NCBI GenBank assembly: GCA_013001805.1
Contig: JABDLW010000473.1
Coordinates: 1 to 36,590 of the forward strand
Length of the DNA: 36,590 nucleotides
Source: Saprospiraceae bacterium
GTDB taxonomy: Bacteria > Bacteroidota > Bacteroidia > Chitinophagales > Saprospiraceae
Reading direction: 5' to 3'
Part shown: positions 1-36,590 of the stretch, one piece after another
Layout of the letters: every line of letters starts with the position of its first letter
Numbering within the stretch: position 1 is the first letter of the stretch
The notes under the pieces: generated by a model
The model's input: only the letters and a program-made list of their open reading frames with translations
Databases searched by the model: none
What the model was told of the DNA's origin: nothing
Made by a program: the position numbers and the translations under genes

Positions 1-417
1 ATACAGTCCGTTGTCGATAAGCAGAGGCCGTTCTTCATATGATCTAAAGATCAAACCACTACCAATCTGATCATAGATGTACCCAATTTCCATGAAAAGC
101 TTGTCCACTTGTTTTTTCACGTACCATTTTCCAAGTCCCTGGTCACTATACGAGTTGCGTGGATTAAGTAAATTCGAATTATTGAAAATATCAATACGGG
201 CACCAATATCAAAACCTTTGATTTGGTAGTTTAGATCCAACCAGGTGTCAGCCCCTACCAATTGATGGTCATACTGTGGTGTGTTACTAGCGCCAATGCG
301 ATCATCTTCTAAAAACAGATTTCCATTTATCTGGAGCTGACCACTCAGGTAGGCCTGTTCCTGGGCATGCAGCCCGGAATATAGAAACAGGATCAGGTAC
401 AGACAGGTTTTCTTCAT
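1..417 (-). CDS. Outer-membrane protein, DUF6029-like. Only the N-terminal 139 codons are present; the gene runs off the left edge.
   Basis: It is not in the ORF track because it is truncated. The reverse complement of 415-417 is ATG. The frame reads MKKTCLYLILFLYSGLHAQ (signal peptide) ... IGYIYDQIGSGLIFRSYEERPLLIDNGLY and stays open to position 1. The FGSGLxxRxYEER..DN-type motif matches my recollection of Bacteroidota DUF6029 proteins, which typically sit beside a TlpA-like thioredoxin gene. Confidence 0.7.
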   Translation of the reverse strand, partial: MKKTCLYLILFLYSGLHAQEQAYLSGQLQINGNLFLEDDRIGASNTPQYDHQLVGADTWLDLNYQIKGFDIGARIDIFNNSNLLNPRNSYSDQGLGKWYVKKQVDKLFMEIGYIYDQIGSGLIFRSYEERPLLIDNGLY

Positions 418-531
418 GATCAAGCTAGAAAGGTTAGTCTCTAAAACGCGATATTTTGCTTTTAGTCACAAAAATTGCACCTATTTGTAAAAGTTTGCGT
501 TTATATACCGAATATTAAATGAGAAAAATAA

Positions 532-1026
532 ATGTCCGTTACGCATTCAGTGGTGATCACTTTTTTCACACTAGTGACTCTATCCCTACAGTCTCAAGAA
601 TCTTTACCCGATGCTAATATCCAAACCCTTGAGCGAAAAACGATGAGTTTTAAAGATGCAGTAGCTGGTGATCAAGTGACGATTGTTAGTTTTTGGGCAA
701 CCTGGTGTGCCCCGTGTAAAAAGGAACTGGATGCAATCGCCGAAGTATACGAAGATTGGCAGGAGCAGTACAATGTACGCCTGATTGCAATCTCTGTTGA
801 TGATGCCCGTGCATCGGCGAAGGTAAAACCAATGGTGGCCGAAAAAGGTTGGCCCTATCAGGTATTCATTGACACCAAACAGGAACTCATGCGTAGCCTG
901 CACTTTCAGACAGTACCTTATACCATCGTGATAGATCAGACAGGTAAAATCGTTTACAATCATTCGGGTTACCTTCCAGGAGATGAGATCGAATTGGAAG
1001 AAGAATTGGCATTGCTGGTCAAATAG
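532..1026 (+). CDS. TlpA/ResA-like periplasmic thiol-disulfide oxidoreductase (thioredoxin fold)
   Basis: 164-aa ORF with an N-terminal hydrophobic signal. It has a WCAPC active-site motif (FWATWCAPCKKE) and a downstream TVPYTIVID cis-Pro loop typical of AhpC/TSA-TlpA family redoxins. Confidence 0.9.
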   Translation: MSVTHSVVITFFTLVTLSLQSQESLPDANIQTLERKTMSFKDAVAGDQVTIVSFWATWCAPCKKELDAIAEVYEDWQEQYNVRLIAISVDDARASAKVKPMVAEKGWPYQVFIDTKQELMRSLHFQTVPYTIVIDQTGKIVYNHSGYLPGDEIELEEELALLVK

Positions 1027-1123
1027 CCAATCATCAGGTTATTGAGCTAATGGTAGCAGATTACCAGATCTTATCCCAACTCTACTTTACCTATTAACCC
1101 TAAGATTCCTCTGTAAGGCACAT

Positions 1124-1288
1124 AAAAAAAGCTCCGAAAATCTGACATTTTCGGAGCTTTGGTTTGAGTAATGTTACGTTAAAGCCTTATTTAACTTAAG
1201 TATCAAAATCTAAAAAAGGGATCACAATTTTGATATTGTAAAGTTAAACGACCCTATCCGTTTTTAAAACCCCATATTGATGGGGTCC
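1124..1288. repeat. Copy 1 of a ~160-nt structured repeat unit (hairpins H1-H4); candidate small RNA gene or terminator cassette
   Basis: H1 at 1131-1157 is GCTCCGAAAAT-ctgac-ATTTTCGGAGC. H2 at 1178-1195 is GTTAAA-gcctta-TTTAAC. H3 at 1201-1235 is TATCAAAAT-17 nt-ATTTTGATA. H4 at 1270-1285 is CCCCAT-attg-ATGGGG. The same order and almost the same sequence recur at 1487 and 1680. Confidence 0.85.
1131..1166 (+). terminator. Possible intrinsic terminator for the TlpA-like gene (hairpin H1 of repeat copy 1)
   Basis: An 11-bp perfect stem is followed on the + strand by TTTGGTTTG, about 105 nt after the stop at 1026. The same hairpin has a better T7 tract on the minus strand, so strand assignment is ambiguous. 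Confidence 0.35.
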
Positions 1289-1486
1289 TAAATATGGTCA
1301 CTTAGATCACCAAGTATTTGTTTTTAGGTTAAGCGGTAGATGATAATTTGCTCAAGCTATGGTTGGTAAGGGAAGATCAGGTCTTAGTGCATTAGCCCTT
1401 AGACCATTCATTCCAAGCATAACTAATGCATCATTTGACAATTGAAAATCAATAGATTCCCATCAGCTGTAATCGCCGGGTAAAAC

Positions 1487-1649
1487 AAAAAAGCTCCGAA
1501 AATTTGCACTTTCGGAGCTCAGGTTTGAGTGTGTGTTACGTTAAAGCCTTATTTAACTTAAAATATCAAAATGAAAAAAGGATCACTATTTTGATAATCT
1601 AAAGGTAAGAAGCATATCTCTCAAAAAAAACCCCATATTGATGGGGTCC
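1487..1649. repeat. Copy 2 of the structured repeat unit
   Basis: It reads aaaaaaGCTCCGAAA..TTTCGGAGC, then GTTAAAgccttaTTTAAC, then TATCAAAAT..ATTTTGATA, a variable block, and aaaaaaaaCCCCATattgATGGGGtcc. It is collinear with copy 1. Differences are concentrated in the loops and in the H3-H4 linker. Confidence 0.85.
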
Positions 1650-1679
1650 TTACAGCACTGATTGGAAGTTCTATCAAAT

Positions 1680-1836
1680 AAAAAAGCTCCGAAAATTTGC
1701 ACTTTCGGAGCCTTTTTTGAGTGTGTGTTACGTTAAAGCCTCATTTAACTTAAATATCAAAATCAAAAAGGATCATTTTTTTGATACTATAAAGATAAGT
1801 GGTGGTGTCCACTTGCGAAACCACATCTTGATGGGG
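1680..1836. repeat. Copy 3 of the structured repeat unit (3' hairpin degenerate)
   Basis: It has the same H1, H2 (loop gcctca) and H3. H4 has degraded to CCACATcttgATGGGG with one stem mismatch. It starts only about 30 nt after copy 2. Confidence 0.8.
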
Positions 1837-2176
1837 TAGTCTTTTGTTAACTTTATGATCTGCATAAAACATCTGAATGGCTAACCAGGGCCGGCAATGA
1901 GGTTAGCAATGTTAGGTTGCTGTAGAGGGAGTAAAGGTGCTTTAGAGACTATGGTTCTTTGCGAATCGAAAACCAGGCCTACCGGTCATCATCTTCACTT
2001 ACTCTGCTACACTCATTTGCCACCATTTCGATTTGTCACTAAACACTTTAGACCCATGAAGTTGATTTCGGCAGTGGAATTGACCCTCCCAGAACCTTAG
2101 TGAAGGATAAATGATTCAGGTGGATATGAGTGGAATTTCATTTCGTCTCATGGTTTGAGATTGCCAGCATACCGGG

Positions 2177-2815
2177 TTAGATATCCCCATCCACAGATAG
2201 CTTTATGAGCTCGGCTTTACTGTTGATTTGAAGTTTCTTATAAATCTTCTTAATGTGATCGCGCACTGTCTCAATTGAAACCAAATACTTATCTGCAATC
2301 ATTTTATAGCTCAATCCATCCACCAGTCCAGCTACAATCTGCTGCTGCCTGGGTGTGAGTAGTTCTTTTTTTGAATTGTCGGAGGGTGAGAAATAGGTAA
2401 CAACCTTCCTGGCAATGGAGGGAGACATGTAAGATCCACCATTGTGGACCACCGTAATCGCTTCGAGAATTTGTGACAAGGAGGAGCGTTTGCTCAGGTA
2501 AGAACAAGCACCCGCACATAAAGCCTTAAAAATGACTTCAGACTCCTCATAGGTAGTAAGCATAATGATGTCCGTGTCACTCATAATCTTCTTAATGACC
2601 CGAATTCCCTCCAGTCCTGACATTCCGGGCAAGCCAATATCAAGTAGCAGTACATCCGGCGCCTGGCTCGATCCTTCCGCATAAAACTCCTGAAAGTCCT
2701 CCAAAGATTTGACCTGACAAACCACTTCCAGGTTTGGCTGATCTTCAAAGAAAGTCACTAAACTCTCCCGTACAATCGGTTCATCCTCTACTATGCCTAC
2801 TGCAATACTTTTCAT
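2177..2815 (-). CDS. NarL/LuxR-type response regulator (REC + HTH_LuxR)
   Basis: The sequence shows MKSIAVGIVEDEP..., VLLLDIGLPGMSG (phospho-acceptor Asp), and a C-terminal LTPRQQQIVAGLVDGLSYKMIADKYLVSIETVRDHIKKIYKKL helix-turn-helix. I use the ATG at 2815, not the ORF-track start at 2854. The 13 extra codons (MAQIVISYLYFYK) look non-native. Confidence 0.9.
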   Translation of the reverse strand: MKSIAVGIVEDEPIVRESLVTFFEDQPNLEVVCQVKSLEDFQEFYAEGSSQAPDVLLLDIGLPGMSGLEGIRVIKKIMSDTDIIMLTTYEESEVIFKALCAGACSYLSKRSSLSQILEAITVVHNGGSYMSPSIARKVVTYFSPSDNSKKELLTPRQQQIVAGLVDGLSYKMIADKYLVSIETVRDHIKKIYKKLQINSKAELIKLSVDGDI

Positions 2816-2868
2816 TTTATAAAAATACAAGTAACTAATTACAATTTGTGCCACATCATAATGGGGTA

Positions 2869-5800
2869 TTACTTCATGGCTTTCATCCTTAGCGAGATCT
2901 TAAATCCATCGTCCTTATTAATGGAAAAATCAGCATGAATGTTTTTGGCTCTCATTTCCATATTCTTGAGCCCGGACCCGTTTAAGGAAGATTTCTGACC
3001 ATTAATGGACACACCCGATCCGTCATCTGTGATTATCATTTCCAGGTGTGAGCCCTCACGGTTGAGATAAATATTCACTTTCGTTGCACTCGAATGTTTT
3101 GCGACATTGGTAATTGCTTCTTTGAAAATCAGATACAAATTCTGTCGAACCTGGACCGGCAGTTTTTTATCCGGAAGAATACCTTTTACATGAAACTGAT
3201 AAGAAATTCCTCCTGAAAAAAGCATTTCAGCAGCATGTTCTTTCATCCGCACCAACAGGTCTTCAAATCGATCTTTACGAGCATCTGTGGCCCAGATTAC
3301 ATCACGCATTTGAGCCATGGCATTACGGCTCATATCACTTATCCGTTTTAATTTGGGTTTATCTTTTTCCGATGCCGTGTATTCCAGAAGTTCAGTTTGC
3401 ATGGCTAATCCTGACAACAACCCACCTACATCATCGTGTAAATCGCTGGATATTTTTGTTCTTAGGCGTTCCATCTCAATGACCTGTTTCAAGCTAATGC
3501 GATGAAACAAATAGATTGTCAGCAATACTAGACTGACACACATGACAATAAACCAACTCTTTTTATAAAAATATTGGTTCACTTTTATGGGCAGGGCAAA
3601 TTCTCTATTACTAACATTCAAATTACGGTCCGCGCCGATGATCCTTAGGACATAATTTCCGGAAGGCAAATTATTAAACCGGATTTCATTTTGCGTGCCA
3701 ATCCAGGTCCAGTCAATATCGCGCCCTTCCAGCTTATATTTGAATTGATTTTCTTGTGGATATGCGTAATCAGCAAGGGCCACCGTGCAATGAAAGTACC
3801 GGTTTGAGGCGGGCAAAACTACTTCCTTCACTTCCTGCAAATTGTGCAGGTGATCCACAATTCCGCCTTGTATCTTGTCATAATAAGACAGTTCGGATAG
3901 TAGTATTGGTGCGTCCAGGTTCCGTTCCAGCAATTCATTTGGGTTAAATAAATTGAGTCCGTTTATCCCACCACAAATAAAATCTCCCTGGTTGTCATTT
4001 ATAAAGGAATACCGACTGAATTCAAGCTGACTGAATCCATCTGCGGTGCTAAAATTCCGGAAGGAACGCAACTCGGTATTAAAGTAAGAAAGTCCATTGT
4101 CAGTACTAAACCACATCGCACCATTGTCATCCTCGAGGATGCCAAAAACATTGTTACCTGCCAAACCATCGCGGGTGTCATAATAGATAAATCCATCGAC
4201 CTCGTGCGCTGGGTCCAAGACGTTGACACCCCCATCAGTCCCAATCCAAATCCGGTTTTTGCTGTCCTCATGGATACAAAAAATCAGATTACTGCTAATG
4301 CCATAATAGTCGTTTTCAGAAAACTCGAAACGATTGGCCTTACCAACTTTAGGAACCTTCAACAATCCACTTTTCGTTCCAATCCATTTAGTCTCGTCAG
4401 AGCTTTCATAAAGTACGGTTGGCTCCAAACCTTTTAATGGGTTGGTGCCATCTGGTAAAAAGAAGTGATGGAAGGTACCTACCTCACCTTTATAGTAGGA
4501 CAATCTGCTTTCTTCTTTCGGATGGGTTGATACGAACCACAACCTATTGTCACGGCCCAGTATCATACTCTGTATCTTTTGCGGGAAATGATATACATCA
4601 AATGTCTGATCGTATGCATTCATTGCCAACAGATCCGTTTTATTTCTGTCGCTATATCGCGTTCCCCACACCAATCCATTCGTGTCATAGACCAGCTCCC
4701 GTGAGCAATCACAGTACGCAGCTTTTTTATCAAGAGTTGTACTTAAGTCAATTTCCTGAATTGCTGTCCGGTCGGCATCAAGCTGGTACCAATGGTTGTC
4801 TGAATCGGTAAGGACAATAGAATTGTCCGGGAGGGCTACGATCCCCCTAATGCTTTTACCTGGTTGTTCATTCGTGGCATTTAGGAACTTTTTTACCCTT
4901 TTTTTGGTCCGGGTTATTTTAATAACACCATTAGTGGTTCCTACAAATATCACACGCTCAAAATCATCGCTGAACACTTCCGTGACATCATTATAAGATT
5001 TGCTCAGTAGGTACATCCTCTGCACAGCATCATCTGCCGAAACTAAAAAAACCGGAGTCTGCGTTTTACCTCTGGCCCTGGGTTGAAAAATCACATTGCC
5101 CAATGCATCCTCCCAAATATTCTGATAATGTTGCGGATCAATCTCTAGTTGAAAGGGAGTGAAATAGCCGGCAGCTTCATTAAATTCCCACAGTCCCTCG
5201 GTGTTTTCAAAACTCATCCAGATTCTACCTAGTCTATCCTGATAAAGAATTTTCGTAAGACCAGCATCACTGCCAATACCCAGAGAATCGTATGTGGAGA
5301 CGGACTGAACATAACCATTCGTATCAGCCAAGATCAAGCCCATTTTACTATCGTGCAGCATTGCAAGGCCGCGATCCAGCATCAGCAAGTTGTAGTTTGA
5401 TGCAGCACTGTATTTAATACCATGAAAGGCAAACAAACTATCAAATTGCAGTGAGTCATTCAATCTTTGCACGATGAGGCTGGAATCTACACTTACGAGT
5501 GCATAAAGTTCACCTTGTCTCTGATCTAGTACCAGGCGATGTACCCGGTCAAGAATGCCATTTTCACGATTGAGAAATAATTTCTGTGCCTGGGTGGACG
5601 ATGTACCCAGGACATCCACAAAACGACGATTGGCATCGTATTGAATGATGAGTGATCCATCCTTCCTACATAGAATCTTCTGAATGTCTTTGTTACTGAT
5701 ATGGGTGGTACTGCCAGGTCGCCGGTCGTAATTTACGATTTCAAGTCCATCGTAACGGTTTAACCCATTACGGGTTGCAATCCAAATATACCCGTAAGGA

Positions 5801-5946
5801 TCTTTTGAAATATCAGTGACCGTTCGATCGGATAGGCCTTGTTCCAGGGATATTTGTGTGAAAACAGCCTGGTCATTTTGGGCAATAAGTGCTCCGCTGA
5901 ATAAAATCAGTAAGATTGTAACCAAATTGTTTAGTCGAGAATTCAT
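2869..5946 (-). CDS. Sensor histidine kinase with a periplasmic beta-propeller / Y_Y_Y sensor region, one TM segment, HisKA_3 and HATPase_c
   Basis: A signal-like N-terminus (MNSRLNNLVTILLILFSGALIAQ) begins at the ATG at 5946. Repeated WIGT/WFST propeller motifs are present. A TM segment (WFIVMCVSLVLLTIYLF) is followed by ISSDLHDDVGGLLSGL (HisKA_3 H-box) and the N/G boxes (EAITNVAKHS, DDGSG, GSGLKNM). It lies 53 nt upstream of the response regulator on the same strand. Confidence 0.9.
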   Translation of the reverse strand: MNSRLNNLVTILLILFSGALIAQNDQAVFTQISLEQGLSDRTVTDISKDPYGYIWIATRNGLNRYDGLEIVNYDRRPGSTTHISNKDIQKILCRKDGSLIIQYDANRRFVDVLGTSSTQAQKLFLNRENGILDRVHRLVLDQRQGELYALVSVDSSLIVQRLNDSLQFDSLFAFHGIKYSAASNYNLLMLDRGLAMLHDSKMGLILADTNGYVQSVSTYDSLGIGSDAGLTKILYQDRLGRIWMSFENTEGLWEFNEAAGYFTPFQLEIDPQHYQNIWEDALGNVIFQPRARGKTQTPVFLVSADDAVQRMYLLSKSYNDVTEVFSDDFERVIFVGTTNGVIKITRTKKRVKKFLNATNEQPGKSIRGIVALPDNSIVLTDSDNHWYQLDADRTAIQEIDLSTTLDKKAAYCDCSRELVYDTNGLVWGTRYSDRNKTDLLAMNAYDQTFDVYHFPQKIQSMILGRDNRLWFVSTHPKEESRLSYYKGEVGTFHHFFLPDGTNPLKGLEPTVLYESSDETKWIGTKSGLLKVPKVGKANRFEFSENDYYGISSNLIFCIHEDSKNRIWIGTDGGVNVLDPAHEVDGFIYYDTRDGLAGNNVFGILEDDNGAMWFSTDNGLSYFNTELRSFRNFSTADGFSQLEFSRYSFINDNQGDFICGGINGLNLFNPNELLERNLDAPILLSELSYYDKIQGGIVDHLHNLQEVKEVVLPASNRYFHCTVALADYAYPQENQFKYKLEGRDIDWTWIGTQNEIRFNNLPSGNYVLRIIGADRNLNVSNREFALPIKVNQYFYKKSWFIVMCVSLVLLTIYLFHRISLKQVIEMERLRTKISSDLHDDVGGLLSGLAMQTELLEYTASEKDKPKLKRISDMSRNAMAQMRDVIWATDARKDRFEDLLVRMKEHAAEMLFSGGISYQFHVKGILPDKKLPVQVRQNLYLIFKEAITNVAKHSSATKVNIYLNREGSHLEMIITDDGSGVSINGQKSSLNGSGLKNMEMRAKNIHADFSINKDDGFKISLRMKAMK

Positions 5947-5978
5947 GATCCCTTTAATTCTCTTTTTCTGGTAATACA

Positions 5979-6006
5979 GAAAAGCCCACGACACTCAATC
6001 ATGGGC
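5979..6006 (-). terminator. Candidate intrinsic terminator after the S41 peptidase gene
   Basis: The minus strand reads GCCCATGAT-tgagt-GTCGTGGGC followed by TTTTC, 35 nt downstream of the stop at 6041. The stem includes G-U pairs and the T tract is short. Confidence 0.4.
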
Positions 6007-6040
6007 TATTATATCGTTTGACTTATGGAGGAGCCGAAAC

Positions 6041-8140
6041 CTATTGCTGGCTCAGCATATCTTTCATGATATTTAAAACCTCCTCAATATAAAGGTCTCT
6101 GCTGACACCTTTAATAAAGTCTTCGTTATTGGCTTTTCGAGTCTCGTCCTTTTCAATCTTTGTAATTTCAGCTTCCAAATTCCTTACCAAGAGAGGTGCA
6201 TCAGATTTATACATGTCTTCGAACCTGGCACTTTGTTTTTCTCTCCGTTCGTACTCTTCTGAATAACCTTCCAAGTTGAGTGCATATTTCATTTTTTCCT
6301 CTTCCTGTGCCTTGAGGAGTTGTGCTCTTTCCTCAATTAGCTGAAACTTTGGATTTGTGTTAACTCGCTCTTTACTCGAACTGGCGAGCAGCTGACGATC
6401 TGGCAAGACCATGATCCGTTGCTTATGATCTACCGGTTCAATTTCACTCCAGGCAAGGGGGGTATCCAGATCTTTTTCACCTGCATTAATATAGTTATAC
6501 GGTGACGGTAAAACGATGTCCGGTATGACTCCCTTTAATTGAGTGGAACCACCGTTGACCCGATAAAACTTTTGCGTAGTAATCTTGACTTCACCTAAAG
6601 GTTTGAGGTCATTATTTCCGACAATAAAGCGGTCCAGCTCGTGAAACCTCTGCACCGTTCCCTTCCCAAAAGTTGAACTACCTCCCACAATTATAGCCCG
6701 ATTGTAGTCTTGTAGAGCAGCAGCAATGATCTCTGATGCACTGGCACTAAAGTGATTGACCAATACAATTAGTGGACCCTGATATTGCACTGCAGGATCT
6801 TCATCTTCCAACACATAGGGTTTACGTTCCCGCGATTTTACCTGGACGATTGGTCCCTTATCGATAAACAAGCCACTCATGTCAACAACTTCGGAGAGGG
6901 AACCTCCTCCGTTATTCCTCAGATCAAGTATGATACCCTGAGCACCTTCTTGCACCAGTTTATTCACTTCAGTCTCAATATCTTCAGCACAGCCTGGCTT
7001 ATTATCTTGCTCAAAATAAAATTTCGGAAGTCTGATGTATCCAATCTCCGCTCCCTGCTCCTCCGTTCGGATCAGCAATGATTTTGCCCGCCCTTCTTCC
7101 AGTACCACTTGATCCCTTATTATGACGATCTCCCTTTCTGTGTCATCAGATTTTCTTACTGTCAATATGACTTTAGTGCCCTTCTTGCCACGGATCAAAC
7201 CAATTACATCATCCTGCCGCCAGCCCCTCACGTCTTTAGCTTCTTCGCCTTCCTGGGCTACTTTTATAATAAAATCATTTGCCTCCAAGTCTTTTTGTTT
7301 CCATGCCGGTCCGCCTGGAATTACTTCAGTTACTTTTGTTAACTCGCCTTCCGGCATCAGACGTGCTCCAATACCTTCATAACTGCCGTTCATGTTAAGG
7401 TCAAAATTCTCCTTTTCACGGGGACTGAAATAATTGGAATGCGGGTCATATGCATTGGTAATCGCATTGAGATAATCTTCAAATCGATCTGATCTCCTCA
7501 AACTTTTCAAACGTTTAAACCATTCATCGAAATTTTCGGAAATATTTTCTCTTGCTTCTTTGATCAAAGTCGACTCATCTTTCATCTCCTCATCTTCTGA
7601 CTGAGCAATTTTCAAACCGTGTACTTTCACCACGGTCTCATACTGTATGAGTTTGCGCCAATATTCGCGAAGATCTTCATCATTTTTAGCAAAACCTCGA
7701 TCATCTGAGTTGATGATGAGAGAGTCAGGTGAAGCATGGATGTCAAAATCCTGTGCCATACTTTCACGATAAAAGACCCCCGATTTGCTTATGCCCCCGG
7801 CAATCAATTTTTCTGCCAGATCAAAAAAGTCAAACGAACGGTTAGATATTTGGTCGTCTATCTGTAACTCATATGGGGTCAAAAGATCGATGTCTGCCTG
7901 CGTGAGAAACCTCTTAGCCGGATCAATGGACTGGAGAAAACTTTTGTAAACATGTTTAGATAGCTCATCATCAAGTGACTTGGGCTTATAGTGTACCCGA
8001 TCCATAAACTGAATGACTGCTTGTAGCGTAAAAAACTCTTTTTTAGCCTGATCTGATTCTCCCACTCTATGCGACTTGAGAAAAATTCCAGCCAACGCAA
8101 TCATTAAGATTAGAGAACTTCTGAGCACCATACTTCCCAT
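6041..8140 (-). CDS. Carboxy-terminal processing (tail-specific) peptidase, family S41
   Basis: 699 aa with an N-terminal signal. It has a PDZ-like segment (YEGIGARL...GGPA). The catalytic region VNHFSASASEIIAAALQDYNRAIIVGGSSTFGKGTVQ carries the Ser and Lys dyad motifs of S41 peptidases. Confidence 0.9.
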   Translation of the reverse strand: MGSMVLRSSLILMIALAGIFLKSHRVGESDQAKKEFFTLQAVIQFMDRVHYKPKSLDDELSKHVYKSFLQSIDPAKRFLTQADIDLLTPYELQIDDQISNRSFDFFDLAEKLIAGGISKSGVFYRESMAQDFDIHASPDSLIINSDDRGFAKNDEDLREYWRKLIQYETVVKVHGLKIAQSEDEEMKDESTLIKEARENISENFDEWFKRLKSLRRSDRFEDYLNAITNAYDPHSNYFSPREKENFDLNMNGSYEGIGARLMPEGELTKVTEVIPGGPAWKQKDLEANDFIIKVAQEGEEAKDVRGWRQDDVIGLIRGKKGTKVILTVRKSDDTEREIVIIRDQVVLEEGRAKSLLIRTEEQGAEIGYIRLPKFYFEQDNKPGCAEDIETEVNKLVQEGAQGIILDLRNNGGGSLSEVVDMSGLFIDKGPIVQVKSRERKPYVLEDEDPAVQYQGPLIVLVNHFSASASEIIAAALQDYNRAIIVGGSSTFGKGTVQRFHELDRFIVGNNDLKPLGEVKITTQKFYRVNGGSTQLKGVIPDIVLPSPYNYINAGEKDLDTPLAWSEIEPVDHKQRIMVLPDRQLLASSSKERVNTNPKFQLIEERAQLLKAQEEEKMKYALNLEGYSEEYERREKQSARFEDMYKSDAPLLVRNLEAEITKIEKDETRKANNEDFIKGVSRDLYIEEVLNIMKDMLSQQ

Positions 8141-8273
8141 TATTTTAGGTTGTCGAACTAGTGAATACTTACTAAATATACCTGTTTTTGCCTGAAAATG
8201 TTTCAGCCAAACTAAGTTAAGGCAGTTTTTAACTAAATACTAACGCATCAAGGGTGATTCATCTTGTGCCGGC

Positions 8274-8307
8274 AAAAAAAATGCCCAGTTTTGAATAAAC
8301 CGGGCAT
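8274..8307 (-). terminator. Rho-independent terminator of the pyrophosphatase gene
   Basis: The minus strand reads ATGCCCGGTTT-attca-AAACTGGGCAT (11-bp stem with one G-U pair) followed by T8. It starts about 25 nt after the stop at 8332-8334. Confidence 0.65.
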
Positions 8308-8331
8308 TTTAATCTTTCTGGAGGGTAATTC

Positions 8332-10545
8332 TTATAGAAAAGGAGCAATAACCAAGGCCACGACAGACATAAGTTTTAGCAAAATATTCAAAGATGGCCC
8401 CGACGTATCTTTAAAAGGATCTCCCACGGTATCACCGACTACGGTCGCTTTATGGGCATCAGATCCTTTTTCAAATCGATGACCGTCAATTTCAACACCT
8501 TCTTCAAACATCTTCTTGGCATTGTCCCAGGCGCCTCCTGCATTTGATTGGAAGATGGCCATCAAGACACCACATACAGTAACTCCGGCCAACAAGCCCC
8601 CAAGCATTTCGGGTCCCATGCTGCTGCCGAAAATTTTAGGCCCAAAACCAATCAGAACGGGAGAAAGAACCGCAATCATGCCTGGCACCACCATTTCACG
8701 TATAGATGCTTTGGTCGATATTTCTACGCATTTTCCATATTCAGCTTTTCCGTCAGCGGCATCAAAAGTATCCTGATCGGCTTTACTCCAATTCTTAAAA
8801 TCTTTGCCGTCGTTGGTACGCATGACAGCGAGTGCTTTATTTAGTTCAGGGATAGATTTGAATTGTCGTCTGACTTCATTTATCATATCCATGGCCGCTC
8901 TACCCACTGCATTCATGGCAAGAGCTGAAAACAAAAATGGTAGCATACCACCAATAAACAAACCTGCTAATACGATGGGTTTGGAGATGTCAATACCAGG
9001 TATTCCGGTGATAGTCATATAAGCGGCAAACAATGCTAATGCGGTTAGAGCAGCACTTCCAATGGCAAACCCTTTTCCAATTGCTGCAGTCGTGTTACCC
9101 ACTGCGTCCAATTTGTCGGTACGTTGTCGCACTTCCTTGGGCAGGTCACTCATTTCCGCGATTCCTCCGGCGTTGTCAGAAATAGGCCCATAAGCATCAA
9201 CTGCCAGTTGGATGCCCGTATTTGACAACATACCCACGGCTGCTATAGCGATACCATATAACCCCGCAAAATGGTGCGCACCTATGATCGCCGTCGCTAA
9301 GATTAAGATTGGGATAGCTGTAGATTGCATCCCTACTCCAAGTCCGGCAATGATATTGGTGGCTGCTCCAGTCAGGGACTGTTTTACAATTGACAAAACC
9401 GGTTTGGTCCCGGTTCCGGTATAAAATTCGGTTATCATGCCGATTCCGACACCGGCTACCAAGCCAATAATCACTGCCCAAAATACTCCTGTTCTCGATA
9501 TTTCCTTGCCGGCAAAAACCCATCCTTCCGGCAACATCCACTGCACGATAAAATAGGTTGCAACAAGCATCAGACCTGCAGAAATAAACTCTCCGGTATT
9601 CAAGGCTGCCTGCGGATTTCCACCTTCCCTTACACGTACGAAGAAAGTACCGATTATGGATGTGATAATCCCAGTTCCCGCCAATACGAGAGGCAAGATT
9701 ACAGCGGATAGATTGTTAAAACCATCAGACCAATTCTGACCATTTACCATAGCTGCGGTGTCCCCATTGCCATTCATCGCAATAAATGCGGCGCCCAAAA
9801 TCATGGTACCTATGATCGATCCAACATACGATTCAAATAAATCGGCTCCCATTCCGGCCACATCACCCACATTGTCACCAACATTGTCGGCGATAGTTGC
9901 AGGGTTTAAGGGATGGTCTTCCGGAATTCCAGCTTCTACTTTACCGACCAGGTCGGCACCAACATCCGCTGCCTTGGTGTAGATTCCTCCACCTACACGG
10001 GCAAAAAGTGCTATAGAAGAGGCACCAAAGGAAAATCCAGTCAGGACATTAATCACCTTGTTGATATCCCATGCCATATTGTTGTAAATTATGAACAACA
10101 ATCCCAGGCCCAAAACTCCAAGGCCAACCACTCCCAGACCCATCACAGATCCTCCGGCAAAGGCTACTTCCAAGCCCTTACCCAAACTGGTTCGCGCCGC
10201 ATTGGTTGTACGCACGTTCGCTTTGGTGGCTACCCGCATTCCGAGAAAACCCGCCAGTGCAGAACATATGGCTCCGAAGATGAACGACACGGCGATCAAT
10301 GGGTGGGACGCTTCGTCTGAACCACCGCTAATGAATAGTAGAATCGCCACGATACCCACAAAGATTGAGAGAACCTGATACTCGCTTCTCAGGAACGCCA
10401 TGGCACCGTCAGCGATGTTGGCGGCTATGCGTTTCATTCGATCGGTACCGGCGTCCTGCCTCGACACCCAGGCTGATCGCCAAAAAGTGAATAGCAATGC
10501 CACTACCCCAAGTATCGGGATCACGTAAGTGATTGATTGACCCAT
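8332..10545 (-). CDS. hppA: Membrane-integral K+-dependent-type H+/Na+-translocating pyrophosphatase
   Basis: 737 aa and polytopic. It has the signature motifs [20 protein letters not shown] and [20 protein letters not shown]. The [16 protein letters not shown] segment has Ala, not Lys, at the position that distinguishes K+-dependent from K+-independent enzymes. Confidence 0.95.
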
Positions 10546-10612
10546 AAACTTAATAATTAATACAGTTGAAAAATGAACATCAATTGATGCCCCAAAATTG
10601 AATTTCGGTCGG

Positions 10613-10644
10613 CAAAAGTACAGTTAATTTGCGTTTTGACCAAT
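10613..10644 (-). promoter_or_regulatory. Candidate Bacteroidota-type promoter for hppA
   Basis: The minus strand has TACTTTTG at 10620-10613, an exact match to the TAnnTTTG -7 consensus. A TTG lies 20 nt upstream (10643-10641). The motif sits about 68 nt upstream of the ATG at 10545. Confidence 0.4.
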
Positions 10645-10723
10645 TTTTGGATCAATACAAAATCTGAGGTATCGACGTCAGTCTCAATTCATTTAGAATG
10701 CCGTTTTCCAACCGGTGATTTCC

Positions 10724-11320
10724 TCACTCCATCCATTTTACTTTTTCTTGCCAGGGAGATCGATTTGGTTCTGACTTAGAGGGATGATAAAAACCCAGGT
10801 AAAACAATCCCAGGCATCTCTCATTATCTTTGAGGTTTAGGAAAGCGCCAAGATCGCTGGCTGCTGCGGGACTACTCCAATATCCACCGATTCCTAAAGC
10901 CGATGCGGCCAACCATAAATTTTGCACGGCGCAGGCTGTCGCCGCCAGTTCTTCCCACTCCGGGATCGCATTTTGCTGATCCACATGGAGACAGATAGCA
11001 ATAATAGCCGATGCTTTGAGAGGATTAGCCAGGATCTTCTTCCGTTTTTTTTCCAACTTTTGCCCTGATGGCGTGTGTTGGTCATAATAGGCTAAAAGAC
11101 TGGTGGCGAGTGCTTTTCTACTTTCACCCCGCATGACGACAAAGCGCCAGGGTTGGGTCAGTTTGTGCGTTGGCGCCCAGTTTGCCGCTTCCAGGATTTT
11201 CTCAATGTCCGCTCTGGGTACCATTTCATCAGTAAAGGCGGGAGGGAAAATGGCGCGGCGGTCCTTTAAGTTTGCCAGGATATATTGCCACCCTTCTTTT
11301 CTTCGATCGCTTTTATTCAT
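10724..11320 (-). CDS. Nitroreductase-family NAD(P)H-flavin oxidoreductase
   Basis: 198 aa. RRAIFPPAFTDEMVPRADIEKILEAANWAPTHKLTQPWRFVV is the typical nitroreductase N-terminal RRS/T...AP(S/T)..N.QPW pattern. Confidence 0.85.
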   Translation of the reverse strand: MNKSDRRKEGWQYILANLKDRRAIFPPAFTDEMVPRADIEKILEAANWAPTHKLTQPWRFVVMRGESRKALATSLLAYYDQHTPSGQKLEKKRKKILANPLKASAIIAICLHVDQQNAIPEWEELAATACAVQNLWLAASALGIGGYWSSPAAASDLGAFLNLKDNERCLGLFYLGFYHPSKSEPNRSPWQEKVKWME

Positions 11321-11342
11321 AATTTTAGTTCTTTGTCAAATT

Positions 11343-11364
11343 ATATTTAGACTAGCCTAAATAT
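11343..11364. promoter_or_regulatory. Candidate DtxR/MntR-family operator (imperfect 22-bp palindrome)
   Basis: The sequence is ATATTTAGaCTAGcCTAAATAT. The arms ATATTTAG/CTAAATAT are perfectly complementary around a CTAG core, with one symmetric mismatch pair. It resembles the TTAGGTTAGCCTAACCTAA iron-box class. It lies in the 75-nt divergent region, 32 nt upstream of the regulator ATG. Confidence 0.45.
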
Positions 11365-11395
11365 TTATAACTTACTTTCTAATCCAGGCAAAAAT

Positions 11396-12058
11396 ATGCT
11401 TTCCACTTCAGAAGAGAATTATCTGAAAGCCCTTTATAAGATCGCCCAGGTCAAGGGCAATCCTGTCTCAACTAATGATCTTGCCGATGAACTCTCGACT
11501 TCAGCAGCATCAGTGACCGACATGATTAAAAAACTCTTTGAAAAGAAATTAGTTGACTATCAACGGTATCAAGGAGCTGTTTTAACATCGGAAGGAGGTC
11601 GCCTGGCAACAGAGTTAGTCCGGCGACATCGATTATGGGAATGCTTTCTCGTAGAAAAATTGGGCTATGGGTGGGATGAAGTGCATGATCTGGCAGAACA
11701 GTTAGAACACATAAAGTCGGTAGATCTGGTAGATAGACTAGAGGAATATCTACAGTTTCCGCGATTTGATCCACATGGCGATCCCATTCCTGACCGGCAT
11801 GGGAAATTTACCATTCGGTCACAACAGCTGCTTTGCAATTTGAGTCAGGGTGATCGTGCCGAAGTGGTGGGTGTTGCCCTGCATGATTCACAGTTTTTGC
11901 GCTTTTTGGGCGAGATGCACCTTGAAATAGGTTGTGTATTGGAGGTTCTTGAGGTTTTCGAATATGATTCCTCAATGCGGATCCACATTGTTCCGGATAC
12001 GAAAACGCTAATATCATCGATTTTGAGCAAAAATATCTACGTAAAAAAATATAGTTGA
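11396..12058 (+). CDS. DtxR/MntR/TroR-family metal-dependent transcriptional repressor with a C-terminal FeoA/SH3-like domain
   Basis: The sequence shows EENYLKALYKI, RRHRLWECFLVEKLGYGWDEVHDLAEQLEH and FDPHGDPIP. These cover the winged-helix, dimerisation and metal-site motifs of the family. Confidence 0.9.
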   Translation: MLSTSEENYLKALYKIAQVKGNPVSTNDLADELSTSAASVTDMIKKLFEKKLVDYQRYQGAVLTSEGGRLATELVRRHRLWECFLVEKLGYGWDEVHDLAEQLEHIKSVDLVDRLEEYLQFPRFDPHGDPIPDRHGKFTIRSQQLLCNLSQGDRAEVVGVALHDSQFLRFLGEMHLEIGCVLEVLEVFEYDSSMRIHIVPDTKTLISSILSKNIYVKKYS

Positions 12059-12059
12059 T

Positions 12060-13073
12060 ATGATGTTTAAACTAGCTCGGCACATTCTTTCAGCCTCCAT
12101 CCTGGTCAGCTCCATGCAATCCGCACATGCCCAGGATCAAAGGAGTCTTAGTGTAGTGGCGACTGCTTCCATGATCGCCGATATGGCAAAGAATATTACC
12201 GGTGACTTACTAGATGTGAAAACTGTCGTACCGATCGGCGGTGACCCTCATATATATGAGCCAACACCTGGTGATGCTAAAATGATTGCCGATGCTGATC
12301 TTATCCTGAAAAATGGGTTGACATTTGAAGGCTGGCTAAATGAACTAATAGAATTTTCTGGCACCAAAGCGAATGTCATCACCGTCACTGAAGGGATTGA
12401 ACCTATAGAAAGTCAGTTTTATAAAAATGCCACAGATCCCCATGCCTGGATGGATGTCAGTAAAGGAATGACCTATGTAAGAAACATCAAAACAGCGATC
12501 CAGCAACTGGATCCTGAGCATTCGCCAATATACGAGAGAAATTATGAGATCTACATGCAAAAACTTCAGGAGCTTGATACCTATATCATGAATAGAATTC
12601 AGGAAATTCCGATGGAAAAGAGAGTTTTGATTACCAGCCATGATGCGTTTCAATACTATGGCAAGCGTTATGGTATCCGTTTGGAATCTGTCCTTGGCAC
12701 ATCAACTGATGCCGATGTTCAGACAGCTGACATAATTCGATTAAACAAGGTGATCAAAGAAAGTGGTGTTCCTGCACTATTTATAGAGAGTACGATCAAC
12801 CCTAAAATCCTCGAACAACTTGCTGCTGACAATCATGTATCGATCGGAGGCAAATTGTATGCAGATTCCATCGGCGGGGAAGATAGTCCTGCACCCAGTT
12901 ATTTTGACATGTTGAAGCACAATACCGATGTCATCGTGACCGCTCTGACGGCTCCCATAACCTATCAGGACCATAAAGCCCAAAATAGCGGAAATACGCT
13001 TTACCTTTATGCCTTTCTGGGTATTCTACTTGTGTTATTTCTCATTATTCTGATAGTAAAATTTAGTCGCTGA
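12060..13073 (+). CDS. Metal (Mn/Zn/Fe) ABC transporter substrate-binding protein, TroA/ZnuA cluster-9 family, with an unusual C-terminal TM helix
   Basis: The signal peptide ends in AHAQ. Motifs GGDPHIYEPTP, DPHAWMD, ITSHDAFQYY and LYADSIG give a putative His/His/His/Asp ligand set. There is no His-rich loop. The C-terminus LYLYAFLGILLVLFLIILIVKFSR is a hydrophobic helix. Confidence 0.88.
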   Translation: MMFKLARHILSASILVSSMQSAHAQDQRSLSVVATASMIADMAKNITGDLLDVKTVVPIGGDPHIYEPTPGDAKMIADADLILKNGLTFEGWLNELIEFSGTKANVITVTEGIEPIESQFYKNATDPHAWMDVSKGMTYVRNIKTAIQQLDPEHSPIYERNYEIYMQKLQELDTYIMNRIQEIPMEKRVLITSHDAFQYYGKRYGIRLESVLGTSTDADVQTADIIRLNKVIKESGVPALFIESTINPKILEQLAADNHVSIGGKLYADSIGGEDSPAPSYFDMLKHNTDVIVTALTAPITYQDHKAQNSGNTLYLYAFLGILLVLFLIILIVKFSR

Positions 13074-13075
13074 AT

Positions 13076-13825
13076 ATGGAATACAATGCAATTATCTCGA
13101 TTAAGGATTTATCGGTTTCCTACGAACGAAAGCGGGTGTTAACTAATATTTTTCTCGAAATTGAGGGCGGCCATATCTATGGAGTCATTGGACCTAATGG
13201 TGCCGGAAAATCAACCTTATTTAAAGCTATTCTGGGACTCATTGAAGTCAATACAGGTTCAGTACTAATCAAAGGTCATCCCATCGAAGAAAAGAGGAAA
13301 GACGTGGTATATGTTCCTCAAAAAGATGAGGTGGATTGGAATTTTCCAGCCACGGTAATGGATGTTGTCTTGCAGGGTCGTTATCCACATAAGAAAATTT
13401 ACCAGCGTCTTTCAAAACATGATCACAAAATAGCCGAACAAGCTGTACATGATTTAGGAATTTCACCTTTAAAAACGAGGCAAATTGGTGAATTGTCCGG
13501 GGGCCAACAGCAACGTGTTTTTTTGGCTCGGGCTCTTTGTCAACAAGCAGATATCATACTGTTGGATGAGCCCTTTGTCGGAGTTGATATTACTACGGAA
13601 GACCGGATAATCAAGATATTACAGAATCTGGCATTAAAGGGAAAAACTATTTTAGTGATCCATCATGATTTATCTACCGTGGCTTCCTACTTTGACCAGG
13701 TGATTCTAATCAATCAACGTCTGATCGCCTTTGGTGATACGGAAAGCACTTTTACTTCAGAAAATATCAACACGGCATACCGGGCACAACTACCCATACT
13801 GCATAAAACCGGCTTAATTGGTTGA
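13076..13825 (+). CDS. Metal ABC transporter ATP-binding protein (ZnuC/MntB/TroB-like)
   Basis: It has Walker A GPNGAGKST, the signature LSGGQQQRV, Walker B ILLDEP and the H-loop VIHHD. It starts 2 nt after the binding-protein stop. Confidence 0.92.
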   Translation: MEYNAIISIKDLSVSYERKRVLTNIFLEIEGGHIYGVIGPNGAGKSTLFKAILGLIEVNTGSVLIKGHPIEEKRKDVVYVPQKDEVDWNFPATVMDVVLQGRYPHKKIYQRLSKHDHKIAEQAVHDLGISPLKTRQIGELSGGQQQRVFLARALCQQADIILLDEPFVGVDITTEDRIIKILQNLALKGKTILVIHHDLSTVASYFDQVILINQRLIAFGDTESTFTSENINTAYRAQLPILHKTGLIG

Positions 13826-15130
13826 AGTTCCAAAATGAAGGCTTAAACCCAGGTTCATTTGGTAGTTTTTCGAGCTAAGAGGATTAATTCCATTACTCAC
13901 GTTGTCGATCGTGAGAAAGCCTCTCCAACGCCTGAATGATAAAACCGTATGCAGGCCGGCATTAAGTCGCCCAAATCGATACCCAAACGCAGCACCCAGT
14001 GTCCACCACTTTTGAACCTGGGCTGAGGTGACCAATGCGATCGCAACCGGATACGGTGAGGATTTGATATATTGTCCGGTTAATGCCAGATTCCAGGCAT
14101 CATCTTTTGCATACCCCACCATCATGAACCATCGTGTAGGCAGTGATAAGGAAACTTCCGAAGAGCTCTCACTAACATCAAAAATACTTCGAAGGGAATC
14201 AAGTGCTCCATTGATGTCCAATTGATCAATCATAAAAATATCTTCAACGGTTGCACCATCATACTCAATGATACGATTACTCACGTATGATTTGATTCCA
14301 TCCTTCCATTTTATTGTGCCGATGTCAATTCCGGAAATGGCAAAATTTAGGCGATCACTGAGCCGGACATCAAGTCCAAGGTCAAGGGCACCACCCGGAT
14401 TTTTTGTAAATGGCCTCCATTGGTTTAGTTGACCGACCTGGTAGTTAAGAAGATTGCCATCGGCAAAAGACAAGATCCCCACATTATCAAACTGAAAATC
14501 GGTATCTAGAGTTAATTGATAAATATCATCGGATGTTGTCAAACTTGCCGATGATCGTGGAGTGTTTCCGTAATAATTGCCCATGAGTAATTTCGGCCGA
14601 ATCCCAATTGACAGTCCACGCAATTGGTAGGATAAAGTCAAGGCATAACTATTGTAGGAGTAAATTGTGGCTCGTGGGCCAATCATCACCGTTTGTCCGA
14701 TAAATTGCTGATTGCCATCTTTATAAAGTAAAATTAAATCATCCGGATAAGTCACATTGCTATTAAAATTGATGCTTTGTTCAAACCCGATACTCCAGAA
14801 AGGTCGATTGAGTTTTATTTTAAAAGTCTGAAACCTGAATTCACTGGTTAAATAGTTGTCGCCAGACAATTCATTTGCCAGATTACTAATATCAAGTGAG
14901 GATCCCTGGGTTGTATTATTTACAAGATCTTCCAATGCCGGTCCGGTATGAAAAAAATTGTAGGCGCCAGACGGAAGGCCAAAATGCAGACCCTGTTCCC
15001 GGAAAAGCGCAGGATTATACGCATCTGATTGCATTACGGATTTTAGGGCAATCAAGTTCATTTCCGATTGTCCGCACAGTGAACTCAAACATCCCAGAAG
15101 TAAGGACGCAAATAGTGTAAGTCTTTTCAT
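13814..15130 (-). CDS. Uncharacterised outer-membrane beta-barrel-like protein
   Basis: 438 aa. The signal peptide is MKRLTLFASLLLGCLSSLCGQ. Alternating hydrophobic/polar strands run throughout, and the aromatic-rich C-terminal strand is NLGLSLHF. Its ATG overlaps the stop of the upstream gene (ATGA). YNPALF near the N-terminus faintly recalls PorP/SprF-type barrels, but that is not established. Confidence 0.7.
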   Translation of the reverse strand: MKRLTLFASLLLGCLSSLCGQSEMNLIALKSVMQSDAYNPALFREQGLHFGLPSGAYNFFHTGPALEDLVNNTTQGSSLDISNLANELSGDNYLTSEFRFQTFKIKLNRPFWSIGFEQSINFNSNVTYPDDLILLYKDGNQQFIGQTVMIGPRATIYSYNSYALTLSYQLRGLSIGIRPKLLMGNYYGNTPRSSASLTTSDDIYQLTLDTDFQFDNVGILSFADGNLLNYQVGQLNQWRPFTKNPGGALDLGLDVRLSDRLNFAISGIDIGTIKWKDGIKSYVSNRIIEYDGATVEDIFMIDQLDINGALDSLRSIFDVSESSSEVSLSLPTRWFMMVGYAKDDAWNLALTGQYIKSSPYPVAIALVTSAQVQKWWTLGAAFGYRFGRLNAGLHTVLSFRRWRGFLTIDNVSNGINPLSSKNYQMNLGLSLHFGTSTN

Positions 15131-16659
15131 TTGAAATTTGCTTCAGCACCAACTCTGACTTTCATCACTTGTCCGGGTTGAATTATGGCCGGGAGGTTCC
15201 CTTGTTCCGGAGATTGCATCTTTAATTCAACCGTCAGCAGATTCATTAGTCCCACTTGTTCCAATTGCTGCTCATTTAGTTCGAAGTATAAAGTATTCTG
15301 ACTGACTTCCACGACCTTGCCAGACATATCTGTTGGTGCCGGAACAATGCTGGACATTGCCTGGCTAGTCAGTCTGAGACTGTTTCCAGAAACAGAATCT
15401 TCCAGCAGAAGGCTCGGCTCGAAAGAAAAAGGAATACCATTTTCCACTACGAGTTTCAGGCGGAGATAAGATAATGTGTCCAGTCCTATTGGATCAATAT
15501 TCACCGATTTCTGGACCGTGACATTCTCCACTGTCGCATTAAAGCTCATCTCAACCTCAGCGTTAACCACTGCCCGGCTACTGTCCAGGACAAAAAAAAG
15601 AGCGTCCTTGAGGTTGTCGGGATTAATGATGACATCCAGGTCATATTCGATTGATGTAATATCATCTCGTGCCACAGCCAGTACATTCGAATTGTTTTTA
15701 TCAAAGGTGATCTGATCGGAAATGATCAGTCCTTGTTGGTCAAACTGAGGGAACTGCAGGTTTATAATCCCAGAAAACAAACTACTCTCCAATCTTTTTC
15801 TTTCCAAGTTAGCCCCGATAATAAAAACTTCTTTGACTCTGATGCCAATTGGTATACCAAAACTATTAGCGATCTTGAAATGAATCTTGGGATTTTCAAA
15901 CTGGTAGTTTCCGGCTATCAATGTATCCTGGATGTCGATGTCGATAGTCTGAACACCCAGAGGTATCTCCGAAGTAGCGATATTGCCTTCCAGATAAGAG
16001 AAATCGAAAGCCGTGATCTGGGCAAAGGAAATGGGAAGGACGATGCGGTCGCCACTCTCATTTCGCGCATCATACTGCAGAGTCAGAAATTGCCTGGAAA
16101 AATCCACTTCAAAGCCATCTAAATCTATAGGTTCGGTAGTGATTGCACTGGGTGCTTCACCATCAAACGGAATGGAAAATGTTGTGTTGAAAACTTCACC
16201 ATTTTTAGTCAATTCATCGATTTTCATTGTTACCGTTACTTCATCCGATTCATTTGAATTTAATGCGAAAATGAGCTGATCACCTTTAAGGATACCTTTG
16301 CTTAGACTGGTCTCTTCGAGGATGGGTACCGGCAATGATACCACCGAATCCAGAATAGGAATAGGCAGACCAAAGGTAGTCTTGGGGAAAAGGTCCTGCT
16401 TATTTTGTACAAATGGATCGGATTGAAAAAAGGCAGTGTAAATATTGTCTTCATTTAGGCGAACATCCGCAGTTTTTTGCAACTCCTCTATGAAATCATC
16501 AGATGAAACCTCCACTGTAGCTAGCGGAAACGCGAGGAACGGATTGCTCTCTTCCAGGGTTAAATCGGAAATCTCATCCAACCTCAGACACGATAATCCG
16601 CTGATTGTCACGGCAATAAGGATCAGAACCAGGGAGATAAATCGTACAGAAAAATTCAA
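15127..16659 (-). CDS. Uncharacterised exported protein, probably a lipoprotein
   Basis: 510 aa. The N-terminus MNFSVRFISLVLILIAVTISGLSC resembles a lipoprotein signal with a Cys. The rest is acidic and beta-rich, and I recognise no motifs. The only possible start is TTG at 16659, immediately after the TAA of the upstream gene. Confidence 0.7.
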   Translation of the reverse strand: MNFSVRFISLVLILIAVTISGLSCLRLDEISDLTLEESNPFLAFPLATVEVSSDDFIEELQKTADVRLNEDNIYTAFFQSDPFVQNKQDLFPKTTFGLPIPILDSVVSLPVPILEETSLSKGILKGDQLIFALNSNESDEVTVTMKIDELTKNGEVFNTTFSIPFDGEAPSAITTEPIDLDGFEVDFSRQFLTLQYDARNESGDRIVLPISFAQITAFDFSYLEGNIATSEIPLGVQTIDIDIQDTLIAGNYQFENPKIHFKIANSFGIPIGIRVKEVFIIGANLERKRLESSLFSGIINLQFPQFDQQGLIISDQITFDKNNSNVLAVARDDITSIEYDLDVIINPDNLKDALFFVLDSSRAVVNAEVEMSFNATVENVTVQKSVNIDPIGLDTLSYLRLKLVVENGIPFSFEPSLLLEDSVSGNSLRLTSQAMSSIVPAPTDMSGKVVEVSQNTLYFELNEQQLEQVGLMNLLTVELKMQSPEQGNLPAIIQPGQVMKVRVGAEANFK

Positions 16660-18060
16660 TTATTCAATTATGTATTGGTCTCCTAAATTTGGTATTTCCA
16701 CCGAGATGTGAAAATAGGTATCCAGTAGAGAACGAAAAGCTACCTGAGTATCATATTCACCGTGCACCAAGAAGATTTTTTTCAGGCGTGTTTGGTTACG
16801 TACAAAATCAATCATTTCGTTGCGGTCACCATGTGCTGAAAAAGAATCCATCCTTGCAATTGTTGCTTTTACAGGTTTGATCTCACCATACAGTTTTATC
16901 TCTTCAATTCCGGCCAGGAGCATTCCTCCCGGCGTGCTGGGAGCACAGTAACCTACAATTAGGAACGTACTTCTTGGATCATCGATATTATGAAACAAAT
17001 GATGTCTGACCCGCCCTGCATTCATCATACCGGAGGAACTGATAATAATACAGGGTTCTTTAGAAACATTTAGCGCCTTGGAAAGCTCGACATTTCTGAC
17101 GTAGGTAAGATTATTAAAGCCAAAGGGATTATCATCAATGAGTAAGTATTCATTAAGCTCATTGTCGTAACACTCTGGATGAGCTCCAAATACTTCGGTC
17201 GCATTGACAGCAAGAGGACTGTCTACATAAACTGGTACGTGTGGCAACATTCCCGCATTCTCAAATTGATCCAAAATGTATACGATTTCCTGGGTGCGAC
17301 CTACACTAAATGCTGGAATGATCATCTTACCCTGGTTTTCCAGACAGGTCGTTTTGATTGTGCTTAGAAGTTTGTCTGTTTCTTCCGGCTTACTAAGGTG
17401 ATCCCGGTCTCCATAGGTAGATTCACAGATGAGGAAATCAACTTCTGGCATCTGCTGAGGATCACGCAAGATCGGTCTATCCGGCCGGCCGATATCCCCG
17501 GTAAATCCGATTAGCGTTTCTTTGCCATGTTCCCGGATTTTTAAAGTCACATTGGAACTTCCCAAAATATGACCTGCATCCCGATATTGAACCTCTACCG
17601 AATCGTTTATCTTAAACCAACGGTCATAAGGCATTCCACAGAACAACTTCATGGTTTCTTTCACATCCTCAGCGACGTAAAGAGGTTTGCGTAATTTCTT
17701 TTTCTTCTTCTTGCGAAGTTTTCGATTGGCATACTCAGCATCACGCTCCTGTATTTTGGCACTATCCAATAGCATAATGGCGCACAAACTACGGGTAGCA
17801 TGCGTAGCGTAGACCTCTCCCCGGAAGCCATCTCTGACTAACTTTGGTAGGCGGCCGGTGTGATCAATATGAGCATGTGATAAAACAACACAGTCGATTT
17901 CCCGGGGATTAAAGAGCCAACGACTGTTGAAATCTTCCATATCCTTGGCACGGCCCTGGTAAAGACCACAATCCAAGAGGATTTTGAAACCATTGTCGAG
18001 CGTAATCAGATGAGCACTTCCGGTCACCGAGCGCGCCGCACCACAAAACTTTAATTGCAT
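16660..18060 (-). CDS. MBL-fold beta-CASP metallo-hydrolase (RNA-metabolising, CPSF/RNase J-like)
   Basis: 466 aa. It has the HxHxDH motif (LSHAHIDHTG) and further beta-CASP-style motifs (GDIGRP, ESTYG, SAHGD, LVHGE). A Lys-rich insert RKLRKKKKKKLRKP is present. Confidence 0.88.
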   Translation of the reverse strand: MQLKFCGAARSVTGSAHLITLDNGFKILLDCGLYQGRAKDMEDFNSRWLFNPREIDCVVLSHAHIDHTGRLPKLVRDGFRGEVYATHATRSLCAIMLLDSAKIQERDAEYANRKLRKKKKKKLRKPLYVAEDVKETMKLFCGMPYDRWFKINDSVEVQYRDAGHILGSSNVTLKIREHGKETLIGFTGDIGRPDRPILRDPQQMPEVDFLICESTYGDRDHLSKPEETDKLLSTIKTTCLENQGKMIIPAFSVGRTQEIVYILDQFENAGMLPHVPVYVDSPLAVNATEVFGAHPECYDNELNEYLLIDDNPFGFNNLTYVRNVELSKALNVSKEPCIIISSSGMMNAGRVRHHLFHNIDDPRSTFLIVGYCAPSTPGGMLLAGIEEIKLYGEIKPVKATIARMDSFSAHGDRNEMIDFVRNQTRLKKIFLVHGEYDTQVAFRSLLDTYFHISVEIPNLGDQYIIE

Positions 18061-18165
18061 GAAAAGGTAGCGAATGATTTAAGTGGCAAAAGATACAAAT
18101 AAGTTTATTCGTTTATTCTGCCAGGTATCGGTCGACAGTATGGATAAGCATAGAAATCGTCCTGT

Positions 18166-19290
18166 CTACCTCACTTTTAATCCGCCGTATTCACCTTGCA
18201 CCCTTATCATCCCGGCAGCATTTTTAGATCCTCTATAACCTTCAATCCTAATGTAGTTGTCCTCCTTTTGACTTCTATTTGTCGAAAAACTATCCGGTTC
18301 CTTAAATGAAAAATACTTGCCCTCCACATTCAATCTGAACGATGAAACATCATCGACATTAATATCTGATCCTGTGTATCTGCTTTCTATTTCGACGGCT
18401 TCAAAGCTGTTATCGAGGCGATCTATTTCAAGGCCGCCGTATGACATTTGACCGGAAAATCTTTTCACCAAATGCTCCAGATTGATTTTAGTGTATTTAG
18501 TAATCACATCCAGATATTCAATTTTGTCTACTTCAATGTTGTCATATTTTCCTTCGTTGGTCATTCGGCCGATGTCGCCTAGGTGATAGCCGTCATATCC
18601 TGAATAAGAAATCAGGTCATTAGCACTCTCGATATAGATGTGTGAATATTTGGAACTGATCTCCACTTTATTCGCTTCATTCACTCTTAATTTGAAATAG
18701 GCAATATCGGCCGTGGTATTATTGGCCTTGGCCACGGTGGCATTACCATACGAAAGATCCAACTTAAGATCTCCCGCGACTTCATCTATCTTAAGGTCTC
18801 CATATTTTAGGTTTACCTCGACATCACTGGAAAAATCCTCAAGATCAGCATTGCCATATTTGTGGGAAAGATCCAACCTGGCAGCAGTAGGCATAGATAC
18901 TTCATAATCAACCTGGACGTCATCATCATCCCACCAACTTTTTATGAACCACCAGCTAGACCTTTTACTGTCAATAGTTGTCTTGGCACTTACGTACCGG
19001 TTATCCCCACTAAAATCAATAGTAATGCGGTCAAAAACATCATCTGCATCACCTTGATTTTTGGCATCAACACGAACAGTGACAACTATATTGACCTCAT
19101 TGCGATCCCAGGTCTTGATATGAACCTGTCCATGCATATTTTCAATATTTACTTTCCCGCCGTCTGAAAGTGAATATGATTTAGTAAACGTCTTCGTGTA
19201 CTCCGTTTTGTCATCCGCCATTACCTGGCTATGAAAGTAAAAGACAAAAAAGAGGGCAGCAATCACTGCATTATATATGTTGAATTTCAT
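18166..19290 (-). CDS. DUF4097-like beta-strand repeat (putative adhesin) protein, exported
   Basis: 374 aa with an N-terminal hydrophobic signal. It has many repeats of the G-x-V/I-x-V/I type (GGKVNIENMHGQVHIKT, GNADLEDFSSDVEVNLKYGDLKID, and others). Its start overlaps the anti-sigma gene end by 20 nt. Confidence 0.75.
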   Translation of the reverse strand: MKFNIYNAVIAALFFVFYFHSQVMADDKTEYTKTFTKSYSLSDGGKVNIENMHGQVHIKTWDRNEVNIVVTVRVDAKNQGDADDVFDRITIDFSGDNRYVSAKTTIDSKRSSWWFIKSWWDDDDVQVDYEVSMPTAARLDLSHKYGNADLEDFSSDVEVNLKYGDLKIDEVAGDLKLDLSYGNATVAKANNTTADIAYFKLRVNEANKVEISSKYSHIYIESANDLISYSGYDGYHLGDIGRMTNEGKYDNIEVDKIEYLDVITKYTKINLEHLVKRFSGQMSYGGLEIDRLDNSFEAVEIESRYTGSDINVDDVSSFRLNVEGKYFSFKEPDSFSTNRSQKEDNYIRIEGYRGSKNAAGMIRVQGEYGGLKVR

Positions 19291-19804
19291 CTTTTATTAT
19301 TTTAAATTCTTTTTCGCGATTTACCGCTGTTTCTAATAATTCGATTTTAGCTTCAAATGAAGCAATGATCGCTTCATAGATTTTTTCCTTCGATTTTACT
19401 GGTGCATCTGCCAACTGGTCCTTTAGATCAGCGACCTGACGATCAATGCGACTCAATTCTTCATTTAAACTGTTTATCTGCATTTCATCACCTTTCAATT
19501 CGACCAATAGGGCATCAACCTGCGAGTCAAAATAATGCTCAGCTCCATTTAGATCTTTTACTTGTGCATAAGCCTGCATCTCCTGATATTCATTAAGTTT
19601 AGGATATATCAGGACACCCAGTGCTATACCCAGTAGAAGTAAGAGACTAGCTGCAATAGCCAGCGGCCATATGATAGATTTTGGGTTTTTCTTATTTTGT
19701 ATACGCGCTTCGATATCAGCCCAAACCTTGAATGAAGGTCGCTCATCGTCAAAAGCTTCACGATGCATTGAAATGAACTCCTCCAGTTTATCCTTCTTGT
19801 TCAT
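19271..19804 (-). CDS. Single-pass membrane anti-sigma factor (putative)
   Basis: 177 aa. It has a cytoplasmic N-terminus, one TM helix (IIWPLAIAASLLLLLGIALGVLIY) and a coiled-coil C-terminus. It overlaps the upstream ECF sigma gene by 4 nt. Confidence 0.7.
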   Translation of the reverse strand: MNKKDKLEEFISMHREAFDDERPSFKVWADIEARIQNKKNPKSIIWPLAIAASLLLLLGIALGVLIYPKLNEYQEMQAYAQVKDLNGAEHYFDSQVDALLVELKGDEMQINSLNEELSRIDRQVADLKDQLADAPVKSKEKIYEAIIASFEAKIELLETAVNREKEFKIIKDEIQHI

Positions 19805-20349
19805 ATTGCTTTACTCTTCTGCGTTAATATTTGATGTAATTTCTGTTTTGCGCGGCTATATTGCGACTTCGAAGCTCCCTCAGAAATCCCTAAAATCTCA
19901 CTTATCTCGGCATGATCGTAACCCTCCAGTAAATAGAGATTAAAAACGGTCTTGTATCCGCTAGGTAATATCTCGATGGCTTTTTTGATCCTAACGATGT
20001 CCTCTTCTGTAAAATTCTGGGTGTACTCCAAATCCGGTATATCGCTCAGATTACTATCGGCTTCCTCAAAATGAAATTTTCGCTTCTTCAATTGATTCAG
20101 GCAACTATTTATCACAATACGCTTTATCCACGCCCCCAGTGATGCTTCACCCCGGAACGTATCTATTTTGGAAAAAATATCTACAAATGCATTTTGCAAA
20201 ACGTCTTCTGCCTCTTCCCGGTTGCCCATCATGCGATGACAAATGTTATACATCGCCTTGGAGTATAAATGATATATTTCAAACTGTGCCCTTCGATCTC
20301 CGTTCAGGCACCCCAAAATCAATTCATCTTGTTTTTGTCTTGGATCCAA
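19801..20349 (-). CDS. ECF-type RNA polymerase sigma-70 family factor
   Basis: 182 aa. Region 2 is FEIYHLYSKAMYNICHRMMGNREEAEDVLQNAFVDIF. Region 4 is LPSGYKTVFNLYLLEGYDHAEISEILGISEGASKSQYSRAKQKL. Confidence 0.9.
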   Translation of the reverse strand: MDPRQKQDELILGCLNGDRRAQFEIYHLYSKAMYNICHRMMGNREEAEDVLQNAFVDIFSKIDTFRGEASLGAWIKRIVINSCLNQLKKRKFHFEEADSNLSDIPDLEYTQNFTEEDIVRIKKAIEILPSGYKTVFNLYLLEGYDHAEISEILGISEGASKSQYSRAKQKLHQILTQKSKAI

Positions 20350-20545
20350 GAGATCAATCTGATTTGTTTTAATGACAATATTTGGGCAGGGTGGGTTGCA
20401 TGCCAGGCATGCCTTTTTCCAACAATGCTCTTTACTTTCATCTCGGACGAATCATTTCACATCTGAGACAACCATTTTCAGAGGCGACAAGATATTGGGC
20501 AAGGATGACCGGCGAACCGGATGATGGTATCGCACGAGACCCAGG

Positions 20546-20737
20546 TTATTCCTCTTCCTGCCGGCCGACAGGTAAGTCTTTTAGCTTTTTGTCGTCGACA
20601 TTTTCGTCAAGAAATGTATTTAGCCGGTCAATCGGCAACGTAGAGATAATTTGACCAAATTCGTTGATCTTAATATCAAAGCCTTTGAGCTTATCATGGG
20701 CTTCGGGCATCCCTTTCTTCGGAATCTTCTTTGGCAT
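20546..20737 (-). CDS. Small charged hypothetical protein (63 aa)
   Basis: The ORF lies co-directionally between gltX and the sigma operon. It has a Lys-rich N-terminus and an acidic tail, with no recognised motif. Coding status rests on ORF length and placement only. Confidence 0.5.
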   Translation of the reverse strand: MPKKIPKKGMPEAHDKLKGFDIKINEFGQIISTLPIDRLNTFLDENVDDKKLKDLPVGRQEEE

Positions 20738-20797
20738 AAAATGTTTTTTTTATTACAACGTCAGTCTTTCGTTACCCAGTTCCTCTTTTCCCTATAG

Positions 20798-22336
20798 TTA
20801 GGCAGACTGATTTTCTGAGCTTTGTATGATCCGGTCAAATTCAGTGGGTGCTTCTTTCCATCTCGACATTGCCCTTTGTCTCCCCAATATCTCTGCAATG
20901 GCAAAAAGATCCGGGCCTTTGGCATCACCGGTCAGTGCTATTCTTAACAGAGGAAAAATATCCCCAAACCTGATACCTGATGTGTGGATGTAATCGCTAA
21001 CTGCTTGTTTAATGGTCTCTGGCTGAAAATCAACAACCTCTTCCAGTACAACGATCAGATTTTCATAATGTGACCTGCTCTCCTGATTCCACTTTTTCCT
21101 TATTGTATTTTGATCAAATATCAGTTCATCAAAAAAGAAATGGCTGAGTCCGGGTAAATCGGCATAGGTCTTCATTCTGTCCCTGAGAAGAGCACAAATT
21201 GGTACGAGGTCTGCTATGGAGATGTTTTTTTCTTCCTGGCGGAAGAATGGATGAGCTGCCAAAGCAATATCCTCCGCTTCCTGATTACTAATGTATTGTG
21301 AGTTAAACCATAGAGCTTTCTCATAGTCAAAACGAGCACCTGATTTGCCAATTTGTTCGATGGAAAAGGTGTCTATCAGTTCCTTAAGAGTAAACATTTC
21401 CTGCTCAGTGCCTGGGTTCCAACCCAACAGTGCTAAGAAATTTATCATCGCGTCTGGACTAAATCCAACAGAATCAAATCCATCAAATGAGCCATCTGGC
21501 CCATCGCTCCACTTAAGTGGGAAAACCGGAAATCCAAATTTCTGACCATCCCTTTTACTTAATTTTCCCTTTCCTGAGGGCTTAAGGATCAGTGGCAAAT
21601 GGGCAAACTTTGGCATAACTTCAATCCATCCCATTGATTCATAGAGTAACACATGGTGAGCCGTACTCGAAAGCCACTCTTCGCCCCTGATCACGTGACT
21701 TATTTTCATCAAGTAATCATCAACCACATTTGCCAGGTGATATGTAGGCAGCCCATCGGCTTTAAGAATCACCTTGTCATCGAGTTCTATGGTATCAAAA
21801 GTAACCTCTCCGCGAATTTCATCCTGAAAGCTGATACTTCTGCCGGAAGGCACTAACAATCTGACAACATAAGGATGCCCGGTATCAAGTAGCCTTTGTG
21901 TCTCTTGCTTATCCAGACTAAGGGAATTGCGCATACTTGACCTAGTGGATGCATCGTACTTGACATGTCCATCACCTTGTCTGCGCATTGCTTCGAGATC
22001 CTCACTGCTGTCAAAAGCGTAATAAGCCTTACCTGAATCAACCAGCTGGCGAACGTACTGCAGGTAAATGCTCTTTCTCTCCGACTGGCGATAAGGTCCA
22101 AATGGACCCCCGACATGAGGTCCCTCATCCACTTCAAATCCACTCCAATCCAGTGCTTTAATGATGTATTCTTCAGCACCGGAAACCAGCCGTGCTTGAT
22201 CTGTATCTTCAATTCTCAAGATAAATGAACCCGAATGCTTTCTGGCAAATAAATAATTATAAAGTGCTGTGCGCAAACCTCCTATATGCAAAGGTCCGGT
22301 GGGACTTGGGGCAAATCGTACTCTAACATTACTCAT
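20798..22336 (-). CDS. gltX: Glutamate--tRNA ligase
   Basis: 512 aa. It begins RFAPSPTGPLHIGGLRTALYNYLFAR (HIGH motif) and has a KLSKR (KMSKS) motif. Length and domain order match bacterial GluRS. Confidence 0.95.
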   Translation of the reverse strand: MSNVRVRFAPSPTGPLHIGGLRTALYNYLFARKHSGSFILRIEDTDQARLVSGAEEYIIKALDWSGFEVDEGPHVGGPFGPYRQSERKSIYLQYVRQLVDSGKAYYAFDSSEDLEAMRRQGDGHVKYDASTRSSMRNSLSLDKQETQRLLDTGHPYVVRLLVPSGRSISFQDEIRGEVTFDTIELDDKVILKADGLPTYHLANVVDDYLMKISHVIRGEEWLSSTAHHVLLYESMGWIEVMPKFAHLPLILKPSGKGKLSKRDGQKFGFPVFPLKWSDGPDGSFDGFDSVGFSPDAMINFLALLGWNPGTEQEMFTLKELIDTFSIEQIGKSGARFDYEKALWFNSQYISNQEAEDIALAAHPFFRQEEKNISIADLVPICALLRDRMKTYADLPGLSHFFFDELIFDQNTIRKKWNQESRSHYENLIVVLEEVVDFQPETIKQAVSDYIHTSGIRFGDIFPLLRIALTGDAKGPDLFAIAEILGRQRAMSRWKEAPTEFDRIIQSSENQSA

Positions 22337-22559
22337 TTCCTATGATATGTGGTCTCCTTCGAGAGGATATTATAAAATACTTTAATATTTAATTAAATAA
22401 ATATGAAGCAGCAGTAAACCAATTGAAGCCGTTGTACGTTTAAGAATTAAAGCTCAGCAAAGAAACATAAAAACCGCGCACCTTAACACATTTCATCTAA
22501 TCCTTTCTCTCCATCTTACGATAGATTAAAGAAAGACACCAAACTATCCATGACAAGCC

Positions 22560-23213
22560 ATGTACCTAGTCAAAACTCCTGAATTCATTCAAAACCTTTT
22601 CCCAAATTTCACCTGGAAAATTCCAACGCAAGAAAAGAAAATATTTTTGACATTCGATGATGGACCAATTCCAGAGGTGACACCGTGGGTCATTGGGCAG
22701 CTGGCAAAATATGAAGCTAAGGCGACCTTCTTCTGCGTGGGTGAAAATGTACAGCGACATCCGGGTATATTTTTAAAGCTGAGAAATAGTGGTCACGCCG
22801 TAGCTAGTCATACAAATAATCATCTCTCAGGATGGCGTACTGACAACATCCCGTATTTTCATAATGTACGCCGGGGAGCTACCCTGGTAAAGTCGCCTAT
22901 CTTCCGACCGCCCTACGGCCGAATTAAACCATCTCAGGTTCCATTTCTCATGCGACACTATCACATTATCATGTGGGATGTATTGAGTGGTGACTTTGAT
23001 CCAAAAATTAGTGCCGATCAGTGCCTAAGCAATGTGATTGATCATGCAGACAGCGGATCCATCATCGTGTTTCACGATAGTTTAAAAGCCAAAGAAAAGT
23101 TGCAATTTGTGCTACCCAGAGTCCTGCAACACTTCTCCAGCAGGGGTTATGATTTTGATCCGATCACTGAATCTGTATTGTTTGTCCCGTCAGCTGCACA
23201 ACAGAGAGCCTAG
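22560..23213 (+). CDS. Polysaccharide deacetylase (NodB homology, CE4)
   Basis: 217 aa. It has the TFDDGP motif, ATFFCVG, and a HTNNH metal-binding His pair. Confidence 0.88.
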   Translation: MYLVKTPEFIQNLFPNFTWKIPTQEKKIFLTFDDGPIPEVTPWVIGQLAKYEAKATFFCVGENVQRHPGIFLKLRNSGHAVASHTNNHLSGWRTDNIPYFHNVRRGATLVKSPIFRPPYGRIKPSQVPFLMRHYHIIMWDVLSGDFDPKISADQCLSNVIDHADSGSIIVFHDSLKAKEKLQFVLPRVLQHFSSRGYDFDPITESVLFVPSAAQQRA

Positions 23214-23287
23214 GAGAAAAGGTTTCGCCATTAAATTGAACATTTCCGGTTAATTTGGGTGTTTATACACTTACATCGTGCAATCAT

Positions 23288-23719
23288 ATGAAACGACCTG
23301 GAGAAATTTTGCAATCGCTGTTACAATCATTTGACGGAGACAGTGTGCTCTTAAAAATCAAAGATTATCTTAAAGTGGCAGGTACTCAATTGGTTTATGG
23401 TGTCCTGCTGCTCTTTTTTGCACATAAACGTTCTGACACACCTACCTGGGCTAAACGAATGGTCCTGGGATCTCTCGCATATGTTTTAGCTCCTATCGAT
23501 CTTATTCCTGACCTTTCTCCATTCCTTGGATTCACTGATGACCTGGGTGTATTAATGTTTGGTCTGGTGAGTATAGCCGGCTACATCAACGAGGAGGTAA
23601 AGGTAAATGCCAAAACCCAACTAAATAAGTGGTTTGGCAAAGTTGATCCGAATGACCTGACCGCATTGGAGGAAAAAATTGGCATCTCTTATCCAGAGAG
23701 ACAAAATGAAAACCAGTAG
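23288..23719 (+). CDS. DUF1232 (YkvA-like) membrane protein
   Basis: It carries the family motif APIDLIPDLSPFLGFTDDLGV. I use the ATG at 23288 (MKRPGEIL...) instead of the TTG at 23255 given by the ORF track. Confidence 0.75.
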   Translation: MKRPGEILQSLLQSFDGDSVLLKIKDYLKVAGTQLVYGVLLLFFAHKRSDTPTWAKRMVLGSLAYVLAPIDLIPDLSPFLGFTDDLGVLMFGLVSIAGYINEEVKVNAKTQLNKWFGKVDPNDLTALEEKIGISYPERQNENQ

Positions 23720-23933
23720 CCATTTCACCAACATACTATTTTAAATTATTGAGAATTAGCGGCTGAACACAGCCAGGCCGAATCTCAAATGTTCCTTGAA
23801 AAATCACCTGCCCTCAGACCTTTCAACAACCCAGTACAGGAGCATTGCCGCGACCACGTGACACTACTGAAATACTTTGGCGATGCTACGCCAGTACCTT
23901 CTCTGATTTTCTTACTTTGTTTTCTAAACTTCC

Positions 23934-25226
23934 ATGATGCCTTATCAAGTCATTGAGCCAAAATTCTTTATCAATACTCGCAGGAACTTTTGCGAATCTA
24001 TATCGGGAAAATCAATCGCACTGTTCTTTGGCAGTGATCTGATGCTGCGCACTGCAGACCAGATGTATCCTTTCCGGCAAAATTCAAATTTGTTCTACCT
24101 GACCGGCATTGATCAATCAAATTCCATCTTGCTATTATATCCCAATTCTCCCAATCCTGAACAACGGGAAATCCTCTTTATTAAAAAGTCAGATGAAAAA
24201 GCACGCATTTGGGAAGGAGAAAACCTTTCGAAAGAAGAAGCAAAGAAACTTTCCGGTATCGATCAGGTCTGTTGGACCGAGCAGTACGAGTCAATTATCG
24301 CCCAATTAATGCCGGAAGTAAAGAATGTTTATTTGAATTTACATGAACCCGTAACAAACGAATCAGCTTCCTGCTGCCGTGAGCGAATTTTTGGTTCAAA
24401 GCTAAAAAGCCTATACCCTTTGCACAGATACCGAAGATCGCAGCCCATCCTTAGAAAAATGCGGATGAAAAAATCACCGGTTGAGCTTGAGTTGATTCGC
24501 AAGGCTATTTCGATAACCGCTTCGGGCTTCAATCACGTACTAACCGCGGTGCACCCTAATATGTGGGAATATCAAATCGAAGCCATTCTGTCTGGCACAT
24601 TCATTCACGAAGGGGCTCGAGGTCATGCCTTTGAACCCATCGTTGCCAGCGGTTCATCTGCATGCATACTACACTATACTCAGAACTCCCGGCAGTGCCG
24701 TTCCGGTGATTTAATTCTATTGGATTTTGGCGCTGAGTATGCAAACTACGCAGCGGATATTAGTCGTACCATTCCGGTCAACGGTCGCTTTTCATCAAGA
24801 CAGGCACAAGTCTATGATGCTGTTCTTCATATTCTGGAGAAAACCAGATCAATGATGGTTCCCGGTATCACTCTGAAGGAATTAAATCGCGAGGTGGGGG
24901 TTATGATGAATCATGCCCTGATTGACTTGGGACTGCTAGAAGCTAAGGATCTGCCCTCAGAAAGTGCCAGAGATCAACCCTTCAGAAAATATTTTATGCA
25001 TGGGGTATCTCACCATTTGGGTCTGGATGTACACGACCTCAGTGATCGTGCGGCTTCATTGGAAGCTGGCATGGTCCTCACCTGCGAACCGGGTATCTAC
25101 ATTTCACAGGAAAAAATTGGTGTAAGATTAGAAAACGATATTCTGGTGCACGCTGACGGACCGGTGGATTTATCGGAAAAGATACCCATTCAAAGGGAGG
25201 AGATTGAATCATTAATGCAGCGCTAG
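23934..25226 (+). CDS. pepP: Xaa-Pro aminopeptidase (M24B) with an AMP_N domain
   Basis: 430 aa. The AMP_N motif is YPFRQNSNLFYLTG. The metal ligands sit in LLDFGAEYANYAADISRT, HGVSHHLGLDVHD, LTCEPGIY and RLENDILV. Confidence 0.85.
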   Translation: MMPYQVIEPKFFINTRRNFCESISGKSIALFFGSDLMLRTADQMYPFRQNSNLFYLTGIDQSNSILLLYPNSPNPEQREILFIKKSDEKARIWEGENLSKEEAKKLSGIDQVCWTEQYESIIAQLMPEVKNVYLNLHEPVTNESASCCRERIFGSKLKSLYPLHRYRRSQPILRKMRMKKSPVELELIRKAISITASGFNHVLTAVHPNMWEYQIEAILSGTFIHEGARGHAFEPIVASGSSACILHYTQNSRQCRSGDLILLDFGAEYANYAADISRTIPVNGRFSSRQAQVYDAVLHILEKTRSMMVPGITLKELNREVGVMMNHALIDLGLLEAKDLPSESARDQPFRKYFMHGVSHHLGLDVHDLSDRAASLEAGMVLTCEPGIYISQEKIGVRLENDILVHADGPVDLSEKIPIQREEIESLMQR

Positions 25227-25236
25227 TACTAGTTCT

Positions 25237-25599
25237 TCAGCTGGAATACTTGTTCCACAATCGGTCGAAAAAAACTTTTACCCGTAGTAAATAGCTATGT
25301 AAAAATGGTGCCTTTTCTGCACATGGAAGTTTGAAAAGCTTGGTTGCACTGCTTGGTTTTGGTGAGGAAGAACAGTTTGCACTATATTTTGTCTGGATGG
25401 ATTTGATCTTATCCGAATGGCAAGAGCTACAATAGCAGTGCATCGCTTTTTGCATATCTGTTATGAGTGCAGCTATTTTCGGATCTTCATCAGCAAGTCT
25501 TTCAACTCTTTCCCGTTCTCTGGGTTCACAAATCCCGAGTACGTATTCCTCAATTAACCCAGCATGTACTATTTTCTCCTCTTTGTCACTTTGCTTCAT
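25237..25599 (-). CDS. Hypothetical Cys-rich protein with an anti-sigma-factor-like N-terminus
   Basis: 120 aa. LIEEYVLGICEPRERERVERLADEDPKIAALITDM resembles the N-terminal helix pair of RskA-type anti-sigma factors. The remainder (HCYCSSCHS..., CSSSPKPSS) is low-complexity. No TM segment or partner sigma gene is adjacent. Confidence 0.45.
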   Translation of the reverse strand: MKQSDKEEKIVHAGLIEEYVLGICEPRERERVERLADEDPKIAALITDMQKAMHCYCSSCHSDKIKSIQTKYSANCSSSPKPSSATKLFKLPCAEKAPFLHSYLLRVKVFFDRLWNKYSS

Positions 25600-25714
25600 A
25601 GGCAGGTGCTTTGTGGCAGATGCTCACCATGTAAGAAACGACAAATTACCCGAAATGTTTAAGTTGTTGTGTCTGTGACCAGGAGGGATCTCTCCGCTGC
25701 CAACACCGATTCAC

Positions 25715-25965
25715 TCAGATGCCTTCTACTCCTTGCACCAGTAGTGAGACCTCATTATGTAGTACCTCGATAAACCCTTTGGTGATTTGGAACTGAAGCG
25801 GATCGCCGTTGGATTTTTTCACCCGGACGGTGCCTTTTTCCAATGCTGCGACAATGGGGGCATGATTTTGCAGCACTTCAAACTGGCCACTAATTCCGGG
25901 CACTTTAACCGACGTTATCTCTCCTGAAAATATTTCTTTTTCGGGAGACAGTATACTTATTTTCA

Positions 25966-25966
<1 letters not shown>
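25715..25966 (-). CDS. atpC: F0F1 ATP synthase subunit epsilon (short form)
   Basis: 83 aa. It begins MKISILSPEKEIFSGEITSVKVPGISGQFEVLQNHAPIVAAL. The start overlaps the atpD stop (TGATG). Confidence 0.9.
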
Positions 25967-29149
<3,183 letters not shown>

Positions 29150-29208
29150 TCACTGCAACCGTCACCAAATGGACGGATTTTGGAGTAGATTATAAATTAG
29201 AATGTATT

Positions 29209-30297
29209 ATGAGTAGTGAAAAATTCATCCGGAGATTAGCTGAAGAACAATATGCAACCGAGCTGAGTGCTCTGCAAAAAGAAGATAAGGATCCCCGACC
29301 AGAAAATTGGCATCTTTCCCCAACTCAGGTTTGTAAGTATATACTGGGTGGCAAACTGACTTCAGGTGACGAGATACAACCAAAATACTTCGGTGAGAGA
29401 CGTTTGGTTGAGTTAGCCGTAGCCACAATATTAACAGATCGGGCTTTACTCTTGATTGGAGTTCCTGGCACAGCCAAAACCTGGCTTTCCGAACATCTTG
29501 CAGCAGCGATTTCAGGCGATTCTACCCGGGTTGTACAAGGCACTTCAGGCACAGGAGAGGATGCAATAAGATATGGCTGGAATTATGCAAAACTATTGCA
29601 AGAAGGTCCCAGTACAGACGCTTTAGTACCCAGTCCGGTCATGAGAGCAATGCAAGGAGGACAACTTGTGCGGATAGAAGAACTTACACGAATCCCTTCC
29701 GACATTCAGGATGCATTAATAACCATACTTTCGGAAAAGAACCTGCCGGTCCCTGAGCTTGATATTAATATCAGGGCAAAATCAGGATTTAATGTGGTGG
29801 CCACTGCCAATGATCGTGACCGGGGTGTACATGAGTTGTCCAGTGCTTTACAAAGAAGATTTAATGTGGTCAAATTGCCTTTACCTCCGTCTCTGGAGGA
29901 GGAATTAAAAATTGTGTCTTTCCGGATTGATCAAATAAACCGGGAACGCAAATTGCCGGTTCAACACATTGGAGTGGATGAAATAAAAAAATTAATAACC
30001 GTATTCAGAGAACTGAGATCAGGTCAGTCGGAGGATGGAGAGATTAAAATCAAATCGCCATCTTCGACCTTGAGTACCGCCGAAGCGATTTCGGCTGTCA
30101 ACAATAGTATTATTCTTTCCGCCTATTTTAATCACAAAAAAGGCAGCGTAGTACCCATCGCAGAAAGCATAATTGGTGCTGTGGTAAAAGACTCCAATCA
30201 GGATATACCAATTTTATCAGAGTATCTCGATACGGTGATCAAATCGAGGAAAGGTTGGTCTAAAATATATGAGGCCTGCCATCTGATTCTGAAATAA
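29209..30297 (+). CDS. MoxR/AAA_5-type AAA+ ATPase
   Basis: 362 aa. It has Walker A GVPGTAKT (29458-29481), Walker B-like LVRIEE (29665-29682) with Glu replacing the usual Asp, sensor-1 VVATAN, and ALQRRF corresponding to the MoxR xxLDRF arginine motif. Confidence 0.9.
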   Translation: MSSEKFIRRLAEEQYATELSALQKEDKDPRPENWHLSPTQVCKYILGGKLTSGDEIQPKYFGERRLVELAVATILTDRALLLIGVPGTAKTWLSEHLAAAISGDSTRVVQGTSGTGEDAIRYGWNYAKLLQEGPSTDALVPSPVMRAMQGGQLVRIEELTRIPSDIQDALITILSEKNLPVPELDINIRAKSGFNVVATANDRDRGVHELSSALQRRFNVVKLPLPPSLEEELKIVSFRIDQINRERKLPVQHIGVDEIKKLITVFRELRSGQSEDGEIKIKSPSSTLSTAEAISAVNNSIILSAYFNHKKGSVVPIAESIIGAVVKDSNQDIPILSEYLDTVIKSRKGWSKIYEACHLILK

Positions 30298-30323
30298 TCA
30301 AAATCAGGAGCTAATAAATCAAA

Positions 30324-32516
30324 ATGACCTACAAGCTCTTTGGAATTAGGCATCATGGGGCGGGATCTTGCCGGAATCTGGTCTCTGCCCTACATTCCTA
30401 TGCTCCAGAGATCGTGCTTATCGAATGTCCTGCAGATGCAGAATCTCTCATCACCTATGTAGCTCACGAGCTGGTGAAACCCCCGGTAGCAATCATGATA
30501 TATAATCCAAAGGACTTAAGCCAATATGCTTATTATCCATTCACTGTGTTTAGTCCGGAGTGGCAGGCGATACAATATGGTGTGGAGAAGAGTATTCCTG
30601 TGTGGTTTTTTGACTTGCCACAAAGTCAGAGTTTTCTCATTTCCGACCATTCCACTGTGACTAAAAAGGAGCAGGGTTTTACCCACGATCCCTTTGGTCA
30701 AATGGCAAAACTCGCGGGATTTGAGGATCCGGAACGCTGGTGGGAAGAATATATCGAACAACAAAAGGCCGCACCCGAAATTTTTGATACAATCCTTGAC
30801 TTGATGCAAGAACTGCGTAAATCAGATATTACTGATAAGAGATCAAATTTAATTCGCGAGGCCTTTATGCGTCAAAAGATCCGCGCTGCAATTAAATCCG
30901 GATACCAGAAAATAGCTGTTGTTTGTGGCGCCTGGCACGCCCCCGTCCTGACCGACTTATCTTCACCAGGTGCCAGTGATGACGCAAAGATTTTACGAGG
31001 GCTAAAAAGAACCACCGCTGCTTATACTTGGGTTCCTTGGTCTTACAATCGCATAGCCAGGCATACCGGCTATGGGAGTGGTGTCATATCGCCCTACTGG
31101 TACGAGGCACTTTTTGCTGATCATGCAACCGCCGTGGCCAGGTGGATGAGTCGAGCTTCAGCATTTCTTTCCGAACTCGGCCATCAAGTTTCGCCGGCAC
31201 AGACTATTGAAAGTACACGCCTGGCTGTAAATTTGGCCTATTTGAGAAAAAAAGCCATGCCAGGTATAGTGGAACTATTTGATGCGGTGATCGCCGTTCA
31301 TGTTCAAGGCAATGATCAAATTTTAGAAAAGCTCAGGCTAAGACTTTTAGAGGGCGAAAAGATCGGGACGGTGTCCGATCAAGTGCCGACTGTTCCATTA
31401 CTTAAGGATATTGAAACGCACCTCAAAAAAACACGCCTGTTTAAAGACTGGAAGAAGGATGGGCTGATTGAAAAGCATTTTGATTTACGCAAGTCGACAC
31501 AACTGGAAGCAAGCCGGTTGCTCCGGCGTATGCAGCTCTTGGGTATTAGCTGGGCTCAGGAAAAAGAGGTCGAACATAACCCTTTAGGTACCTTTCACGA
31601 ATACTGGGATCTACAGTGGTTCCCGGAATTTGAATTGCAAATCATCGAGGCAAGTATGTGGGGTAATACCCTGGAAGATGCATCGGTTCATTATATAACA
31701 CACCAGTTGGCTGATGATATCGCATTTGAAAAATTGGGGACCTTACTATATCAGGCCCTCCATGCCAACTTGCCGGGTCTGGTTCCTGGCATAAGCAAGA
31801 AAATAAGCGATCTGGGAAACTTAACTGACGATGTGCTTTCGCTGATGTTGGTCATGCCCCCGTTGATCTGGTCCCTGCGATATGGCAATGTTGCTCAATA
31901 TGACATGAATGGACTACATCAATTAATCGATCAATTATTTCCCCGGATTTGCATTCTAATTCCCGGAAAAACAACCAATCTCTCTGAGGAGTTGGCACTT
32001 GAATCTTTTAAGTCGATTAATCAACTACATCAAGCATTGCAGTTGCTGGAAAATCCAAAATACTTGCTTGATTGGACTACTACTTTGATTCAAATAGCAA
32101 ATATTCGTGAAGCAAATCCATTGATCAAGGGAAATTGCCTTCGACTTCTGCTAATCAGGGAAAGTCTCGACGAAAGTGCCATATACAAACTCGTGCGTTT
32201 CAATCTATCAAGTTTACTCGATCCATTTTACCCCAGTCTCTTCCTGGAAGGACTATTGTATGGCGGTGGCTGGCTGCTGATTCAAAAACCGGCCTTACGT
32301 AAGATCATTGACCAATGGATCTTGCCTTTGACTGAAGAGCAATTCATCACTTTTTTACCTATACTGCGGCGTACATTTAGTTCCTTTTCGGTTGAAGAAA
32401 AAGAAGCATTATACAATTTGTTATTTGCCGGCCGATTTGTGGAAGAAAAAGATGTCAATGTTAATGATCAAAGAAAAGAGTTGGTACTTCCCACCTTAAG
32501 GTTCTTACTGAAATAG
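30324..32516 (+). CDS. Uncharacterised 730-aa protein, DUF5682-like, with an N-terminal TraB/PrgY/TIKI/GumN-like domain followed by about 500 aa of helical region
   Basis: The N-terminus LFGIRHHGAGSCRNLVSALHSYAPEIVLIECP and the later REAFMRQKIRAAIKSGYQKIAVVCGAWHAP line up with the GTAHVS...PD.V.VEL and ERD..M...VVGAGH motifs of TraB-family proteins. The gene starts 26 nt after the ATPase gene. Confidence 0.85.
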   Translation: MTYKLFGIRHHGAGSCRNLVSALHSYAPEIVLIECPADAESLITYVAHELVKPPVAIMIYNPKDLSQYAYYPFTVFSPEWQAIQYGVEKSIPVWFFDLPQSQSFLISDHSTVTKKEQGFTHDPFGQMAKLAGFEDPERWWEEYIEQQKAAPEIFDTILDLMQELRKSDITDKRSNLIREAFMRQKIRAAIKSGYQKIAVVCGAWHAPVLTDLSSPGASDDAKILRGLKRTTAAYTWVPWSYNRIARHTGYGSGVISPYWYEALFADHATAVARWMSRASAFLSELGHQVSPAQTIESTRLAVNLAYLRKKAMPGIVELFDAVIAVHVQGNDQILEKLRLRLLEGEKIGTVSDQVPTVPLLKDIETHLKKTRLFKDWKKDGLIEKHFDLRKSTQLEASRLLRRMQLLGISWAQEKEVEHNPLGTFHEYWDLQWFPEFELQIIEASMWGNTLEDASVHYITHQLADDIAFEKLGTLLYQALHANLPGLVPGISKKISDLGNLTDDVLSLMLVMPPLIWSLRYGNVAQYDMNGLHQLIDQLFPRICILIPGKTTNLSEELALESFKSINQLHQALQLLENPKYLLDWTTTLIQIANIREANPLIKGNCLRLLLIRESLDESAIYKLVRFNLSSLLDPFYPSLFLEGLLYGGGWLLIQKPALRKIIDQWILPLTEEQFITFLPILRRTFSSFSVEEKEALYNLLFAGRFVEEKDVNVNDQRKELVLPTLRFLLK

Positions 32517-32568
32517 TCTTAAATCACGTAATCGCTCCTCAAGTTTTCGATCAATGTCCTCTGAGTGG

Positions 32569-33390
32569 TCACTCCTCTTCCTCGTGCTCCCTGACATAGT
32601 TATTATCTATGTCATCTCCCTCATCTTCATCTTGCTCGGAATCCTTCCCCCTGGTGAGCCAAAAATTATTTGCTCCTTCACCCTGGATCAGATGAACCTT
32701 CTGTTGGCTTAATAGCTCCAGGAGTGCCAGGAATGTGACAATCGCATGAATTCTACTTTCAAGCTTGAGAAAAACATCCTCAAAGGAAGACTTAATTCCC
32801 AGTGAAATCTTGGAATACAAATAATTCTGTTGTTCCTGAATTGTATATTCATACCGGGCTATAGTATGGGCAACAACCGCGTCATCTTTTAGCCGGTCCA
32901 AAACATTTTCAAAGGCTTTCAACAGTTTGAAAAGTGTGATCGACTCAAGTTCGGCATCAACCATTGCAACTTCTGCGATTCTCCGTAGGTCGTCCTTGGT
33001 ATTGCCTCGCTCAAACATAAGAGATCGCGCTTCTTCCTTCTGGCGAAACGTATCCAGTGTCTCTTTATATCGCTTGTATTCTATAAGTTTTTGGACTAAT
33101 TCTTCACGAGGGTCGATCTCATTGCCCTCTTCATCTACCGCCTTGCGGGGCAACAACATTTTTGCCTTGATGCGCATCAGGGTCGCAGCAACGACGATAA
33201 ACTCGCTCGCCAAATCAATGTTCAAAGCATCGATGTGACGCACATAATCGAGAAAATCATCGGTGATTTTTGCAATTGGGATATTGTTGATGTCGAGCTC
33301 ATCGCGCTCGATGAAAAACAATAGCAAGTCAAAGGGTCCCTCAAACTGAGGTAATCTTATTGTATATGTATAGTAATTTTGATCCTCCAT
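32569..33390 (-). CDS. scpA: Segregation and condensation protein A (kleisin of the SMC-ScpAB complex)
   Basis: 273 aa. It begins LPQFEGPFDLLLFFIERDELDINNIPIAKITDDFLDYV, the characteristic ScpA N-terminus. It has an acidic C-terminal tail. Confidence 0.9.
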   Translation of the reverse strand: MEDQNYYTYTIRLPQFEGPFDLLLFFIERDELDINNIPIAKITDDFLDYVRHIDALNIDLASEFIVVAATLMRIKAKMLLPRKAVDEEGNEIDPREELVQKLIEYKRYKETLDTFRQKEEARSLMFERGNTKDDLRRIAEVAMVDAELESITLFKLLKAFENVLDRLKDDAVVAHTIARYEYTIQEQQNYLYSKISLGIKSSFEDVFLKLESRIHAIVTFLALLELLSQQKVHLIQGEGANNFWLTRGKDSEQDEDEGDDIDNNYVREHEEEE

Positions 33391-33403
33391 AGTTAGATGT
33401 GCA

Positions 33404-33411
33404 CAAAAGTA
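33404..33411 (-). promoter_or_regulatory. Candidate -7 promoter box for scpA
   Basis: The minus strand has TACTTTTG, an exact TAnnTTTG match, ending 13 nt upstream of the ATG. I see no convincing -33 TTG at the expected spacing. Confidence 0.3.
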
Positions 33412-33564
33412 ATCAAATCGGTATTGCGAAGCTTGTCAGAGAAAAGAAAATAAGTGGCGTATTTACATCAGAGTCTTTATGTTTAGGGGAGATAGCATAA
33501 GAGTATTAGTTTTAACTCTCTCCGGGCACAACATTTCATATATAAAAAAAGCACCAAATCTGTC

Positions 33565-34275
33565 ATGCAAAAGAAAAATAAAGGCCGTATCTACCTGGTG
33601 CCGACGCCACTGATCGAAGGTGAGATTAATACTATTCCGGAAATGAATCGCTTGATCGTGGCCAGCTGCCGCTACTTTCTAGTCGAATCCTTCAAAACGG
33701 GGCGACGACACATCCGTGCTATGGTTCCTGCCTTTGACCTGGATAGTGCCGTACTTGAGCAGCTGGACAAATCGACGCCCGTTGAGGATCTCGAAAACTT
33801 AATTGAACCGGTATTTCAGGGCCATGACATATGTGTACTTTCAGATGCCGGATGCCCGGGCATTGCCGATCCCGGAAGCCGCCTGGTGCAATTGGCCCAT
33901 CATAAAAATATTGAAATCATTCCCCTCTCTGGTCCCAGCTCAATCACTTTGGCCCTCATGGCCTCGGGATATAATGGGCAGCAATTCACTTTTCATGGAT
34001 ATCTTTCTCGCAACAAAAGCGAATTAAAAATCGAATTGAGAAAAATTGAGCAAATGGCAAACTACGCTACTCAGATTTTTATGGAAACACCTTATCGCAA
34101 TTTGTCACTTTTTAATCAGCTCACTGCATTTTTATCTCCCAATGTTCAATTATGCATTGCCTGTGATCTTACCAGTGCAAATTCATTGGTTAAAAGTCAA
34201 ACTATTTCTCAGTGGAAAAAACAGACAGCACCAAATATTCACAAGAGACCTTGCATTTTTTTGATCACCAAATAA
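33565..34275 (+). CDS. SAM-dependent methyltransferase, tetrapyrrole-methylase (TP_methylase / RsmI-like) fold
   Basis: 236 aa. It has YLVPTPL..., VLSDAGCPGIADPG, and GPSSITLALMASG, all typical of the RsmI/YraL-like family. Confidence 0.8.
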   Translation: MQKKNKGRIYLVPTPLIEGEINTIPEMNRLIVASCRYFLVESFKTGRRHIRAMVPAFDLDSAVLEQLDKSTPVEDLENLIEPVFQGHDICVLSDAGCPGIADPGSRLVQLAHHKNIEIIPLSGPSSITLALMASGYNGQQFTFHGYLSRNKSELKIELRKIEQMANYATQIFMETPYRNLSLFNQLTAFLSPNVQLCIACDLTSANSLVKSQTISQWKKQTAPNIHKRPCIFLITK

Positions 34276-34859
34276 TATCTGCGGCTAAAATCTGTACGCG
34301 ACCTTTAGTCTTGGTGCAAATAGAAAAAATTTGGCCACTGTAGTACTGTAGGCGCGGAAATATGAGCCAGGTTTTATCTCTCTTGTACCGATTTCAACTT
34401 TCACCGGAGGATTTAGCAATCATCAAGGAGATTTAACATCCTGGATTCCACTGGTACTTCTGGGAGATAGCCCGGCCATTAAGGACTATCGTTTCCAAGC
34501 AGGAGCTTATGGTAAATCGATGTAAATCTCCATTTCCTTTTAAACGCATTCCGGTGGTTGTTGCGATTGAAAAATATATTTGATACGGAGTGTAAGGAAT
34601 CACTCTTGCCATAGAGTCAAGCTTGACTGGCGAAGTAGAAAGTGCGGAGGAAATTCATCTCACACCCGCCACTTCATGGTCAAGCTGAGTCAAGAAAAAT
34701 TACTTATGACCTTATGCGTCATCATATGAAAACGAGTGATGAGCGCCCGCTGGGAGGCAAGAAATTTTCCAAATATTGTCCAATAGCAAGGCATGGGATC
34801 GTCTAGAACATGATCACCAGATTGACCTGGTCCATTTTTATTAAAAAAAACTATAAATC

Positions 34860-35474
34860 ATGAAACGACTAACGAATCTAGCATTGCTTCTATCCATCTT
34901 ATCCTTATCCACCCTTGCATCAGGTCAGGATATGCTTAGTAAAGATGATCGCAACAAAGCGATAACATCTCTCAAGTCATCTAGTGCCATGTTGCTTGAA
35001 TCTGTTAAAGGTCTATCTCCATCACAATTAAATTATAAGGCCGATCCAGAAAGTTGGTCAATCGCCGAATGTGTTGAACACCTGGCCATCTCAGAAAAAA
35101 ACATTTTTGGCTTGGTTGACATGGCATTGCAAAGTCCATCTGATCCATCGCTACGTGCATCTTTACCTTTTAGTGATGAGGAAGTAGTAGGATTTATTTC
35201 AGATCGCAGTTCTAAGGTGAAAACTCAACCTCCCTTTGAACCAAAAGGTAATTTTGGATCTTTTGATGGCTCACTAGATGAATTTAAAACGCTACGCAAA
35301 TCAAATATGAAGTATATTAAAAAGACAAAAGACGATCTGCGCAATCACTATTTTGATTTCCCTTTCGGTAAAGTAGATGCGTACCAGGTTGTTATGTTTA
35401 TGTCTGGCCATACGATGCGGCATACGGCGCAAATAAAAGAAGTCATGACACATGATGGCTTTCCAACTTCATAA
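34860..35474 (+). CDS. DinB-family (DinB_2) four-helix-bundle metalloprotein, exported
   Basis: 204 aa. The signal peptide is MKRLTNLALLLSILSLSTLASGQ. The His triad context is ECVEHLAISE ... SGHTMRHTAQI. Confidence 0.8.
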   Translation: MKRLTNLALLLSILSLSTLASGQDMLSKDDRNKAITSLKSSSAMLLESVKGLSPSQLNYKADPESWSIAECVEHLAISEKNIFGLVDMALQSPSDPSLRASLPFSDEEVVGFISDRSSKVKTQPPFEPKGNFGSFDGSLDEFKTLRKSNMKYIKKTKDDLRNHYFDFPFGKVDAYQVVMFMSGHTMRHTAQIKEVMTHDGFPTS

Positions 35475-35685
35475 AATTGCTTGACATTAATCATGCTAAT
35501 CTGTAAGCATTTTTCATTGCAAAATTTTCTGAGAAATAAGTGGGTCAGATGATCCACTTTTTTATTTGTGTTTACTTTATTATGAAATCCCATTGTTCAA
35601 TCGTCAGGTATGAGCTGATGTTTCTTTTTGTGAAAATTTCGTACATTTTATTAAATTGCAACCATTTAGTTGCTATTTATTGAGA

Positions 35686-36099
35686 ATGGAGGACAAAATC
35701 ATAAAGCAGCACCAGTTTGCAAGTCCTATCGGTGTGGTTTGGACGGCAATATCTGAAGCGGAGCAGATATCTACGTGGTTTATTCAGGCAGATTTTCGCG
35801 CTGAGCAAGGCTATAGATATACCTTCACTCATGAGCAAACGGAAATTCATGGAGAGGTTATGGTGGCAAATCCAGTTTACGAACTCACCTACTCATGGAT
35901 TGTAAAAGGTACAGAAGTGGTGACAATGGTTAGTTGGCGCCTGGAAGAAAATAGCGAAGGTACTTTATTGACTCTTGAACACAGTGGAATCAGCAAATAT
36001 CCTGGTGAGACCGCGATTATGATGTTTCAAAATTACGAAGGAGGTTGGATCTCATGTCTGAAAGATCTCGATGTTCATCTGAATGGTAAAAATGAATAA
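35686..36099 (+). CDS. SRPBCC / AHSA1-like (START-fold) protein
   Basis: It reads FASPIGVVWTAISEAEQISTWF... with a C-terminal GGWISCLKDLDVHL, typical of Aha1-like SRPBCC proteins. I use the ATG at 35686 instead of the TTG at 35656. Confidence 0.8.
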   Translation: MEDKIIKQHQFASPIGVVWTAISEAEQISTWFIQADFRAEQGYRYTFTHEQTEIHGEVMVANPVYELTYSWIVKGTEVVTMVSWRLEENSEGTLLTLEHSGISKYPGETAIMMFQNYEGGWISCLKDLDVHLNGKNE

Positions 36100-36418
36100 G
36101 AAAGACAAGATCGACAAATTATTTAAAGCCATAGCAGATCCTACTCGTAGGGAGATTTTTCACGTTCTTATGCTGGCAAGTGTAGCCATGTCCCTATCAC
36201 AGATCTCACAAAAATTTGAGATCAGTCGTCAGGGCGTGACCAAACACATTAAACTGCTGGAGGAGGCTGGCTTAATACAAACCGTTCAGGAAGGGAGAGA
36301 ACGCTTCTGCACTGCAAATCCGACTCCTTTGCATGAAATAAAAAACTGGTTAGCAGTATATGATAAGTTTTGGGATGACAAGATTCGGGCACTTGACCAA
36401 TATCTAAAACAGAAATAG
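36083..36418 (+). CDS. ArsR/SmtB-family winged-helix transcriptional regulator
   Basis: 111 aa. It has FKAIADPTRREIFHVL, LSQISQKFEISRQGVTKHIKLLEEAGLI and GRERF. It overlaps the SRPBCC gene by 17 nt. The ATG at 36092 is an alternative start. Confidence 0.85.
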   Translation: MVKMNKKDKIDKLFKAIADPTRREIFHVLMLASVAMSLSQISQKFEISRQGVTKHIKLLEEAGLIQTVQEGRERFCTANPTPLHEIKNWLAVYDKFWDDKIRALDQYLKQK

Positions 36419-36461
36419 CTGTGCAATCGTATTCTGACACCATTAAAAGCATCTGTATTTA

Positions 36462-36529
36462 AAACGGACAATGATGTTGATCCAGAGCAGGTTATCTTGC
36501 TAGAGCTGGCGCAACTACATTGTCCGTTT
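36462..36529. repeat. 12-bp perfect inverted repeat with a 44-nt spacer, downstream of the ArsR-like gene
   Basis: AAACGGACAATG at 36462-36473 is complementary to CATTGTCCGTTT at 36518-36529. The spacer itself can fold (CCAG..AGCA-loop-TGCT..CTGG). Confidence 0.5.
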
Positions 36530-36590
36530 CTCTTATGGTAAATTGTAACGTACCACACTAAGTGTCCGTACTTAGTTTGATTTTAGAGCC

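Follow-up and report, generated by a model that had tools for sequence, protein, structure and literature searches.

The window analysed here, a 36,590-nt stretch of DNA from a Saprospiraceae bacterium (GenBank assembly GCA_013001805.1, contig JABDLW010000473.1), encodes a sensor histidine kinase, a NarL/FixJ-type response regulator and a TlpA-like thiol-disulfide oxidoreductase, and contains an array of repeated units between the regulator gene and the TlpA-like gene (Table 1). Members of the Saprospiraceae are plentiful as degraders both in activated sludge and in marine sediments, and the majority are uncultured. To our knowledge, post-transcriptional regulation in the Bacteroidota is almost undescribed beyond the gut Bacteroides.

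Table 1 Positions of the genes, predicted small RNAs and putative promoter modules in the window.
Feature	Position	Strand	Details and basis
TlpA-like thiol-disulfide oxidoreductase gene	532..1026	+	Pfam, tblastn synteny; convergent with the array and its conserved far border
Predicted sRNA-A copy 1, ~110 nt	1125..1235	-	Covariance-model match 118.2 bits, terminator scan, fold; H1 terminator 1160-1128, then T7
Copy 1 promoter	1239..1285	-	Box 1285-1270 = CCCCATCAATATGGGG; spacer 1269-1247; -7 box 1246-1239 = TAACTTTA
Predicted sRNA-A copy 2, ~109 nt	1487..1596	-	Covariance-model match 120.3 bits, terminator scan, fold; H3 1596-1564; H2 1557-1540; linker GUAACA...ACUCAAAC; H1 terminator 1520-1491, then T6
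Copy 2 promoter	1600..1646	-	Box 1646-1631 = CCCCATCAATATGGGG; spacer 1630-1608; -7 box 1607-1600 = TACCTTTA
Predicted sRNA-A copy 3, ~106 nt	1680..1786	-	Covariance-model match 120.1 bits, folding z -4.4; order H3, H2, linker, H1 terminator (~1717-1686), T6; transcription start predicted
Copy 3 promoter (nearest the regulator gene)	1790..1836	-	Pattern match, module in 44/44 homologous copies; palindromic box (H4) 1836-1821 = CCCCATCAAGATGTGG; 23-nt spacer 1820-1798; -7 box 1797-1790 = TATCTTTA
NarL/FixJ-type response regulator gene	2177..2815	-	Pfam, NCBIfam; receiver domain and GerE/LuxR helix-turn-helix
Promoter module before the response-regulator gene	2820..2866	-	Box 2866-2851 = CCCCATTATGATGTGG; 23-nt spacer; -7 box 2827-2820 = TATTTTTA
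Sensor histidine kinase gene, 1041 aa	2869..5994	-	Pfam: Reg_prop beta-propeller repeats, Y_Y_Y, HisKA_3, HATPase_c

Repeat units and their distribution

Comparison of the copies with one another bore out the three collinear direct units, each of ~165 nt, that a first-pass annotation had placed at 1124-1288, 1487-1649 and 1680-1836. Copy 2 is 89% identical to copy 3 and 82% identical to copy 1. The four inverted repeats (H1 to H4), their order and their irregular spacing were found as that annotation had described, as were the block of ~23-34 nt that is unrelated between copies and the minus-strand T-runs following H1 (T7, T6 and T6) and H4 (T4, T8 and T3). Each window copy folds far better than its shuffled counterparts (z ~-4.5), with none of 200 shuffles equally good. 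The earlier statement that no plausible peptide is encoded holds, as no ORF is conserved on comparison of the three copies. A peptide or RiPP precursor was considered and rejected: copies 1 and 2 have stop codons within the 40-aa plus-strand ORF of copy 3, and the minus strand has no ORF that the copies conserve. Positions 1840-2180, which separate the regulator gene and the array, are unique, a homologue being found neither in relatives nor elsewhere in the genome.

A covariance model of the RNA body (R1) recovered 44 homologous copies of the unit, spread over some 20 genome bins and contigs of Saprospiraceae; the genomes are all metagenome bins of uncultured organisms. Arrays contain two to seven copies, depending on the genome, and the gene order kinase, regulator, array and convergent TlpA-like gene is kept wherever the contig permits. 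In one locus (L182) an insert of ~3 kb lies inside the array. Weak matches to the model in three further genomes (G187, G190 and G053) were discarded, having neither palindrome, -7 box nor H2. Partial BLAST matches to unit positions 70-100 occur in many Saprospiraceae genomes in which R1 finds no unit, and we regard them as fortuitous similarity to the AT-rich sequence around start codons.

A putative promoter module

The palindrome that had been designated H4 lies upstream of the RNA body in all 44 copies. A Bacteroidota -7 box (TAnnTTTA/G or nAnnTT) follows exactly 23 nt past it in 40 of them. R1 has no positions for box or spacer; one of its eight training rows reached into the -7 box. Information per column over the 44 copies is 1.73 bits in the palindromic box and 1.52 bits in the -7 box, as against 0.14 bits in the spacer between them. 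At -33, 35 of the 44 copies have TTT, the consensus G being mostly absent. Promoters of the Bacteroidota have the consensus TAnnTTTG at -7 and TTTG at -33 (PMC7366714); the -7 box at one fixed position and the TTT at -33 are those of a promoter for sigma-A (sigma-ABfr). The module is rare, with about 5-7 sites per genome compared with 0-3 for a reversed control pattern. It is also found, with the same palindrome, 23-nt distance and -7 box, before an unrelated, conserved and terminator-ended RNA on another contig (sRNA-B) in all seven of the seven genomes checked.

Judged from these comparisons, H4 (CCCCAT-N4-ATGGGG) is neither a terminator nor part of the RNA but a palindrome in the DNA that lies upstream of a putative promoter, and the variable block is the spacer of that promoter, invariant in length, not a variable domain of the RNA. 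The first-pass annotation had made H4 a minus-strand terminator that brackets the unit at one end. An intrinsic terminator consists of a GC-rich hairpin directly followed by a U-tract of about five or more. Immediately past H4, nine copies have a T-run of 1 nt, 25 one of 3 nt, six one of 4 nt and four one of at least 6 nt, so that it is no longer than 4 nt in 40 of 44. The short T-runs, together with the fixed 23 nt to the -7 box and the recurrence of the palindrome before the regulator's ATG and the unrelated sRNA, argue against a terminator. With H4 and the variable block reassigned to the promoter, the transcript of roughly 130 nt with four hairpins that had been proposed becomes a predicted one of ~105-110 nt with three. 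The spacer of a promoter can thus have the look of a variable domain of an RNA. A promoter on the plus strand was also considered and rejected; the TTTG-bearing octamers there match TAnnTTTG poorly and H4 is not followed by a plus-strand terminator.

The predicted RNA body

The RNA sense is predicted to be the minus strand, with the start of the sRNA-A transcript inferred from the -7 box and the position of the regulator's ATG. The 5' hairpin H3 would be followed by H2 (GUUAAA-URAGGC-UUUAAC), the sequence of which never varies, a linker that is conserved and single-stranded (GUAACA..ACUCAAAC), and the H1 terminator with its U-tract. The 60 nt from H3 to H1 are more than 90% conserved and not palindromic. 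Compensatory changes, for which the first-pass annotation had proposed a search, were found in a model-free alignment at nine of 13 pairs of H1, in which 98% of cells are paired, but at just two of seven pairs of H3, and H2 is invariant. The covariation of H3 is modest, and RNAalifold on the same alignment calls H1 alone; the alternative given in the first-pass annotation, H3 as a site for protein binding, may apply. H3 is preserved in L182 with both arms changed and in L087 with a different loop. In the model-fitted alignment, wobble G-U pairs exceed A-C mismatches in H1 (66 versus 10) and in H3 (33 versus 13), an excess that points to an RNA made from the minus strand.

H1 combines a hairpin, a U-tract and compensatory changes, as expected of an intrinsic terminator. 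A terminator scan flags it in each of the three window copies. For copies 1 and 2 the flagged strand is the minus strand; for copy 3 it is the plus strand only, because the stem is palindromic. These features support the earlier proposal of a family of paralogous minus-strand small-RNA genes, as read from the sequence.

No Rfam 15 family reached its threshold on either strand of the locus. The best match was His_leader (RF00514), which with 35.1 bits falls short of its threshold of 49; FopS (RF04319) scores 18.6 against 56. The matches are driven by the terminator. The sRNA-B locus gave no Rfam match whatever. None of the RNA runs searched for the units of the window contains them. Four metatranscriptome runs searched with the array of a relative yielded one matching contig, from sludge, which spans the terminator into the next box and may reflect DNA carry-over or read-through.

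The adjacent two-component system

The promoter module lies directly before the regulator's ATG in six of 15 loci (the window, L061, L062, L123, L126 and L145), with the ATG 4-6 nt past the -7 box. In the window the box begins 2 nt past the kinase stop codon. Its -7 box is followed after 4 nt by the ATG at 2815, from which an autoregulated and leaderless, or nearly leaderless, regulator mRNA is predicted. Upstream of the regulator gene the box is missing from eight of the 15 loci, and in one more (L124) it is degenerate.

Regulator orthologues of at least 76% identity occur in exactly the seven of 401 Saprospiraceae genomes that have sRNA-A (7/7 versus 0/394). The next-best matches are of at most 65% identity, and no array was found downstream of the five inspected. 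The latter, paralogues of ~60% identity from other genera, were set aside as relatives of the system; in four of the five the regulator gene precedes the kinase gene. Within the system the regulator is better conserved than the kinase (76-94% versus 42-81% identity). It scores below the cut-off of the UvrY/GacA family (110 bits versus 280). On the grounds of adjacency, co-occurrence and the autoregulatory copy of the module, the NarL-type regulator is the presumed binder of the box. The link that had been suggested between the units and the adjacent kinase/regulator pair thus finds support in the recurrence of the module and in the co-occurrence, both properties of sequence.

A candidate target of sRNA-A

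BLAST of the unit against the whole 5.3-Mb assembly, a check for dispersal proposed in the first-pass annotation, returned, besides the three window units, just a fragment of 34 nt in antisense orientation on contig C38 (genome-wide E-value 5.6e-6). The fragment belongs to the gene of a conserved coiled-coil membrane protein. The 5' UTR of this gene, ~55 nt long and reaching to the start codon, is a collinear antisense counterpart of the core of sRNA-A. The site ranks sixth among the 5572 translation-initiation regions of its own genome. Duplexes of sRNA-A with such leaders have predicted energies of -34 to -40 kcal/mol, against -14.5 +/- 3.3 kcal/mol for shuffled sequences. The UTR motif is kept before orthologues in eight genomes, and the complementarity beats shuffles in seven of 11, being marginal in two (G136 and G405) and absent from two (G213 and G401). 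This gene is the best candidate target of sRNA-A in sequence searches, and the complementarity could also stem from shared ancestry of the two sequences, not from regulation. Two conserved neighbours, the TlpA-like gene and an OMP-like gene that follows sRNA-B, were rejected as targets for their unremarkable ranks (2407 and 2956 of 5572, respectively). For sRNA-B, a search of its own genome gave no significant antisense partner.

Alternative explanations

Several other readings of the array have to be weighed. The most serious keeps promoter and sRNA and has the palindrome read by a transcription factor other than the adjacent regulator, which would fit the loci in which the regulator gene has no intact box and the many helix-turn-helix regulators that Bacteroidota genomes encode. 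We hold it to be unlikely given the perfect co-occurrence of the regulator orthogroup with sRNA-A, their constant adjacency, the far better conservation of the regulator than of the kinase, and a 7-4-7 palindrome that suits a dimeric GerE/LuxR-type helix-turn-helix protein. The anatomy proposed at first, an RNA of ~130 nt with four hairpins, limited by H4 and H1 as terminators and with the variable block as a copy-specific functional segment, is very unlikely. Copy 2 of the window does have T8 after H4, a hairpin of 6-7 bp is possible there, and sRNA paralogues with variable segments in conserved scaffolds are known. Against these stand the T-run of at most 3 nt in 34 of 44 copies, the fixed length and low information of a block that ends at a conserved TAnnTTTA at a set distance, and the recurrence of H4 just past the kinase stop codon and before a different RNA; the units would, moreover, be left without a promoter.

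A purely DNA-level role, in which the array consists of regulator sites or operators (H4, H3) that might titrate the regulator or insulate the convergent genes, draws on the weak covariation of H3, its absence from H2 and the lack of expression evidence among the RNA runs inspected. It is very improbable in view of the strong, covarying terminator that ends each unit, the strand-specific excess of G-U pairs, the fixed -7 box, the conserved non-palindromic stretch between H3 and H1, and a second conserved, terminator-ended element behind the same promoter. Also highly improbable is an origin of the RNAs from the 3' UTR of the kinase/regulator operon by processing of read-through transcripts, an option that the first-pass annotation had left standing. 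In G136 the first box lies 9 nt past the regulator stop codon with no terminator between, so that this unit is probably reached by operon read-through as well. The units nevertheless carry their own -7 box in 40 of 44 copies, each later unit comes after the strong H1 terminator of a preceding one, and in the window ~340 nt of unrelated sequence lie between the first unit and the regulator gene. In L182 the regulator-proximal unit is inverted and faces the regulator gene convergently, yet it retains palindrome, -7 box and terminator. Finally, a mobile or dispersed repeat of the MITE or REP kind, to which tandem copies in varying number might point, can practically be dismissed. Such repeats occupy many unrelated loci, whereas the unit is confined to one syntenic locus in every genome, lacks unit-spanning terminal inverted repeats and target-site duplications, and varies in copy number in a manner compatible with local tandem duplication.

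Proposed circuit

The explanation that we consider probable as a whole comprises three independently transcribed minus-strand sRNA-A genes, a palindrome bound by the regulator and sRNAs that act by base pairing. Each gene would begin with a palindrome of 16-18 bp, (A)CCCCAT-N4-ATGGGG(T), centred at about -43 and usually with TTT at -33, followed by a spacer free in sequence but fixed in length, which puts 23 nt between palindrome and -7 box, and the sigma-A -7 box TAnnTTTA/G. The kinase, through its periplasmic beta-propeller/Y_Y_Y sensor, would phosphorylate the NarL-type regulator, a dimer of which would act on the palindrome as a class-II-like activator. All copies of sRNA-A and the unlinked sRNA-B would thereby be turned on, as would, in about half of the genomes, the regulator's own gene from an internal promoter giving the (near-)leaderless mRNA. 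The sRNAs would work post-transcriptionally through base pairing, and pairing of sRNA-A with the C38-type 5' UTR up to the start codon may block initiation of translation.

The locus thus presents, from sequence alone, a complete and testable circuit of kinase, NarL-type regulator, DNA box, sRNAs and candidate target, including two putative new sRNA families, each a candidate for Rfam, and a predicted autoregulated regulator mRNA. A box at a fixed distance to a sigma-A -7 box would be a rare example of an activator-dependent promoter grammar in this phylum.

The identified module sites would drive sRNA-A copies, sRNA-B or the regulator, any given genome having no more than one or two others, and three core blocks of sRNA-A are collinearly antisense to the whole leader of the C38 gene. 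A tentative extension, which we think more probably wrong than right, is that the two-component system acts almost only through base-pairing sRNAs and that sRNA-A arose when the 5' leader of its target gene was duplicated in inverted orientation. If true, this would be wiring of the Gac/Rsm kind in a phylum that lacks CsrA, with base-pairing RNAs instead. An origin by inverted duplication of the target is well known for plant microRNAs; we know of hardly any documented case in bacteria.

Comparison with known systems

Most likely, sRNA-A is a new family, matching none in Rfam 15, of an already known kind, the multicopy small RNAs controlled by a regulator. Its two to seven paralogues per genome, each with a predicted promoter and terminator of its own, are a feature shared with the LhrC, Qrr and OmrA/B kind. 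The only multicopy sRNA family described in the same phylum is FopS/GibS of Bacteroides (RF04319) (PMC11697453), which shares with sRNA-A promoters of the sigma-A type and an intrinsic terminator, and which represses translation at start-codon regions. FopS copies, in contrast, are scattered over the genome, 14 in each, with a single-stranded 5' seed and a terminator as their only parts, and two-component control is not described for them; at the 18.6 bits given above, the window units fall short of the FopS gathering score of 56 and are not members.

The GacS/GacA systems (UvrY, LetA) activate sRNA genes that have a conserved palindromic upstream activating sequence (PMC2375449; PMC4132741, discussion), and the number of Rsm/Csr sRNA genes varies by duplication (PMC7911923). 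A NarL/FixJ-family regulator with sRNA genes as its main direct targets (RsmX/Y/Z or CsrB/C) is the proposed point of likeness. The Gac RNAs, however, sequester CsrA/RsmA by many GGA loops, whereas sRNA-A has no repeated GGA loops, and the kinase here, with its Reg_prop/Y_Y_Y sensor, is not GacS-like. CsrA (PF02599) was not found in four genomes of this genus, and was detected in positive-control genomes. A role as CsrA sponge was rejected on this ground and because the consensus has GGA solely inside the terminator stem.

OmrA/OmrB (EnvZ-OmpR) and Qrr1-5 (LuxO) are adjacent or multiple paralogous sRNAs co-activated by one response regulator, as is proposed here, and have conserved cores and redundant or additive base pairing. 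They differ from sRNA-A in belonging to another phylum (Proteobacteria), in depending on Hfq and in using other sigma factors and promoters (sigma-54 for Qrr), and there is no relation in sequence.

LhrC1-5 of Listeria monocytogenes are multicopy sRNAs under the LisRK two-component system (PMC4132741). Like sRNA-A as proposed here, they are several paralogous RNAs of ~110 nt, with several of the copies clustered, and each has its own terminator and a promoter bearing a conserved regulator-responsive element. They pair near the start codons of mRNAs for envelope proteins, to which the mode proposed for sRNA-A may be likened. The two families show no similarity in sequence or structure. The dependence of all LhrC copies on one response regulator has been demonstrated by experiment, while that of sRNA-A is predicted. 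LisR is a regulator of the OmpR type with its responsive element upstream of -53, whereas here the regulator is of the NarL type and the palindrome abuts the -33 element of a putative sigma-A promoter.

Results

A repeated unit confined to one locus

The three units carry four inverted repeats (H1–H4, named in plus-strand order). The first-pass annotation is confirmed on these repeats and their order, on the irregular spacing of the copies and on the block separating H3 from H4, which is unrelated between copies. Copy 2 is 89% identical to copy 3 and 82% identical to copy 1. BLAST searches of the own assembly (5.3 Mb, 910 contigs, 85% complete) returned only this locus and one 34-nt antisense fragment on contig C38, so the unit is locus-specific and not a dispersed repeat. 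No plausible peptide is encoded, as had been stated: there is no conserved ORF, and a 40-aa plus-strand ORF in copy 3 is broken in copies 1 and 2. Searches of Rfam with both strands of the locus revealed no family at threshold, the best being His_leader (35 bits versus 49).

Among 401 genomes of the family, BLAST and R1, a covariance model of the RNA body, limited the unit to a few genera. The holders found in an exact-pattern scan of named genomes all belong to Saprospiraceae and were all binned from sludge, sediment and sand metagenomes; a few extra unit-bearing contigs came from a metagenome scan. Gene order is constant wherever the contig is long enough: sensor histidine kinase, NarL/FixJ-type regulator, an array of 2–7 units and a convergent TlpA-like redoxin gene. 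Across loci the regulator is 76–94% identical and the kinase only 42–81%. Two neighbours, the TlpA-like gene and a protease gene that precedes the kinase gene, hint at a two-component system concerned with the cell envelope.

The largest array (seven units) lies on the OZ244968 chromosome (L145, 4290–6477), where four of the internal units, nearly identical repeats of ~370 nt, have two palindromes in tandem and a -7 region of unusual form, CCGGTTTG. In the window, an ORF-poor segment of ~340 nt (1840–2180) separates the regulator stop codon from the first unit. Nothing homologous to this segment occurs elsewhere in the own genome or in relatives, where the gap is 9–80 nt.

Features of the array, the adjacent two-component genes and the related loci
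Feature	Location	Strand	Description
Unit copies 1, 2 and 3	1124–1288, 1487–1649, 1680–1836		each ~165 nt, collinear
H3 (RNA)			5' hairpin, UAUCAAAAU...AUUUUGAUA; loop often GUGAUCC; short linker follows
H2 (RNA)			GUUAAA-URAGGC-UUUAAC
Conserved single-stranded segment	between H2 and H1		GUAACA..ACUCAAAC
H1 and U-tract (RNA)	3' end of predicted sRNA-A (terminator)		consensus
Regulator-gene module	2813–2866 (box 2866–2851)	minus	box 2 nt past kinase stop codon; 23-nt spacer; TATTTTTA
NarL/FixJ-type regulator			212 aa; receiver and GerE domains
Sensor kinase			~1030 aa; Reg_prop, Y_Y_Y, HisKA_3, HATPase_c
Tail-specific (S41, Prc/Tsp-type) periplasmic protease gene	6041–8140	minus	directly upstream of kinase gene
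sRNA-B locus	own genome (G000) contig C147, ~3300–3499	minus	also L112, L114, L107, L105, L098, L147, L148
Coiled-coil membrane-protein gene leader	own genome (G000) contig C38, ~914–975	minus	also L060, L150, L151, L164–L168

A predicted promoter module in each unit

The sequence upstream of every R1 match was aligned. R1 was built on the RNA body alone: neither box nor spacer is represented in it, and just one of its eight training rows reached into the -7 box. The box, the spacer and nearly all of the -7 box are hence independent of the model. H4 is the palindrome (A)CCCCAT-N4-ATGGGG(T), present in 44/44 copies, and the octamer TAnnTTTA/G lies exactly 23 nt past it in 40; the other four, internal repeats of one array, have CCGGTTTG instead. 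The palindrome carries 1.73 bits of information per column and the octamer 1.52, as against 0.14 for spacer positions 4–23. Such a pattern, in which two conserved boxes are kept at a constant distance while the sequence between them varies freely, is characteristic of a promoter spacer. The consensus of the Bacteroidota primary sigma factor is TAnnTTTG at -7 with TTTG near -33 (PMC7366714); here three T following the palindrome occupy the -33 position.

H4 had been taken for a terminator-like hairpin and the variable block for part of the RNA. The former is rejected, as the T-run behind the palindrome is mostly too short (3 nt in 25/44 copies, at least 6 nt in only four), and the latter has the fixed length and near-random composition of the spacer. 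We read H4 as a DNA site upstream of the promoter, with its centre near -43, and the block as promoter spacer; the comparative evidence for this predicted module is solid. In several genomes the TlpA-proximal unit is divergent or degenerate (L119 ~1501–1700 in genome G281, L141:634–750, L134:683–799, L137:199–319), retaining box and spacing, with an RNA body of only 36–41 bits and an altered H2.

The predicted sRNA-A

The RNA, sRNA-A, is predicted to start a few nucleotides past the -7 box and to be ~105–110 nt long, with three hairpins (H3, H2 and H1) rather than the four proposed. The folding z-score is ~-4.5 for each window copy. For counts of covariation, 35 copies were aligned in MAFFT without recourse to the model. 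Conservation of the stems by compensatory change is strong for H1 (9/13 pairs, 98% of cells paired), which is also the only call made by RNAalifold on this alignment, and weaker for H3 (2/7 pairs, 90% paired, G-U pairs plentiful), while H2 is invariant and so gives no evidence for or against its pairing. Counts on the model-fitted alignment are higher (H3, 8/9 pairs; H1, 10/14). There, G-U pairs exceed A-C mismatches in both H1 (66 versus 10) and H3 (33 versus 13), an asymmetry that fits an RNA made from the minus strand. H3 is retained in divergent copies, with both arms changed in the metagenome contig L182 (GUUGAAA/UUUCAAC) and a different loop in L087.

The window units were not found in any RNA run searched. 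A relative's array gave one match among metatranscriptome contigs, of 151 nt from a sludge run, spanning the 3' part of a unit, the terminator and then the next box; it is uninformative on 5' ends and could be read-through or DNA.

The module at other sites: a proposed small regulon

The pattern sought in seven genomes was the palindrome followed by T, any 22 bases and TAnnTT, at most two mismatches being allowed; it gave ~5–7 sites per genome versus 0–3 for a reversed control pattern. Besides the sRNA-A copies, two sites recur, one before the regulator gene and one at an unlinked locus. The regulator ATG is 4 nt behind the -7 box in the window, and a module with ATG 4–6 nt past the -7 box is found at 6 of 15 loci, with a degenerate box in a seventh. 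This arrangement predicts positive autoregulation from an internal promoter giving a (near-)leaderless mRNA, and the gene is probably autoregulated. The distance also calibrates the transcription start assumed for the sRNA units.

At the unlinked locus the module precedes, in 7/7 genomes checked, a different conserved element, named sRNA-B (CUCAUYRUAAUCAAAUUUUGUUGUAAGGGUGAAUGGGCGCC...GGCGCUUAUUUUUU), which ends in a terminator with a compensatory change and has no match in Rfam. Downstream of it lies a conserved ORF of 189 aa, whose product starts with a signal-peptide-like segment, ends in Phe and belongs to neither a Pfam nor an NCBIfam family. A further module (perfect palindrome, spacer, TAACTT) is present in genome G136 (C24:153542–153586, L097) with nothing resembling sRNA-A or sRNA-B downstream, and may mark an extra regulon member.

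A probable link with the neighbouring regulator

Regulator orthologues of at least 76% identity occur in exactly the 7 of 401 family genomes that have sRNA-A; the next-best matches are at most 65% identical. The array downstream of the regulator gene is absent from all five of the latter genomes inspected, and in four of these a kinase gene is directly behind the regulator gene, the reverse of the window order. We infer that the adjacent regulator is most likely the protein that binds the box, since it always adjoins the array, a copy of the box precedes its own gene, the 7-4-7 palindrome suits a dimeric GerE-type helix-turn-helix protein, and it is far better conserved than the kinase.

The units had been suggested to be either 3'-UTR-derived or regulator-controlled sRNA paralogues. 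In L182 the unit nearest to the regulator gene has the opposite orientation, which makes the two convergent, and is flanked by a ~85-nt direct repeat (7148–7633). Some ~3 kb of other genes, with unrelated ORFs of 278 and 548 aa, lie between it and the TlpA-proximal unit (7385–10864); both units retain box, 23-nt spacer, -7 box and terminator. An inverted unit with a full module argues against a purely 3'-UTR-derived origin, and sequence comparison bears out regulator-linked paralogues on the minus strand. In genomes such as G136, where the first box is just 9 nt past the regulator stop codon, the first unit is likely to be reached by operon read-through as well.

Discussion

The predicted circuit, read from sequence, would work like the LisRK-dependent multicopy LhrC1-5 sRNAs of Listeria (PMC4132741), OmrA/B under EnvZ-OmpR and Qrr1-5 under LuxO. 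At promoter level it resembles GacA-type systems, in which a NarL-family regulator works mainly via sRNA genes behind a palindromic upstream site (PMC2375449; PMC4132741 discussion). sRNA-A lies outside the RNA families of all of these. It is also not a member of FopS/GibS, the sole multicopy sRNA family described in Bacteroidota (PMC11697453), the FopS score of the units in Rfam being 18.6 versus a threshold of 56. A literature search for Saprospiraceae, small RNA and two-component systems found nothing. The predicted sRNA-A is a new sRNA family, with sRNA-B a second under the same putative control, in a kind of regulation already known.

A Csr/Rsm-type sponge is excluded: the CsrA gene is absent from four genomes of the genus, in a search that did detect its positive controls, and sRNA-A is without repeated GGA loops. 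The conserved neighbours (TlpA-like and OMP-like genes) have no notable complementarity to sRNA-A.

The single non-self match in the own genome (E = 5.6e-6), antisense to the RNA strand, immediately precedes a gene whose product is a coiled-coil protein of ~320 aa; a hydrophobic helix is predicted at the N-terminus of this protein, and no family assignment is informative. The ~55-nt leader of the gene has three blocks in order, CUUGAGU, AAAGCCUUAUU and AUAACUUAAAAUAUCAAAAU. Their antisense counterparts in sRNA-A are, in turn, the ACUCAAA linker, the loop region of H2, and the 3' arm of H3 together with a linker. Duplex energies are -34 to -40 kcal/mol versus -14.5 ± 3.3 for dinucleotide shuffles, and the site ranks 6th among 5572 translation-initiation regions of the own genome. 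The motif is conserved upstream of orthologues in eight genomes. When each genome's own sRNA-A is paired with the leader, 7 of 11 genomes do better than shuffles, whereas G136 and G405 are marginal cases and G213 and G401 show no pairing. Pairing across leader and start codon may repress translation, a good lead that we hold tentatively; shared ancestry of sRNA-A and the leader by inverted duplication would also explain the complementarity and is compatible with such regulation. The leader is either a candidate target of sRNA-A or its evolutionary source.
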